The position numbers were made by a program, and so were the translations under genes. The notes under the pieces are model-generated. The model had not been told where the DNA came from. It saw nothing but the letters and a program-made list of their open reading frames with translations, and did not search any database. Positions 1 through 64,000 of a stretch of 64,000 bases of DNA are shown here, piece after piece. Origin of the DNA: an uncultured Ignavibacteriaceae bacterium (GTDB lineage: Bacteria; Bacteroidota; Ignavibacteria; UBA10030; BY39). The stretch lies in contig CAZOQB010000008.1 of assembly GCA_964581995.1 (NCBI GenBank), forward strand, positions 77,278 through 141,277, read 5' to 3'. Within the stretch, counting starts at the first letter, position 1. Every line of letters begins with the position of its first letter.

Positions 1-101
1 CCAGTCAATAATCAAATATTAATCATCTTTTTCTCTGACGTTCAAAGTCAATCTTCAATGGAAACACGAAGAAAATATAAGTTATTTACGAGTGCTGTCA
101 A

Positions 102-2270
102 CTATTTTTTAAAATCGCTGTAATATTTCTTTGTGCATTCCGGGCAGATACCATGCGTAAATTTAGCATCTGAATGCTCGATTATATATTGTTCTATTTG
201 ATTCCAATATCCCTTATCATCGCGTATTTTCTTGCAAGAAGCGCAAATAGGAATTAAACCGCTTAATGTTTTAATATTTGCGAGAGCACTCTGCAGTTCT
301 GAAACAAGCTTTTCTCGCTCCTCTTCCGCCTGTTTCCGCTCGGTGATATCTTGTGCTGATCCATACATCCTTGTCGGCTCGCCTGAAGCATCAATAGCCA
401 CAAAACCTTTGGCAGATAATGTCCTTACTTCTCCGTCTTTTTGTAGTATTCGGTTTTCAAATTCGAATGGCTTATGATCTCGTAGGGCATTTTCAATTTT
501 ATTTTTAAACAACCTTCTCTCATCAGGATTAACAAATTCAACAAATTTTTCTAATGATGGCGTACAATCTTCGGGTTCTAAGCCAAAGTTACGATATAGT
601 TGATCTGACCATGTTACGATGTTCGTATTCAAATCAGCATCCCAACTGCCGATTTTCGACATTTCTTGTGCGATTGAAAGCTGCATTGCAATATTCTGTA
701 TTACTTCTTCTAATTTTCTGCGTTCTAAAACATTTGCCAGGTTCGTTCCTGCTATTCTTAGCAGGCTTACTTCATCATTCTTCCAGGCGCATTCAGTTCG
801 GACGGAATCGAACCCAAGAAATCCGACCAAAGAATTACCGGAAATCATCGGAATGACAACGAGGGATTTGATATCCTGCGACTGGAGAATTTCTTTTTCA
901 GCACTCGCTTCGGGTGGTAGGTTGGCTACACTAGGGATAATAATATTTTCAAATCGCCTAAGTTTAACCATCCACCATGGAAATATTTCAACAGGAAGAC
1001 CTTGAAGATTCTTAATCTGTGACTCGATTCCTTCAGCACACCATTCGTGCGTATTATTCATCTTTGTTCCGTCATCGGAAAAAATAAAAACATAACTGCG
1101 ATCAACCTTAACAAATTCTCCCAGAATCTTAAGAGCGCTCTCTATTGCCTCATCAACCTCAGATATTTTAATATTGACAAAGTTTGAAGATATAGTAGCA
1201 ATAACTTTTTGGAATTCACTGTGGTAAAATATTTCTTCCTCCGCTCGCTTACGCTCAGTAATATCTCTCCAGATGCCAACTAGCTCCTTTGGATTTCCCT
1301 GTTTATCCCTTATAAGAACAATATGATCAGAGAACCAACGATACAATCCGTCAGCGCACAGCCAGCGATATTCTGTATGAGCGTACTCGTCTTTTAACAC
1401 GGAATAATATTTATCCAATGTTTTTTTACGATCATTTGGATGAAGTCGGTTTTGCCAGAACATTGTAGTCTCTGTAAACCATTTTGGCGGATAACCAGTA
1501 ATTAGTTCCACTTGCTCGCTTATCCAAGCAGTTGCTATCTCCGGTGTGACATTAGCTGTATAGAAAACCATTGGGAGTGATTGAAGCACAAGTGATTGTT
1601 GGTGTTCTTTTTTATGAAGTTCTTCTTCCGCTCGTTTACGCTCCGTAATATCCCGTGCAACACCAACCATTGCAACCGGATTGCCATCGTCGTCTTTGAC
1701 GAGTGATGCCCAAAGTTCGATCGGGAAATCACTCCCATCTTTACGGCGATTAATCAACTCACCATGCCATTCTCCGGTAAGTGTAGTGGGAAGTATTTGT
1801 TTGGTTACTTCGGGTGGCGTGTTAGGGGAGCGAACCATCGAAATGTTCTTACCCACTAATTCCTCATTAGTATATCCATAAACATTAACGAACGCAAGAT
1901 TTACAAATATAATGTTATCGTTCATATCGGTAATAGAAATGCAATCCTTTACGGATACAACAGTTTGTGCAAGTAATCTTACCTCCGCTTCTTGAGATCT
2001 GCTTGTAGCGATTTCATCTCTTAGTTCCCTCCACCTACGTAACGAGAAAATACCAAAAGCAAATGCTAATACAATAAGAACAGTAATAATTTCATCCAGC
2101 TTGTAAGCTTTTAGATAATTATGCAATTTAAGAAACATACCGAATACACCTAAATAAACTGCTGCTATTAACACAACAACCGCAACAATTGAGATTACAA
2201 GCAAATCATTGTATGGCGCTATAAGTTTCTTTTTTAATTCTGTGTGGTTTTTATTCATATATTCTCTCAA
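102..2270 (-). CDS. Membrane-anchored multi-PAS/GAF sensor protein with C-terminal Cys-rich domain, no kinase domain
   Basis: Two N-terminal hydrophobic helices; PAS/PAC motifs (NRRKDGSDFPIE..ARDITERKRAEE, twice more DITERK); GAF-like segment; C-terminal PICASCKKIRDD..HGICPEC motif. Real start may be the ATG at 2258. Confidence 0.85.
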   Translation of the reverse strand: MREYMNKNHTELKKKLIAPYNDLLVISIVAVVVLIAAVYLGVFGMFLKLHNYLKAYKLDEIITVLIVLAFAFGIFSLRRWRELRDEIATSRSQEAEVRLLAQTVVSVKDCISITDMNDNIIFVNLAFVNVYGYTNEELVGKNISMVRSPNTPPEVTKQILPTTLTGEWHGELINRRKDGSDFPIELWASLVKDDDGNPVAMVGVARDITERKRAEEELHKKEHQQSLVLQSLPMVFYTANVTPEIATAWISEQVELITGYPPKWFTETTMFWQNRLHPNDRKKTLDKYYSVLKDEYAHTEYRWLCADGLYRWFSDHIVLIRDKQGNPKELVGIWRDITERKRAEEEIFYHSEFQKVIATISSNFVNIKISEVDEAIESALKILGEFVKVDRSYVFIFSDDGTKMNNTHEWCAEGIESQIKNLQGLPVEIFPWWMVKLRRFENIIIPSVANLPPEASAEKEILQSQDIKSLVVIPMISGNSLVGFLGFDSVRTECAWKNDEVSLLRIAGTNLANVLERRKLEEVIQNIAMQLSIAQEMSKIGSWDADLNTNIVTWSDQLYRNFGLEPEDCTPSLEKFVEFVNPDERRLFKNKIENALRDHKPFEFENRILQKDGEVRTLSAKGFVAIDASGEPTRMYGSAQDITERKQAEEEREKLVSELQSALANIKTLSGLIPICASCKKIRDDKGYWNQIEQYIIEHSDAKFTHGICPECTKKYYSDFKK

Positions 2271-2536
2271 CTGTTAAGAATGATTACAATTGCGGTGTGG
2301 AGAAATGATTCGGCTATGTTCACTTTCGTCGAAACTAAATCCGGGAAAATACTTTTTAGGAATGCAATGTCGAAAAGCCACTCTGCTATTAGAAAACAAC
2401 CAATGAGAATAACGAAGGAACTCGAGAATAATGGGACGCGTTTAAGAAAATATACAGCGGTTTGGTTAGTTAATGTTACCATGACTGCTTCCGATCTTAA
2501 GATATAAGTTTTCTTCTTCGAATTCGTATAAGCCAA
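2267..2536 (-). pseudogene. Truncated N-terminal membrane segment of a sensor protein
   Basis: FVILIGCFLIAEWLFDIAFLKSIFPDLVSTKVNIAESF resembles the first TM hairpin of membrane sensor kinases/cyclases; ends after 89 aa with its stop overlapping the next ORF start. Confidence 0.45.
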
Positions 2537-2735
2537 GCATGAAGATCTAAGAAAATTTATTAATAATTTATATTAAAATCAATGATATATTGGAGAAAGT
2601 TCTTCTACACAAAACCAAGTTTAATGTCGTCAATAACTGGCAATTTTCGCAAGTCAGGCATGTTAATTATACCTCCTCAGTTTCGTAATTAACAGAACTT
2701 AGCCACCATAACTTTTACGGGGGACTAACTTAAAA

Positions 2736-2850
2736 GTCATTGCGAGTGTAGCGAAACAATCTCAACGTATCGTTTTCGATTGCAGTGAAAGAATATTCCA
2801 AAGAAATCACTTCATTACTACGTGGTGTCCTTGGAACTCCTCGCAATAAC
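2736..2850. repeat. MITE/RPE-like palindromic element
   Basis: Terminal inverted repeats GTCATTGCGAG / CTCGCAATAAC (1 mismatch) with the GCGAAACAATCTC arm typical of GTCATTGCGAG-class intergenic elements. Confidence 0.65.
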
Positions 2851-2945
2851 AATTCGCTTATTTTGGGACAGCCCATACTAAAGTATTTTTTGTGTAACAT
2901 CAGTAACGACTTGACCAGAACGAAATATTTTAGTATCATAGAAGT

Positions 2946-3329
2946 ATGATTGCAAACATCGGCGGAATATTTCTTTACTCAGAGTGTCCAAAAGAACTGG
3001 CAGAGTGGTACAAAAAATTTTTAGGCATCAAATATAAATACACCAAAGAATACGATGCCTACTATGCGTCCTTTCCGTACAAAGACCCTCATCATAAAAA
3101 AGAAACCTATTCAATTTTTTCGATAATGCCATTAAAAAACAAAACCGCACCAAAAGAGCGAGCATTCACAATCAATTTGAGAGTATATGATATCGAAAAA
3201 GTTGTCGACCATTTAATAAAACACGATGCGATTGTCAAAGGAATCGAAATCTACGACGAGGGTAAGTTTGCATGGACAGAAGATTTAGACGGCAACCACA
3301 TAGAGCTTTGGGAAGACACGAATCTCTAA
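2946..3329 (+). CDS. VOC/glyoxalase family protein
   Basis: IGGIFLYSECPKELAEWY..LGI and GKFAWTEDLDGNHIELWE glyoxalase signature. Confidence 0.85.
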   Translation: MIANIGGIFLYSECPKELAEWYKKFLGIKYKYTKEYDAYYASFPYKDPHHKKETYSIFSIMPLKNKTAPKERAFTINLRVYDIEKVVDHLIKHDAIVKGIEIYDEGKFAWTEDLDGNHIELWEDTNL

Positions 3330-3331
3330 AA

Positions 3332-3835
3332 ATGAATAAAGCAAGACAACCAAAATTAGATATAGCACGAACACAAACTGAAACGGTGCTCGAGTTTTTA
3401 AGCGGAGGCATTCTCCTTTTTTTATTCTTTTTGATGTTTCAAAACTGGACCGAAATCCCAGAGTTAATCCCCACGCATTTTGGTGTTTCCGGTAAAGTGG
3501 ATACATGGGGAAGTAAATATACAATTCTTCTTATTCCATCAATCACACTTCTTATCTATGTTGGGCTTACGATACTTTACCGTTTCCCTCACGTATACAA
3601 TTATCCATGGCGAATCACAGATGAGAACGCGACAAGGCAATACATGCTCGCTCGTACTTTTCTGTGCTGGTTAAAATTCGAGCTTGTCGTTCTATTTACC
3701 TGTATCGAATGGACAATAATTCAAGTCGCATTTGGAAAGTCAAGTGGTTTAGGGATCGGATTCCTTCCTTTTTTTATGATAATAGTTTTCGGGACTATCG
3801 GAATTTATTTCTGGCTTGCCTACAAGGCACGCTGA
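3332..3835 (+). CDS. DUF1648 domain membrane protein
   Basis: IPTHFGVSGKVDTWGSK motif plus four TM segments; start reassigned to the ATG at 3332 downstream of the VOC stop. Confidence 0.8.
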   Translation: MNKARQPKLDIARTQTETVLEFLSGGILLFLFFLMFQNWTEIPELIPTHFGVSGKVDTWGSKYTILLIPSITLLIYVGLTILYRFPHVYNYPWRITDENATRQYMLARTFLCWLKFELVVLFTCIEWTIIQVAFGKSSGLGIGFLPFFMIIVFGTIGIYFWLAYKAR

Positions 3836-3910
3836 AAGTTATACATATTTCAGTTTTTTAACATAATTCTTGAATTTCACACTTATTCTGTTTAAATTGC
3901 AATCAAATTT

Positions 3911-4960
3911 ATGCGTAAATCAGATATTACATCCCCTGAGCAATTTGAAGGCGAAGTTGAGCTTGACCAAACTTTACGCCCGCTTAAGTTTACCGATTTT
4001 TACGGTCAAGAAAAGATTGTCAGTAACCTGAAAGTGTTCATCGCCGCAGCAAAAAATCGGAATGAAACACTCGACCACGTCTTACTTACCGGTCCTCCCG
4101 GACTTGGCAAAACGACTCTTGCTTATATAATTGCAGCCGAGATGGGAAGCAACATAAAAATTACTTCAGGACCCGCAATAGATAAACCCTACAACCTCGC
4201 AGGCATTCTCACCAGCTTAAGTAGTGGCGATGTTTTGTTCATCGATGAAATCCATCGGCTTAATCCTGTTGTTGAAGAATATCTTTATCCCGCGATGGAA
4301 GATTTTGTTATCGACATTGTACTCGACTCAGGACCTAATGCGCGCAATGTTCAGCTCAAGCTTCCAAAATTTACACTTGTCGGCGCTACAACCCGCTCAG
4401 GGTTACTTACTGCTCCATTGCGTTCACGCTTTGGCGTAACGAATAGGTTGGATTACTACGATTCTGAAACTCTTTCCAAAATAATAAAGCGATCATCGGA
4501 AATTCTGAACGTTGAAATAACCGATGACGGAATTCAAACTATTTCTACTCGCTCACGCGGCACACCTCGTATCTCCAACCGATTACTAAAGCGATGCAGA
4601 GATTTTGCTCAGGCAGATAAAAATCTTAAATTGCATAAAGGTGTCATTAATAAAGAAGTGGCTGAGTATTCACTTAAAGCCCTCGAGGTTGACAGCCGGG
4701 GTTTGGATGAAATGGATAAGCGAATAATAACAACAATCATCGAAAAATTCGCCGGCGGTCCTGTTGGACTTGCAACACTCTCTTCAGCGGTTAGTGAAGA
4801 TGCGGGCACGATAGAAGAAGTTTACGAACCGTATCTTTTGCAAGAAGGGTTTATACAAAGAACTCCGCGCGGACGAGAAGCAACAAAATTGGCATACGAA
4901 CACTTTAACTTGAAACGGAAAACGACAAGCCAGTCCACACTCGATTTCAAACAACAATGA
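3911..4960 (+). CDS. ruvB: Holliday junction branch migration helicase RuvB
   Basis: LRP..F..GQ, Walker [54 protein letters not shown]. Confidence 0.98.
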
Positions 4961-5075
4961 TCAAATTTCAAATCTCAAATAATAATCAACATCCAAGTTC
5001 CAATTTACTTCACTCATTTGTCTTCCAAATTTGGACATTGAAATTTATTTGTCAATTGTTTATTGACAATTGTTA
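4961..5075. repeat. 7-nt-periodic low-complexity intergenic element
   Basis: TCAAATT-TCAAATC-TCAAAT left arm and TTTGGACATTGAAATT..TTGACAATTG right arm; AATTTCAAATCTCAAA (4964-4979) recurs at 21021-21036. Confidence 0.55.
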
Positions 5076-5076
5076 A

Positions 5077-5526
5077 TTGAAGAACATGTTTAGACCACCA
5101 TACAAATACAAACGCACTTTCATCGGTTCAATTCCATCTGGTTCAGATTTATATGAGGCACTAACAAAAATCATAACCGAAGAAGATATTCGTACTGGCA
5201 ACATTACGGCTATCGGGGCTGTTACGAATGCTATTATCGGATATTTTGATCAAAATAAAAAAGAGTACCTTAAAATTGAGTTGAACAGCGGCTATGAAAT
5301 TCTGAGCTGCATCGGAAATGTGAGCGTTCGTGAAGGCAAACCATTCGTCCATGCACACATAACACTCAGCGATAAAGAAGGCAATGTTTTTGGCGGACAT
5401 CTAATGCCGGGCACCAAAGTTTTTGCCTGCGAAGTTTTCATAGATGAATATACAGGCGAAGACTTAGTACGCGAAAAAGATACTTCAACAAATTTGTTCC
5501 TCTGGAAAAATAAAAATCTCATTTAA
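5077..5526 (+). CDS. PPC/DUF296 domain protein
   Basis: AIGAV, EILSCIGNVS, HAHITLSDKEGNVFGGHL, ACEVFI motifs. Confidence 0.9.
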   Translation: MKNMFRPPYKYKRTFIGSIPSGSDLYEALTKIITEEDIRTGNITAIGAVTNAIIGYFDQNKKEYLKIELNSGYEILSCIGNVSVREGKPFVHAHITLSDKEGNVFGGHLMPGTKVFACEVFIDEYTGEDLVREKDTSTNLFLWKNKNLI

Positions 5527-6275
5527 TGAAATTATTATCGATATTAATATTATCTTTTCCCCTGATACCTATCTCCGCATCTGTTTGCCAAGAAAGTAAT
5601 ATTGAAAATGTGGCAACCGCATCTGACCCGGTTCAAAATCGGCTTTTCTGGATGTCAACGGGTAACACAGTTCCAAAGGGAAAATTTTGGGGAAGCATGT
5701 ACACCTTTTATCTAATTCAAGGCGGTTATGCGTTCACCGATTATTTTCATCTAAATCTCACAATACCATTACCGATATGGGGTTCCTCGTTTTTAGGAAC
5801 CGGTGCAAAATTCCAAATCTACAAAAGTGACGATTTAGTAAGAGGTATTGCAATCGGTGCCGATTGGTTTATAGCAGATAAATTATTTTCTTCATCAAGC
5901 TCTATGAGAGAAAATTTTTATGGAAATATTTCATTTAGTTTAGGGACAAATAGCACAAAACTTCATTTCAATGTTACACAATTTTTTCAGAAAGAAACTG
6001 AATACAGCGACTCGCATAGTTGGGCACAGATTGGATTTGAGACAAACGTTTCGAGCACACAAAAGGGGGGCGCTAAATTCATAGCCGAAGGAACGATACC
6101 ACAAACTTATGGAGAAAGATTCGAGTTATCGTTATTTTTAATTGGGGTAAGAGCTTATCGAAGTAATTTTGTTGGAGAATTTGCATTTGTTTTCACACGA
6201 TTTAGCTTTTTCAGTGAAAGGGACAAGTTTGAAATTATTAAATTTCCATATATAGGTTTAACTTATTCATTTTAG
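5526..6275 (+). CDS. Exported hypothetical protein, probable outer-membrane beta-barrel
   Basis: Signal peptide, alternating beta-strand pattern, C-terminal aromatic (YIGLTYSF). Confidence 0.55.
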   Translation: MKLLSILILSFPLIPISASVCQESNIENVATASDPVQNRLFWMSTGNTVPKGKFWGSMYTFYLIQGGYAFTDYFHLNLTIPLPIWGSSFLGTGAKFQIYKSDDLVRGIAIGADWFIADKLFSSSSSMRENFYGNISFSLGTNSTKLHFNVTQFFQKETEYSDSHSWAQIGFETNVSSTQKGGAKFIAEGTIPQTYGERFELSLFLIGVRAYRSNFVGEFAFVFTRFSFFSERDKFEIIKFPYIGLTYSF

Positions 6276-6284
6276 AGGAATTTT

Positions 6285-7904
6285 ATGTCATCATACAAAG
6301 ATTTAGCATCAATACAGGAAGTACGAGATTTACTCGCTCAAGCACACGAAGCCGTCCAAGAATTCCGCGCCTACGATCAAGAACGAACAGATAAAATCGT
6401 AAAAGCCATGGCGGATGCCGGCTATGAAGCCGCCGAACGTTTAGGGAAAATGGCTTACGAGGAAACTGGGTTCGGAAAGCCGGAAGACAAAAAAAAGAAA
6501 AATGAATTCGCTACGAGGCGAGTCTGGGAATCAATAAAAGATTTAAGAACTGCGGGAGTTATTCATGAAGACCGCGAAAAGAAGATAATCGAAATTGGCG
6601 AACCCATGGGCGTTGTTGCTGCTTTAATTCCTTCCACAAATCCGACATCAAGCATGATGTTCAAAGCGATTATTTCTTTAAAAGGAAGAAACGCGATAGT
6701 CGCAAGCCCACATCCTAAAGCAATTTTATCAACTCTCGAAGCGACAAAGCTGATGCGTGAAGCCGCTGAATCTGCCGGCGCGCCAAAAGGGATTATTCAC
6801 TGCATGACTCAGCCGACGCTCGAAGGCACAAACGAATTGATGCGGAATAAATTAACCGGAGTGATTCTCGCAACAGGAAGCGGTGCAATGGTAAAAGCTG
6901 CTTACAGTTCAGGCAAACCTGCTTATGGAGTTGGACCCGGAAACGTACCGGCATTTATCGAGCGAACGGCAAACATTCAAAAAGCAGTTGCAGATGTGCT
7001 TTCGGGAAAACAATTCGATAACGGTGTGCTTTGCTCGACTGAATCCTCGCTCATTTGCGACTCACCGATAAAAGATCAGGTTGTTGCAGAGTGCAACCGA
7101 CTCGGAGGTTACTTTGTGGAAGGAGAAGACAAAGAAAAACTGTCACGCTTGATGTTCGATAGAGAAGGTCATCTTAATGCAGCTATGGTTGGTAAATCTG
7201 CTTTGTTTATTGCAGAACAAGCAGGAATCAAAGTTCCGACAGAAACCAAAGTATTGATAGCAGAATTAAATGCCGTTGGAAAAAACATTCCATTGTCAAG
7301 AGAGAAACTCTCCCCCATTTTATCTTTTTACACAGAGCTTAATTGGCGGGATGCATGCCATCGGTGCATCGAGTTACTCGAGTTTGGCGGTGTCGGTCAT
7401 ACAATGGTCATTCACTCCACCGATGAAGACATCATAATGAAGTTTGCAATCGAAAAACCCGCTTCACGAATTTTAGTAAATACACAGTCGGCATTCGGTG
7501 CGGTTGGCGGAACGAATGAGCTTCTTCCCTCTCTCACGCTGGGACCCGGAACAATCGGCGGCTCGATTATATCTGAAAATGTTTCAGCTAAACACCTGAT
7601 TAACATTAAGCGACTTGTGTTTGAAACGAGACCCATCAACCCTTCACAATATAGTGAGCAGAAATTTGTTAAGCCACAAGCGACAAAACCCGCTACAGAA
7701 ATTAAACCGACGGAATCCTGGATAGAAAAGATTGAGCAGCACTTACGTGAAGGTGCGGGAAATATTCCAGTTTGGAAAAAAAGTACGGAACAACCAACAA
7801 AAGAAACTGAGAAGGTTACACCACCCAAAGGCGGTAATGTATTAGGAAGTGGCATTTCAGAAGAAGAGGTGGAGAAAATAATCCGCGAGTTTCAGAAGAA
7901 ATAG
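6285..7904 (+). CDS. CoA-acylating aldehyde dehydrogenase (EutE/PduP/AdhE-N type) with C-terminal extension
   Basis: PMGVVAALIPSTNPTS, ILATGS, GVGPGNVP, FDNGVLCSTE (catalytic Cys), GHTMVIHS; about 90-aa extra C-terminal tail. Confidence 0.9.
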   Translation: MSSYKDLASIQEVRDLLAQAHEAVQEFRAYDQERTDKIVKAMADAGYEAAERLGKMAYEETGFGKPEDKKKKNEFATRRVWESIKDLRTAGVIHEDREKKIIEIGEPMGVVAALIPSTNPTSSMMFKAIISLKGRNAIVASPHPKAILSTLEATKLMREAAESAGAPKGIIHCMTQPTLEGTNELMRNKLTGVILATGSGAMVKAAYSSGKPAYGVGPGNVPAFIERTANIQKAVADVLSGKQFDNGVLCSTESSLICDSPIKDQVVAECNRLGGYFVEGEDKEKLSRLMFDREGHLNAAMVGKSALFIAEQAGIKVPTETKVLIAELNAVGKNIPLSREKLSPILSFYTELNWRDACHRCIELLEFGGVGHTMVIHSTDEDIIMKFAIEKPASRILVNTQSAFGAVGGTNELLPSLTLGPGTIGGSIISENVSAKHLINIKRLVFETRPINPSQYSEQKFVKPQATKPATEIKPTESWIEKIEQHLREGAGNIPVWKKSTEQPTKETEKVTPPKGGNVLGSGISEEEVEKIIREFQKK

Positions 7905-8075
7905 ACCGCGGATGACACGGATAAGACGGATCAACACAGATTCTAAAAATCCCAAATAATATCGAATACTCAAAATACAATTCTTTGGAAAAGTATACAA
8001 TGTATCTATTGATATTTTGTATTTGTTTTTTATTTGATAATTGTTGTTTGCTATTTGATATTTCATATAAAAGTT
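7905..8075. repeat. Compound low-complexity intergenic element
   Basis: CCGCGGATGACACGGATAAGACGGATCAACACAGAT (RCGGAT/ACAGAT repeats), then AAATCCCAAAT..AAATACAA mirrored by TTGTATTTG..TATTTGATA. Confidence 0.5.
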
Positions 8076-8081
8076 AGTACG

Positions 8082-8699
8082 ATGTTAAATTCACTCAAAA
8101 AACTTCCTCGCTCATTCTACATCCGTCCAACCTTAAAAGTCGCAAAAGATTTACTCGGTAAATATTTAATCCGGAAACTTGGCAGGCAGTATCTTGTCGG
8201 AAAGATTGTTGAAGTCGAAGCTTATCTTCACAACGATCCAGCCAGCCATTCATACCGCGGTAAGACAAAACGCAACGAGGTAATGTTCCGGCAAGGCGGG
8301 CATCTGTATGTTTACTTCACTTACGGTATGCACTTTTGCTGCAATGTTGTAACAGAGGAAGAAGGCAAAGGATGTGCTGTGTTGATACGAGCGGTTGAAC
8401 CGGTAGAAAATATTCAAGTGATGCAAAAGCTTAGGGATATTGATACTTCTAAAAATCCATACAATCTGACTAACGGTCCGGCAAAATTGTGCAAGGCATT
8501 TGCACTCGGAAGAAATGAAAACGGAACTGACTTGTGTGGGGATGAGGTATGGATTGGTGAATATCGAATGTCGAATACTGAATATCGAATGTCGAATAAA
8601 AATGTTGTATCCTCATCGAGGGTAGGAATAACCAACGGTTCTGAACAGAAGTGGAGGTTTTATATAAGAAATAACAAGTGGGTTTCTAAATATCGATAG
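8082..8699 (+). CDS. mpg: DNA-3-methyladenine glycosylase (MPG/AAG family)
   Basis: VAKDLLGK, IVEVEAY, YVYFTYGMHFCCNVV, AVLIRAVEP, LTNGPAKLCKA, RVGI; start moved to the ATG at 8082. Confidence 0.93.
   Translation: MLNSLKKLPRSFYIRPTLKVAKDLLGKYLIRKLGRQYLVGKIVEVEAYLHNDPASHSYRGKTKRNEVMFRQGGHLYVYFTYGMHFCCNVVTEEEGKGCAVLIRAVEPVENIQVMQKLRDIDTSKNPYNLTNGPAKLCKAFALGRNENGTDLCGDEVWIGEYRMSNTEYRMSNKNVVSSSRVGITNGSEQKWRFYIRNNKWVSKYR
8559..8600 (+). repeat. Six tandem GAATNNN heptamers inside mpg
   Basis: GAATATC GAATGTC GAATACT GAATATC GAATGTC GAATAAA = 42 nt, in frame (EYRMSNTEYRMSNK). Confidence 0.85.
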
Positions 8700-8744
8700 A
8701 TTTCCGATTTCTATAGAAGTTTGAGCAAAAAAGAAATCGGAAAT

Positions 8745-10151
8745 CTAATCAGAAAATATCTTCCCCGGGTTTAAAATATTATTTGGGTCAAAGACATTTT
8801 TTATTTCTCTCATCAATTTTATCTCTATTTCCGAAAGCGCTATCGGTAAATAACTTTTCTGCGAATAACCAATGCCGTGCTCGCCCGAAATCGTACCGCC
8901 TAAACTTACAGTAAGCTCAAATATCTCTCTAATAGTCGTGTCAATATTTTTCTTCCAACTCGCATCGTCGAGTTTGTCCTTTAAAAGATTTACATGCACG
9001 TTGCCGTCGCCGGCATGACCGTAACAAATTGAAGTGATTCCGTACTTGCCACAAATTTCTTTAACACCTTGAACGAGGTGCGGCAGCTTCGCTCTCGGAA
9101 CAACTGTATCTTCCTCTTTATATGCTGAAATTGACTTTACGGCTTCACCAATTGCCCGGCGCAAAGCCCAAACATCTTCCACTTTTTGTCTTTCTTCCGC
9201 TATCAGGACATCAACTGCCTTGTGTTTCTCAACTACACTCGCTATTATTTCTATATCGCGTGTGAGTCCGTCGTCATAATTTCCGTCAACCTCAATAAGC
9301 AACTGAGCTTCGGCATCACCGTTCGGAAATCTCTTGTCAAGCTTTCCCTCCGCCGCCTTTACTGCCGATTTCTCCATAAACTCAATAGCAGAGGGTGTTA
9401 TACCGTTTTGAAAAATATCAGCTACAGCAGTGGCTGCATCTTCGAGTGAATTGAAAGCAACAAGCAGTACCTTCCTTAACTTCGGTAATGGAATTATCCT
9501 GAAAATTATTTTTGTAATAACCGCAAGCGTTCCTTCACTTCCGATAATTAATTGAGTTAGATTATAACCCGTTACGTTTTTCAGGACTTTTCCACCCGCA
9601 TTAATAATTTCACCCGTCGGCAAAACTGCTTCTATACCTAAAACATAGTCCTTTGTTCCTCCATACTTAACCGTTCGTGGACCGCTTGAAGACTCGGCAA
9701 GGTTCCCACCAAGTAAACAGCTTCCACGCGAAGCAGGGTCGGGTGGGTAAAACAAGCCGCGCTTTTCAAGTTCTTCCTGAAATGTTTGTGTAATAACTCC
9801 CGGCTCAACCGCTGCAAGAAAATTCTTTTCATCGACCTCAAGAATTTTATTAAACTTCTCCATCGAAAGACAAACTCCGCCGTGAACTGTAAGCGCACCG
9901 CCAGAAAGTCCTGTACCTCCGCCTCTTGGTGTAACTGGAAACCGGTATTCATTAGCAAGTTTTAGAATCTCAGAAATTTGCTGAGTCGTTGTGGGCTTTA
10001 CAACCACATCGGGTAAAAATTTTAAATCCTCAGTCTCGTCGTGAGAGTAATTCTCCAATGTTTCACCATCAACGAATAAATTAGCATTACCGACAATACT
10101 GGATAATCTTCCAATTATTTGAGGTGTTATCTTATTATACGTTGTCATCAA
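8745..10151 (-). CDS. FAD-linked oxidase, GlcD/D-lactate dehydrogenase family
   Basis: PRGGGTGLSGGA, YPPDPAS, GSEGTLAVIT, GHAGDGNVH, ISGEHGIG, LNPGKIF. Confidence 0.92.
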   Translation of the reverse strand: MMTTYNKITPQIIGRLSSIVGNANLFVDGETLENYSHDETEDLKFLPDVVVKPTTTQQISEILKLANEYRFPVTPRGGGTGLSGGALTVHGGVCLSMEKFNKILEVDEKNFLAAVEPGVITQTFQEELEKRGLFYPPDPASRGSCLLGGNLAESSSGPRTVKYGGTKDYVLGIEAVLPTGEIINAGGKVLKNVTGYNLTQLIIGSEGTLAVITKIIFRIIPLPKLRKVLLVAFNSLEDAATAVADIFQNGITPSAIEFMEKSAVKAAEGKLDKRFPNGDAEAQLLIEVDGNYDDGLTRDIEIIASVVEKHKAVDVLIAEERQKVEDVWALRRAIGEAVKSISAYKEEDTVVPRAKLPHLVQGVKEICGKYGITSICYGHAGDGNVHVNLLKDKLDDASWKKNIDTTIREIFELTVSLGGTISGEHGIGYSQKSYLPIALSEIEIKLMREIKNVFDPNNILNPGKIFSD

Positions 10152-10248
10152 TTATTCTTTTTCTTTAACTGCTAAGTAATATAAACAAAAGATTGTAATC
10201 TTAAAATTATTTTTTGTATCTTTTAAAAGATAACTAAAAGAGGTTGAA

Positions 10249-11013
10249 ATGAAATTTTTGAGAATCGGTATTCTTATTATTTTTTTAACGGGGAAAACAT
10301 TCGCACAAGGCTCGGCGGGTTCAAGCGGTGATTTTGAGCCGCGTTATATTATTGATATGCCGGCTGCCGGACTTATCGGGCATAATTCATACGGTATCGA
10401 TGTTGATTTTTTTCAATCAGGCGGAGTGCTATCAGGTTTTACTTACGGTTTATTGAACAGAATCAACATAGGAATTTCATACGGCGGTATTAATCTCATT
10501 GGTTCGACGAAACCGAAATGGAACAAATATCCTGGAATGAATATAAAAATCCGTCCGATCGAGGAAGGCGAGTTCTTCCCGGCAGTCGCGCTTGGTTTTG
10601 ATTCTCAGGGAAAAGAAAATTATATCGACTCTTTGGACAGGTACCTTATTAAATCACCGGGTTTATTTATTGTCTTCAGTAAAAATTTTTTAGTCTCTGG
10701 ATTTCTAACCCTCCACGGCGGTATCAATTATTCGTTAGAACGAGCTGATGGCGATAGAGATATAAACACCTACGCAGGAATCGAGAAATCTTTAACATCT
10801 TTCTTGTCCATCTTAGGTGAATATAACATTGCAATTAATGATAGCGACCCAAAAGCTTTGGGAAAAGGACGAGGTTACCTGAACTTAGGTCTGCGTGCTT
10901 CTTTAGGAAGCGGTTTTACAATCGGATTTAATTTAAAAGATGTAATAAAAAATCAGAACGACATGAGCATCGGAAACAGGACAATAAACATCGAATATGT
11001 GGGTTTCTTTTAA
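10249..11013 (+). CDS. Exported beta-barrel protein, YjbH-like
   Basis: Signal peptide; IDMPAAG start, ALGFDSQG motif, amphipathic strands, C-terminal Phe. Confidence 0.5.
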   Translation: MKFLRIGILIIFLTGKTFAQGSAGSSGDFEPRYIIDMPAAGLIGHNSYGIDVDFFQSGGVLSGFTYGLLNRINIGISYGGINLIGSTKPKWNKYPGMNIKIRPIEEGEFFPAVALGFDSQGKENYIDSLDRYLIKSPGLFIVFSKNFLVSGFLTLHGGINYSLERADGDRDINTYAGIEKSLTSFLSILGEYNIAINDSDPKALGKGRGYLNLGLRASLGSGFTIGFNLKDVIKNQNDMSIGNRTINIEYVGFF

Positions 11014-11210
11014 TTGTATAAAAATAAATACAGAACTTCGGCTTATGTCTATTGATGTAAACAGATATATTTTTCTTAAATGAAAGTTAATATAAATGTT
11101 GACAAAATGACTTATTTTAAGTAGATTGAAATAGTGACATTCTAAAAGATTTGAATTATTGTGGCATTTATATTGTTTTTATAATGACAGTTAAATTTAA
11201 AGGTGATAAA

Positions 11211-12197
11211 ATGAAAAACCTATTTATAGCAACCCTAACACTAATTGTGTTCACAATGTTTTTTACAGGCTGTTATACTCAATTAGGCGCTGTAAAATCC
11301 GAAAGTAGACCTATTATTGAAGAGGATTACTCATACGAACAGAGTGAAGATTATAACTACGACAGCGATACGACATATTATGATCGCAACGGTAGTACCA
11401 CTAACAATAACGATTATTTTGATGGTGGGTCTTGGTATCCTAGACACAGTTGGAGTTATTCCTACTATTACCCTTCATATTACTGGCCCTCTATTGCATT
11501 TGGTTATGTGTACAACGATCCATGGTTTTACGACCGCTACTGGTACTATGACCCTTGGATTTGCGGAACGCCATGGATTTACTACCCCGCATATTACTAT
11601 CCGTCTTTTTATTACCCGCCGTATTACACAAATTATTGGTGGGCAGATAACTACACTGTAACAAGTACAGGTACTGTTACAAAAACCAGGCGCGATTTTG
11701 GAAACTCACGCGATAATGACAAACGTGGCAATACAGCTATTGACGACCGAACAGACCGATTGCCTACCCGCAGCGGATATGACCTGCCGACGGGTGTCGG
11801 AGTTACGGGTTCTGGAGGACGCTCGGCTGCTGGAAAAACAAGTGAGGTACAAAGACCATCGCGCGGAACAAGTTCATCAAGAGAAGTTGCACCAAGAAGT
11901 TCAGATAGATCGCGTCGAAGCGATAGTCCAAGTTCTGGCTCACGCCGTGAACGTTACGAGCGAACCGATCGTGGTCAATCAACTCCGCCCCCAAGCGGAC
12001 CGTCAAGAGGTTCTGAGAGTACTCCAAGACGTGACGACGGAACTTCAACACGGACATACACACCACCGCCATCTGCTCCTGCACCATCAGCACCGGCACC
12101 GTCTTCGCCACCACCATCAAGAGGCGGTGATTCGCGCGGCGGAAGCAACGACAACAACCAAGGTTCGCGCAGCGGCAGTAACCGAGGCGGCAGATAG
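11211..12197 (+). CDS. Lipoprotein with Tyr/Trp/Pro-rich core and Arg/Gly/Ser/Pro-rich disordered tail
   Basis: Lipobox FTGC after hydrophobic leader (ATG 11211); low-complexity C-terminal half. Confidence 0.75.
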   Translation: MKNLFIATLTLIVFTMFFTGCYTQLGAVKSESRPIIEEDYSYEQSEDYNYDSDTTYYDRNGSTTNNNDYFDGGSWYPRHSWSYSYYYPSYYWPSIAFGYVYNDPWFYDRYWYYDPWICGTPWIYYPAYYYPSFYYPPYYTNYWWADNYTVTSTGTVTKTRRDFGNSRDNDKRGNTAIDDRTDRLPTRSGYDLPTGVGVTGSGGRSAAGKTSEVQRPSRGTSSSREVAPRSSDRSRRSDSPSSGSRRERYERTDRGQSTPPPSGPSRGSESTPRRDDGTSTRTYTPPPSAPAPSAPAPSSPPPSRGGDSRGGSNDNNQGSRSGSNRGGR

Positions 12198-12212
12198 TAT
12201 TTAATATTACAA

Positions 12213-13655
12213 ATGAGGAAAATTATGAAGCGAGCAATTTTAATAACGTCATTAATACTTTTATCATGTTTCTCTAACAGAAGCTTTGCACAAAACGATG
12301 TTGATGTTTACCGCTACTCTTCATCGGGTTTTGGAGTCGGTGCACGATCATTAGGAATGGGAACAGCATACACTGCCATCGCAAATGATTACTCGGCAAT
12401 TTATTGGAACCCCGCAGGTTTAGGTCAAATCGAAATGTCAGAGTTTTCTTTAGGTTTGTCGCATCTTTCGTTTAACAACACAAGCGAATACTTCAATAAT
12501 CAAAAAACATATTCCAACAGCGGGACAAACTTCAATAGTTTTGGCCTGGTGTATCCCTTCCCAACCGTTCGTGGAAGTTTAGTTTTCGGGGCTGGTTACT
12601 TCCGGTCAAATGATTTTACAACCGGACTTGGTTACTCAGCTTTCAACCCTGAAAAAAGCATGATACAAGTGTGGGCACCGGATGGAACCCCCTACACATT
12701 AGATATAACACTTGCCGAAGAACTCAAACTAGCAGACATAGATACAGCAACAGGAAGATTTGTCAGCCCAATAACCGACAAACTCCTTCACGGCGGAACC
12801 GTGCTTGAAGGCGGCGGCATGAATAACTGGTCAATCGCATTAGCTTCAGAACCAGTTAAAAATTTAATGATGGGCTTGACTTTAAATATAGTAACCGGCT
12901 CGTATAATTGGTCACAGACGTATACAGAAAAAGATGTTGATAATTATTATCAAGCATATCCATTCGATTTTAATACATTAGCAATTAACCGATGGATTGA
13001 AGCAGAGTTAAGCGGCTTCTACGCGAAGTTTGGATTATTATACAACATCGACCATCGAACCAGAGTAGGATTTACACTTAAAACCCCCACGTGGCTTACT
13101 ATAAAAGAAAAGTTCGGGGATGATATGAAAAGCACTTTCGACAATGGAGATTGGTTCACATATAAATTTAAAGATTTGCAAAATGAGTATGACATAGTAA
13201 CACCATTAGTCGTTGGTGGCGGCATTTCACGTATATTTGGTGATTTCTTAGTTTCTGCCGATATAGAATTTACAGATTGGACACAGATGGAATTTCGTCC
13301 TGTAAGAGATTACTTAGATAATAATCAAACTATCAAAGACATTTTTAGAGCTACAGTCAATTATCGGATCGGCGCTGAATATGAAATTAGCCAAATAGGC
13401 CTCAGACTAAGAGGAGGTTTTGCTCTTACACCCTCACCATATAAAAACGATCCAACTGCTTACAATAAAAAGCTTATCACTGGTGGTTTGGGATATATAT
13501 TCTCCGATGTAGTCGCCATCGATTTAGGTTATGGATACGGTTTCTATGATACATTCCATACAAACACCGTGGACCCGGATAATATTAGAGTTGCAGTTAC
13601 AGATGAACAAATTACGACACACAACGCGTTGATTACACTAACTTATAGATTTTAA
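12213..13655 (+). CDS. FadL/OmpP1-like outer membrane transport protein
   Basis: GARSLGMGTAYTAIANDYSAIYWNPAGLG signature; C-terminal YRF. Confidence 0.85.
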   Translation: MRKIMKRAILITSLILLSCFSNRSFAQNDVDVYRYSSSGFGVGARSLGMGTAYTAIANDYSAIYWNPAGLGQIEMSEFSLGLSHLSFNNTSEYFNNQKTYSNSGTNFNSFGLVYPFPTVRGSLVFGAGYFRSNDFTTGLGYSAFNPEKSMIQVWAPDGTPYTLDITLAEELKLADIDTATGRFVSPITDKLLHGGTVLEGGGMNNWSIALASEPVKNLMMGLTLNIVTGSYNWSQTYTEKDVDNYYQAYPFDFNTLAINRWIEAELSGFYAKFGLLYNIDHRTRVGFTLKTPTWLTIKEKFGDDMKSTFDNGDWFTYKFKDLQNEYDIVTPLVVGGGISRIFGDFLVSADIEFTDWTQMEFRPVRDYLDNNQTIKDIFRATVNYRIGAEYEISQIGLRLRGGFALTPSPYKNDPTAYNKKLITGGLGYIFSDVVAIDLGYGYGFYDTFHTNTVDPDNIRVAVTDEQITTHNALITLTYRF

Positions 13656-13677
13656 AACTATTTGGTTTTAGCTTATG

Positions 13678-13712
13678 AACGCCGACCCGAAAAACTTTGG
13701 ATCGGCGTTTTT
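13678..13712 (+). terminator. Intrinsic terminator
   Basis: AACGCCGACC..GGATCGGCGTT hairpin followed by a T run after the FadL-like gene. Confidence 0.75.
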
Positions 13713-13774
13713 GTTTTATTATCTCATCTTTACAATTTTGACTTTTAACTTTTGATAGTTAAATTGGAATCACT

Positions 13775-16700
13775 ATGTCAAAATTCCTTTTTACCGATAG
13801 CCAACAAAAGGCGCTCGATTTCAACAAGCATCTATCCGTAACCGCGAATGCAGGGTCGGGAAAGACAACCGTTCTCGTTAACAGGTATCTTAATATTCTA
13901 TTTAACACCGATATTCAGATAGATAATCTTGTTGCCATCACATTCACCGAGAAAGCCGCAAGCGAGTTAAAGAAAAAAATTGCTGATACGCTTGATGAAC
14001 AGATAAACTCGGAAACCGATATTTCTCGACTTCACAAAATCGAATCCTTACGCGACCAATTTTCATGGGCGAACATTTCTACCATTCATTCTTTTTGTGC
14101 CAAAATATTGCGCCTCTTTCCAATCGAGTCAGACGTCGATGTCGGCTTTTCCATATTAGACGGTGTCGATAAAGTTATTTTTGAAAATGAATCGATAGAT
14201 GAATCACTCCACCGCTTCCTAACAGACATCAATAGCGACAGAACAGAAGAAATCAAATTTGTTTTAAGGTCATTAGGTAAGAACCGGACGAAAGTGATAC
14301 TACGATTCCTCCTCGAAAAACGTGAACAAGTCGATAGATTGATCCAGAATGTCTTTTCAAAATCGGACGAAGAGATTTTAAACGGCTGGAAGTCGGAAAT
14401 CGAAGCGCAAATATTACCGATTGTCGAATCCGATGTTTGGCGCGAAATATCTAATAGGGTACTGAAAAACGCCTCCACAAACAGCGCAAACGATTTAAAA
14501 ACACAATTATCTAAATGGAAATCCAATATATCATTCGAGAAAAAGTATCGGCTTTATTTTGATATCATCTCTACGCTTTTAACAACCAAGGGAACTTTCA
14601 ATAAAACTTTATTAGGCAAAAAATACGACTTTGAATCTGTGGCTGAAGATGAAAGTGTGCTCGCCAATCAGTGGTTCGAAATAAAAGATATACTGACATC
14701 TATAACCGATGAGAATCTGGATAACAATCAAAACACTCTCCTACGAATTACTAAAACACTTCTGTCGTTATATAATGAAACAGTACAGCTTTACGACCAC
14801 AAGAAAAACGAGAAAAGTTATCTCGATTACGAAGATTTGCAGATTAAAACCCGCAACCTTTTAAACAATCCTGATGTCAAGAAAAAACTTTCACAGAAAT
14901 TTAAATACATCATGATTGATGAGTATCAGGATACGAACCTGCTTCAGTATGAAATCTTCTTGCCTCTGCTCTCCGACCTGAAAAGCGGAAATTTATTTAT
15001 CGTCGGAGACCCCAAGCAATCGATATATCGTTTTCGCGATGCCGACGTTGAAATATTCGAACAAACAAAGAGCGACATTTCAAATTCTCTGTCTCCAACC
15101 GCGAACGATAACTCTTCTAACATCATATTAGCCGAGAGCTTCCGTCTCTTAACTGATATTACATGTTTAACAAATTTTGTATTCTCAAAACTTATGTCGG
15201 ATAAACGGCATAAATTTGAAACCTCATACGAAGAATTAGTAAAAGGAAGGAATAATCCATCTCACGGCAGAATCGAATTGTTCTTACCTAAAATCGATAC
15301 CGATGATAATGAAAAAGCTAAGAAAGCGGACCTTATCGCGATCGAGTGTGAAATGATAGCAAGAAGAATTGTGAATCTGAAAGAAACCAATCACATAATC
15401 TATGATAAGAATGAAAATCCGCATCCTTTTGAATTCCGCGACGCTGCTGTACTACTCCGAAGCCGTACTCATCTGAAAGAGGTCGAAAAAGCGCTCAACA
15501 AATATAAAATTTCTTACTTCATTCACGGCGGCATCGGATTTTTCCAAACACAGGAAATCTACGATTTTTACAATTACTTCCGATTTCTTCTAAACAACAA
15601 TGACGATGTTGCATTAGTTGGTCTGTTGCGGTCTCCTTTCTTTTCAGTCTCGGATGCAGAGTTATACGAGATAGCGATAACCTCAAGGGATGAATATTTC
15701 TGGATAAAGACAAATATATTTATAAAAAGTGAAGAACCATCTCCGCAATTAAGACGTTCAGTAGAAATACTGTACGATAATATAAAGCTCACAAACCGCA
15801 TCCCCATTCCACTGCTTGTTCAACAGATATTAAAAAAAACCGGCTGGCTCGGGACAATAGCCGGTCTTCATTACGGACGACAGAGCCAATCCAACATTGA
15901 AAAGCTCCTGAGCATCGCGCGTGAGTTCGAAGGCAGAGGATTTACAAATCTATACGATTTCGTCGAACGATTAAAGACTTTGATAGAAGGCGAAGAACGT
16001 GAAGGACAGGCGAACATCGAGACCGAGGGAAACGCAGTTCAAATTATGACTATACATTCAGCAAAGGGACTTGAATTTCCGGTTGTGTTTTTACCGTTCT
16101 GCGATAAAAAATTTAAATACGACTCAGAACCTTACCTTGAAAACACTATCGGTTTGGGTTTTACATTTTTCGACCAGGCATCCGATAAAATTGAACCGTT
16201 GAATTATATCCGTCTGAAAAACATTTCCCGTTTGAAAACCGAAGCCGAAGAGAAAAGAATATTCTATGTGGCTTGTACGCGCGCGAAGGATATGCTTGTT
16301 ATTTCAGGAAGTCCTCAAAATGAAAGTAGTTCATACTTAAACTGGCTGCTCAATTCTTTAGATTTTAATCCAGGGGAAATAAAATCTGGAGAAATTTCCG
16401 TACTGAACCGGCAGGTAAAAACGTTGGAACTCATTGACGGAAAATACAAAAGTATAATATTAAGCTACGACTTGAAAATTCATGTCCGTATTTCTCCGGA
16501 TGATATAACCTTAACAGGCAGCCAGACAGAGCCCGACCAAACCATAGAACCCCTTAATACCGTCCTCATAGAACCGTTAAAAGCATCTATTAGAAACGAC
16601 TTCTTCTCTGCAACTCAAATACAAACTTACTTAAACTGTCCGGTTAAATATTTCTTGAGATACAAAATAGGTTTACCGGAGAAAACAACAAAGCAAATTT

Positions 16701-17368
16701 ATTTTCACGAAGAAGAGGATGCGAATGACGTAATAAGAGGTGAAACGCTTGGAATAATCGTCCATGGAATACTCGAAAAATTCCAGGTTTATTCCGAAAC
16801 TGAAATCCGGGAAAACATAGAAAGCACTTTAATAAGTGAACGACTCAGTAATCGTGACAAATTAAATAAATATACAAGCGACATCCTATACAAAATTAAA
16901 ATTATTTACAACTCAAACGCCGTAAAGGATATTTTTTCCATACCGGAATACAAAACCGAGTTTACAATCAACTCAGCATTCGTTGAGGATTTTCTTACGG
17001 GAACAATCGACAGACTGTATAAAGACTCCGAAGATAGCTGGCGTATCGTTGATTATAAAACAGATAAAATTAGCGCAGAGAATATTGAGCAGAGAGCATT
17101 GAGTTATAGAGGGCAGATGTTGTTTTATTCTCTGTTAGTGAGTCGGTTGTTTAAACAAAAAACGGTGCGGGTTTGTATTTTGTTTACTTCACTCCCCGAT
17201 TCTCCTTATTGGTTTAATTTTACCGAAACAGATATAAACGATTTTGAGAAAAAACTATCGGATATATTAAAAGAAATCAAATCCGGGAAGTTAGAAAAGA
17301 ACACGGCAATGTGTTCTAATTGCACTTACACTGTTGATGATAAGTGTGTCTTATCAAGTGATTCGTAG
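13775..17368 (+). CDS. UvrD/AddA-like helicase-nuclease
   Basis: ANAGSGKT, AITFTEKAA, STIHSF, IDEYQDT, VGDPKQSIYRFR, MTIHSAKGLEFP, YVACTRA; C-terminal PD-(D/E)xK (GTIDRL..IVDYKT) with Cys cluster. Confidence 0.92.
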   Translation: MSKFLFTDSQQKALDFNKHLSVTANAGSGKTTVLVNRYLNILFNTDIQIDNLVAITFTEKAASELKKKIADTLDEQINSETDISRLHKIESLRDQFSWANISTIHSFCAKILRLFPIESDVDVGFSILDGVDKVIFENESIDESLHRFLTDINSDRTEEIKFVLRSLGKNRTKVILRFLLEKREQVDRLIQNVFSKSDEEILNGWKSEIEAQILPIVESDVWREISNRVLKNASTNSANDLKTQLSKWKSNISFEKKYRLYFDIISTLLTTKGTFNKTLLGKKYDFESVAEDESVLANQWFEIKDILTSITDENLDNNQNTLLRITKTLLSLYNETVQLYDHKKNEKSYLDYEDLQIKTRNLLNNPDVKKKLSQKFKYIMIDEYQDTNLLQYEIFLPLLSDLKSGNLFIVGDPKQSIYRFRDADVEIFEQTKSDISNSLSPTANDNSSNIILAESFRLLTDITCLTNFVFSKLMSDKRHKFETSYEELVKGRNNPSHGRIELFLPKIDTDDNEKAKKADLIAIECEMIARRIVNLKETNHIIYDKNENPHPFEFRDAAVLLRSRTHLKEVEKALNKYKISYFIHGGIGFFQTQEIYDFYNYFRFLLNNNDDVALVGLLRSPFFSVSDAELYEIAITSRDEYFWIKTNIFIKSEEPSPQLRRSVEILYDNIKLTNRIPIPLLVQQILKKTGWLGTIAGLHYGRQSQSNIEKLLSIAREFEGRGFTNLYDFVERLKTLIEGEEREGQANIETEGNAVQIMTIHSAKGLEFPVVFLPFCDKKFKYDSEPYLENTIGLGFTFFDQASDKIEPLNYIRLKNISRLKTEAEEKRIFYVACTRAKDMLVISGSPQNESSSYLNWLLNSLDFNPGEIKSGEISVLNRQVKTLELIDGKYKSIILSYDLKIHVRISPDDITLTGSQTEPDQTIEPLNTVLIEPLKASIRNDFFSATQIQTYLNCPVKYFLRYKIGLPEKTTKQIYFHEEEDANDVIRGETLGIIVHGILEKFQVYSETEIRENIESTLISERLSNRDKLNKYTSDILYKIKIIYNSNAVKDIFSIPEYKTEFTINSAFVEDFLTGTIDRLYKDSEDSWRIVDYKTDKISAENIEQRALSYRGQMLFYSLLVSRLFKQKTVRVCILFTSLPDSPYWFNFTETDINDFEKKLSDILKEIKSGKLEKNTAMCSNCTYTVDDKCVLSSDS

Positions 17369-17404
17369 TAAAGCCATCTGAATATTATTATACAGCAGAT
17401 TCTG

Positions 17405-17510
17405 AAACTGTTTAAGCAGTTTATTTTTTTCTCTGTTTTTCAGTAACCCACGACTTAAGTCGTGGGTTAACTAAAAGCCTATTTCACCGTGCAACTGTTT
17501 TAACGGTTTA
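17405..17510. repeat. REP/BIME-like triple palindrome
   Basis: AAACTGTTTAAGCAGTTT; perfect 26-bp palindrome TAACCCACGACTTAAGTCGTGGGTTA (17444-17469); AACTGTTTTAACGGTT. Confidence 0.8.
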
Positions 17511-17594
17511 ACATTTTTCAGAGGTATCTAGTAACTATATTCATATAAACCTTAACACAACAACACCATTCTCTTAAATGTTTTTAAATGAAAT

Positions 17595-17624
17595 AAAAAA
17601 GGGCGTCTGTAGTAGGCGCCCTTT
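17595..17624 (-). terminator. Intrinsic terminator of the cupin gene (possibly bidirectional)
   Basis: AAAGGGCGTC..GGCGCCCTTT hairpin with A-tract on the plus strand. Confidence 0.75.
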
Positions 17625-17706
17625 CCCTTGATTACGGAGCTATTTATTACAATAACAACATTATGCCCACCTCACACTAGTATAGACATAATGCGTTCTT
17701 TAAATT

Positions 17707-18168
17707 TTACTTCACACTATTTTTATCGGCATGATGCTCGACCATGTTCAAATCAAATTTGCCGGATTGTTCGATAAAGAATATGGATTCAGATTCCGCA
17801 ACACCGCCGCTTTCGTGCTTCAAGCCGCCTGGAACAGAGACATAAGAACCGGGTCCGTACTTCTTGCCGTTATATGTATAAGCTCCTTTAATAACTACAA
17901 TCTTCGTAGTATTAGTGTGGTAATGGAGTGGCGCCTTGAAACCTGCGGGGAACTTTGTCAATCCGCCATACGCTCCAGTAGTATTGTCGCCCCAAAGCTT
18001 TACGCTCATAACGCCAGGAGGTGCGTCCGCAAGTGGTTCCCACTTTAGATCATCGGCAGACCAAAGAACTGCCTCTTTACTAGCCTTCTTTTGAGCGGAA
18101 GCTTCCGTCGCCGCAAAGAAAATCAGTCCCACAAGGACAAATGCGATGTACATCGATAGTCTTTTCAT
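17707..18168 (-). CDS. Exported cupin (DUF4437-like) protein
   Basis: Signal peptide; PLHYHTN..VIKG..YGPGSYVSVPGGLKHES cupin motifs. Confidence 0.8.
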   Translation of the reverse strand: MKRLSMYIAFVLVGLIFFAATEASAQKKASKEAVLWSADDLKWEPLADAPPGVMSVKLWGDNTTGAYGGLTKFPAGFKAPLHYHTNTTKIVVIKGAYTYNGKKYGPGSYVSVPGGLKHESGGVAESESIFFIEQSGKFDLNMVEHHADKNSVK

Positions 18169-18369
18169 AAAAAACCTTTCGTTTAAATTTATATAATATT
18201 ATTGATTTAGCTAATGTTGATAAAAACTTGACACTGTCAATATATATCGAACCGCAAATAGAAGAAACACATCTTTATGTGGTTTTCTGATTATTGAAAT
18301 TGCTCGGGGAAGTTTTTTGTTTGTGGGGCGGTTTAATTTCTGGTTAAATATAATGAAAGATTTTGGAGT

Positions 18370-19413
18370 TTGAAAATGACGGAGGAATATAGTAAATTGC
18401 TAACACACTTGAATACAAGAAGAAATGTTAAGCCCAAGAAATATAGGAAGAAAAGTTGTGTGAAAGCAACAAATTGCCTACAGAATACATCCCAATCAAC
18501 CCTCTTTGAGCAAGAGCTGATCGGAAAAATCCATCGGATAGATAAGGACTCTGAAAACGCACAACTTCATTACGAGAAAAAGAACGGAAGGCTCTATTTA
18601 GGGGATTCAATTAAATGGCTTTCAAGATTAGAACCTGAAAGCGTTGATATGATATTTGCCGATCCGCCTTACAATATAAAAAAAGCAGACTGGGATAATT
18701 TTGAAAGCCAAGAAGAATACATTAATTGGTCTTTGAGTTGGATTGAACCTGCCTCAAAAGCTCTCAAGAGAACTGGAACACTCTACATTTGCGGCTACTC
18801 AGAAATTCTTGCCGATCTCAAGCACCCATCAATGAAATATTTTAAGGGTTGTCGTTGGATTGTGTGGCACTATAAAAATAAGGCTAACATTATGGGTAAG
18901 GATTGGGGGCGTTCACACGAAAGCATCTTACATTTCCGAAAAGGGAAGGAATTTACTTTTAATCTGAACGATATTCGTGTTCCTTATGGCGGGCACACAT
19001 TAAAGTATCCATATCATCCCCAAGCTGAAACAAGTCAATATGGAAATGGTAAACAACACGTTTGGAAACCAAACCCGCAGGGAGCTAAACCAAAAGATGT
19101 ATTAGATATTCCAACGACTTGTAACGGATCAGAAGAATCCACACCACACCCGACACAAAAGCCAGAAGAACTTGTTAGAAAATTTGTTCTTGCCAGTTCA
19201 AATGAAGGCGACATTGTGTTAGACCCGTTTTCCGGTTCAGGAACGACACTGGTAGTAGCAGAACAATTAAAACGGTGCTGGTTGGGTTGTGATAATAATG
19301 TTGAATACAACGAGTGGGCAATTAAAAGATTAGAAAGTGTACCAAGAAGAACAAAAGAAGAATGGATAGAATTTGACAAAAAAACAGCGGAAAGACGGGA
19401 GTCCATCAGATGA
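18370..19413 (+). CDS. Site-specific DNA methyltransferase (N6-A/N4-C, beta class)
   Basis: DPPY motif IV early; HPTQKP and DPFSGSGTT (motif I) late. Confidence 0.92.
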   Translation: MKMTEEYSKLLTHLNTRRNVKPKKYRKKSCVKATNCLQNTSQSTLFEQELIGKIHRIDKDSENAQLHYEKKNGRLYLGDSIKWLSRLEPESVDMIFADPPYNIKKADWDNFESQEEYINWSLSWIEPASKALKRTGTLYICGYSEILADLKHPSMKYFKGCRWIVWHYKNKANIMGKDWGRSHESILHFRKGKEFTFNLNDIRVPYGGHTLKYPYHPQAETSQYGNGKQHVWKPNPQGAKPKDVLDIPTTCNGSEESTPHPTQKPEELVRKFVLASSNEGDIVLDPFSGSGTTLVVAEQLKRCWLGCDNNVEYNEWAIKRLESVPRRTKEEWIEFDKKTAERRESIR

Positions 19414-20300
19414 CCTTGAAAAAGCTATTAGCAAAAGCAACCGATAAAGAAAAGTTCAAAACAATCCAAAATTATATTGATTTTTGCTCTGAGTATTTAG
19501 AGTTCATCGAAGAGAATTTGCAGGCAGTAATAGTATCGCAAAACGAGAATCATTATAGGTTCTATCAATATAAGAAAGACGGAAATTTTAATGTTAGCAG
19601 ACCGATAAATTCTAATTTGATGTATGATGCAAAAGGATTTGAGAAAGCAAAGAAGAAGTTTAAGAGAATTCTAAAAGATACCGACACAGACACCGCAGAA
19701 CTTAGAGGCGTGCTGAACAATAGTATTTACACAATTCAACAATCAATCGGTGCAACATTGGATGCCCTCCCAGCCACACAATCGAACACTGCCAGAAAAA
19801 TTGTGGGAGATTTATTTGAAAGATTAATCAGAACAATATTAAGCGAAATAGGAATTGATTGTTCTTCTGGTGTGGTAAACATTCCAGTTATTGTAGATGG
19901 AAAAAGAGAATTTGATTTCAGCTATCAGCACGATTTAATTATCAAAAAAGGAGATGAGTTAAAAGCAATTGGTTCTGTTAAAACCTCAAGCAAGGACCGG
20001 ATTGACAAGATTTTCATAGACAAGTTTCTTTACAACAAGCTGACAGATAAAGCTACACCTCATTTTGCCATATTCTTGAACGATGTTCAGAGAAAAGATG
20101 GACGCACAAAAGGAAAGTTTGGGGTGAGTGCAACTTTTTTGCCCGGACACTTTAAGGGATACACCGTAAAACTAAATCCATTAGATGGAGTATATTATTG
20201 CGACATCAGACCAAATATGATTACAGAGGCAATTCTGAAAGATCACATCAAAACATTTGACCATCTTTTGTTTGATGATATTTGGACGATGGTGAGATAA
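19410..20300 (+). CDS. Putative type II restriction endonuclease
   Basis: ATGA overlap with the methylase; QHDLII..GSVKTSSKDR resembles a PD-(D/E)xK-fold catalytic segment. Confidence 0.6.
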   Translation: MTLKKLLAKATDKEKFKTIQNYIDFCSEYLEFIEENLQAVIVSQNENHYRFYQYKKDGNFNVSRPINSNLMYDAKGFEKAKKKFKRILKDTDTDTAELRGVLNNSIYTIQQSIGATLDALPATQSNTARKIVGDLFERLIRTILSEIGIDCSSGVVNIPVIVDGKREFDFSYQHDLIIKKGDELKAIGSVKTSSKDRIDKIFIDKFLYNKLTDKATPHFAIFLNDVQRKDGRTKGKFGVSATFLPGHFKGYTVKLNPLDGVYYCDIRPNMITEAILKDHIKTFDHLLFDDIWTMVR

Positions 20301-20320
20301 ATAAAATCGAGAATCGGGCA

Positions 20321-20458
20321 CACCAACTTTTAATAACTTGGCATTGCGCCTAGCGTTTCGTCAATCAACGCAGTATGTTTGTGAACATATAATTCTCATT
20401 CACAGTGAGCAAAAGTGTTGAGTGAGGCTTTTTAGTCATGGCATTACCAACGTTATGC
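20321..20458 (+). other. attC-like imperfect hairpin
   Basis: ..CACCAAC right after the gene stop and GTTATGC core at 20452; internal arms TCAATCAACGC/GTGTTGAGTGA and TGTGAA/TTCACA pair. Confidence 0.4.
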
Positions 20459-20470
20459 GCAGTACCGTGT

Positions 20471-20932
20471 TCATTTTCTGGTGATAAGCCAAACAAACGC
20501 TGCTGCGACGCCGAGACCTATCCATGCATTCGTTTGCCGTTGCTTCTGTGCGCTTTGAAAAATATTCTGTTGTAACCATAAATATGCTTGATCAGCATTC
20601 TGTGAAGCATCTAGGTATTTGAGATCACTTATAAATGCTGGCAATTGAAGCCCACCTTCTAACACTATTGGAAGTATTGATTTGTCCTGTCCGCAAGCAA
20701 TTCCGATTTCCTGCGTAACCCATTCGGAAGCTTTCGAATTCTTACTCCAAAGTAGGATGAATTGATCGCATGTATGAATCGCATCGAGGATTTCTTTGCT
20801 TAGCGGTGTACCTGGAGCTACTGAATACTCCGCTATGAAAATGTGAACCTCTGGACTCGAAAGGATACGCCGGACACGTTCGACGCTCGGGAAGTCATTG
20901 GTTGAGTAACTTACGAATACCTTATAAGCCAT
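20471..20932 (-). CDS. TIR domain protein with C-terminal transmembrane helix
   Basis: KVFVSYS..D, FILLWSKNSKASEWVTQEIGIA (conserved Glu), ILPIVLE; C-terminal WIGLGVAAAFVWLI. Confidence 0.88.
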   Translation of the reverse strand: MAYKVFVSYSTNDFPSVERVRRILSSPEVHIFIAEYSVAPGTPLSKEILDAIHTCDQFILLWSKNSKASEWVTQEIGIACGQDKSILPIVLEGGLQLPAFISDLKYLDASQNADQAYLWLQQNIFQSAQKQRQTNAWIGLGVAAAFVWLITRK

Positions 20933-21190
20933 TTAATAGATTCCTTTCTTGTTCTGAATCAGTTAATTTATATTTGTAATCGAAAGAACTCCTACCTCTT
21001 ACTTCCGTTAGCATAGGGAAAATTTCAAATCTCAAAACACAAATAACATCCCCATGTGTGGTTTAATATAACACACATTTTCTAAAATGGCAAAGGTTTT
21101 AATTTGCCGGTTACTTATCCAAAATAAACAACCTTCATCTGTTCATAGCTCAGGGCTTTACAAGATTTTCTATTTCTCTTTTCTTTTGCT

Positions 21191-21259
21191 ACACCCCCCT
21201 CTGTCCCCTCTCGAGATTTATCCGCCAATTTGTGTGGCGGAGGGGAAGTAAAGGGGTGT
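21191..21259. repeat. Nested GC-rich palindromic MITE-like element
   Basis: ACACCCC/GGGGTGT, CCCCT/AGGGG and TCCGCCA/TGGCGGA inverted pairs downstream of the NFACT gene. Confidence 0.6.
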
Positions 21260-21284
21260 GTGAGGAAGTAAAAAATTCAGCTAC

Positions 21285-22973
21285 TTACTTCTTCTCCTGC
21301 GGCAACTCCGGCTCTACAAAAACAACTTTCTCACGCTCAAGTGTAACAGTCCCGCTATTAACTCCCTTCGGCTTGCGAACATATTTACGCTCACAGTATG
21401 CAACGGGAACATTACCGGCGTTCCTCATTTTACTGTAATATGCCGCAATGCTTGCAGTCTGGTGAATTGCTTCCTTACCGGGTTTGGTGTTTGAATTACC
21501 CACACGCAAAACCACATGCGAGCCGCCGGCTCCTCGAGCATGAAACCACAAATCATTTGGCTTTGCGTATTTCATCGTCAGCAGGTCGTTATTCGCAGCG
21601 CTCTTACCTACCAACACTTCGAAACCGCCGGCTACCGAAAACACACGAAACGGAAGCGCCGCTTCATTTGCTTTCGGTGAAATTAAATGTAATCTCTGTA
21701 AATCGTTTTCGTATTCTTCCTTGAACTCCATAATCTGATCCCTGGTTTGGCAATTATCCAAATGTAAAAGCAGTTTTTCCAGCAACATAATATTTATTTT
21801 TATTTCCTCATATCGTTTTATCGAAACCTTATGCGATTCGCGCGCTCTTCTTGCTTTATCAAAATATTTTTCAGCGTTTTGCGGCGGCGTCAGCTTAGGT
21901 TCGAGTGTAATACGGATTAAACGATTTTCGTGGAAAACGTCTTCTACGTCGATATCCTTTGTGCCTTTAGTAAGGTGCTGCAGGTTCGTCATTATTACTT
22001 TTGCGATATGCTCATAATCATCCGCCCTTTTTGATTCTGATATTTCTCTATTAGTCGCGCTCTCGTTTCGTTTTGCTTTATCGAGTTCGTTTTTAATCTT
22101 TATCAACAATTCTTTCTTTTCCGCGTCAATATCGTGCTTGATGAATGACTTCACAATAAAAGACCTGACAGCTTCGTTTGCAGTCGTAAAACTCTCTTCC
22201 CTCGACCCTGCCATATGCTGCAGTTGAACCATCGAGAGCACTCTGGGTACATCGTTAGTGTAGTATATTGTTGGCTGCGGTTTACTCAATTCAATAAATA
22301 AATCCGTCACCTTTTGATAAATTATTTTGCAATCGTCTTTCGTAAGCTCCGATATATGCACTTTATCTTCAATCCCGCAACGATGGAGTGTTTCGCGAGC
22401 TAAAGTTGAACCGATAAACGGATAGACAGTTTTCAAAACAGAGAAAGTCGGCTTGCTGCCCTCAGCTAAAAACCTTTCTTCAAATTTCTTGTAATTTAAA
22501 AATATCCCTTCGCCCGTTTCAAAGTTTCTCGACTTCGATATATTCCTATAATTTTTGCCGACATATTCTTTACTGTTCTTGAAAGAGTCTCGAACTATGT
22601 TTTCATTATCTACTAAAAAAATATTACTCGACGCTGTTCCGAATAAATTAATCTTCAAATGTAAATTATCCGATAATTCGATATTGATTACACGGTCGTA
22701 TAAATGGGCAGTGATACGCTTTATTTGTTTATCGGACATTGCGGGGAACAAACTCACCGTATTTCTTTTTGCCCTGGCTACACGCTCTCTCAAGAACACA
22801 TAGTTAAGCTGCGGGTTGATTGATACAGCAAGAGTTTTTACAAGGGTTGGTGTGCTTACAGTAAAAAACAACTCATTTTTAAATTGTGTAAAAATATCGA
22901 CTATAGTTCCGTCCCTGAGTTCGGTATTAAATTCTTCTGCAAGCTTCTGAAGTGTACTGAAATGATTTATCAT
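21285..22973 (-). CDS. NFACT/Rqc2 (RqcH, FbpA-like) ribosome quality control protein
   Basis: QNAEKYFDKARR, VGKSAANNDLLT, DLWFHARGAGGSHVVL, AAYYSK, YVRKPKG motifs. Confidence 0.92.
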   Translation of the reverse strand: MINHFSTLQKLAEEFNTELRDGTIVDIFTQFKNELFFTVSTPTLVKTLAVSINPQLNYVFLRERVARAKRNTVSLFPAMSDKQIKRITAHLYDRVINIELSDNLHLKINLFGTASSNIFLVDNENIVRDSFKNSKEYVGKNYRNISKSRNFETGEGIFLNYKKFEERFLAEGSKPTFSVLKTVYPFIGSTLARETLHRCGIEDKVHISELTKDDCKIIYQKVTDLFIELSKPQPTIYYTNDVPRVLSMVQLQHMAGSREESFTTANEAVRSFIVKSFIKHDIDAEKKELLIKIKNELDKAKRNESATNREISESKRADDYEHIAKVIMTNLQHLTKGTKDIDVEDVFHENRLIRITLEPKLTPPQNAEKYFDKARRARESHKVSIKRYEEIKINIMLLEKLLLHLDNCQTRDQIMEFKEEYENDLQRLHLISPKANEAALPFRVFSVAGGFEVLVGKSAANNDLLTMKYAKPNDLWFHARGAGGSHVVLRVGNSNTKPGKEAIHQTASIAAYYSKMRNAGNVPVAYCERKYVRKPKGVNSGTVTLEREKVVFVEPELPQEKK

Positions 22974-23235
22974 TCTATAAAATTGGTTCCGTCATGTATC
23001 ACCTGTCTAAATATAGGCATTATTCGTTTTCATAACAAATTAAGGAGGTGAGAAAGAATATCTTGAATTGTGCTGAAAATTTTTGTAGTTTAAGTATGTG
23101 TAAAATTGAAATTGCTTATTATTATTCATATTTGGCACATTTTGGGATTTTTTCCCCATCGTTTTTCGGTTTATCTCAAAAATTACAGATGCATATTTTA
23201 AACTCTTTCAGATTGAGTAACAAAGGATATTTTTC

Positions 23236-24117
23236 ATGATTACAAGTATGACGGGCTTCGGTAAATCCGAAGTCATCAAAAAAGGAACTAAGGTCGTTGC
23301 AGAGATACGCAGTGTCAACAGTCGGTATCTCGAAGTTACAACCAAACTTCCAAAGAACCAAAACCACAGAGAAAATGATGTGAAAGATATCATAAACCGC
23401 AGTCTATCCCGCGGTAAAATTAATGTGTCGGTTTCTATAGACGATGCAAAGCTTGAACGTCCTGCTTTGATAATAAACAAGCAGGCGGCTCGTGAATATT
23501 ACAAACTATTGAACGACTTAAGGAAGTCGCTTAAGATTAAAAGCGAAATTACGTTAGACCATCTCCTAAAATTTACCGAGCTATTAGGCGTTGAAGAAAA
23601 ACCTGGCGATGAAGAATTCGAGTGGTCGTTAACTGAGAATGCTATAAACAATGCCATAAAAAATCTTATAAGTATGAAGCAGCAAGAAGGACGCGAGCTT
23701 AAGAAAGATTTGACTATGCGCATTAATTTGATAGATTCCAAAGTGAAAGATATTGAAAAATTGTCTTCAAAACGTGTACCGTTAGAACGGGAACGATTGC
23801 GCGAAAAAGTAAATAAACTTCTTGAAAAGCCCAATCAGGTGGACGACAAGAGAATCGACCAGGAAATAATTTTCCTGGCGGAGAAATTAGACATAACCGA
23901 AGAGTGCACACGTATAAAAAGCCATAACAAATTTTTCTTAGAAGCGATGGCAGAAAAAGAACCATCCGGCAGAAAACTTAATTTTCTGATACAGGAACTC
24001 AACAGAGAAGCCAACACAATTTCGTCGAAAGCGAACGATGCTAATATCTCACACATCGCTATTACTATAAAGGAAGAGTTGGAAAAAGTCAGAGAACAGA
24101 TTCAAAATATAGAGTAG
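23236..24117 (+). CDS. yicC: YicC/YloC family endoribonuclease
   Basis: MITSMTGFG, EIRSVNSRYL, DITEECTRI..H, GRKLNFLIQELNREANTISSK. Confidence 0.95.
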   Translation: MITSMTGFGKSEVIKKGTKVVAEIRSVNSRYLEVTTKLPKNQNHRENDVKDIINRSLSRGKINVSVSIDDAKLERPALIINKQAAREYYKLLNDLRKSLKIKSEITLDHLLKFTELLGVEEKPGDEEFEWSLTENAINNAIKNLISMKQQEGRELKKDLTMRINLIDSKVKDIEKLSSKRVPLERERLREKVNKLLEKPNQVDDKRIDQEIIFLAEKLDITEECTRIKSHNKFFLEAMAEKEPSGRKLNFLIQELNREANTISSKANDANISHIAITIKEELEKVREQIQNIE

Positions 24118-24121
24118 CATA

Positions 24122-24703
24122 TTGATGGTAATGTTGAAACCGAAGCTCATAGTCATATCGGCGCCAAGCGGATGCGGCAAAACGACGATTGTCAGGGAAA
24201 TTTTAAAAATACATCCTGAGATGAATTTCTCAATCTCCGCAACCACGCGCCCGAAACGAGATAATGAAATTGACGGAAAAGACTATTACTTTATAACTAA
24301 AGATGAGTTTGAAAAAAGAATCAAGGAAAACGGACTCGTTGAGTGGCAGAAAATATATGATGACTACTATGGAACCCTTGCGGAAGAAGTAGAGAAATCA
24401 CTAAAGGCGAATAAATCAATTATTTTCGATATCGACGTGTTAGGCGCAATATCGATAAAGAAAAGATACCCTGACGATTCTGTAATAATATTCATAGATG
24501 TACCGAGTTTTGAAGTGCTCAAAGAAAGATTGAGAAACAGAAAAACCGAAAATGAAGAAACATTCAAAAAGCGGCTCGACAGGGTTGAAATGGAAATGAA
24601 GCAGAAGATAAATTTCGATTACATCGTCGTGAACGATGATTTGCAAAAAGCTGTTGATAGAGTAAATGAAATTATTCACAGCTTAATAAGTGAAAATAAA
24701 TAA
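24122..24703 (+). CDS. gmk: Guanylate kinase
   Basis: SAPSGCGKTT, SISATTRPKR..EIDGKDYYF, YYGT. Confidence 0.97.
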   Translation: MMVMLKPKLIVISAPSGCGKTTIVREILKIHPEMNFSISATTRPKRDNEIDGKDYYFITKDEFEKRIKENGLVEWQKIYDDYYGTLAEEVEKSLKANKSIIFDIDVLGAISIKKRYPDDSVIIFIDVPSFEVLKERLRNRKTENEETFKKRLDRVEMEMKQKINFDYIVVNDDLQKAVDRVNEIIHSLISENK

Positions 24704-24724
24704 CTATAAAATAAAGGAGTAGAA

Positions 24725-25045
24725 ATGCCCGTAAAACCGTTAAACTTAAAAGATCTTGAAGAAAAAGTAGAAAACCTCTACGAAGCAATCGTGGTATTGT
24801 CAAAGCGGTCTCAACAGATCAACGAAGAGGTCAAAATCGAGTTTAATCAAAGACTTGAATTGATAACCAGTAAAATAATGAGCGAAGAACCGGAAGACCC
24901 GGAATCGCTTGAGCCAACTACCAACCCTGATCAGATAAACATATCACGCGAATTTGAAAAGAGAGCCAAACCTACTGAACAGGCTATTCAAAATCTGCTA
25001 AACCATGAATTAGAATTCAGGTATAAAGAAGAACCAAATCAGTAA
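24725..25045 (+). CDS. rpoZ: RNA polymerase omega subunit (Bacteroidota/Chlorobi type)
   Basis: NLYEAIVVLSKRSQQI motif and position between gmk and coaBC. Confidence 0.8.
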   Translation: MPVKPLNLKDLEEKVENLYEAIVVLSKRSQQINEEVKIEFNQRLELITSKIMSEEPEDPESLEPTTNPDQINISREFEKRAKPTEQAIQNLLNHELEFRYKEEPNQ

Positions 25046-25055
25046 TTATTTTTAG

Positions 25056-26291
25056 ATGCTGAAGTCAAAAAAAATAGTTATAGGTGTAACCGGCGGAATT
25101 GCCGCTTATAAAATTCCATTGTTAGTCCGCGAGTTTAAGAAAGCCGGCTCAGAAATTAAAATAGTTATGACAAATGCGGCGGCGAAATTTATAAACCCGA
25201 TTACTTTAGCAACTCTCTCTGAAAACCAAGTCATTACGGATACATTTCCCGATACTACAAAGCAAATCGTAGAAGCTGAAACGTGGCACATCAATCTTGG
25301 TTCGTGGGCAGATTTGATATTAATTGCGCCAGCCACTGCAAACACAATTGCTAAACTCGTGTATGGAATTGCCGATAATCCTGTTTCTATTGTTGCGCTA
25401 TCGGCTCGCTGCCCTATAATTATCTCTCCCTCGATGGACACTTACATGTGGGAGAATTCAGCGACACAGGAAAACATTGCAAAACTCCGTGAACGCGGTT
25501 ATAACGTCATTCATCCCGAAGTCGGTGAGTTGGCGAGCGGTCTGGTTGGTAAAGGCAGACTGCCGGAAGTTAAAAATATTATAAAATCAGTCGAGCGCTT
25601 TCTGGATAAGTCAAACACCGACTTCAAAGGTGTTAACATTATTGTTACCGCTGGACCTACTTTCGAGCCGATAGACCCTGTAAGATACATCGGAAACCGT
25701 TCTTCAGGTAAAATGGGTTTTTCGGTTGCACAAGCTGCTGTGGATAGAGGAGCAAATGTTACTCTCGTATCCGGGCAATCTAACCTGCAAACACCAAGAC
25801 ATGTAAAAAGAATTAACGTTGAAACTGCTTCTGAGATGTACAAAGCTGTTACTGCTTATCAAAAACAATCCGATGTAATAATAATGGCTGCGGCTGTTGC
25901 CGATTTTTCTCCCGAGTCCCCTTCCGGTAAAAAAATTAAAAAGGAAGATTTTGAGTCGAACGGATATACATTAAAACTCAAAAAGACAAAAGACATTTTG
26001 GAAGCTCTAGGTAAACAAAAACGATCTAATCAAATACTCGTCGGCTTTGCTCTGGAAACTAACGATGAAATTAAAAACGCACAAACAAAGCTGCGGCAAA
26101 AGAAACTCGATTTGATAGTTCTCAACAATCCCCTCAAAAAAGGCGCGGGATTCGGAAGCGACACTAACATCGTAACTTTAATCCAAAATAACGGCAAAAT
26201 AGAAAAACTACCCCTGATGGCAAAATACGATATTGCCGAAAAAATACTTGACCGTGCAGCTACCTTTCTTAAAAATAGAAATCGTAAATGA
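25056..26291 (+). CDS. coaBC: Bifunctional phosphopantothenoylcysteine decarboxylase/ligase
   Basis: GVTGGIAAYK, IAPATANTIAK, TAGPTFEPIDPVRYIGNRSSGKMG, AAAVADF, VGFALET. Confidence 0.97.
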   Translation: MLKSKKIVIGVTGGIAAYKIPLLVREFKKAGSEIKIVMTNAAAKFINPITLATLSENQVITDTFPDTTKQIVEAETWHINLGSWADLILIAPATANTIAKLVYGIADNPVSIVALSARCPIIISPSMDTYMWENSATQENIAKLRERGYNVIHPEVGELASGLVGKGRLPEVKNIIKSVERFLDKSNTDFKGVNIIVTAGPTFEPIDPVRYIGNRSSGKMGFSVAQAAVDRGANVTLVSGQSNLQTPRHVKRINVETASEMYKAVTAYQKQSDVIIMAAAVADFSPESPSGKKIKKEDFESNGYTLKLKKTKDILEALGKQKRSNQILVGFALETNDEIKNAQTKLRQKKLDLIVLNNPLKKGAGFGSDTNIVTLIQNNGKIEKLPLMAKYDIAEKILDRAATFLKNRNRK

Positions 26292-26977
26292 ACGATATCC
26301 ATAATGAAATTGATAATCTCATAAATAAAGTAAAGAGCTACTTTATGCAGCAAGAAGAATTATTTGGCGAACTCATCTACCCGACAGCAAAAGTGCAAAA
26401 ACCAAAAACCGAATTGTCCAACATGAAAACACTTGACGAACTTAACTCGATAACCTCCGGATGCTTAAAGTGCACTTTAGGACATACACGCACTAATCTG
26501 GTTTTCGGCGTCGGAAATCCAAAGTCACGCGTAATGTTTATCGGTGAAGCTCCCGGCGCCGATGAAGACGCACAGGGCGAACCTTTTGTCGGGCGGGCAG
26601 GTCAACTTCTTAATAAAATTTTAGCGGCAATTGAGATGAAAAGAGAAGATGTTTACATCTGCAACATTTTAAAATGCCGTCCACCGGATAACCGCGACCC
26701 GATGGCGAACGAGATGGAAATCTGTACACCTTACTTAGAAAAACAGATAGATTTAATCAAACCCGAATTTATTATTTGTCTCGGCAGAATAGCAGCCCAG
26801 TGGTTATTAAAAACAAACGACAGCTTGACAAAACTCAGAGAGAAAGTACACGAGTATAAGGGCGCAAAACTTATCATAACTTACCATCCCGCTGCTTTAC
26901 TCCGTAACCCGAATTGGAAGCGCCCCGCCTGGGAAGACATGAAAATGTTCAAAAAAATGTTTGACTCGGAACGTTAA
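26288..26977 (+). CDS. Uracil-DNA glycosylase family 4
   Basis: [53 protein letters not shown]. Confidence 0.95.
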
Positions 26978-27050
26978 GAGTTCCGAAGCAAGCATTTTAA
27001 AAAAATAATTTGTAAATTATGACTGATATAACACTTCAGGAAGAAATTAG

Positions 27051-28475
27051 TTGAAAATTGACGAAACAATACAAGGGCGCATTCCACCACAAGCTGTAGA
27101 TGTGGAAGCAGAAGTTCTCGGCGCAGCTTTAATAGATAAGGAAGCTGTACCAAGGTTGTTGGAAATACTCCAGCCAGAATACTTCTATAAAACAGCTCAT
27201 CAAAAAATTTTTCAAGGAATGACAACTCTCTTCAATCGGAGTGAACCCGTTGACACTGTTACACTTACAGAAGAATTGCGAAGGCGAGGAAACCTCGACG
27301 AAGTGGGCGGTCCGATATACTTAACCGACCTGACGATGAAAGTAACAAGCTCGGCGAACGTAGAATACCATGCTCACATCATACTTGAAAAAGCTTTAAT
27401 GCGACACTTGATTTCTGCCTCCACCGAAATTACAACGCGCGCATACAGCGAAACCGAAGATGCCATCGACCTGTTAGATGAAGCAGAGACGAAAATTTTC
27501 CAGATATCTGAGCACCGATTAAAAAGAAGCACCACGACTATTAAAAAAGCTTTGATAAATACGATGGAGGTTTTAGAAAAAATTCACGGTAAGCACGGCG
27601 GTGTAACCGGTGTTCCATCGGGGTTTGTAGATTTAGATAACGAAACCGGAGGGTTTCAGAATTCCGATTTAATTATAATTGCCGGACGACCCAGCCAAGG
27701 CAAGACGGCATTTGCACTTTCTGTATCAAGAAACGCAGCTCTTCATCCTATGAAACCCACACCCGTTGCAATATTTAGTATCGAAATGTCCGAGCACCAG
27801 TTAGCAACCCGTTTATTATCTGCCGAAGCAAAAATAAACGCTCACTCATTAAGAACAGGAAGACTTCCAGACGAGCAGTGGTCGCGCTTGAGCAAAGTTG
27901 CGGGACGTTTAGCCGAAGCAAAAATTTTTATCGACGATTCACCAACGTTATCCATACTGGAAATACGGGCTAAAACTCGCCGGTTGAAAGCCGAACACGA
28001 CATCGGACTTGTAATTGTTGACTATTTGCAATTAATTCACACCCCGAAAAGTTTAGAAAGCCGAGAGCGAGAAATTTCAATGATTTCCCGGTCCTTAAAG
28101 GCATTAGCAAAAGAATTGAATATCCCGGTAATCGCACTTTCACAGCTTAACAGAGGTCTTGAAACACGCAGCGGCGATAAACGACCAGTACTCGCCGACC
28201 TCCGCGAATCAGGAGCGATTGAGCAGGATGCTGACGTTGTCCTATTTGTTCATCGACCAGAAATGTTCAAAATTGAGTCGCTTAAAGATGACGACGGAAA
28301 TACGATATCAACCGAAGGGCTTGCAGAAATTATTATCGGGAAACAACGTAATGGTCCAACAGGTATAGTTAAATTTACATTCAGAAAAGAGTACGCAGGT
28401 TTTGAAAATTACAGGCCGGGGTCTTTTGAGCAGTATATGCCGGTTGCGCCCGCCGAAATTGAACCACCGTTTTAA
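27051..28475 (+). CDS. dnaB: Replicative DNA helicase
   Basis: PPQAVDVE, AGRPSQGKT, IVDYLQL, LSQLNR, LRESGAIEQDAD, KQRNGPTG. Confidence 0.98.
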   Translation: MKIDETIQGRIPPQAVDVEAEVLGAALIDKEAVPRLLEILQPEYFYKTAHQKIFQGMTTLFNRSEPVDTVTLTEELRRRGNLDEVGGPIYLTDLTMKVTSSANVEYHAHIILEKALMRHLISASTEITTRAYSETEDAIDLLDEAETKIFQISEHRLKRSTTTIKKALINTMEVLEKIHGKHGGVTGVPSGFVDLDNETGGFQNSDLIIIAGRPSQGKTAFALSVSRNAALHPMKPTPVAIFSIEMSEHQLATRLLSAEAKINAHSLRTGRLPDEQWSRLSKVAGRLAEAKIFIDDSPTLSILEIRAKTRRLKAEHDIGLVIVDYLQLIHTPKSLESREREISMISRSLKALAKELNIPVIALSQLNRGLETRSGDKRPVLADLRESGAIEQDADVVLFVHRPEMFKIESLKDDDGNTISTEGLAEIIIGKQRNGPTGIVKFTFRKEYAGFENYRPGSFEQYMPVAPAEIEPPF

Positions 28476-28494
28476 TTTAATAATAAGAGATGTT

Positions 28495-29292
28495 ATGAGA
28501 TATTTAAATTTTATTTTACTATTTTTACTTTTATCATTTTTTCTCGGCGGATGTCAGTCCGGTAAAATGGTCCCCGGTTTATACTGGGAACAAACTACTG
28601 AGATGATCACTCCGAAAGGGGATACTACAAAGTATGATCAGAAATTTTACTTAATACCGGAAAAGCTCAGAAGCGAGCGGCTTGGTCCGTACAACGAAAC
28701 ATTCTTGATCGTCCGTCTCGACAAAAAAATAATGGTAAACGGAAGTCCGGCAGAAAGCGTGTACCAGCAAGTTCCATTCGAAGAAATTATCAGGCGACAA
28801 GAACTACGAAAAGAAAATGTTCGTAGAATGCGCGCACAAATGGACACTCTGCCCCCAAGTCTCAGGTGGAGAATGGAAAGAGATGTAGGCGTTAAATGGC
28901 AGCCTGAAAAATACGAAATTCAAGAAACGGGTGAAAAAAATATTATCTCAGGATTTAACTGTAAAAAATTCATTGTTACTAATCACGATACACTCGAAGG
29001 CGAGTATTGGGTAACCGATGCTTTCGGCTCCCTCGATACTTATGGAAAGGATTGGTTAGGAATTATGGGAATCATCATAACCGGTCCTCAATTCGATAAA
29101 CATAAACTCATAAATGAAAAGGGAATTATAATTGAAGCTCAAGTGGGTAGGACAAAAATAACAGTTCCAAAAATGGAGAAGAAATTATTGCCTGAAAGTT
29201 TGTTCGACCCGCCGGAAGGTTTTGAAAAACGTGAAGTTCCGGTTTGGAAACCGAGAGTACCGCCTACAGATACGCTGAACAATAATAAATAG
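28495..29292 (+). CDS. Lipoprotein, DUF4412/GLPGLI-like C-terminal domain
   Basis: Lipobox LGGC; ETGEKNIISGFNCKKF..YWVT and LFDPPEGF motifs; start reassigned to the ATG at 28495. Confidence 0.65.
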   Translation: MRYLNFILLFLLLSFFLGGCQSGKMVPGLYWEQTTEMITPKGDTTKYDQKFYLIPEKLRSERLGPYNETFLIVRLDKKIMVNGSPAESVYQQVPFEEIIRRQELRKENVRRMRAQMDTLPPSLRWRMERDVGVKWQPEKYEIQETGEKNIISGFNCKKFIVTNHDTLEGEYWVTDAFGSLDTYGKDWLGIMGIIITGPQFDKHKLINEKGIIIEAQVGRTKITVPKMEKKLLPESLFDPPEGFEKREVPVWKPRVPPTDTLNNNK

Positions 29293-29324
29293 AAAACATA
29301 ACAAAATATTCGGTAATCGGAAGT

Positions 29325-30392
29325 TTAAGCGATCGGCATTTTCCAAAACCCGGCTATTTTTCTCTTACATTTAAAGCACTCACCATCCGCTAATTGGTTT
29401 TTAAGAATTTTATAGCCGTATCGTTCAACAAGAAGTTCTTTGCACGTTGGACAGTAAGTATTTTCTCCTCCCCCTACCCTACCCGGCAAGTTTCCGGCAT
29501 ATACATAATTTAGCCCTGCCCTTTTGCCAATCTCCGACGCTCGTAATAGTGTTTTACCCGGTGTGCTCGAACGGTCAGTCATTTTATAATCGGGATGGAA
29601 GGCAGTAACATGCCATGGAATATCCGGCGAAACGGAAACAAGAAACTCTGCAATCTGCTTTAACTCTTCGTCGGAATCGTTGAATCCGGGAACAACCAGC
29701 GTTACAACCTCCACCCAGAAACCTTTTTCAAAAGCTAACTTAATCGTATCCAAAACGTTTTGTAAAACTCCGCCAAGCTCACGGTATCTTTTATCGTTAA
29801 ATCCCTTCAAATCAATTTTGAAAAGGTCGAGATAAGGTCGGAGATAATCTAATACTTCGGGAGTTCCGTTCCCGTTCGAAACATAGCCGGTAACAAGCCC
29901 ATACTGTTTTGCAATTTTAAATATATCGACAGCCCATTCAGAAGTTATAAGCGGCTCGTTGTATGTGCTGGTTATAATTTGAGCCTTGTACTCGACCGCC
30001 ATCATAACAAGGTTTTCGGGCTCTGTCGCTTCTATGCGTGACGTGGAGTGTGGATCCCTGAGAGTTTGTGATGAAAGCCAATTCTGACAAAAGCTGCAGT
30101 GATAATCGCATCCGACCATGCCGAAGCTTACTGCCCCCGAACCCGGAAGCACATGGAAGAATGGTTTTTTTTCTATCGGGTCGAGTGCAACGCTGTTCAC
30201 ATATCCCCACGGCGCATACAATTTACCGTCTTGATTGAATCGAACTTTGCATATTCCATCCCTACCGGGTTTAATTTTACAGCGATGTCCGCAGGAATAA
30301 CACTCTACCCAATCGCCATTCATTTTTATATAAAGCGAACCTTCTTTAGTATGCTTCTTCAGTGTATCTGCGAATGAAACGTTCAAACTCAT
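29325..30392 (-). CDS. amrS: AmmeMemoRadiSam radical SAM enzyme (PflA-like), copy 1
   Basis: C..C.HRC..C.VR, DPIEKKPFFH, GCDYHCSFCQN (CxxxCxxC), TYNEP, FHPDY, YVYAGN. Confidence 0.9.
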   Translation of the reverse strand: MSLNVSFADTLKKHTKEGSLYIKMNGDWVECYSCGHRCKIKPGRDGICKVRFNQDGKLYAPWGYVNSVALDPIEKKPFFHVLPGSGAVSFGMVGCDYHCSFCQNWLSSQTLRDPHSTSRIEATEPENLVMMAVEYKAQIITSTYNEPLITSEWAVDIFKIAKQYGLVTGYVSNGNGTPEVLDYLRPYLDLFKIDLKGFNDKRYRELGGVLQNVLDTIKLAFEKGFWVEVVTLVVPGFNDSDEELKQIAEFLVSVSPDIPWHVTAFHPDYKMTDRSSTPGKTLLRASEIGKRAGLNYVYAGNLPGRVGGGENTYCPTCKELLVERYGYKILKNQLADGECFKCKRKIAGFWKMPIA

Positions 30393-30406
30393 TTCCTAAA
30401 AGATGT

Positions 30407-31405
30407 TTAAAATAACCGATATATTAAATCAATTATCATGAAAGTTCCGTAGCCAACCAACCCGGAAATTGGTATAGTTAAAACCCAAGCCCAAACGATT
30501 TTACCGGCAAGTCCCCAACGGACTGCGGACAATCTTCTTGTAGCTCCTACGCCCATAATTCCGCCTGCTACGGTATGTGTAGTGCTGACGGGTATTCCGG
30601 CAACAGCAGTTCCTAAAAGTACAAATGCGCCAGCAGTCTCTGCACAGAAGCCGCCTATCGGTTGAAGATGTGTTAAACGCATTCCCATTGTTTTAACGAC
30701 CTTCCATCCGCCATACATCGTGCCAGCAGCAATTGTCAAGTGCGCGATTATCACGACCCAGAAAGGAACGTAAAACTCCGAACCGAGATAGCCACCTGTA
30801 TAAAGTAAAATTGATATGATGCCCATAGTCTTTTGTGCATCGTTTGTACCATGACCTAAACTGAAAGCTGCGGAAGAAATCAGCTGACCTACTCTAAAAA
30901 ATTTATCAACTCTCGAGGGTGATTTTTTTCGAACAATCCACATAACTACAACCATAAAAATAAAACCTAAGAACATACCAATTAGAGGCGAGAGAAAAAT
31001 AAAAATACCTACTTTCATTAGACCGGCGGTAACCAACGCTTCGAAACCGACTTTTGCGACTGCAGAACCCGCTAAACCTCCAATTAAAGCATGAGAAACG
31101 CTTATCGGCAGCCCATAATGTGTGCACACATGTGTCCAAATTACTGCACCTATTAAAGCCGACAGGATTAATTCGTGGTTGATGACAGCCGGATTGACGA
31201 TACCTTTCCCTATTGTGGTGGCCACATGAACACCGAAACCGAATGCAGCCGCAAAATTGAAAAATGCAGCCCATAGAACAGCCAAACGGGGGGAAAGCAC
31301 ACGAGTAGAAACGACTGTTGCGATAGAATTCGCCGCGTCGTTCATGCCGTTGAGAAAATCAAAAACCAGTGCGACGAAAATAATAAAAATTGTAAATTCA
31401 AGCAT
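30407..31405 (-). CDS. Inorganic phosphate transporter (PiT family)
   Basis: NGMNDAANSIAT, GLPISVSHALIGG, HGTNDAQKTMG, PVSTTH. Confidence 0.95.
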   Translation of the reverse strand: MLEFTIFIIFVALVFDFLNGMNDAANSIATVVSTRVLSPRLAVLWAAFFNFAAAFGFGVHVATTIGKGIVNPAVINHELILSALIGAVIWTHVCTHYGLPISVSHALIGGLAGSAVAKVGFEALVTAGLMKVGIFIFLSPLIGMFLGFIFMVVVMWIVRKKSPSRVDKFFRVGQLISSAAFSLGHGTNDAQKTMGIISILLYTGGYLGSEFYVPFWVVIIAHLTIAAGTMYGGWKVVKTMGMRLTHLQPIGGFCAETAGAFVLLGTAVAGIPVSTTHTVAGGIMGVGATRRLSAVRWGLAGKIVWAWVLTIPISGLVGYGTFMIIDLIYRLF

Positions 31406-31418
31406 AGTAGTTTTGGGT

Positions 31419-32066
31419 TTAAGTGTTCTTGATGATTATACTTTCAATCGCATTTGCCGCATCTTCGCATTTATCTGTAGCGCCTTCTAATCCGACAAGT
31501 ATCTCTTTTATTTTTATCAATTCAATAGGATCCTTACACGTTTTGAAAAGATTTGCGACACCAAGCTCAAAAAGGTCGTCCGCTTTATTTTCATAACTGT
31601 TCATATGAACGCAAGCTTCGAGTATCTCCTTCTTGTTATCCATATCTCTCAGCATTGGAATCACTTTTTCTAATTCGCTAATGGAGTCTTTTAAGGTTTC
31701 GATGATTTGAATACCTTCAATCGGAAAATGATTAATTTCGTATAAGATCACGCGTTTTGAAACACCGTTGATATGGTCGAGTACATCGTCAATTGATGCT
31801 GCTAAAAGATGTATATCTTCTCTATCGAACGGAGTTACAAACGAAGAACCCATTTCGTTAAATATCCTATGGGTTATCAAATCTCCCTTGTGTTCAATAT
31901 CCTCAATAAGTTTAAGCTTAATCCGGTGTTCCTCGGTCAATGGAAACTTAAAAGCCTCTAACAGTGTTTTCCCGCCATAAGCTAAATTTTTAACGTCTTC
32001 TTCAAATAAATTGAAGAAATTATCGTGGCGAGGAATTAATTTTTGGATAAATTTATTTATATTCAT
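31419..32066 (-). CDS. DUF47 / PhoU-like Pit accessory protein
   Basis: EHKGD..TH.I, FVTPFDREDI, ENKAD, TDKCEDAAN; directly upstream of pit. Confidence 0.92.
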   Translation of the reverse strand: MNINKFIQKLIPRHDNFFNLFEEDVKNLAYGGKTLLEAFKFPLTEEHRIKLKLIEDIEHKGDLITHRIFNEMGSSFVTPFDREDIHLLAASIDDVLDHINGVSKRVILYEINHFPIEGIQIIETLKDSISELEKVIPMLRDMDNKKEILEACVHMNSYENKADDLFELGVANLFKTCKDPIELIKIKEILVGLEGATDKCEDAANAIESIIIKNT

Positions 32067-32112
32067 AACCTACTCTTTATTGATGATTATTTTATTTGAT
32101 TGAACTAAAATT

Positions 32113-35100
32113 TTATACTACCTCAATCGGTTTTTTCCTCAGAAGATAGTCCAGCCATTTATTTGAAAGCTTTTCAAGAACTGAATTAACCCTCAAACGC
32201 GAATTAAGATTCTGAAAATCAACCTCGTCTAAATGCTGATCCTGATTAAAACATGTGAATACTGGTTTAGTTTCTATTCCTGTAACAGGATCGACGTGGC
32301 GAACTAAGCACTGAGCACAAACTTCTTTCATCATACACTGCATCGGTGCATTGATGCTTCCTATAGCGGTATGATGAGTTAGGTAAGGAGCCAATATACC
32401 GTGACGTGCATCTTTTACCGCCGCCATCATTCGGTCGGAACCGATTGCAATGATTCGGTTGACTGTAGGGAGTGGAATTAATTGCTCACCTAATTTTCCG
32501 TCGCCGTAATTTTTCATCGCTTGGACTATGTTTCCTCTGAAGCGTGAATCTTGAGGACGATTTGGCATAATCTCTTCGCCGCTATCCGTACTCCAGATAA
32601 TTTGATCGGTGGAAGACTCTATCTCTTCTCGCTTGAATAAGTCTTCGCCGCGTTTATAACCAGCAAAGTAGATTACTTTGTTGCCGTTTTGACGCAAAGC
32701 TTTTGCAATTGAAAATAAAACTGCGTTTCCAAGTCCGCCGCCGGCAAGAAGAACATTTTCACCCTGTGGAATTTCAGTCGGCGTTCCGGTCGGTCCCATA
32801 ACTACAACCTTCTGCCCTGGTTTTAGAGAAGCTATAAGCCGCGATGATGCGCCCATCTCCAACACTATCACGCTCAATAATCCTTTATCGGGATCAGTCC
32901 ACGCACCGGTTAGGGCTAAACCTTCCATAGTAAGCTGAGTGCCTTCAATCCAGATTGAGTCTGCCTCGAAGTTTTGGATACGATAAAATTGTCCGGGTTT
33001 GAATTTCTTTGCTTGCATAGGCGCTTTAACTATTACCTCAACTATCGTAGATGTTAACCGGTTTACTGAAACAACTTTTGCTAAGAATAATTCTTCAAGA
33101 TGAGTTGAAAATTTATTCCACTTTTCATCTTGCTCCAGTTGATTAATGTTACTGTAATTGTCTATTTCGTTTCTGAATAAATCTACTACTTGTTTGTAGC
33201 CTTTTCTTGCGGACGACATAGCTTTAACAACATTGCCCGCATAAGCCGGATGATTATCGCCATAATAGGTTATGTACTTGTCGTTGTCCTTGTACGATGT
33301 GAAAAACGCTTTTTCAGAATCTTCAGCCGGCAGCAGCGCAGCGTCTCCTTCTAAAGAAAGTTGATGGGATTGGAAGAATTGCTTCCACTTATCCATCTTG
33401 AATGTGTTCGGAAACTCTCTTTCATAAATTATATTGGGGCTTGTTCCAGCCGCAACGAATAAACTTCTGGCAGGTACTCTTAAATATTCGCTGGAGTTTT
33501 TCCATTTTCCATTCTCTTCATTTTGCGTCTCAAAAACAATCTCTTTAATTGCACCATGTTCATCCGGGACAGCTTCAGTCGGGTTCATTTTTTCAACGAA
33601 CTCAATTCCCTCTTCAAAAGCTTTTATAATTTCTTCATGATTTAACCTGTAAGCGGGGGAATCAATCAAGCCCTTGCGATAGAAAACTTTGACACCGCCC
33701 CATTTACGGACTAACTTTATAAAGTTTGGTTTTTCATCAGCCAACTTTGCCCGCTCTCGTTCGGCAACTACCTCACGTCCATGTTTAAGAAATTTCTTCA
33801 GGATTTCTTTTTCTTCCTTATCATACAGATTTAGAACTTCATCTTCACCGAACTCAGAGATTATTTTTTCAAAACGTTCGAGGAACTTTTCGACCTGATA
33901 TGGATAATAAGCCATCAACTCTGTTGCAGTGTCTATCGCAGTTAATCCACCGCCTACGACGATAGCCGGCAACTCGACTTGCAAGTTTGCCATGCTCGAG
34001 CGCTTAGCCGCACCGGTTAATTGCAAAGCCATCAGAAAATCGCTCGCCTTGCGGATGCCGCGGATTAGATTGTTCTTCATGTTTATTATTGTCGGCTTAC
34101 CCGCACCTGTTGCAATTGCGATATGGCTAAAACCTAAATTCCAGGCATCTTCGATTGTAAGCGTTCCGCCAAAGCGAACACCGCCGAATATTTTAAAATT
34201 CTTCCTGCGAGCCAGAGTCAGGTAAATCATGTTTAGAAAATTTTTATCCCAACGAACTGTTATTCCATATTCTGAAACACCGCCAAAACCAGCCATTACC
34301 CGCTCATCTAATGGTTTTCGTAACTCATTAATATCGTAAATTGGCTGCGGCATTTCGGACTCACTACCCGTCAGCTCATCCGGAAGTGGCTCGATTTTTA
34401 AACCGTCAATTCCAACAACACCGAAGCCCTCGTTTAAAAGATAATGAGCAAGTGTGTAGCCCGCAGGTCCAAGACCGACCACTAAGATATTTATGCCGTT
34501 ATACGGTTTCTGATATGGTTGATTAATGTTGAGTGGATTCCAGCGTGTGAGCAAACTGTAAATTTCGAATCCCCATGGAAGATTCAATACATCGGTAAGA
34601 ATTCCGGTTTCTATTTGTGGAATATTAACTGGCGTTTGTTTCTGAAAAATGCACGATTTCATACAATCATTGCAAATGCGGTGACCAGTACCGGCAACCA
34701 TCGGATTATCGACCATAATCAAAGCAAGTCCGCCAAGTGAATCGCCTTTGCTCTTTAGGAAATGTGCTTCGGATATTTTTTCTTCAAGCGGGCAACCGCT
34801 AAGCTCAATACCGAGCAGATTAGTTTTTACTTCTCCTGTTTTTTCCTTTAAACCCTTCGCGCAAGAATCTTTATCCCTATCGTGACAGTAGATGCAGTAA
34901 TCGACTTCGGCTGCAACATCGCGAAAACTGTACCGCGGGTCTGTTAAATCAAAACCATCGCGTCTTCTGTATGTCGACTCGTTACCAATCATTCGTTTTA
35001 TAGGTGATTCATGATTGGCTAATTCATACTCCACCAAATGTTGAAAATCAATATTCTCCGGGATCTTGAATGAACTCCAATCTTTAACGATCCTCTTCCC

Positions 35101-35826
35101 TTCCGGCAAGTAATGGACTGCCGCGCACCACTGTTCCAATTTTTCGAGTAGGAATTTTACAAGCTCGTTAATTTTCTCGTCATTCGTTTTGTCGCTTTTA
35201 GAAATTCCAGCAACTTCTCCATAAATATTCAATGACTTAAATAATTTTACACCGTCATTTACCGCATCGTCAGAAATAGGAGTGGAATCCGATGTAAATT
35301 TTTGTTTGTACGCTTTCTCTATCTCGGTCAAACGTAACACCATGAGTGCGGTTGATTTCTCTGTATCACCGACCCAATCCAATTCAGGAAAAGCTGCTTG
35401 CCGAATCTTATTCAGTAAGGCATCCACTTCGTTGAATTTAATATTTTTTATCCTATCAGCGTTCCATTTTTTCAAAGCACGGCGGAGAACAAATTCCTTT
35501 TTAAAAAATAAAATCTTTTCTTCTGCAAAGAATTTATTTTTCAAGCTCTTGACGTCGTCTTCAACATCAAAGAGACGACCGATAAACGCGCTGAGGAACG
35601 GAGCCATTTCTACAAGAATGTTTGAAACTTCAGGGGGTGGAGTATTTTTTGGATTGTTACGGTATGCTTCAAATCTATTAAAGATAGGTGGGTTAAGTCG
35701 TTTTACGTCATTATAAAAGATAACGGTCAGATCACGCAGCTTTGAAGGAATATACAAATCGGAATAATGGAAATCATTTAGGCGGAGTTTAACTTCTTTT
35801 TTAGTGATCTTTTTCTCTTGAGCCAT
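32113..35826 (-). CDS. Large FAD/Fe-S oxidoreductase: GltD-like domain fused to PyrK-like FAD/[2Fe-2S] domain
   Basis: YCIYCH..C, GCPL, RICNDCMKSC; VGLGPAG; GGGLTAIDTA; C-terminal PGQFY, GPTG, GGGLGNA, PMQCMMKEVCAQC..TC. Confidence 0.85.
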   Translation of the reverse strand: MAQEKKITKKEVKLRLNDFHYSDLYIPSKLRDLTVIFYNDVKRLNPPIFNRFEAYRNNPKNTPPPEVSNILVEMAPFLSAFIGRLFDVEDDVKSLKNKFFAEEKILFFKKEFVLRRALKKWNADRIKNIKFNEVDALLNKIRQAAFPELDWVGDTEKSTALMVLRLTEIEKAYKQKFTSDSTPISDDAVNDGVKLFKSLNIYGEVAGISKSDKTNDEKINELVKFLLEKLEQWCAAVHYLPEGKRIVKDWSSFKIPENIDFQHLVEYELANHESPIKRMIGNESTYRRRDGFDLTDPRYSFRDVAAEVDYCIYCHDRDKDSCAKGLKEKTGEVKTNLLGIELSGCPLEEKISEAHFLKSKGDSLGGLALIMVDNPMVAGTGHRICNDCMKSCIFQKQTPVNIPQIETGILTDVLNLPWGFEIYSLLTRWNPLNINQPYQKPYNGINILVVGLGPAGYTLAHYLLNEGFGVVGIDGLKIEPLPDELTGSESEMPQPIYDINELRKPLDERVMAGFGGVSEYGITVRWDKNFLNMIYLTLARRKNFKIFGGVRFGGTLTIEDAWNLGFSHIAIATGAGKPTIINMKNNLIRGIRKASDFLMALQLTGAAKRSSMANLQVELPAIVVGGGLTAIDTATELMAYYPYQVEKFLERFEKIISEFGEDEVLNLYDKEEKEILKKFLKHGREVVAERERAKLADEKPNFIKLVRKWGGVKVFYRKGLIDSPAYRLNHEEIIKAFEEGIEFVEKMNPTEAVPDEHGAIKEIVFETQNEENGKWKNSSEYLRVPARSLFVAAGTSPNIIYEREFPNTFKMDKWKQFFQSHQLSLEGDAALLPAEDSEKAFFTSYKDNDKYITYYGDNHPAYAGNVVKAMSSARKGYKQVVDLFRNEIDNYSNINQLEQDEKWNKFSTHLEELFLAKVVSVNRLTSTIVEVIVKAPMQAKKFKPGQFYRIQNFEADSIWIEGTQLTMEGLALTGAWTDPDKGLLSVIVLEMGASSRLIASLKPGQKVVVMGPTGTPTEIPQGENVLLAGGGLGNAVLFSIAKALRQNGNKVIYFAGYKRGEDLFKREEIESSTDQIIWSTDSGEEIMPNRPQDSRFRGNIVQAMKNYGDGKLGEQLIPLPTVNRIIAIGSDRMMAAVKDARHGILAPYLTHHTAIGSINAPMQCMMKEVCAQCLVRHVDPVTGIETKPVFTCFNQDQHLDEVDFQNLNSRLRVNSVLEKLSNKWLDYLLRKKPIEVV

Positions 35827-35944
35827 TATATATTTCGCAATTTATTATAAATTTCACTGCTTACGGCATACCTTGAAATGAAAATGTTAAGATAACTCTT
35901 CGGGCATTAATATAACAATAGAATAAGAAAAATACAAAGAGTAT

Positions 35945-36100
35945 GCACCTCTACGACCTACGGCACTTTAAATAGCAACGTAGAATTTATTAACAAGGAA
36001 CAGCATCGTATATGCGGTCTGTTTGTAGAAAAGTTTATAAAATTGATTATTAGTTCCGTTAGGAGCGATCTTACGCCGCACCCTTCATCGGATGCTACGT
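35945..36100. repeat. Degenerate REP cluster
   Basis: Decayed hairpins (GTTCCGTTAGGAGC, GCATCGTATATGC) and TGTTTGTAGAAA (36020-36031), the reverse complement of 42800-42811. Confidence 0.45.
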
Positions 36101-36172
36101 TTGGAAATTATTAACGACGTGTTTATATTTCTTCAACTTTTTCAAGTCTAATAAACACAAACAGGGATTCAA

Positions 36173-37435
36173 ATGAAATTTCTAAATTTGTTGATCAACG
36201 GTATTACATTAATTTTATTTTTCTGTCCAATCAAAACCATACCGCAAGTTGAGGCGTACACGGGGGGCGTTGAAAAACAAAAAGCAGTCAGAGTATTTAT
36301 AGATTGTGAGGACTGTGATTATAACTATATTCGCTCAGAGATTACATTCGTCAATTATGTTCGCGAACGATTCGAAGCCCAAGTTCATGTATTAATTACA
36401 ACTCAGGAAACAGCATCGGGCGGTGATGAATATACTCTAACCTTTATTGGACAGAATGAATTTAAAGGGATCGATGATACTCTTACTTACGTATCAAAAA
36501 ATGACGAAACCGATGATACAAAAAGAGAAGGGTTAGTTAAAATCATGAAAATCGGTTTGATCCGATATGTTTCAAAAACGCCTCTCTATAAAGATATCGA
36601 GGTTTCATACAGAGAACCGACGAAACAAGAAGAGGTAGTTGATAAGTGGGATTATTGGGTTTTTAACACAAACATTAATAGCTATTTCAACGGACAAAAA
36701 TCGCAATCTTATGCTGCAATCTACGGAGGATTTTCAGCAAGCAGAATAACTAACGATTGGAAGGTGAGTCTATCTATTAATTCAAGCTATAATGAAAATA
36801 GGTATGAATTTTTTAATCAAAATTTTTTAAGCACCTCTCGAAGTTACGGCTTCTACAGTTTTATTGCAAAGGGAATAGACGATCATTGGTCGGCAGGTAT
36901 TTCAAGTTCGCTTTCATCGGCTTCATATTCCAACATTAATTTATCTGTAGGGTTAGGACCTACGGTTGAATACAACATTTTTCCATATTCGGAATATACA
37001 CGAAGAGAACTGCGTTTAAAATATGGTTTAAATGCCGGGCATACAAATTACCGTGAAGAAACAATTTATGATAAAAAATATCAAGTTTTGTTTACGCAAT
37101 CTCTTTCGGCGACTTTAGAATTTAATCAGCCGTGGGGTTCAACAGAAACCACGCTGAGTGGGTCGCAGTATTTTCACGACCTAAACAAATACCAATTGAC
37201 GCTGTTCAGCGAATTTAATCTCCGACTTATAGCCGGATTATCGTTTCGGTTTTACGGTAGAGTTGCATTGATACGCAATCAAATAGGGTTGCCGAAACAA
37301 GACGCTTCGATGGAAGAAGTTTTGTTGCAAAGGCGAGAACTTGAAACACAATACGAATACTACGGTTCAGTAGGTTTAAGCTACACTTTCGGCTCGATTT
37401 ATAGCAATATTGTAAATCCAAGGTTTGGAAATTGA
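36173..37435 (+). CDS. Exported hypothetical outer-membrane protein
   Basis: Signal peptide; VFIDCEDCDYNYIRSEITFVNYVR N-domain; beta-strand-rich C-half ending SNIVNPRFG. Confidence 0.6.
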   Translation: MKFLNLLINGITLILFFCPIKTIPQVEAYTGGVEKQKAVRVFIDCEDCDYNYIRSEITFVNYVRERFEAQVHVLITTQETASGGDEYTLTFIGQNEFKGIDDTLTYVSKNDETDDTKREGLVKIMKIGLIRYVSKTPLYKDIEVSYREPTKQEEVVDKWDYWVFNTNINSYFNGQKSQSYAAIYGGFSASRITNDWKVSLSINSSYNENRYEFFNQNFLSTSRSYGFYSFIAKGIDDHWSAGISSSLSSASYSNINLSVGLGPTVEYNIFPYSEYTRRELRLKYGLNAGHTNYREETIYDKKYQVLFTQSLSATLEFNQPWGSTETTLSGSQYFHDLNKYQLTLFSEFNLRLIAGLSFRFYGRVALIRNQIGLPKQDASMEEVLLQRRELETQYEYYGSVGLSYTFGSIYSNIVNPRFGN

Positions 37436-37492
37436 TTTGACTTTATGCTTGCTTTGAGCTAAATTTTATCGAAAAATAAGAAAGGATAGATT

Positions 37493-38230
37493 ATGCAAAA
37501 ATCAATTCTGATTACTTTGGCAATTGCATTATGTGGTTTTCTTCCAGCACAAAGCCAAGTTACACTTCAAGCCGGTGGAGGTTTGGGCGTAATTGTGCCA
37601 ACAGCAGATTACAGCGGAACGACAATTGATTATTATAACGGGAAGAATTACGGTCTCGCATCAGGTTTCAATGTACATGGGAAATTTAGAGCCGGCTTAT
37701 TGGGATTTATTGTTGTGGGTGAGTTGGGATATTCTTCGTTGAGCAACACCGGAAATTCTGAACCGGGAAAAGGCACGGTAGAAGTATCGCAAAAGATTTT
37801 AACAATAAAAGCGGGCCCGGAATTTCAATTCAATATACCTGCCGCCCCGATAACTCCTTATATTGGGGGAAATTTGGCGATGAACAACTTCAGCGGCGAA
37901 ACATTGTTCAACGGAGTCGCAGAGGTACCGAGCGGTAATTATAAAATAAAATCGACAGCACGATTTGGGGTTGGTGTTAACGGCGGAGCAATCATTACTA
38001 TAAGCCCTCTGATGAAACTTGACATCAGCATCCAATATAATCTTATGAATGTCAGCGGTAAAAAATGGATAGATGTTGATGCGTCAAAGGATAAGCGAAT
38101 TGAATCGTACGAAGCTTTGAACGATGAGAAGGACCCGCTATCAAACTTGAATAACACGGAACATTTTATTTCTAAAACCAGAACGATTAATTCTATGGTG
38201 ATTACTGCAAGTTTGATGTTCGGGTTGTAA
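37493..38230 (+). CDS. Outer membrane beta-barrel protein (OmpA-like 8-stranded)
   Basis: Signal peptide, Gly/aromatic alternating strands, TPYIGG motif, C-terminal MFGL. Confidence 0.7.
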   Translation: MQKSILITLAIALCGFLPAQSQVTLQAGGGLGVIVPTADYSGTTIDYYNGKNYGLASGFNVHGKFRAGLLGFIVVGELGYSSLSNTGNSEPGKGTVEVSQKILTIKAGPEFQFNIPAAPITPYIGGNLAMNNFSGETLFNGVAEVPSGNYKIKSTARFGVGVNGGAIITISPLMKLDISIQYNLMNVSGKKWIDVDASKDKRIESYEALNDEKDPLSNLNNTEHFISKTRTINSMVITASLMFGL

Positions 38231-38275
38231 TTTAATACGATGAAACTTCCGATTTTTGTATGAGGATGAACAACT

Positions 38276-38977
38276 TCAAAAATCGGAAGTTTTACTGAGA
38301 TATGGGATTGGATCAACCACGCCGGCAAGTTTAAACCCGCGCAATCGCAATGCGCAGCTATCGCAAACACCGCATGCAATATCCTCGTTCTGATAACACG
38401 ACCAGCTCAAATGCAATGGCGCATTAAGTTCACTTCCTTTTCGAACGATTTCAGATTTCTTCAGGTGGATAATCGGAGTTTCAATCGATATATCAGAAGA
38501 TGGTTTTGTTCCCAATTTTATCACCTGGTTGAATGCAGCATAAAACTCTTTACGGCAATCAGGATAGCCGGAAGAATCTTCCTCGACAGCGCCAATAAAT
38601 ATTTTGGTCGCTCCTACTACTTCAGCCCAACTGACAGCAATCGAAAGTATGTTTGCATTTCGGAATGGGACATAAGAAGTTGGAATTTCTTTCCTCTCCA
38701 AGTTTGCAGGTTCAACCGGCATTTTTAAATCGGTCAAACTTGAGCCGCCTATTAACTTTAGATGCTCAATATTTACAGCCAACTTGTGCTTTACTTTGTA
38801 AAAGTCTGCGATGTCATTGAAAGCTTTAAGTTCTCGGCGTTCTGTCCGCTGCCCGTAATTTAAATGGAGAAAAGCCATTTCATAATGTTGATTTGCGACT
38901 GCGGCAGTTACGCAGCTATCCATACCGCCGCTAACAAGAACCACAGCTATTTCTTTATTTTCCATCTTATCCGTCAC
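38276..38977 (-). CDS. queC: 7-cyano-7-deazaguanine synthase
   Basis: [39 protein letters not shown]. Confidence 0.97.
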
Positions 38978-38981
38978 CTAA

Positions 38982-39198
38982 CTTCTACATTCATTATTCG
39001 ATGTTCAATATTCATCATTTATATTTGCCTTTTTTTTACTCTTCCTTCGTTGTGAGATATATTACTAACCACAAGGTTCACGAAGATTACACAAAGTTCC
39101 CAAAGTTGTTGTTACATCGCTAGTAACTCTTTGTGTCCCCTGTGACGACCTTTGTGGTTTATTTTTTTTTCTTTGTTCGTCATTCGTTATTCGTGGCT
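38982..39198. repeat. Compound intergenic element between queE and queC
   Basis: Minus-strand heptamers GAATATT GAACATC GAATAAT GAATGTA; AACCACAAGG..CTTTGTGGTT palindrome (39067-39159); TTCGTCA TTCGTTA TTCGTGG heptamers. Confidence 0.6.
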
Positions 39199-39212
39199 AA
39201 TCATAAATTATA

Positions 39213-39884
39213 TTATACCCCGCGCGTTTCAGGAGACCATATATACTTTTGTAATTGTAACTGAAATCGGACATTCAAATTATCTTCCAAAATCCAACCT
39301 GCTAAAATTTTCGGGTCAATTGCTCCATAAACCGGCGACATCAATACTATGCATTTATCCAGCAATCCAAACTCATCAATTTTTCTTTTCGTCCACTCGT
39401 AATCGGTTTTATCACCAACAACAAACTTCACCTCATCATCTTTTTTCAGATAATGAACATTCTCCCAAATATTTTTCTTTTCCATTCCGCTGCCCGGACA
39501 TTTAAAATCGACAATACGCTTTACTCTTACATCCACACTCGAGATATCAATGCTTCCACTGGTTTCAAGAAGCACTTCGTATCCTTCGTCGCATAAAATT
39601 TCCATTAAAGGATGAACATTCTCCTGTAGGAGCGGTTCCCCGCCCGTTACTTCTACTAACTTACAACCGTACGATTTTACTTTATCTATTATATCAGATA
39701 TTTTCATCTGCGTGCCTTCATTAAAAGCATAAGCAGTATCGCAATAATTACAGCGGAGATTACAATATGTCAACCGTATAAACACGCACGGTAATCCGGC
39801 ATGCGTTGACTCACCCTGTATGCTGTAAAATATCTCATTAATTGTTAGAGTATCGTTTGTGTTTTGTATAGTTTTCGCTTGCAT
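39213..39884 (-). CDS. queE: 7-carboxy-7-deazaguanine synthase
   Basis: NEIFYSIQGE, FIRLTYCNLRCNYCDT, TGGEPLLQ, QLQKYIW. Confidence 0.95.
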   Translation of the reverse strand: MQAKTIQNTNDTLTINEIFYSIQGESTHAGLPCVFIRLTYCNLRCNYCDTAYAFNEGTQMKISDIIDKVKSYGCKLVEVTGGEPLLQENVHPLMEILCDEGYEVLLETSGSIDISSVDVRVKRIVDFKCPGSGMEKKNIWENVHYLKKDDEVKFVVGDKTDYEWTKRKIDEFGLLDKCIVLMSPVYGAIDPKILAGWILEDNLNVRFQLQLQKYIWSPETRGV

Positions 39885-40028
39885 GATTCGGAAATAAATA
39901 TCAGTAGAAGTTTAACGAAAGGCAAATTGTGAGATACGGCATAGAGATAATAATTTCTATTGCTTAACAAGTATGAATTCTCTATATTATTCTATCATAA
40001 ATTATGTTAAACTTATCTTTGAAATAAA

Positions 40029-41132
40029 ATGAAAACTTACATATGGTTATTTACTTTAATTATCCTTTTACTTGGCGGCTGTTCGAAAGAGAGCACCAAC
40101 CCTATCGTTAACGACGACGGTACTCTGAATTCAAATATCCAAACGATTGATAATGTGAATGCCGCAAACGGCGATGTTTCAACCGCCATCGACGGTAATA
40201 ATAAACTTCACGTCGCTTATTTTTCGTTCAACCTCGGATTAAAATATGCAACAAACAAAACCGGCTCGTGGGTATCAACAATGATTCATCCAGAGGACAC
40301 GAGTACCACTATGTCTGTTTATAATGACATTGCAGTTGACAGCAGCGGATTTGCTCACATAGTTTATACTATCTCCGGACTGAGAGTGACTGATGAATCG
40401 GCAGTTTACTACGCCACTAACAAAACCGGCATATGGGTTAAAACCAAGATTGCTTTTGCAACAGGCTCAGATTTTAGTGGTGCCGGCTTGGCGGTTACAA
40501 GTACCGGCAATGTTCATATAGTTTATGGTGATCACACGATGAGTCTAATGTATAAACATAATCTTTCCGGGTCATGGACAAGCGCAGGAAATTTAGGCTC
40601 TTACTGGACAAGCGTTCGACCGCGGCTCGCTCTCGACGCAAGTAACAATGTTTACGTGGCATACGAACATGGTGGAGAGGGAACCTTACATCTACAAGTA
40701 ATAAACTCGGCGGGAAGCCTTGTAAGCAATTCGATACTTGATGGTGTGAGTGGATCAGGAGTGTCGGTTGGCTGGAGTCCGGATATCGCTATCAATAAAA
40801 CTAATGGCTTTGTTTTAACACCATACTGGAATTACGATAGCAAATTATTAAAAATTTATAACGGCGGAACTATAACCACGCTCGATACTTTAAACAACTG
40901 GACTGACCCAGCTATTGTAACCGATATCAGCGGAAAAGCGCATATCTGTTACACCGACTTAACTACTTATGAATTGTACTACGTGAGCAATAAAACCGGA
41001 CCATGGGTTAAGGAAATAATTACTGCATCTGTTACAGCGAGGGGTTCGGCTCTCGTCGTTGAACCGACAGGAAAATTACATTTTATATACTGTGTTAAAG
41101 GCGTTAATTCTTTGAGAGTGATTACAAAATAA
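40029..41132 (+). CDS. Lipoprotein with repeated beta-propeller-like modules
   Basis: Lipobox LGGC; repeats of IAVDSSG.AHIVY..YYATNKTG.W. Confidence 0.7.
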   Translation: MKTYIWLFTLIILLLGGCSKESTNPIVNDDGTLNSNIQTIDNVNAANGDVSTAIDGNNKLHVAYFSFNLGLKYATNKTGSWVSTMIHPEDTSTTMSVYNDIAVDSSGFAHIVYTISGLRVTDESAVYYATNKTGIWVKTKIAFATGSDFSGAGLAVTSTGNVHIVYGDHTMSLMYKHNLSGSWTSAGNLGSYWTSVRPRLALDASNNVYVAYEHGGEGTLHLQVINSAGSLVSNSILDGVSGSGVSVGWSPDIAINKTNGFVLTPYWNYDSKLLKIYNGGTITTLDTLNNWTDPAIVTDISGKAHICYTDLTTYELYYVSNKTGPWVKEIITASVTARGSALVVEPTGKLHFIYCVKGVNSLRVITK

Positions 41133-41175
41133 AATTTTTCAATCATTTTGGCATTGATTAATTTTTGTTTCTGAT

Positions 41176-41203
41176 AAAGCCAACCTTTTGAGTTGGCTTT
41201 TTT
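41176..41203 (+). terminator. Intrinsic terminator
   Basis: AAAGCCAAC..GTTGGCTTT followed by a T run. Confidence 0.8.
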
Positions 41204-41232
41204 AATGGGCTCAAATAGGTTACAAGCGAATT

Positions 41233-41403
41233 ATGTGGTATATTGAAAACAAAAGGGATAAACCAATGTTGAGTCTAAGAATGCCAAAAAAAGTTATAAA
41301 ACCAGCGGTTCAGAAAGTTAATAATTTCTGGGATAATAGAGAACAAATTGTTAATAAGGCAAGAAAAGAAAAAGAGAAGAAAGACTTACGAAAAGGTGCA
41401 TAG
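41233..41403 (+). CDS. Small hypothetical protein (56 aa, Lys-rich)
   Basis: Hand-translated ORF MWYIENKRDKPMLSLRMPKKVIKPAVQKVNNFWDNREQIVNKARKEKEKKDLRKGA, below the ORF-track cutoff. Confidence 0.4.
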   Translation: MWYIENKRDKPMLSLRMPKKVIKPAVQKVNNFWDNREQIVNKARKEKEKKDLRKGA

Positions 41404-41439
41404 AAGCTGTATTAGACAAATTCCTATGGATAAAAGATT

Positions 41440-41613
41440 ATGTCAGGATTAACTAAAAAAGAAAGAATAAAACGATCCACTTTTGATATTACAGTTTTTG
41501 AAAAAGCCTATAATATTGATTTGAAAAAGTGGTATGGTAAAGATCTGTACGGTGATAGTAAATTAAGTGCAGAGTATCTTATTGAAGTAAGCCGACTTAG
41601 AGAACAAAGATAG
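41440..41613 (+). CDS. Small hypothetical protein (57 aa)
   Basis: Hand-translated ORF MSGLTKKERIKRSTFDITVFEKAYNIDLKKWYGKDLYGDSKLSAEYLIEVSRLREQR. Confidence 0.45.
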   Translation: MSGLTKKERIKRSTFDITVFEKAYNIDLKKWYGKDLYGDSKLSAEYLIEVSRLREQR

Positions 41614-41645
41614 ATTAATATGCCATAAATTAAAACAGAAGAGAT

Positions 41646-41819
41646 ATGACAAAACAATTTGAGATGTTAAAAATTTTCCTGACCAAAGAACAAGTGGGAA
41701 AAATTATTGATGACAAATTTAGTAATGAAGAATGGGAATTATTTACAACTTATGTAAAAAACTTTAAAACAGAGAAATTAGTTTACTTGTTATATAATAA
41801 ATGGAATGAATCAGTATAG
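41646..41819 (+). CDS. Small hypothetical protein (57 aa)
   Basis: Hand-translated ORF MTKQFEMLKIFLTKEQVGKIIDDKFSNEEWELFTTYVKNFKTEKLVYLLYNKWNESV, with purine-rich GAAGAG upstream. Confidence 0.45.
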   Translation: MTKQFEMLKIFLTKEQVGKIIDDKFSNEEWELFTTYVKNFKTEKLVYLLYNKWNESV

Positions 41820-41949
41820 GTGTTATAGATCCCAACACTATGCAAAGTAAAAATATTGAATGGTAGAATATTAATTATATTGACACAAATAAATAAGAGA
41901 ATACTCTAAACCCCCAACGAATTAAATAAATTAAAACAAGAAGAAACAA

Positions 41950-41981
41950 AAAGCCCCAGTGAAAATATTTGCTGGGGCTTT
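41950..41981. terminator. Hairpin terminator, probably bidirectional
   Basis: AAAGCCCCAG..CTGGGGCTTT. Confidence 0.7.
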
Positions 41982-41997
41982 CTATTTACAAAGGGGG

Positions 41998-42026
41998 TTG
42001 ACTTTTATTGCAGAGGTTCTTACTAT
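41998..42026 (+). promoter_or_regulatory. Near-consensus sigma70 promoter
   Basis: TTGACT, 17-nt spacer, TACTAT. Confidence 0.55.
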
Positions 42027-42106
42027 CTAATTCTTTTGTTCGAACTCATCCCCTATCTGAGTTTAAACAAAAATCCGGGCTTGACCAAAAAGTAAAATTA
42101 TTCATT

Positions 42107-42228
42107 GTGAAGCTTTGTGCCTTTGGGTTTTTGTGGCAAAATAAGTGTGTCTATTAAATATAAATGAACTCATTGCCACGAAGGCGCCAAGTCACTAAGG
42201 TACGAAGAACACAGAGGCACACAAAGAC
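42107..42228. repeat. Low-complexity palindromic element (CACAAAG/CTTTGTG class)
   Basis: CTTTGTGCCTTTGGGTTTTTGTGGCAA..TTGCCACGAAGGCGCCAAGTCACTAAG..CACACAAAG. Confidence 0.6.
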
Positions 42229-42246
42229 TTTCGAGACAACGCCGGT

Positions 42247-42276
42247 GACTTTGTTCAAAACTTGTCGGGGGTTGAG
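42247..42276 (+). repeat. 30-bp direct repeat, left copy
   Basis: GACTTTGTTCAAAACTTGTCGGGGGTTGAG, identical to 48539-48568. Confidence 0.95.
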
Positions 42277-42337
42277 ACCATTTTATAGACTTTTAGCACA
42301 GCCTCCATCACTCAGCGACAAATCCCAAATTAGAAAA

Positions 42338-42637
42338 TTATATAATCAATTTATTTTTATCAATCTCTTTCATAATCCTCTCCGTCTCTGCAAGCGCGAC
42401 AATCATTTTCTGATAATGCTCGATATCGGCATTGGTAAGTGTACGACCTTTACGATCCTTTAGCCATTTCTGTGCAGGTTGGTAGCCGCCGATGTAGAAG
42501 TTCCAAGCAGTTTCTGGGACATTACCAAAGTATTGGTCTCTGTTCATAAATACTTTGTTATCTTTGTACACCAATTTCTCAACAGTGTCTGAGCCGTTTA
42601 CCGGATATGTAGTAATAAATTTATTTACTTTCGGCTC
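42338..42637 (-). pseudogene. C-terminal fragment of the single-chain R-M gene
   Basis: EPKVNKF..WNFYIGGYQPAQKWLKDR..KNKLII; about 16 differences over about 98 aa versus the end of ORF 44818-47892. Confidence 0.92.
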
Positions 42638-42671
42638 CTAACAGAGACGTTTACTAATGTATTTTTAGTTT

Positions 42672-42830
42672 CGAGTCCTTTAGGACTCGTATGTCTGTAG
42701 CACGATATCGAAAAATAATATTCCGCTCCGTAGGAGCGGTATGTCTCAATCAGTTTCAACATTCGACCCCTCTGGGGTCGGTATTGTTTTTCTATTTTCT
42801 TTCTACAAACATTCGACTTCTAACGGAGTC
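42672..42830. repeat. REP cluster (four short hairpins)
   Basis: CGAGTCCTTTAGGACTCG, CCGCTCCGTAGGAGCGG, CGACCCCTCTGGGGTCG, GACTTCTAACGGAGTC. Confidence 0.85.
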
Positions 42831-42939
42831 CATAATATCTAAAACTTATTCAAGCTATGATTCTTTATGCAAAACTGAATGCACGACAAGTGAAACTGCC
42901 GTGCTTTCCCGCTATGATCCCAGTTTACAGTTTGGACCG

Positions 42940-43707
42940 TTAATCTTTTATGAAACCAGCTTCTTTCCTGATTTGAGGAACTTGATCTTTTGCACGTATT
43001 AAATCCTCCTTAGGAAGTAAATCCCACGCTCTCTTCATAGTAGATTGATAAAACTCTTTCATAGCATTTGCTATAGTATTATGAACTCCGGGGTCATACA
43101 ATGGAATATCTTTTTGTATCCCCGAATAATAAGATTCACCTTTCACGGCAAGATCTATTTGTGGAATAGGCAAACTTTTAACTATTAATTTTTGCTTGGT
43201 AAATGTTTCTGAAATATACAGTGTTATTTTCCCGCTGAGAGTTAGAGTCCCTTCATATTCGGAAACAGTTTGTTTACCATCTGATCCCATAGGTATATAT
43301 GTCCAACCTCCTGATGTTTGGTCAATGTTTAATTTGATATCAGCAGATAAACCTAATTCACATTCGGTTTTGTCTGAATAAGTCATTAAATCATATTGTT
43401 CATAAGGACCTTTTAGAATATATCCTCGTGCCGTTAATATTTCTTCTAAATCATTTCCCATACTGGAACGAAATTGTTTAAATGGTGATTTATTTGAATA
43501 CACGAAATCTTCCGGATAAATGGGGTCGAACAAAGCAATTTTTAATCCTGCACTACCAGGCGCTGCAGAGCTTGGCGGCGAAAAATCAAAATCAGGAATT
43601 ACTATAGGTGTACGTGTTGTTATTCTCTCCTGTGTTGCACAAGCCGGAAACAATAATGCGAACACAATGAGTGTCGCTGACGAGTAAAGGTTCTTTTTCA
43701 TTTTCAT
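42940..43707 (-). CDS. Hypothetical lipoprotein
   Basis: Leader ending LFPAC; no recognised domain. Confidence 0.7.
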   Translation of the reverse strand: MKMKKNLYSSATLIVFALLFPACATQERITTRTPIVIPDFDFSPPSSAAPGSAGLKIALFDPIYPEDFVYSNKSPFKQFRSSMGNDLEEILTARGYILKGPYEQYDLMTYSDKTECELGLSADIKLNIDQTSGGWTYIPMGSDGKQTVSEYEGTLTLSGKITLYISETFTKQKLIVKSLPIPQIDLAVKGESYYSGIQKDIPLYDPGVHNTIANAMKEFYQSTMKRAWDLLPKEDLIRAKDQVPQIRKEAGFIKD

Positions 43708-43741
43708 TGTTATTAATTGTTAGTAATTATTTGTTGAATTT

Positions 43742-43763
43742 ATTATATAATCAATTTATTTTT
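43742..43763. repeat. 22-bp copy of the R-M gene stop-codon region
   Basis: ATTATATAATCAATTTATTTTT, identical to 42337-42358. Confidence 0.75.
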
Positions 43764-43774
43764 TACATATGGTC

Positions 43775-43830
43775 GTCAGCAACCGTTTGCTGACAAAAAC
43801 ATTTTACTGTCGTGAAATGGTTCACGACAG
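43775..43830. repeat. Two REP-like hairpins
   Basis: GTCAGCAACCGTTTGCTGAC and CTGTCGTGAAATGGTTCACGACAG. Confidence 0.75.
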
Positions 43831-43917
43831 CCGGGCTTTAAAATTTTTATAATGAAAAATATAAATCATTGTCGCAAAGGTATAAGTTAGCAAATCATTT
43901 TTAATGTAGTTCTTTTC

Positions 43918-44799
43918 CTACTTTTTTAACCATGAGATTATTTTTGAATTTATATCGGTTCTTACCTTTCTGAGTTCATGATCATCATTCAACATATGAA
44001 TCTCCAGATTTGCTGCTCCCTGCTTTTGCAGCGAACGATAAAGCGGAAGAATGTGGTCTTCAATTGTTACACCAGAATCGAGCCAGCCACCGAATAAAAG
44101 TATATCCTTTTTCGCAAGCTTATCTGCAAAATTTTTAAGGTTATATTCCTCTTTATGTTGTAACAACCATTCGTAAGATGCTTTCCCTCCTGGTCCACGG
44201 GATCTGGATGTATCCGACATGCACCTGTCCAGGATTCGTTCATGTAATCTCCTGAAATCAAGATCTTGTTCATACATCGTGGCCCAAACACTCAAATCTG
44301 CACCCGCAATCGAACATACTTTCCTGACAGAATTATCGTATAGGGAACCTAACAGAGCCAGTCCACCCCCATAGCTGTTGCCAATTAATGATATATTTGA
44401 TGTATCAATAGAATATTTCTTTATTGTTTGATCCAATTTTAGGAAATCAATCGCTGAATTTACATTTTTAAGTGAAGTCTCCGGTGACCAAATTCCTTTA
44501 CTTGACCATGTACCACTATAACTGAAGGTAAGGACATTAAAACCAGCTTCTGCTAGTGTATGTGCAAGTTCAAATATTAAATAATCTTTTCCGCAATAGC
44601 CATGCAGTAAAATCACTGTTGAGGAAAATTCTTTCGCCTTAGCTTTGTAGAACCAACCATGAATATTATCTCCGTAACTGTTAAAGTTAATTTCATTGGG
44701 ATTATCTGTTTCATTCTGTGCAAGTAGTAATGAAACTGGCAAAAAATAAAGAATTATTAACAGAAAAACTAGATTAGTAAAACAATTCTTTTTTTTCAT
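43918..44799 (-). CDS. Exported alpha/beta hydrolase
   Basis: Signal peptide; LLHGYCG, SYSGTWSSKG, nucleophile GNSYGG, late D and DH residues. Confidence 0.85.
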   Translation of the reverse strand: MKKKNCFTNLVFLLIILYFLPVSLLLAQNETDNPNEINFNSYGDNIHGWFYKAKAKEFSSTVILLHGYCGKDYLIFELAHTLAEAGFNVLTFSYSGTWSSKGIWSPETSLKNVNSAIDFLKLDQTIKKYSIDTSNISLIGNSYGGGLALLGSLYDNSVRKVCSIAGADLSVWATMYEQDLDFRRLHERILDRCMSDTSRSRGPGGKASYEWLLQHKEEYNLKNFADKLAKKDILLFGGWLDSGVTIEDHILPLYRSLQKQGAANLEIHMLNDDHELRKVRTDINSKIISWLKK

Positions 44800-44817
44800 T
44801 TTATTTCCCCCTTATAA

Positions 44818-47800
44818 TTAAACAATCAATTTACTTTTATCGACCTCTTTCATAATCCTCTCCGTCTCTGCAAGTGCCACAATTATTTTCTGATAATGCT
44901 CGATATCGGTGTTTGTAAGAGTTCTGCCATTGCGGTCTTTAAGCCATTTCTGTGCTGGCTGATAGCCGCCGATGTAAAAGTTCCACGCAGATTCCGGGAC
45001 TTTGCCAAAGTACTGGTCTTTGTTGATATAAACACAAGAGTCTTTGTAAATTATTTTTTCGACTGTATCTGAGCCGCTTACAGGATAGGTTGTTATAAAC
45101 TTATTTACCTTAGGTGATTCGAGGAGATGGAGTGAACGCAATTCAGCGCCAAGGGCAACAAGTTTTTTAAAACTCTTTGCATCTTTTGGATACGGCACAC
45201 GCGGGAAATCTATTTTTAAAAACTCTTTGTATTTCTCGCGATAACTCGGTGAGTGTAGAACTGCATAGATATAATCAAGAATATCTTCGGGAGTAACTTT
45301 GCCGACAATCTTTTCTATCTCTTTAACAATTTCTTTTTTGAGATTTGGAATTTTTGATCCGTCTTCGGCATATACATAGAGGGGTAATAATGATTCGCTA
45401 CCCTTGTTATCAGATCGTATGTAGCCATCTGCCATAATTTTATTGGATATGAAGAAGTATGACGTTTTATCTTCTGCCATCTGACGACGAACAACCAATC
45501 CGACATTCTCTTGTAACGAGTGCTTCATTATCTGGTATCTGGACCGCTCGATAAAATCATCGTGATAGTAAATAAATCGATTATCAAATGGGCGATAACT
45601 AATTGGTACTAAATTTTTATCATCATAATTATGTTTTAAAGCATTTATAGCTCGCCAGTTCATATTTTCTTTTAGTCCAAATTTTATCATTGCCTCTTGT
45701 GGCGTTGCACTCGAAAGAAAACCATTGATTCGTTTTTTAAGAATTTTATTATCGTAATCAATTACAAAATCGTCGCGTGAAGTTACAATACCTACACTTG
45801 AAATAGAGAATAGATCGGCAACGGAAAATCCCTTTTTATACTCACCCAAAATATTTGTATCCCGAACAACCCATTCATAATTTGGACTTGATGGAGTAAT
45901 GGATTTCCATTTTACCGAATCGATTGAATTAGTATTAAGAAACTCAAACTTTGATTGGCGAGTGCCGAAACTATCTGCAAGAAATATCCTAGTGGCTTTA
46001 TTCTTACTAGCTTTCCTTCTTATTCCCAAGAAGATCGCGACGCCCTGTTTAATATCAAAGACATTTTTATCTTCACTTCCATCTGGTGCTTTCTCTTTTT
46101 TATTGGCGTTACCGTGCAAGTCAAGCACATATATTTCATCAAATGTACTCATAAGATGATAGCGCATTCCGCGAAATGTCGGGTTGTCAATATATCCATG
46201 AGCAGTAATCATTGCTACGATACCCTCACCCGTTTTTTCAATCATGCTTTCGGCAAATCTGATAAATTTCACATAGTCGTCACTTAGCCATTTAGAATTC
46301 CGTTCCTGTAATTTTCCACCCGATGGTTCTGTTTTATAGACATCATTGCCAGTATATGAGGCATTGCTTGATTCACCAGAATACGGTGGGTTACCAATTA
46401 CTACCATAATAGGCGATTCGTTCTTTATAACCGATGCTTCTTTGGATTCATCTGCAATACTTTCAGCAAAACCAAAACCAGTAAACAGGTCTGCTTTGGT
46501 CGCACCTTCTTCGAGAGAATTTGTAAGATAAATACCAAGCCGGCGGTTAAAATATTTAAATCCCGTTTCTTTAAACGCCATACTCAACTTCAGGTGGGCT
46601 ATAGTATATGGCGCCATCATAAGCTCAAATCCGTGCAGTCGCGGCAGCAAATCGTTATGCACGTATGTGGTCCAGCGCCCCTTCTGTCCATCCTTAAGTA
46701 ACCGTTCGTAGATTATACGAATAACAGCGCTAATGAATGTGCCTGTCCCGACAGCCGGATCAAGAACCTGAACCCGGTGCAGACCGGTTGCTGTTTTTGA
46801 TGTGTCGGCTAAACCGGAAGCGAGACCAAAATCTTTTTCAAGTAAGTAATCAACAGAACGCACAATGAACCGCACCACCGGCAGAGGCGTATAAAACGCA
46901 CCCATCTTTTTCCTGAGTTCGGGATCGTATTCTTTTAAAAAGTCTTCATAAAAATGAATTACGGGGTCGGGTCCCTCTTGCGTTTTTCCCCACGAATCAT
47001 CTTTGAAATATTGCTTCATCAACTCCGGAACATCGGCATGGGAAAAAACCGAGCACAACTCATTTACAATATACTCAAGCCGTTTGTCAAAATTTGGTCC
47101 AACTATGTGGTCAAAGAAATGCCGAAGCAGAGGGTTTGATGCCGGCACGAGGTCGCGGGCTTCCTGCCGTGTAAAGTTTTCAGGCGTTGTATCGTGATAC
47201 CTTGCTACAAAAAGACCATAGACAAGAGTTTGCGCATACATATCCGCGAAAGATTCTTCTGTAAGGTCGTGCACAAGAAGTTTTTTAATCGTATCATGTA
47301 CACGTATTATCTCAGCGTTTTTTTCCGACTTATTTGAAAGAAATTGTTTGACGTTATCCCGTATCCTTTGCGCTTTACCACCCATAATTTTTGATAAGTG
47401 CTCTCCCGACCGGATCGGTTCTTTATGCGATTGCGTGAAATCAACTAATGTCTTGGCAACGTGGTCAAAATTTTCCGGTATAGCTACAATCTTTCTATGC
47501 TTAATATCATAATCCGCAATCTTGATTGGAGTTTGATAGGATAAACCGTTTCTGTAAAAACGAAATTCAACATAATCTGTCAGAACTAAATTGGCATAGC
47601 CAAAATATCTTGCCATCTGCTCGGACTTCTCCACTTTATCCAAAGACACGCCAATATCTTTCGCTTCGATATATAAAATTGGCACATCGTGGTTAAGTAC
47701 AACAAAGTCCGGCTTGTTCCCTTGCTTTGCTTTTGCATCGTGATCTATACGCCGCACATTGATTGACTCGAAAATTCCCTTTAATAAAATTTCAAAGTCG

Positions 47801-47892
47801 GTGCGGTAACCCATCTCGCTCGTTTCCTCGTGCGCGAATTTGGAGGAGATGGATTTAATATAATTTTCGAAAATATTTTGCATAGATTTCAA
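44818..47892 (-). CDS. Single-chain restriction-modification enzyme (N6 methylase, type IIG/ISP-like C-terminus)
   Basis: N-terminal KPDF..IEAK nuclease motif; GAFYTP, LDPAVGTGTF, IGNPPY; C-terminal DFPRVP..IGGYQPAQKWLKDR. Confidence 0.92.
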   Translation of the reverse strand: MKSMQNIFENYIKSISSKFAHEETSEMGYRTDFEILLKGIFESINVRRIDHDAKAKQGNKPDFVVLNHDVPILYIEAKDIGVSLDKVEKSEQMARYFGYANLVLTDYVEFRFYRNGLSYQTPIKIADYDIKHRKIVAIPENFDHVAKTLVDFTQSHKEPIRSGEHLSKIMGGKAQRIRDNVKQFLSNKSEKNAEIIRVHDTIKKLLVHDLTEESFADMYAQTLVYGLFVARYHDTTPENFTRQEARDLVPASNPLLRHFFDHIVGPNFDKRLEYIVNELCSVFSHADVPELMKQYFKDDSWGKTQEGPDPVIHFYEDFLKEYDPELRKKMGAFYTPLPVVRFIVRSVDYLLEKDFGLASGLADTSKTATGLHRVQVLDPAVGTGTFISAVIRIIYERLLKDGQKGRWTTYVHNDLLPRLHGFELMMAPYTIAHLKLSMAFKETGFKYFNRRLGIYLTNSLEEGATKADLFTGFGFAESIADESKEASVIKNESPIMVVIGNPPYSGESSNASYTGNDVYKTEPSGGKLQERNSKWLSDDYVKFIRFAESMIEKTGEGIVAMITAHGYIDNPTFRGMRYHLMSTFDEIYVLDLHGNANKKEKAPDGSEDKNVFDIKQGVAIFLGIRRKASKNKATRIFLADSFGTRQSKFEFLNTNSIDSVKWKSITPSSPNYEWVVRDTNILGEYKKGFSVADLFSISSVGIVTSRDDFVIDYDNKILKKRINGFLSSATPQEAMIKFGLKENMNWRAINALKHNYDDKNLVPISYRPFDNRFIYYHDDFIERSRYQIMKHSLQENVGLVVRRQMAEDKTSYFFISNKIMADGYIRSDNKGSESLLPLYVYAEDGSKIPNLKKEIVKEIEKIVGKVTPEDILDYIYAVLHSPSYREKYKEFLKIDFPRVPYPKDAKSFKKLVALGAELRSLHLLESPKVNKFITTYPVSGSDTVEKIIYKDSCVYINKDQYFGKVPESAWNFYIGGYQPAQKWLKDRNGRTLTNTDIEHYQKIIVALAETERIMKEVDKSKLIV

Positions 47893-47907
47893 AAAAGACG
47901 TGTTTGT

Positions 47908-48129
47908 TCAGGACTCGAATTCCTTTGTTGGCAGATGCGATTGACGCATAATGGATTTCAGAGTTCCGAATTTGATCTCTTCGTGGTTAGGAACGGGAAC
48001 AGTAATTGTTGAGGAGCCGGTTTTCTTCTGCATAATAATGTGGCTCCCACGCTGACGAACTTTCTGAAAACCGTGTTTGGAAAGGATATGACAGACCTCT
48101 TTGCCAGAGAGGATTCGCATTTTAGCCAA
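47908..48129 (-). CDS. hicA: HicA family toxin
   Basis: RQRGSHIIMQK..TVPVPNHEEIKFGTLKSIMRQ. Confidence 0.9.
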   Translation of the reverse strand: MAKMRILSGKEVCHILSKHGFQKVRQRGSHIIMQKKTGSSTITVPVPNHEEIKFGTLKSIMRQSHLPTKEFES

Positions 48130-48349
48130 CGGCTACCTCTAAGCGAGTGACAAAAACTTCGTCATGCAAGCGTTCACGAATTTCTTTACTTGAAGCCGTT
48201 TCAAAAAATAATTCGATTGCTTCTTTGAGATTCTTTCGAGCCTCTTCGACGGTTTCACCCTGACTGGCAATATCGAGTTCAGGACATAGAGCAACATACA
48301 TATTGTCCTCTCGTTCAATGACAGCTGTAAATTGATGTCTTTTCGGCAT
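48122..48349 (-). CDS. hicB: HicB family antitoxin (short form)
   Basis: YVALCPELDIASQGETVEEARKNLKEAIELF; overlaps hicA. Confidence 0.9.
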   Translation of the reverse strand: MPKRHQFTAVIEREDNMYVALCPELDIASQGETVEEARKNLKEAIELFFETASSKEIRERLHDEVFVTRLEVAVG

Positions 48350-48457
48350 TTTAAAAACCTTCTTTCTTGATTGATCTGGAATTAATGATACTATAAAGTT
48401 AATATAGCATACATTCCCTAAAATGTCAATGTGAGAGGTTTGAGGTTGGGTAGTTGC

Positions 48458-48522
48458 GGACAGACTGAAAGTCCGTCCTACCGGGTACGATTCAACCGGT
48501 ACGACATGCTTTTAGCATGTCG
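48458..48522. repeat. GTAG-type REP hairpins
   Basis: Minus strand GTAGGACGGACTTTCAGTCTGTCC; GTACGACATGCTTTTAGCATGTCG. Confidence 0.7.
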
Positions 48523-48538
48523 ATAGGCAGAGAAGGGG

Positions 48539-48568
48539 GACTTTGTTCAAAACTTGTCGGGGGTTGAG
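48539..48568 (+). repeat. 30-bp direct repeat, right copy
   Basis: Identical to 42247-42276. Confidence 0.95.
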
Positions 48569-48616
48569 TTCAAATGTTTTCGCTCAGCTTCTATCCCGTT
48601 AACCGGAAATAATAAA

Positions 48617-48706
48617 CGGGCCGAAGCTCTGTCTGCGCGCTATTTTTGGTAGGAACGCACAGACAGGCTTCATTTAAAGTATCACGGGAGGAATGATACT
48701 TACCCT
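48617..48706. repeat. 90-bp structured direct repeat, left copy
   Basis: Identical to 50392-50481; two hairpins GAAGC-TCTGTCTGCG..CGCACAGACAGGCTTC and AAGTATCA..TGATACTT. Confidence 0.97.
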
Positions 48707-48731
48707 TGAATTATTATTACATTCCAGCTTA

Positions 48732-50195
48732 TCATCTCATCAATATCATTTTCTTGGTCTCAATAAAAACTTGTTCTGAGAGAAGCGAAGGATCAACGGC
48801 AACTAATCTGTAGTAATACACACCGCTTGTTACACCTCCTGCGTTCCAGAATAAAGAGTATTCACCTTTTTCTTTCTTCTCTTGAGCGAGTGTTGCTACT
48901 TCCCTGCCCAACAGGTCATACACTTTTAGCGTAATATAACTTTCTCTTGGTACTGAGAAAGATATTTTTGTTTGTGGATTGAAGGGATTTGGATAATTCG
49001 CAGCTAATGCGAAGCTGCCAGTAACATTTGCTCGTTCGTTTACATCGGTGATAAGCATTTGCCAAGTAAGGGTATCTTTCTGGGAATTCTGCCATGCGCT
49101 GCTGTTCCATGTTTGGCATAATTCCTCTGTTATGTTTTTATTTGCATCGTAGGTGTAAGTGTATTTCAACCAATTCACCCACAAACTAGCGTTCCACGTT
49201 TGGTATAACACCTCTGTCCTGTTTTTATTTGAATCATAGGTGTGACTGGATTTAGTATCATTCACCCACGAAGTAGCGTCCCATGTTTGGTATAACCAGT
49301 CTGTCATGTTTCCATTTGCATCGTAGGTGTAAGTGTGTTTGTAAATATCCTCCCACAAACTGCCGTCCCATGTTTGGCATAACCAGTCTGTCATGTTTCC
49401 ATTTGCATCGTAGGTGTAAGTGTGTTTAGTCTCATTCACCCACGAACTTGTGTTCCATGTTTGGTATAACACCTCTGTCCTGTTTTTATTTGAATCATAG
49501 GTGTAGCTGGATTTAGTCTCATTCACCCACGAACTAGTGTTCCAGTTTTGGCATAACGCCTCTATCCTGTTTTTATTTGAATCATAGGTGTAACTGGATT
49601 TAAACTCATTCTCCCACACACTGCCGTTCCATGTTTGGCATAACATGTCTGTCGTGTTTCCATTTGCATCGTAGGTGTAACTGTATTTCACCCAATTCAC
49701 CCACAAACTGTCGTTCCATATTTGGTCTAACCAGTCTGTCATTTTTTCATTTGCATCGTAGGTGTAAGTGTGTTTAGTCTCATTCACCCACACACTGCCG
49801 TCCCATGTTTGGTATAACCAGTCTGTCATTTTTCCATTTGCATCGTAGGTGTAAGTGTGTTTAGTCTCATTCACCCACACATTTGTAAGCGTATCCCATA
49901 ACTGAAATACATCAGAAATCTGTAGATACATCGTATCTGATAGAACCTTAGTAAACTTATCTACTCTTCTATCGGCAAATTTTATATTGAAAAATAATCC
50001 CAGCTCATTCCGGAACTGTTGTTCAATGTGAATTCTAGGATGATGAGGGTATTGCGCGCGCGCGCTATCCACAATCTTTTCCTGAATGAACGTCTGGCAA
50101 TTGTATATGTTTTCCTTTTTCTGAGAGAACACCAACACTGTAAAAGAAACTGTAAGCATCACGATGGCGCTAAAAACAATCGCAAAGCTCTTCAT
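48732..50195 (-). CDS. T9SS type A sorting-domain protein with nine 29-aa repeats
   Basis: Signal peptide; repeats like ETKHTYTYDANGNMTDWLYQTWDGSVWVN; C-terminal NYPNPFNPQTKISF..LKVYDLLGREVATL. Confidence 0.9.
   Translation of the reverse strand: MKSFAIVFSAIVMLTVSFTVLVFSQKKENIYNCQTFIQEKIVDSARAQYPHHPRIHIEQQFRNELGLFFNIKFADRRVDKFTKVLSDTMYLQISDVFQLWDTLTNVWVNETKHTYTYDANGKMTDWLYQTWDGSVWVNETKHTYTYDANEKMTDWLDQIWNDSLWVNWVKYSYTYDANGNTTDMLCQTWNGSVWENEFKSSYTYDSNKNRIEALCQNWNTSSWVNETKSSYTYDSNKNRTEVLYQTWNTSSWVNETKHTYTYDANGNMTDWLCQTWDGSLWEDIYKHTYTYDANGNMTDWLYQTWDATSWVNDTKSSHTYDSNKNRTEVLYQTWNASLWVNWLKYTYTYDANKNITEELCQTWNSSAWQNSQKDTLTWQMLITDVNERANVTGSFALAANYPNPFNPQTKISFSVPRESYITLKVYDLLGREVATLAQEKKEKGEYSLFWNAGGVTSGVYYYRLVAVDPSLLSEQVFIETKKMILMR
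49085..49880. repeat. 87-bp intragenic tandem repeats
   Basis: TTAGTCTCATTCACCCAC recurs at 49774 and 49861 (period 87); about nine units. Confidence 0.9.
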
Positions 50196-50313
50196 AAGCT
50201 CACCTTATATTTTGTGTTTGAATGATGATTTGAAATAAAAAATAATGAAAATAAAACAGCTTGTCAAGAAAAAAACGAAGAAAATAGTAAATAATATTGT
50301 TTCCAGAAGAAAT

Positions 50314-50350
50314 AAAAAAGCCACAAACATGTAACAGACATTTGTGGCTT
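50314..50350 (-). terminator. Intrinsic terminator in the leader of the T9SS gene
   Basis: Minus strand AAGCCACAAA..TTTGTGGCTT followed by T run, about 120 nt upstream of the start at 50195. Confidence 0.8.
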
Positions 50351-50391
50351 GAAGCGGGAACGCTTTATAAACAAGAAACCTAAAAAATAAT

Positions 50392-50481
50392 CGGGCCGAA
50401 GCTCTGTCTGCGCGCTATTTTTGGTAGGAACGCACAGACAGGCTTCATTTAAAGTATCACGGGAGGAATGATACTTACCCT
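50392..50481. repeat. 90-bp structured direct repeat, right copy
   Basis: Identical to 48617-48706. Confidence 0.97.
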
Positions 50482-50544
50482 AATATCATTTTCATTAAAA
50501 ATATTACCGTTACCTTCATAAATCTCCTACAGTATTTCACACTC

Positions 50545-50627
50545 TGTGGACCCTGTAGGACTTGTCCCGAAGGGATTCCGTGAATAAAAGACTTTTTATG
50601 AACGGAAAACCTACGACCACACGGATT
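50545..50627 (-). pseudogene. Copy of the tRNA 3' half with a 43-nt hairpin insertion in the T-loop
   Basis: TGTGGACCCTGTAGGACTTG [TCCCGAAGGGA TTCCGT..ACGGAA] AACCTACGACC matches the tRNA sequence TGTGGGCCCTGTAGGACTTGAACCTACGACC. Confidence 0.8.
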
Positions 50628-50635
50628 GTTTTTTG

Positions 50636-50709
50636 TGGGCCCTGTAGGACTTGAACCTACGACCCGCAGATTATGAGTCTGCTGCTCTAACCAACTGAGC
50701 TAAGGGCCC
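50636..50709 (-). tRNA. tRNA with CAT anticodon, most likely tRNA-Ile2 (lysidine type)
   Basis: GGGCCCTTAGCTCAGTTGGTTAGAGCAGCAGACTCATAATCTGCGGGTCGTAGGTTCAAGTCCTACAGGGCCCA; cloverleaf intact; resembles ileX-type tRNAs; CCA not encoded. Confidence 0.92.
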
Positions 50710-50776
50710 CGCATGTTGCTCATATTTCGTTTAAAATATAAGAATTTCAGTTAAAAAAAACAAGGAGAGAATTTAT

Positions 50777-51334
50777 CTAATCCTTTTTCAGCAAAACAGC
50801 GTGGCTCCGCTTTATGATTAGTGTATCGACTTGTGTAAATCCGGCAGCAACGGCAAGCGAAAGTGTTTCGTCAAACTCTTCTTTGGTTACATGTCCGGTA
50901 GGCTCGGAAACCAAAACTATTCCACCTTTTTTGAGCGAATTAAAAATCTCAACGAAAAAATTTTTCGGGTCGGGAATTTCATGCACAACGGCAAACGCCA
51001 GAGCAAAATCTATTTTACCGGTCAGGTCTTCAATCTTAAGCGAATCCTGCGTACACAACCGCGTGTCAATCCGCCATAACAACCCTGCTTTATCAGCACG
51101 CTTCCGGAGACTGTTTAACATTCTTTCCTGCAATTCCACACATATAACCTGCCCGGACTCACCCACTAATTTCGCCAGCGGTAAGCTAAAGAATCCCATA
51201 CCCGGACCGATTTCGAGGACAGTCATTCCCGCTTTGACGTACGGATTTAAAATGTTTTCGGGATGTTGAAATAACCGCCGAAAAGGACTTGCCAGCAGAT
51301 AACCTATGTACCACGGGCACACATGATTTTCCAT
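50777..51334 (-). CDS. Class I SAM-dependent methyltransferase
   Basis: VLEIGPGMGFF, VELQERML, FAVVHEIPD..LKKGG. Confidence 0.9.
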   Translation of the reverse strand: MENHVCPWYIGYLLASPFRRLFQHPENILNPYVKAGMTVLEIGPGMGFFSLPLAKLVGESGQVICVELQERMLNSLRKRADKAGLLWRIDTRLCTQDSLKIEDLTGKIDFALAFAVVHEIPDPKNFFVEIFNSLKKGGIVLVSEPTGHVTKEEFDETLSLAVAAGFTQVDTLIIKRSHAVLLKKD

Positions 51335-51372
51335 AAAAATTTTCTTTCTCTGAATGTATGGATTTACAAATT

Positions 51373-52098
51373 CTATTTCATTTGTTTAATCCGAATTTCC
51401 GTATTTTTATTTTTCGATAAAAGTTCTTTCAGTGTTGATAAATCAGTATCGCCGTAGTGGTATGGATATAAGATTTTAGGATTAAATTTACCCACAGCAT
51501 CGGCAACTTGTTCGGGCGTCATTGTGTAAGGCTGGTTCATCGGTAGAAATGCGATATCAATATTTTTTAAGTTAGCCATTTCAGGAATATTTTCAGTGTC
51601 GCCGGCAATATAAATTCTGTTCCTACCGATTGTTAACACATAACCATTGTCCCTGCCTTTAGGATGAAACTTCAATCTGTCGGCGGTTGTATTGTAAGCC
51701 GGTACCGCCTCGATTACAATTCCTTCCACCGTCTTCTTATCTCCGTTTTTCATCACCATTCCCTTTTTTATAATTTCGAACACCGCACCGTTCACAACCA
51801 TTTTTGTGTTCATTTTCGTAATCGAATTGATAGCTATCGTATCCAGATGGTCGGGATGCTGATGTGTTATTAGAATTAAATCAGCTTTCGGCTGCTTTGC
51901 ATAATTAGCCAGCTTGCTCCACGGATCGACGTGGATAATTTTATTGTTGAATTCAAACATCAAAGTCCCGTGTCCGATAAAATGGATAGTTAATTTGCCG
52001 GATAGCGTATCAAATGTATCTTTCTCGAATTGATTTTGAGAAATTGCCGGTGTGTTCATCAATAACACGCTGCACAGAAAAATAATTATCCTTTTCAT
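51373..52098 (-). CDS. Exported MBL-fold metallo-hydrolase
   Basis: Signal peptide; GHGT, ITHQHPDHLD, FHPKG, YIAGDT, PYHY. Confidence 0.88.
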   Translation of the reverse strand: MKRIIIFLCSVLLMNTPAISQNQFEKDTFDTLSGKLTIHFIGHGTLMFEFNNKIIHVDPWSKLANYAKQPKADLILITHQHPDHLDTIAINSITKMNTKMVVNGAVFEIIKKGMVMKNGDKKTVEGIVIEAVPAYNTTADRLKFHPKGRDNGYVLTIGRNRIYIAGDTENIPEMANLKNIDIAFLPMNQPYTMTPEQVADAVGKFNPKILYPYHYGDTDLSTLKELLSKNKNTEIRIKQMK

Positions 52099-52221
52099 AA
52101 TTTTTTCCCCTTAGGTTGTTGTAATATTTATATTAATATATCCAAACTGAAAGTGAGTGTCAAATCGGTTTTTGGATTTGCTATATTAAAATTCCTTTCT
52201 TATCTTTTTTAAAAGAATTAT

Positions 52222-53724
52222 TTGGCAGGCACGATGGTTTACAAGTTAATAAACTTCTCATTAATCTGCTTTCTGGTTTCCGGGGCAAATTGCGACTCTC
52301 AAACTAAGCAATTCGATAGAAAGCCCGCAGTGGCAGGACAGTTTTATCCCTCTGATCCAATCGAACTAAAATCTACTTTAAAAACTCTTTTCTCAAAAGC
52401 AGTTGCTCCAAAGAACATCAAAAATGTGCTTGCAATAATTTCACCGCACGCCGGGTATGTTTATTCTGGCGAAGTTGCCGCATCATGCTTTAACCAAATC
52501 GATCCAAACAAAGTTTACGATAACATTTTCATCATAGGTTCGAGTCATCGCATTGCATTCGAAGGCGCAGCAGTATATTCCAAAGGCAACTTTTTGACAC
52601 CGCTCGGACCTGTAAAAGTGAATGCCGAAATAGGTAAAACATTAATTAAACGCTACAATTTCTTCACTGACAGAGATGAAGCCCACTTATCCGAACACAG
52701 CCTGGAAGTGCAGCTCCCTTTTCTGCAATACATAATGAAAAAAGATTTCAAGATTGTACCAATCGTCCTTGGAACACAAAAGCCAGAGATGTGCAAATTA
52801 ATTGCCGGCGCTTTAAAACCATACCTAAACAGCAAAAACCTTTTCATCATCAGCACAGATTTTTCGCATTATCCGAAATACTCAGACGCTGTAAAAATCG
52901 ATAAGGCAACTGCAGACGCTATAGTTTCAAATTCCTCGAAAAATTTATTAGAAACGTTATCTAAGAACGAAGAAAAGGGTATACCTAATTTAGCAACAAG
53001 TTTATGCGGATGGACTTCGGTTACTACATTGCTCTACATGACTGAAAACACTCCTGGTATCGATGTAAAAGTTATCGATTACAAAAACTCGGGTGATTCT
53101 GAAATCGGAGATAAAAAAAGAGTCGTAGGTTATTATTCATTCGCTGTTTCAATTAAGGAGAAAAAAATGGAATTCAATCTAAACGAAAAGGATAAAAAGG
53201 AATTACTTTCGATTGCACGACGGACAATCGAACAGTATGTAAACAAAAATACTCTCCCGGAAATAGATACATCAAAACTTTCTAATAACGTCAAAACAAA
53301 ATGCGGCGCGTTTGTAACTCTTCATAAGCAGGGTATGCTGCGCGGCTGCATCGGACATTTCGAAGCAGACGAACCGCTCTATAAGATAGTCCAACAAATG
53401 GCAGTTGCGGCATCTACACAAGATTATAGATTCTCACCCGTTAAGCCGAACGAGGTGAAGGAACTCGAAATTGAAATTTCGGCGCTCACTCCGATGCAGA
53501 AAATAAAATCAATCGACGAAATTGAATTAGGAAAACACGGTATATATATTAAAAAGGGACCTCGTGGAGGGACATTTCTACCTCAAGTAGCAACGGAGAC
53601 CGGTTGGACAAAAGACCAATTTTTGGGTTACTGTGCACAGGACAAAGCTGGTCTCGGCTGGGATGGCTGGAAAGATGCAGATATCTATACATATGAAGCT
53701 CTTGTTTTTATCGAGAAGGACTAG
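52222..53724 (+). CDS. amrB: AmmeMemoRadiSam protein B (MEMO1-like) fused to protein A (AMMECR1-like)
   Basis: RKPAVAGQFYP, PHAGYVYSG, EHSLEVQLPFLQ, STDFSHY; then GAFVTL..LRGCIG, EIEISAL, TFLPQVA. Hydrophobic leader; ATG probably 52234. Confidence 0.92.
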   Translation: MAGTMVYKLINFSLICFLVSGANCDSQTKQFDRKPAVAGQFYPSDPIELKSTLKTLFSKAVAPKNIKNVLAIISPHAGYVYSGEVAASCFNQIDPNKVYDNIFIIGSSHRIAFEGAAVYSKGNFLTPLGPVKVNAEIGKTLIKRYNFFTDRDEAHLSEHSLEVQLPFLQYIMKKDFKIVPIVLGTQKPEMCKLIAGALKPYLNSKNLFIISTDFSHYPKYSDAVKIDKATADAIVSNSSKNLLETLSKNEEKGIPNLATSLCGWTSVTTLLYMTENTPGIDVKVIDYKNSGDSEIGDKKRVVGYYSFAVSIKEKKMEFNLNEKDKKELLSIARRTIEQYVNKNTLPEIDTSKLSNNVKTKCGAFVTLHKQGMLRGCIGHFEADEPLYKIVQQMAVAASTQDYRFSPVKPNEVKELEIEISALTPMQKIKSIDEIELGKHGIYIKKGPRGGTFLPQVATETGWTKDQFLGYCAQDKAGLGWDGWKDADIYTYEALVFIEKD

Positions 53725-53735
53725 ATGAAAAAATA

Positions 53736-55925
53736 ATGTCCGCATCGCGTGTAAATCTCGAACCCGCCAATCACAAGTCTAAGATCACATCGAGTTTGAT
53801 TCTTCCCATTGTAGCAGTAGGAGTTTCCTCTATCGTCACACAAATTATATTGCTTAGAGAATTTTTATCCGTCTTTTATGGCAACGAACTCGTAATAGGA
53901 ATTATTCTTGCGAATTGGATGACCCTAACGGGACTCGGATCTTTTATCGGCAGGTATTCAACACGAGTAAAAAATAAATTTAACTTGCTCGTCATTCTGC
54001 TCATACTTATTTCTGTGTTGCCGGTTGTTACAGTTTTCATGGTGGATTTTTTAAGAAATATCGTCTTCCCTGTCGGTACAATGATCGGATTACTACAAAT
54101 CCTCTACAGCTCTTTCATCATTTTAACTCCATTCTGCATCATATCAGGATTTTTATTCACGTTATTCGTTGTTGTTTTATCAGAAAGGTACCAAACCAAT
54201 TTCATTCCTTCTGTGTATTCGTGGGAATCAACCGGAAGCGTTATCGGCGGTTTCATTTTTAGTATCATACTGATTTACCTACTGACTGTGTTTAAAAGTT
54301 TAATTATGCTCATGATTTTTAACCTGAGTATAACTTTTGTTTTCTCGTTCATCTACTGCAACAGAACTATAAAACTTCTTGTCTTATCCCTCCTTATAAT
54401 TTTACCTCTGGGTTTTATGGTTATTGATTTAGACAAAATCTCAAAGGAGTTCCTTTTTCCGAATCAGAAGTTAGTTTATTATAAAGATACTCCTTATGGA
54501 AGCTTGGCAATAACCGAGCAGGGTGAACAAAATAATTTTTATGAGAATAATAACTTGCTTTTCTCTACGAGCGACCCCATAATGAGCGAGGAAGCTGTCC
54601 ATTACGCAATGCTGCAGCATCAGAATCCAAAGACGGTATTATTAATCTCAGGTGGCATATCCGGTCAAATATCAGAAATTTTAAAATACGATGTAAAAGA
54701 CATTATTTATGTCGAAATCAATCCTTGGATAATTTATATAGGGAAAAAGTATTCAACCGATTTAGATAACGTTAAAGTAGAAATAATAAATCGGGATGCA
54801 CGATTGTATATTAAAACCACGGTTGAAAAGTTTGATGTTGCCTTAATCAACCTGCCCGACCCGGCAACAGCTCAATTAAATCGGTATTATACAACAGAAT
54901 TTTTTGATGAATTAAAAAACAGGTTGAACGCCGGAGCTATAGTATCTATCGGGTTGTCATCCTCTGCCGACTATTTAAGCCCTGAAGCGCGTCAAGTAAA
55001 ATCAAGTATCTACAACTCACTAAAACGCTCATTTAAAAACATTCTCATCGTGCCGGGCTATAAAGATTACTTCGTTGCCTCGGATAATATTTTATCAATC
55101 GACATTCCCCGGTTAGTTTACCAGAAAAACATTGAGAATAAATATGTCAACCAATACTATCTGGACAAAAGCATTCTGATACACCGGAGCGAGTTTATCT
55201 TGAGAAGCCTTGATAAAACGACAGCTCTAAATCAGGATTTTTCACCTATTTCGTACTATCAGCAATTAGTTTATTGGTTGAGTTATTTTGAACGGAATTA
55301 TTGGTTTCCCGCTTTTATTGCTGTGTTGATCGTGGCGTTTCTGATTTCTCAGCTCAACACAATCAGCTTTGGCCTGTTCACCGGTGGTTTTTCGGCTTCC
55401 TCGGTAGAAATAATTCTTTTAATAACATTTCAGATTCTTTACGGTTATGTCTTTCAAATCACGGGAATCATCATCACCATATTCATGGCTGGGCTTGCAG
55501 TTGGCTCGCGATACTATAATAAAATGTTTTCGGACATTACAATGTTCAGCTACGTAAAAATACAATTTGGCATTGGAATATTCACGTCGCTTCTACCTCT
55601 TACTTTCTTCTTTTTAAGAAATTTTTCCATATATCCAGTTTTAATACATTCATTATTTTTTGCCCTGACTTTTATTGTTGCAGTTCTTATAGGCGTTGAA
55701 TTCGCGATTGCTTCTCGGTTACGTAAGCTGTCGTTTCCGCACGCAGCTGCTAATTTGTACAGTGTCGATTTAATTGGTTCGGCAATCGGTGCTTTACTCG
55801 CATCGACATATCTCATTCCTATATTAGGAATTATTAATGTGTGTTTCTTGATTGCCGGCTTGAATTTTATCAGCGGAAGTGTTTCATTTATTAACAGAAA
55901 TAAATATTTAACATCCGTTGTTTGA
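53736..55925 (+). CDS. Membrane protein with spermidine-synthase-like domain (fused MFS-like/SpeE)
   Basis: About 7+6 TM helices around YKDTPYG, EEAVHYAM, VLLISGG, YVEINP, FDVALINLPDP, NRYYTTEFF. Confidence 0.85.
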   Translation: MSASRVNLEPANHKSKITSSLILPIVAVGVSSIVTQIILLREFLSVFYGNELVIGIILANWMTLTGLGSFIGRYSTRVKNKFNLLVILLILISVLPVVTVFMVDFLRNIVFPVGTMIGLLQILYSSFIILTPFCIISGFLFTLFVVVLSERYQTNFIPSVYSWESTGSVIGGFIFSIILIYLLTVFKSLIMLMIFNLSITFVFSFIYCNRTIKLLVLSLLIILPLGFMVIDLDKISKEFLFPNQKLVYYKDTPYGSLAITEQGEQNNFYENNNLLFSTSDPIMSEEAVHYAMLQHQNPKTVLLISGGISGQISEILKYDVKDIIYVEINPWIIYIGKKYSTDLDNVKVEIINRDARLYIKTTVEKFDVALINLPDPATAQLNRYYTTEFFDELKNRLNAGAIVSIGLSSSADYLSPEARQVKSSIYNSLKRSFKNILIVPGYKDYFVASDNILSIDIPRLVYQKNIENKYVNQYYLDKSILIHRSEFILRSLDKTTALNQDFSPISYYQQLVYWLSYFERNYWFPAFIAVLIVAFLISQLNTISFGLFTGGFSASSVEIILLITFQILYGYVFQITGIIITIFMAGLAVGSRYYNKMFSDITMFSYVKIQFGIGIFTSLLPLTFFFLRNFSIYPVLIHSLFFALTFIVAVLIGVEFAIASRLRKLSFPHAAANLYSVDLIGSAIGALLASTYLIPILGIINVCFLIAGLNFISGSVSFINRNKYLTSVV

Positions 55926-55928
55926 TAA

Positions 55929-57110
55929 ATGAACAAATATTCTGCTAATAGTATTAACAAACGAGAATTCATTAAGTCCTGCACATTCGGGATTGGCGCT
56001 TGTGTTCTCGGCTTACACAATCTAAAAACGATTGCCGGACCTGTTACTGATAAATTAAAGCCCGAGCAGTCGCCGGACGTTTTATGGCGGTGGAGTAGGG
56101 AAGCTTTATTCTACACAAAAACTCCCGACGGTTTGAAATGCCAGAAGTGCCCCCACGAATGTTTACTGAGTGAAGGTGAGACGGGGATTTGCAGAACCAG
56201 AGTTGCGCACAAAACTAAACTTTACACAATTGCGTATGGTAATCCTTGTGCGATTCATATTGACCCGATTGAGAAGAAACCTTTTTTCCATTTCTTACCG
56301 CTGACTCGAGCATTTTCTATCGCTGTAGCTGGTTGTAACTTTCGTTGTTTGAATTGTCAGAACTGGCAGATTTCCCAATTCAGTCCGAAGGAAACCGATA
56401 ATTATGACATGATGCCTGAAAATATTGTCGAGCAGTGTTTAAAAAACAAATGTGAATCTATTGCTTACACTTACTCCGAACCGATAACATTTTACGAATA
56501 CGCATACGACACAGCAAAGTTAGCAAGAGAAAAAGGAATAAAAAATGTCTGGAAATCAAACGGCTATATAAACGAAATACCTCTCAGAAAACTATGCAAG
56601 GTTATAGATGCGGCAAATATAGATTTAAAGATATTTGATAATGAAACATATTTAAAGTTGAGCGGCGGAAAGTTAGAACCTGTTCTGCAAACATTAAAAA
56701 CTTTTAAGGAAGAAGGAGTGTGGCTCGAGATAACAAACCTCGTCATTCCAAGCTGGACAGATAACCTCGACACGATAAAGAAAATGTGCGATTGGTTAGT
56801 TAAGAATAATCTTCAAGATTGCCCGTTGCATTTCAGTCGGTTCACACCTCTGTATAAATTAACGCAACTTCCACAAACTCCAATACAAACGTTAGAGAAA
56901 GCAAGAAAAGTTGCATTAAAGTCTGGGATAAAATATGTTTATATCGGAAACGTACCCGCGCATAAGGCGGAAAACACTTTTTGTCACAAGTGTGAAAGAG
57001 TGGTCGTGGAAAGGAGAGGTTTTACGATTATTAAGGACGAACTTGTCTCCGGAAAATGCAAGTTTTGTGGCGAAAATATTCCCGGAGTTTGGACTAAGAA
57101 ACCTATGTAA
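55929..57110 (+). CDS. amrS: AmmeMemoRadiSam radical SAM enzyme, copy 2, with Tat-like leader
   Basis: CQKCPHEC..C, DPIEKKPFFH, GCNFRCLNCQN, YTYSEP, HFSRFTP.Y, YVYIGN; N-terminal NKREFIK plus hydrophobic stretch. Confidence 0.9.
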   Translation: MNKYSANSINKREFIKSCTFGIGACVLGLHNLKTIAGPVTDKLKPEQSPDVLWRWSREALFYTKTPDGLKCQKCPHECLLSEGETGICRTRVAHKTKLYTIAYGNPCAIHIDPIEKKPFFHFLPLTRAFSIAVAGCNFRCLNCQNWQISQFSPKETDNYDMMPENIVEQCLKNKCESIAYTYSEPITFYEYAYDTAKLAREKGIKNVWKSNGYINEIPLRKLCKVIDAANIDLKIFDNETYLKLSGGKLEPVLQTLKTFKEEGVWLEITNLVIPSWTDNLDTIKKMCDWLVKNNLQDCPLHFSRFTPLYKLTQLPQTPIQTLEKARKVALKSGIKYVYIGNVPAHKAENTFCHKCERVVVERRGFTIIKDELVSGKCKFCGENIPGVWTKKPM

Positions 57111-57316
57111 TAATCAAATTTTCTTAGGGTAAGAAATATTTAATTAAAGTGCTCATTTTAGCTTAGTTTGAGCATACAGGACGGGGAATTTTTATTGACT
57201 TAAATTAAGATTTTCCCTATATTTATACAAGCGATTCACTCCCCTTTTCACAAAACCAATTCATTGAATCGAAAATGTTAATAAATCACTATTCGTATAA
57301 ATGAAAGGAATTTTAG

Positions 57317-57724
57317 ATGAGTAAGATTAAAGCTTTAGCACGAATATGTAGTTACTGCGGTAAAACTACAAAGATGACATTCATCGGGGAAATGGCGGGT
57401 GAAAATAATCGGTGTTGGTACCGCTGCACGCGATGCCATCATTTATCTTTGCTGAACATTGAAACAAAGATAAATGAAAGCAAGGCGGATGAAAGTGGAA
57501 TTCCGACAATCATTTATGACCCTGGCTTTACTTTCTCGATTGGTGAAAAAATTTTCCATAACGAATTTAACGATGTGGGAAAGGTAATAAAAAAGATAAA
57601 GACGTCCGACGGAAGCAATGCGATTATGGTGCAGTTTGAAAAAAACGGTGAACGCAAACTACTTGAAAATTACAAACGAAACAATTTAGAAAAGGAAACA
57701 ACATCAGCAGAAATCATACAATAG
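57317..57724 (+). CDS. Hypothetical protein: Zn-ribbon plus Tudor/SH3-like C-terminal domain
   Basis: CSYC..CTRC; FSIGEKIFHNEFNDVGKV..VQFEKNGERKLL. Confidence 0.65.
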   Translation: MSKIKALARICSYCGKTTKMTFIGEMAGENNRCWYRCTRCHHLSLLNIETKINESKADESGIPTIIYDPGFTFSIGEKIFHNEFNDVGKVIKKIKTSDGSNAIMVQFEKNGERKLLENYKRNNLEKETTSAEIIQ

Positions 57725-57742
57725 TGGAAGGGGGTGAATTAA

Positions 57743-57943
57743 TTGGTCGGTATCCAGATCCAAGACAACGAACCGATTGACAAAGCCCTCAGGCGTTTTA
57801 AGAAAAAATACGAAAGGTCAGGCGTTCTAAAAGAATTTAAGAAAAGAACGTTTTTCACAAAACCATCAGTACAGAAGCGAATGAAAAGAATTAAAGCTGT
57901 TCGCAGAGCCTATAGAACCAGGATGGAAGAAACAGAGATGTAG
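57743..57943 (+). CDS. rpsU: 30S ribosomal protein S21
   Basis: [22 protein letters not shown]; TTG start after GGGGTGA. Confidence 0.95.
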
Positions 57944-57949
57944 CTTTGT

Positions 57950-57985
57950 AACCCTAATCCCATATTTTGAGATTGGGGTTTTTTT
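57950..57985 (+). terminator. Intrinsic terminator after rpsU
   Basis: AACCCTAATC..GATTGGGGTT followed by a T run. Confidence 0.75.
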
Positions 57986-58016
57986 ATCTGCTTATCTAAA
58001 ACCGTTAATAGTATAA

Positions 58017-58105
58017 ATCCCAAACCCTTCGATAAATCTCATCTGTTTTTGACATTTGGATTTTGAAATTATTTCGGTTTTCGGATTTAGTACTTCGGAT
58101 TTTTG
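58017..58105. repeat. 7-nt-periodic low-complexity element
   Basis: AAATCCCAAA..TTTGGATTTTGAAATT, TTTCGGT TTCGGAT TTAGTAC TTCGGAT. Confidence 0.5.
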
Positions 58106-58167
58106 ACCGAAACTGAGCCAAATCTCTGCTATGTATAACATAAGTAATTAAACAACTTACGTTCTTA

Positions 58168-59346
58168 TTAATTCGCAGGCAAAACCTTTTTTATCACTCT
58201 CAATAAATTCCCGCCTAATATTTTTTTAATATCCATTTCGCTGTACCCTCTCTTAACTAACTCTTTCGTAATCAGTGGGTAATACGAAATATCCTTTATC
58301 CCTTTCGGCGGTACGCTTATACCATCGAAATCCGAACCTAAGCCGACATGGTCAACACCGCCTAATTTTACAATATAATCTATGTGGTCAACTATGTCGC
58401 TTATGGAAGGCAGGATTTTTTGATATTCATCACTCAGCATTTCGCCCGTTGCAATTTCTCTGGAAAAAGAATCACCATTCCATGAATTTTTAAGGGAATC
58501 AATTTTGTGCTTGAATTTTTCTTTCAGTTTTTTTTCTTTATCCTTAAAGGTAGTTTCAAGAAACCACGGTGCAAAATTAACTCCAACCACTCCACCCGAT
58601 TTTGCAATTGCCTTTATCTGGTCATCTTTGAGATTTCGGGAATGCTCGCATATATTCCATACGCATGAATGTGAAGCAATTATCGGATGTTTAGAAGTAT
58701 TAATTATGTCCCAAAAAGTTTTCTCACCCGAATGAGATACATCTATAATTATTCCAAGCTCGTCCATCTTGCGAATGAATTTTTTTCCCAATGCAGTCAA
58801 TCCGCAATGTTTCAGTTTTGATGAAGTTCGAGATTCGTCCGTTGCCGAAGTTGCCCAGCTTGTGCTGTTATTCCAGGTCGGCATTATCGACCGGACACCT
58901 CGTCTGTAAAAATATTCTAAGTTTTCAATCTTATCCTCTAGCGGATGTGCACCCTCCATACTCAGTAACATAGCGATCTTACCATTGCTATTGATTTTCT
59001 CCACATCCTGCGAGTTAACTGCTAATTGTACTTTTTCATTATATTTTTTTGTAAGAGAAATTAATGCCTCAATGTATTTATCTGCTTGTTTAAAATACGA
59101 CGGTAATTTTTTATTCGGTGGTATCCAAACTGAAAAGAAAGCGGCATCAATTCCCCCATCCTTTAATCTGTCTAAGTCCATCTGTCCCTTAACCGTCCGC
59201 TTGCCGAGATCTTCTCCATTAATAATACGCCGCACTGCATCATTGTGTCCATCAATTACAAAAGCTTCACGATGGATTTTTTTATAGTCAGTAGATTGAG
59301 ATAAAGCCATTGTAAAAGGTAGCATAATCAATATTAAATATTTCAT
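58168..59346 (-). CDS. Membrane dipeptidase (M19 family), exported
   Basis: IDGHND, SMEGAH, IDVSH, ASHS, HSRN..D, GLGSDFDG; start reassigned to the ATG at 59346 (MKYLILIML). Confidence 0.92.
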   Translation of the reverse strand: MKYLILIMLPFTMALSQSTDYKKIHREAFVIDGHNDAVRRIINGEDLGKRTVKGQMDLDRLKDGGIDAAFFSVWIPPNKKLPSYFKQADKYIEALISLTKKYNEKVQLAVNSQDVEKINSNGKIAMLLSMEGAHPLEDKIENLEYFYRRGVRSIMPTWNNSTSWATSATDESRTSSKLKHCGLTALGKKFIRKMDELGIIIDVSHSGEKTFWDIINTSKHPIIASHSCVWNICEHSRNLKDDQIKAIAKSGGVVGVNFAPWFLETTFKDKEKKLKEKFKHKIDSLKNSWNGDSFSREIATGEMLSDEYQKILPSISDIVDHIDYIVKLGGVDHVGLGSDFDGISVPPKGIKDISYYPLITKELVKRGYSEMDIKKILGGNLLRVIKKVLPAN

Positions 59347-59422
59347 GAATGTTCCTTGAAAAAAATAAAAGGAGTCCCAATTGCTCAGAACTCCTAAAAA
59401 AAACAATTGTAACGGCAGTGAG

Positions 59423-59626
59423 TTACATTGTTGGTGGTGCTCCACCTTCTTCTTTTGGACCTTTGAGTTCTTGGACTTCTTTACGTATTTCCTGGGCTTT
59501 GCGCTTTAATTCGTTCATTGCCTTACGAACACGTGTTCCAGCCGACTTATTTCCTTTGTCGTAGAACTTGATGAAATCTTTCTCAAAGCTGTCTACTAAT
59601 ACTTTTAATTCTGTGAATTTGCTCAT
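59423..59626 (-). CDS. Histone H1-like (Hc1-type) small protein
   Basis: KFYDKGNKSAGTRVRKAMNELK..AQEIRKEV motif of Bacteroidota/Chlamydia Hc1-like proteins. Confidence 0.75.
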   Translation of the reverse strand: MSKFTELKVLVDSFEKDFIKFYDKGNKSAGTRVRKAMNELKRKAQEIRKEVQELKGPKEEGGAPPTM

Positions 59627-59688
59627 ATATAAACCTCCTAATGTTGATTTTTAATGTTTAACTCGTTTTCCGAGTTGTTATTTGTTAA

Positions 59689-60801
59689 TTAATGGTTATT
59701 TTTTTTACTAATGTATCTTGTGTACTCTTTTTGTAGCCTTTTCAACATAAATTCACGCTTATGGTATAAACGTTTTAATTTTCTCGGTTTCACATTGCCC
59801 AACGCATACGAAGTGATAATCGGGAGGGCTATCGTAGAATCTGAATACACCACAACTGTACCGGATAATTGTTCAGGGTCAACTTTTCCCCAGCTTACGG
59901 CTTCGGAAGGTGTTGCGCCTGATAAACCGCCTGTATCGGGACGTGCGTCTGTAACCTGAAGAAAATAATCGTGTCCTTTTTCATCTATCTTTAAAACTTC
60001 CTGAAGATGCGGCTCAGTTTGAAGCATAAAGTTTTTAGGCGACCCGCCGCCAACAATAAAAACTCCGCTCTTTCCATTGTTGCGCTTCGCGTTTAATACA
60101 ATTGCTGCCGTCTCATTTACATCGGCTAAAACGTTTATTCTTGTTTTATAACCGGACAATGCTATTTCCGCGATATTCATACCGATAGAGCTATCGCCGG
60201 GCGCAGATGTGTAAATAGGAACACCCGCTAAGTATGCAGCTGACAGAATACTGCGGTTTTTAATTTTAAGAACACGCTCACGTTCTAAAATATACCTACC
60301 TATCTTATAATGCAGCTCTGAAGTACTTATTTCAGCTTGAAACTCCGGAAGGCGTATTATTTTTCTAAAAAACTCATCGGTGGAAAGCAGCACATTGTAA
60401 TCAAAAAGAATATCATAAATTCGGACAACACCTTCCTTTCTCAATATCTTATCGTCAAGAAACGGAGAGCCGCGATGCATAGTGTATCCCAATGCAAAAT
60501 GGGCATCGTGATAAAGATTTGCACCCGTGCTTACTATCCAATCTACAAAACCCGATTTAATCAACGGAACGATACACGTACCACCCAACCCTGCCGGTGT
60601 TAGCGCGCCAGTCAAGCTCATTCCAATAGTCACATCGTTTTTTAGCATTAATTGGGTGTATAGATGGGATGCTTCACGCAAACGCCCTGAATTGTACGCT
60701 TGAAAATAATCGTCAACTAATTTTGTAACAGATACATTCTTCGGAATCGGGTCGTAGGTTATTGGTTTTCCTGAAAGAAAGAGATGTTTTGGTTTTTTCA
60801 T
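59689..60801 (-). CDS. Deoxyhypusine synthase-like protein (candidate homospermidine synthase)
   Basis: [35 protein letters not shown] with the catalytic Lys retained. Confidence 0.88.
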
Positions 60802-60934
60802 TAATCCTAATTTAGAAATTGGTGACTTATTTCGATGTAAATATTAGAAATTTTAATGAATAACGCAAGTAAAATCTTCATTTTTTTAAATTTTTTAGAT
60901 GTTTTGAGAAAAATGTGGCGAAAATGGACGAATT

Positions 60935-61774
60935 TCAAGTATTTATATTTTTATCGTGAAGTCGAATTCTCCCCCTTTTCACGTCAAATATATAGAATGG
61001 AATGAATAATAGATTTAAGACAGCACCCATTAAGCCTTTCATACTGACAAGCCAAATTTTTCCGATGAAGATTCCGTTCGTCTGAGATATCGGATCGCTG
61101 AAGAAAAAATTATTCCACAAAATCCAATTAAATTGAAAAAATACTAATACCCAAATAGAATTACTTCGTAAATAAAGCCAGCAGGTGAACAATCCGAGCG
61201 TAAAAATTGAAATTAAATAGGTTGTATTTTCAAACGCAATGATTGTTTTATGATTTTGACTCAAAATAAAGAAGATATACGACAACACCCAGATAAGCGA
61301 ACTAATAATTATCCCCTTTAAATTGGATGTTGATTGGGCGATTTTAGAGAATAAAAATACCCTCCAACCTAACTCGATTAACAACAATGTTGGAATTGAC
61401 CAGAGGAATATCAACGGAAAATCGAAAATGATGCCAATTATTAATGTTTCAATATTTTTTGCATCACCGAATCTGATGAATTTAAAGAGATAACCAACAA
61501 CAATAATAATTGCCGATACAAAAAGTGGATAAGCGATTCCGATAAGCCAATCGGATAATCTGCCAAATTTAAGAAAATTGGATAAAACTTTTTCTTTAGC
61601 AATTAATTTTAGAAAGAAAAGAGCCACCAAACCCGGCATCAATGCGATTATATCAAATGAGAAGCCTAAAACCTCGAGTGTAAAGTCGATCCCATTAAAT
61701 AAATAAAGATACGATAATATCCAGGATCCCAGTAGGACAATTATCGAATAATACCAAATTACGGTTCGTTTCAT
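60935..61774 (-). CDS. CPBP/Abi family intramembrane protein
   Basis: Multi-TM; IELGWRVFL is a degenerate EExxWRG motif. Confidence 0.65.
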   Translation of the reverse strand: MKRTVIWYYSIIVLLGSWILSYLYLFNGIDFTLEVLGFSFDIIALMPGLVALFFLKLIAKEKVLSNFLKFGRLSDWLIGIAYPLFVSAIIIVVGYLFKFIRFGDAKNIETLIIGIIFDFPLIFLWSIPTLLLIELGWRVFLFSKIAQSTSNLKGIIISSLIWVLSYIFFILSQNHKTIIAFENTTYLISIFTLGLFTCWLYLRSNSIWVLVFFQFNWILWNNFFFSDPISQTNGIFIGKIWLVSMKGLMGAVLNLLFIPFYIFDVKRGRIRLHDKNINT

Positions 61775-61795
61775 TATCGATTATTCAAAAATAAA

Positions 61796-62554
61796 TTAAC
61801 CACAGAGTACACTGCCACCGTTGACATTCAGTATTTCACCTACTATGTTGTTCGATAATTCTGAAGCTAGAAATAAAATGGGACCGGCTATTTCTTCAGG
61901 TGTAGCAATTTTACCTCGGGGGATTGTTTTTTCGATTAATCTCAGATATTCTGCATCGTTAAAGACTGGGGTTGTCATGTCAGTAATTACCCAGCCGGGT
62001 GCAACACAATTGACCCATATTCCGTCAGCAATTAATTCAGCGCCTAATGATTTCGTCAAAGCAATAACACCGCCTTTAGATGCAGCGTAATGTGAATGAT
62101 AAGCTTCTCCTCTTTGACCTGCCGTACTCGAAATATTTATCATCTTTCCGTATTTTTGTTTCTTCATAATGGGATATACTGCTTGACACATATTAAATGT
62201 ACCTTTGAGATTGATGTTGATTGTCTCATCCCAAACTTTTTCACTCATTTTTGTGAGAGCGCCGTCAGTCCACACACCGGCATTGTTTACAAGAACATCT
62301 ATCCTGCCAAATTTTTTATAAACTTCTGATACCGTTTTTTTAACATCGGCAAAGTTTGCAACATTGCAACGGACGGCGAGTGCCTCGCGACCGAGTTTAC
62401 GGATTTTTTGTAAAACACTTGCCGCGGCTTTTTTATCATTTTGATAAGTGATAGCCACATCTGCACCGGCTTTTGCAAACATTATGGCAGTTGCAGAGCC
62501 GATGCCTCGTGAGCCGCCGGTTATCAGCACAACTTTGTTTAATAGATTGATCAT
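61796..62554 (-). CDS. SDR oxidoreductase, FabG-like
   Basis: TGGSRGIG, LVNNAG, NISS, YAASK, NCVAPGWV. Confidence 0.93.
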   Translation of the reverse strand: MINLLNKVVLITGGSRGIGSATAIMFAKAGADVAITYQNDKKAAASVLQKIRKLGREALAVRCNVANFADVKKTVSEVYKKFGRIDVLVNNAGVWTDGALTKMSEKVWDETININLKGTFNMCQAVYPIMKKQKYGKMINISSTAGQRGEAYHSHYAASKGGVIALTKSLGAELIADGIWVNCVAPGWVITDMTTPVFNDAEYLRLIEKTIPRGKIATPEEIAGPILFLASELSNNIVGEILNVNGGSVLCG

Positions 62555-62741
62555 CGCTTTACCTTAATTCATAATTCACTCAAGCAAAATATATGTAATA
62601 GCAAGGATTTAAACAAAACCCTAAGATTGGTATTGACAGTTGATTGCAAAAGTTTTATATTTGTAGTGAGTTTTAACATCGGGATTAATATTATGGATAT
62701 GAGCGTTAAAGAGTATATAAAAGAAATAATAACGACATCCT

Positions 62742-62848
62742 GTTCAACGGGACAAGTTATGATGTTTTACAAATATTCCGCAGCCATTCACTCGTCCCGC
62801 AAGGCGTGATGCTTGCTCATAAGCGGCAGCGAAATTGCCCTGTTAAAG
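62742..62848 (+). other. Possible attC-like inverted-arm element
   Basis: GTTCAAC-GGGACAAGTT left arm and AATTGCCCT-GTTAAAG right arm, about 12/17 complementary; 107 nt. Confidence 0.25.
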
Positions 62849-62932
62849 TAATCTCGTCATTGAACATTTTGACTTTGCCAGCCGACCTATTAGTGAGACT
62901 TAATGAATGACGCCGGTAAGATATGAGAAGAA

Positions 62933-63460
62933 TTGCTTGTTTTGCGATGCCAACTTGGTGAGCTTGACGCATTCCGAGACCTAGTAAACCTTATGGAACC
63001 AAGATTACTCTACTATATTCGACGTTTCCTCCGCAACGAGGAAATTTGCTACGACATACTGCAAGAAGTGTGGATTATAGCATTCCAAAAGATTAATGGG
63101 CTGAGAGATCCCAAATCGTTCCGCTCCTGGATTTATCGTATTGCTCATGACAAGGCAGTAACACACATCCGACACGAACTCTCTCGAGAGCAAGCTGAAG
63201 ACAACTACCGAGAGGAACTATTATCTCAGTCAAACGAAATTCATTGGAGTGCTGACAACGCTGCCGAAATTCATCTTCTCATGGACAAGCTTAGCCCTTT
63301 TCATCGTGAGGTTCTTACACTTTTTTTTCTCGAAGAGATGAATTACAATGAAATCGCTAATGTTGTCCAATGTAGTATAGGAACTGTAAAGTCTCGCATT
63401 TATTATGCAAAGGAAGCTCTACGCCGTCTTTTTGTGGAGGAACAAAGTGTCCAACATTGA
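62933..63460 (+). CDS. ECF RNA polymerase sigma factor
   Basis: DILQEVWIIAF..LRDPKSFRSWIYRIAH, region 4 MNYNEIA..GTVKSRIYYAK. Confidence 0.92.
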   Translation: MLVLRCQLGELDAFRDLVNLMEPRLLYYIRRFLRNEEICYDILQEVWIIAFQKINGLRDPKSFRSWIYRIAHDKAVTHIRHELSREQAEDNYREELLSQSNEIHWSADNAAEIHLLMDKLSPFHREVLTLFFLEEMNYNEIANVVQCSIGTVKSRIYYAKEALRRLFVEEQSVQH

Positions 63461-63836
63461 AAATAAAACCTCAATGAGAGATAAACTTATCTCGCTGGAT
63501 GTGCGCACAACCGACCTGTATGTTAAACATCGAAAGGAGATCGAAGCAATGCTTGAAAATCAAAGTCAATTGGTCCGTCGCGAAAGATGGATAAGCGTTC
63601 CCATTTTCATCTTCCTTGTTCTTCTGAGCGTTACTTTTTTCACTGTTGCCGGATTTACAGAAAATCCGAGCCAGAAGATATGGTTCACGTGCATAGCAAT
63701 CTTCATAGCTATCTCAGATGCAACAATTGTCTTGCGCTACCATATCATTCGTATGCGGCTTGAAATGATGAAAGAAATCAAGGAATTGCAGCTCGGCATC
63801 ATTGAGCTAAGTGATAGGATTATAAAAAAGGCGTAA
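63447..63836 (+). CDS. Putative membrane anti-sigma factor
   Basis: GTG start 6 nt after GGAGG, overlapping the sigma stop; two TM helices. Confidence 0.6.
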   Translation: MSNIENKTSMRDKLISLDVRTTDLYVKHRKEIEAMLENQSQLVRRERWISVPIFIFLVLLSVTFFTVAGFTENPSQKIWFTCIAIFIAISDATIVLRYHIIRMRLEMMKEIKELQLGIIELSDRIIKKA

Positions 63837-64000
63837 CAACGATAGTTAGTGTATTTAGTAGAGCTATGCGACATTCGGACCTAAATCAAGTTACCTGGTG
63901 AGGATATGAATAGGATTCAACCACTGACAATTATTAGTTTCGTCTTTATATTTAGTTGACCCTTAAAAACCTAGAAACTCTTTGAAATTGAAATGGAATG

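Follow-up and report, generated by a model that had tools for sequence, protein, structure and literature searches.

A three-gene unit with export-type leaders and a SpeE-fold membrane protein suggests a periplasm-facing AmmeMemoRadiSam system

The three genes described here appear to encode an AmmeMemoRadiSam system that faces the periplasm, a reading to which we assign a probability of about 0.55. Judged from the sequences, the three products each have their own conserved means of getting to the outer side of the cytoplasmic membrane. Conserved leaders on two of them, the absence of an alternative amrS start, the co-occurrence of the genes, and the predicted periplasmic position of the SpeE-fold domain together support an extracytoplasmic variant. 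Such a location is unexpected: SAM, on which radical SAM enzymes depend, is known only inside the cell. These enzymes further require an electron donor of low potential and iron-sulfur clusters kept free of oxygen, and they are treated as strictly cytoplasmic. An initial annotation of this DNA had proposed an extracytoplasmic AmmeMemoRadiSam system around a membrane SpeE-like protein. The refuting conditions that it named, on the leaders, the starts and the co-occurrence of the genes, were checked, and none of the three refuted the proposal. Its suggested use of dcSAM is unlikely, its 13 TM helices become 14, and the window's own AmrS leader, which it called Tat-like, does not pass the curated Tat model.

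The unit lies on the + strand at positions 52222-57110 of the window, by which we mean the whole 64-kb stretch of DNA that was analysed (Table 1). In 5' to 3' order, the genes encode a Memo-AMMECR1 fusion, a SpeE-fold membrane protein, and AmrS, the AmmeMemoRadiSam radical SAM enzyme. The intergenic gaps are 11 and 3 nt, which agrees with the tight operon first described, and the AmmeMemoRadiSam components are encoded jointly as one operon-like unit, whose genes are taken to be co-transcribed. A fourth conserved gene was considered and rejected; inserts between the SpeE-like gene and amrS are sporadic and occur at some loci (DUF559-like, hydrolase, ATPase, antitoxin). The window neighbours (MBL-fold, methyltransferase, 135-aa) were likewise rejected as partners of the trio, being not kept near it elsewhere. 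A deoxyhypusine-synthase-like gene is found 2.6 kb downstream.

Table 1. Positions of the genes, domains and motifs of the unit within the window.
Feature	Coordinates	Strand	Remarks
Memo-AMMECR1 (AmrB-AmrA) fusion gene	52222..53724	+	500 aa from TTG; ATG at 52234 is the likelier start
Sec/signal-peptidase-I type leader, M5-S26	52234..52299	+	predicted cleavage between S26 and Q27, Gln at +1
Memo domain, residues 34-306	52321..53139	+	PF01875, 223.5 bits
AMMECR1 domain, residues 330-496	53209..53709	+	PF01871, 180 bits
MFS-like membrane protein of 729 aa, 14 TM helices and an inserted SpeE-fold domain	53736..55925	+	
TM1-TM7, residues 19-229	53790..54422	+	AF2 helices
SpeE-fold domain, residues 245-516, predicted periplasmic	54468..55283	+	
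TM8-TM14, residues 523-719	55302..55892	+	hhalign vs TM1-6
amrS, 393 aa	55929..57110	+	TIGR04337, 348.9 bits (cutoff 220)
AmrS Tat-like leader, ~residues 1-37	55929..56039	+	NKREFIK at 55956-55976; cleavage site uncertain
Additional AmrS Cys motif CQKCPHEC	56139-56162	+	
AmrS radical SAM cluster motif CNFRCLNC, residues 136-143	56334..56357	+	

The first ORF scores 255.7 bits with TIGR04336, whose cutoff is 26, and 173.1 bits with TIGR04335, whose cutoff is 99, and the metal-site and family motifs of Memo and AMMECR1 are intact in it (PHAG, SSH, TDFSH, LCGW, LRGCIG). The family model for Memo starts only at residue 33 of its protein and that for AmrS only at residue 65, which leaves the two leaders outside the cores of their families. 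The leader of the fusion reads M-V-Y-K-LINFSLICFLV-SGANCDS, followed by Q. Its basic n-region, hydrophobic core, small residues at -3 and -1, and Gln at +1 are those expected of a putative Sec/SPI signal peptide. The Sec-like hydrophobic leader initially reported for the fusion is kept in 62/62 orthologs, in which an n-region precedes a hydrophobic core and Q directly follows [C/G/A]-x-[S/A/P]. Gln at +1 after SPI cleavage is the Q-rule described for Bacteroidetes (PMC5837995), which is true of 77% of the predicted exported proteins in Ignavibacterium album (PMC5837995). A lipoprotein (SPII) leader was rejected for lack of the lipobox [LVI][ASTVI][GAS]-C: most orthologs have N, E, D, T, H or Q just ahead of the leader Cys, and the Cys-x-x-Q/E motif is absent from 12 of the 62. 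What is conserved is the Gln at +1, and this points to SPI cleavage under the Q-rule.

AmrS has an intact radical SAM CxxxCxxC motif, and its match to TIGR04337 spans residues 65-392. Its leader reads MNKYSANSI-NKREFIK-SCTFGIGACVLGL-HNLK, with a Gly/Cys-rich h-region and a basic c-region after NKREFIK. The weakly hydrophobic, Gly-rich h-region of such leaders, their basic c-region and the FeS passenger are features of Tat-type substrates (PMC7317946). Among the ORFs of the window, AmrS alone matches the Tat-motif pattern used. A motif of the type [STN]-[KR]-R-x-F-[LIMV]-[KR] with a Gly-rich h-region is kept in 169 of the 172 clade-1 AmrS orthologs. This conservation, like that of the fusion's leader in 62/62, makes both leaders more than a product of chance. 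Within these 169 the pair is K-R in 160, R-R in 8 and K-K in 1; the uncharged stretch after the motif has a median length of 14 residues, with a mean Kyte-Doolittle value of 1.13, and the next charged residue is basic in 114. The clade-2 pair is K-R in 95 sequences and R-R in 20, and lineage-2 leaders show S-x-A sites directly before Q. Whether the true starts might lie downstream of the leaders was checked for amrS. After codon 1, its reading frame has no ATG, GTG or TTG before codon 69, which rules out a start that bypasses the leader.

The consecutive Arg pair of S/T-R-R-x-F-L-K is absent from the AmrS leader in the window (N-K-R-E-F-I-K), and this leader has no match to the curated Tat model TIGR01409 (cutoff 16.7 bits). 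Two further K-R leaders scored 12.2 and 12.8 bits, below that cutoff, and R-R orthologs clear it at 17.8-21.8 bits. The Tat-like character initially given to NKREFIK consequently stands as far as conserved motif and anatomy go; it fails for the window's K-R form on TIGR01409, which only R-R orthologs pass. Lys-for-Arg swaps are badly tolerated in model Tat substrates (PMC7317946). TtrB, with a natural K-R motif, is a precedent for a working K-R Tat leader (PMC1182353, PMC7317946). A tatA/tatC motif search over ~1.0 Mb (the window and the neighbourhoods of relatives) gave no match, a result that is uninformative on the presence of Tat.

These leaders could also be read as tethers or vestigial signals on a membrane-associated cytoplasmic complex, with the SpeE domain in the central loop that is normally cytoplasmic in MFS proteins. 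Vestigial Tat motifs do occur in cytoplasmic enzymes, for example NarG, K-R is the family rule in AmrS and falls below the Tat model cutoff, and the SAM and strong reductant needed for radical SAM chemistry are cytoplasmic. The full n/h/c anatomy of the leaders, the lineage-2 cleavage sites, the Gln at +1 of Memo-AMMECR1, and the passing of TIGR01409 by R-R orthologs all argue against such a complex. Positive charges N-terminal to the h-region, moreover, would point the C-terminus outwards. The topology of the membrane protein bears on the same question.

An AlphaFold2 model of this protein (pLDDT 86, pTM 0.85) has 14 TM helices (7+7), which corrects the initial count of 13. The layout in the model is MFS-like, 6+2+6: TM1-6 would form the first bundle and TM9-14 the second, with TM7 leading to the periplasm and TM8 back to the cytoplasm. 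TM1-6 and TM9-14 are homologs of each other (hhalign probability 91.6%, E 8e-7), and the protein thus appears to have the two homologous six-helix bundles and cytoplasmic N- and C-termini of an MFS protein. The top 50 Foldseek matches of the N-terminal half are all MFS or MFS-like transporters, at weak scores (E >= 0.08, TMq 0.38-0.57). Sequence searches of the TM halves in Pfam and PDB gave no match, nor was there a Pfam MFS match. NCBI names homologs of the protein 'fused MFS/spermidine synthase', and its own match to the model of that name, NF037959, is 37.8 bits (cutoff 40). Counts of K+R are 16.1 on the side of the N- and C-termini and 5.9 on the side of the SpeE domain, a difference that holds in 62/62 homologs. 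Together with the AF2 topology, this positive-inside count predicts that the SpeE-fold domain faces the periplasm and that both termini are cytoplasmic. The count, and the strong hydrophobicity of TM7 and TM8 on either side of the domain, are difficult to reconcile with a cytoplasmic central loop, and we judge the cytoplasmic complex to be quite improbable. Some homologs have a His-rich N-terminal extension of ~115 aa. A DUF4405 or cytochrome-b identity for this extension was rejected, as it has no Pfam match.

The domain between TM7 and TM8 has the complete SpeE fold, an N-terminal beta domain and a Rossmann domain, as judged by Foldseek (1uir, 3anx, 1inl and 3o4f; E down to 6.5e-12, TMt ~0.70). 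It contains no Cys, and Spermine_synth (PF01564) matches residues 283-405 of the protein at 71 bits. The fold and the Pfam match, along with the deoxyhypusine-synthase-like gene downstream, would suit an ordinary membrane-bound spermidine synthase, as in the JGI label, that simply lies next to the amr genes. The residues suggest otherwise. SGGISG stands in place of GGGDGG, and NLPDP in place of D-S-T-D-P, confirming the degenerate motifs first reported. The equivalents of D101 and D170 of T. maritima are I308 and N372; in the 156 relatives compared (76 + 80), the first position is never acidic and the second is never Asp. All or nearly all of these relatives keep E314 and D354, position 327 is acidic (E or D) throughout, and D367 is present in 154. 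The domain as read from these residues keeps those that bind the adenosyl group and is without the aspartates needed for aminopropyl transfer. The use of dcSAM by the membrane protein, suggested initially, is therefore unlikely: Ile takes the place of the Asp in contact with the dcSAM amine, and Asn that of the catalytic Asp. With the adenosine- and ribose-binding residues kept and these two lost, the domain may bind SAM or another adenosyl ligand. The scores also fall far under the SpeE equivalog cutoffs (78.8 vs 249.55 for TIGR00417; 175.2 vs 472 for PRK03612). Given as well the predicted periplasmic position of the domain and its synteny with amr genes across phyla despite differing flanks, we regard the spermidine synthase as extremely improbable.

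The co-occurrence of the SpeE-like gene with amr genes, asserted initially for this locus, extends to other genomes. All three genes are together in 39 of 46 species-level loci for which both flanks were available, the SpeE-like/amr synteny is kept across phyla while the flanks differ, and the trio has unrelated flanking genes in 5/5 AmrS-anchored contexts. The carriers found are without exception metagenome-assembled genomes, and the leader-bearing AmrS group amounts to thousands of metagenomic proteins from Bacteroidota/Ignavibacteria, KSB1 and Thermodesulfobacteriota. A second, distant lineage has an MFS-SpeE-like protein that is ~30% identical. AmrS-type radical SAM genes are nearby in 16 of its 23 loci, many with R-R Tat motifs, and another Tat-signal radical SAM family is also found nearby; no Memo/AMMECR1 gene was found in the vicinity at these loci. 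The AmmeMemoRadiSam systems of Ideonella, Trichlorobacter, Sinorhizobium and Methylocystis are leaderless and are also without the MFS-SpeE-like gene. There are exceptions to the association: MFS-SpeE-like genes without a nearby amr partner (loci L015, L039, L056 and those of Omnitrophota), Tat-leader AmrS genes without an MFS-SpeE-like neighbour (L093-L095), and Segatella hominis, in which the Memo-AMMECR1 fusion has a hydrophobic N-terminus and AmrS is leaderless.

In the periplasm-facing reading, Memo-AMMECR1 would be exported in an unfolded state by Sec, through a Sec/SPI signal peptide ending before Gln. The FeS enzyme AmrS would fold and receive its clusters in the cytoplasm and then be exported by Tat, through a Tat-type leader that is mostly K-R and in some cases R-R. 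The central helical hairpin of the 6+2+6 protein would place the whole SpeE-fold Rossmann domain in the periplasm. The three proteins would then act jointly at the membrane surface on an envelope molecule or an exported one, and not on nucleic acid. A Tat leader on an FeS enzyme, and a Sec leader on an enzyme without a cytoplasmically inserted cofactor, fit known biology (PMC7317946).

The supply of SAM can be accounted for in more than one way. We tentatively suggest, at somewhat less than even odds and from conserved residues and predicted topology, that the SpeE-fold domain binds SAM or another adenosyl ligand and that the MFS part takes either SAM or the substrate to the outer side and presents it to AmrS; delivery of SAM in this way would solve its supply outside the cytoplasm. 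To our knowledge, neither periplasmic SAM nor a periplasmic low-potential reductant has been described, and we know of no SAM-exporting MFS protein. Alternatively, all three proteins may face the periplasm while the membrane protein exports a substrate (for example a lipid, isoprenoid, quinone or small metabolite) in place of SAM, or presents it at a conserved periplasmic-side site. AmrS would then be exported with SAM bound, and would either regenerate this cofactor, as in lysine 2,3-aminomutase, or make few turnovers only. The best-conserved motif of the membrane protein, LLREFLSVFYGNELVIGIILANWM, lies within the TM1-loop-TM2 hairpin on the periplasmic side, as substrate export would have it. 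MFS-SpeE-like genes also occur without amr genes, so the membrane protein has a function of its own, and an MFS-SpeE-like neighbour is missing beside several of the Tat-leader AmrS genes. Export with SAM bound is in keeping with Tat, which moves folded proteins together with their cofactors (PMC7317946). AmrS, on the other hand, falls in the group resembling PFL activases, enzymes that use up SAM stoichiometrically, and the adenosyl-binding residues conserved over 156 sequences point to a nucleotide ligand and not a lipid. On balance we consider substrate export rather unlikely. A broader proposal, that an extracytoplasmic radical SAM class made up of AmrS and at least one sister family is served by dedicated MFS proteins that export SAM and pass it on to these enzymes, and that have a periplasmic, catalytically disabled SpeE domain, is speculative, and we hold it to be unlikely. 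If it were true, radical SAM chemistry outside the cytoplasm and a bacterial exporter of SAM would both be seen for the first time, and the substrate of the Memo and AMMECR1 families would be expected among envelope components or small molecules.

The large conserved AmrS group with Tat-type leaders challenges the strictly cytoplasmic view of radical SAM enzymes and raises the concrete question of the route of SAM into the periplasm. The function of AmmeMemoRadiSam is a long-standing problem, as it is for the human relatives MEMO1 and AMMECR1. If all the proteins of one branch face the envelope, its substrates should be sought among the molecules available there, which speaks against nucleic acid for this branch. 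Function is probably misstated by the labels in use: the middle gene is called 'spermidine synthase' or 'fused MFS/spermidine synthase', and AmrS is called 'pyruvate formate lyase activating enzyme'.

Several known systems resemble parts of this one. AmrS partially matches the PFL-AE and glycyl-radical activase models; unlike enzymes of that type, it scores far below their cutoffs and bears a leader as well as additional Cys motifs on its N- and C-terminal sides, and no glycyl-radical enzyme gene is found near amrS. The membrane aminopropyltransferases of PRK03612, in which the membrane domain is N-terminal, and of NF037959 share a SpeE fold attached to a polytopic membrane part. The window protein, in contrast, is below both cutoffs (175 vs 472; 37.8 vs 40), has its catalytic and dcSAM-amine aspartates replaced (I308, N372), and has its SpeE domain inserted between six-helix bundles and predicted to be periplasmic. 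No description of a link between proteins of the 'fused MFS/spermidine synthase' type and radical SAM genes was found in the literature. Tat-exported FeS proteins (Rieske proteins, hydrogenase small subunits, TtrB) share with the AmrS family the FeS cargo, the S/T-[KR]-R-x-F-L-K leader, the Gly-rich weakly hydrophobic h-region and the basic c-region; the AmrS cargo differs in being a radical SAM enzyme, and K-R is dominant in the family where elsewhere it is the exception. A Tat-exported radical SAM enzyme was not found described in the literature, and the radical SAM enzymes of the HXS defence system work in the cytoplasm. 'AmmeMemoRadiSam' itself appears as an annotation label only, as far as titles and abstracts go. 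The unit agrees with that system (TIGR04335 AmrA, TIGR04336 AmrB, TIGR04337 AmrS) in that the three families are above their curated cutoffs and co-located. It differs in that both enzymes bear export-type leaders, AmrB and AmrA are fused, and a 14-TM MFS/SpeE-like gene lies between the fusion and amrS.

The three genes of the AmmeMemoRadiSam region are separated by gaps of 11 and 3 nt, and the tight operon proposed in the initial annotation is borne out by this layout. A simple scan detected no terminator-like site in either gap and returned over the trio a single weak candidate, within the middle gene; neighboring genes are on the opposite strand or about 200 nt away. ORF1 is above the NCBIfam thresholds for both AmrB and AmrA, and ORF3, the radical SAM enzyme AmrS, scores 348.9 bits against the AmrS model (cutoff 220). 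ORF2 scores far under all spermidine synthase (SpeE) equivalog cutoffs. The G+C content of about 38% and a nearby T9SS C-terminal sorting domain place the host in the Ignavibacteria/Bacteroidota, and the top homologs are from Ignavibacteriales and Bacteroidota MAGs.

Coordinates of the trio and of associated features. L-numbers are loci from other genomes or metagenome contigs; rSAM2 is a second radical SAM family.
Feature	Sequence	Position	Strand	Remarks
ORF1	window	52222-53724	+	500 aa; Memo-AMMECR1 fusion (Memo PF01875 at 34-306, AMMECR1 PF01871 at 330-496)
ORF2	window	53736-55925	+	729 aa; Spermine_synth domain at residues 283-405
ORF3	window	55929-57110	+	393 aa; AmrS
MBL-fold gene	window	51373-52098	-	signal peptide; divergent from trio
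Secreted protein	window	48732-50195	-	487 aa; RHS/DUF3836-like; T9SS C-terminal sorting domain
Deoxyhypusine synthase family	window	59689-60801	-	PF01916, 248 bits; 2.6 kb downstream of operon
rSAM2 (351-364 aa)	L093	8342-9436	-	adjoins Tat-leader AmrS
rSAM2 (351-364 aa)	L095	5850-6905	-	adjoins Tat-leader AmrS
rSAM2 (351-364 aa)	L096	5776-6834	-	adjoins Tat-leader AmrS
DsbD_2-family membrane protein	L096	2757-3365	+	adjoins lineage 2 MFS-SpeE-like gene
MBL-fold protein	L096	1934-2725	+	adjoins lineage 2 MFS-SpeE-like gene
MFS-SpeE-like paralog locus	L014	556-5283		
MFS-SpeE-like paralog locus	L015	317-5730		
R-R Tat motif protein	L077	14-2161	+	715 aa
amrB fusion locus	L088	3468-5885		Segatella hominis plasmid NZ_CP137560.1

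For lineage 1, the window-type relatives, a scan with the middle protein, taking one genome per GTDB species, gave 80 loci. Counts refer to the 46 close relatives with at least 39% identity and enough sequence on both sides. A Memo-AMMECR1 gene, on the same strand or divergent, lies beside the MFS-SpeE-like gene with AmrS downstream in 39 of the 46, and the expected co-occurrence of the SpeE-like gene with amr genes is thus found; Memo-AMMECR1 alone is present in four and neither partner in three. Insertions between trio members are occasional and sporadic. Look-ups anchored on AmrS recovered the trio in 5/5 cases, including a KSB1 genome, with unrelated flanking genes. The deoxyhypusine synthase family consists of spermidine-using enzymes; no such gene was found among the called genes of these five contexts. 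Two MFS-SpeE-like paralogs (L014 and L015) occur in MAGs that also hold trio-linked copies (L021 and L081). Their neighbors look like FeoB, NikM/DUF4198 and CooC/ParA types by an N-terminal reading only and are not amr genes, which hints at a possible metal-related role for some family members.

In the AlphaFold2 model of the middle protein (62 homologs, pLDDT 86, pTM 0.85), residues 245-516 form a soluble domain with seven TM helices before it and seven after it, 14 in all, replacing the earlier count of 13. TM1-6 (about 23-209) are homologous to TM9-14 (about 545-723; hhalign probability 91.6%, E 8e-7), giving a 6+2+6 architecture in which the TM7/TM8 hairpin is predicted to put the soluble domain on the opposite membrane side. 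The 50 best PDB matches of the N-half model are all MFS or MFS-like, including FLVCR2, G6PT, GLUT1, OxlT and NorA, with weak E-values of at least 0.08. No sequence-level MFS match was obtained for the protein, and the putative MFS fold rests on these weak structural scores. Among the 62 homologs, Lys plus Arg average 16.1 per protein on the side of the N- and C-termini versus 5.9 on the domain side (2.1 in short loops), with the same direction of bias in 62/62. This bias suggests that the termini are cytoplasmic, as in MFS proteins, and that the SpeE-fold domain is periplasmic. A fully cytoplasmic system, with TM7 and TM8 non-spanning and the leaders serving as tethers, appears improbable, being opposed by this positive-inside count and by the full n/h/c anatomy of the leaders.

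About 10% of the MFS-SpeE-like homologs (12/120; 840-864 aa) are extended at the N-terminus by about 115 aa. This additional module spans the membrane with three TM helices, conserves four histidines (T-H-R-K, W-H-V, F-H-x-x-W-H) and has no Pfam match. Carriers include the homologous proteins P0135, P0138, P0146, P0164 and P0168, among others, and loci L009, L010, L012, L016, L019, L021, L036 and L039. A metal or haem site is one possibility for the module and, if real, would bear on electron supply.

The soluble domain has a full SpeE fold (Foldseek matches 1uir, 3anx, 1inl and 3o4f; E down to 6.5e-12, target-normalised TM-score about 0.70) and, in the window protein, contains no cysteine. 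In a mapping on T. maritima SpeE, D101 (in GGGDGG), which contacts the dcSAM (decarboxylated SAM) amine, is replaced by I308, and D170, the catalytic Asp, by N372, confirming the degenerate motifs, with Asn at the usual Asp, of the initial annotation. Kept are E107 (E314), E121 (E327; ribose-binding) and D165 (D367); N152, the adenine-binding position, is listed as kept and is D354 in the window. Across 76 lineage 1 and 80 lineage 2 (distant, Thermodesulfobacteriota-type) relatives, no acidic residue occurs at the D101 position and no Asp at the D170 position, and the adenosyl-pocket residues are invariant or almost so. By these residues the middle protein is predicted not to be a polyamine aminopropyltransferase, and its SpeE-fold domain looks like an adenosyl-ligand binding module.

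All 62 Memo-AMMECR1 orthologs with a complete N-terminus start with a basic n-region and then have a strongly hydrophobic core and [C/G/A]-x-[S/A/P] followed by Gln, in keeping with the Sec-like leader first noted. The invariant feature is the Gln at +1, the 'Q-rule' of Bacteroidetes signal peptidase I substrates, which is also valid in Ignavibacterium album (PMC5837995). A lipobox reading of the frequent Cys was rejected, since the preceding E/D/N/T/H/Q are unsuited and Cys-x-x-Q/E is missing in 12/62. Two other signal peptides in the window, those of the secreted protein (VFS-QKK), whose tandem 'YTYDxNxNxT...W.N' repeats number about ten, and of the MBL-fold protein (AIS-QNQ), also stop before Gln and serve as internal controls for this genome.

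The AmrS family model begins at residue 65, so that 64 residues precede it; the window protein starts MNKYSANSI-NKREFIK-SCTFGIGACVLGL-HNLK... No in-frame ATG, GTG or TTG occurs from codon 1 to codon 69, which is two residues ahead of the first conserved Cys; the leader therefore cannot be skipped. Among 172 AmrS orthologs (120 via protein search, 52 via species-representative genomes), 169 have [STN]-[KR]-R-[EQD]-F-[LIMV]-[KR]. The uncharged stretch that follows is visibly rich in Gly and Cys, with a median length of 14 residues and a hydropathy averaging 1.13; the first charged residue after it is basic in 114/169. The Tat-like leader of the initial annotation stands as a conserved motif, but the K-R leader of the window does not match the curated model TIGR01409. 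Two other K-R leaders score 12.2 and 12.8 bits (cutoff 16.7), and R-R orthologs of the same clade score above it (17.8-21.8 bits). A protein with a canonical R-R Tat motif (MNRREFITITGGGIFLF...) on L077, a complete Bacteroidota MAG chromosome bearing the trio, suggests that this lineage uses the Tat pathway.

Lineage 2 is mostly from Thermodesulfobacteriota/'Deltaproteobacteria'-type metagenome contigs. Its AmrS proteins have a Tat-like leader (K-R in 95, R-R in 20) and then an S-x-A site followed by Q, and are often paired with rSAM2, about 24% identical to AmrS. The motifs of rSAM2 are CQLCPxxC and CNLRCxFCQNW. Its Tat signal is of the canonical R-R type (M-x-F-T-R-R-[DE]-F-[IL]-[KR]) and scores above the TIGR01409 cutoff; no specific NCBIfam model matched the protein. 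At L069 and L096 the radical SAM genes adjoin an MFS-SpeE-like gene that shares about 30% identity with that of the window. A metagenome scan with the lineage 2 gene found AmrS-type genes nearby, many with R-R motifs, in 16 of 23 adequately flanked loci, and a Memo or AMMECR1 gene in 0/80 loci. At L114, L118 and L152, up to three AmrS-type paralogs, each with its own R-R motif (LNRRRFLQ, LSRRDFLK, LNRRSFLK), surround a single MFS-SpeE-like gene. The DsbD_2 family transfers reducing power across the membrane; the DsbD_2 and MBL-fold pair of L096 was seen in 1/45 loci with enough downstream sequence and is probably incidental.

Some family members occur without their partners. Systems of Ideonella, Trichlorobacter and Sinorhizobium have neither leaders nor an MFS-SpeE-like gene, and Methylocystis rosea has an AmrS-rSAM2 pair without leaders or membrane gene. 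The Segatella hominis plasmid is mixed: its amrB fusion has a hydrophobic N-terminus (MRKIVLVVLLTMCMMMEAK), the product of the adjacent amrS (295 aa) has no leader, with stop codons just upstream of the gene, and no MFS-SpeE-like gene is present at the locus. Taken together, the lineage 1 and lineage 2 contexts indicate that the recurrent pair is the MFS-SpeE-like protein and leader-bearing AmrS-type enzymes, which Memo-AMMECR1 joins in the Bacteroidota/KSB1 lineage.

Sequence comparison yields three independent lines, from the Sec leader with its Q-rule site, from the Tat-type leader and from the topology of the membrane protein, and together they predict that all three products are located at the outer surface of the cytoplasmic membrane. 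The leader pairing is coherent: Tat-type on a cytoplasm-loaded FeS enzyme, Sec-type on an enzyme without such a cofactor. AmrS would be loaded with clusters and exported folded through Tat, and with Memo-AMMECR1 would act on an envelope-available molecule. In true SpeE enzymes, negative charge at the position of the lost aspartates disfavours the SAM carboxylate; loss of both would remove catalysis and this charge. Our preferred reading, with a probability of about 0.35, is that the MFS part carries SAM, or the substrate, outwards and the disabled SpeE-fold domain keeps the adenosyl ligand ready for the radical SAM enzyme. In the main alternative the location is the same, but the membrane protein would export or present the substrate and SAM would travel bound to AmrS; we consider it only slightly less probable.

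The component families are known and their names are already in public annotation. Searchable papers contain no description of an exported AmmeMemoRadiSam configuration, of a link between Tat-leader radical SAM and MFS-SpeE-like proteins, or of a periplasmic, catalytically disabled SpeE-fold domain. Burroughs et al. 2019, the likeliest source on Memo gene contexts, reportedly proposed nucleotide-base and isoprenoid modification. The interest of the present system is its predicted extracytoplasmic radical SAM chemistry.

The AmrS leaders agree in anatomy with the known Tat signal, in which the S-R-R-x-F-L-K motif is combined with an h-region that is rich in glycine and weakly hydrophobic, and the passenger is loaded with its cofactor (PMC7317946). 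They differ from its consensus systematically, with Lys for the first arginine in 160/169. Model Tat substrates tolerate Lys substitutions poorly (PMC7317946); TtrB, also an FeS protein, is a natural K-R Tat substrate (PMC1182353).
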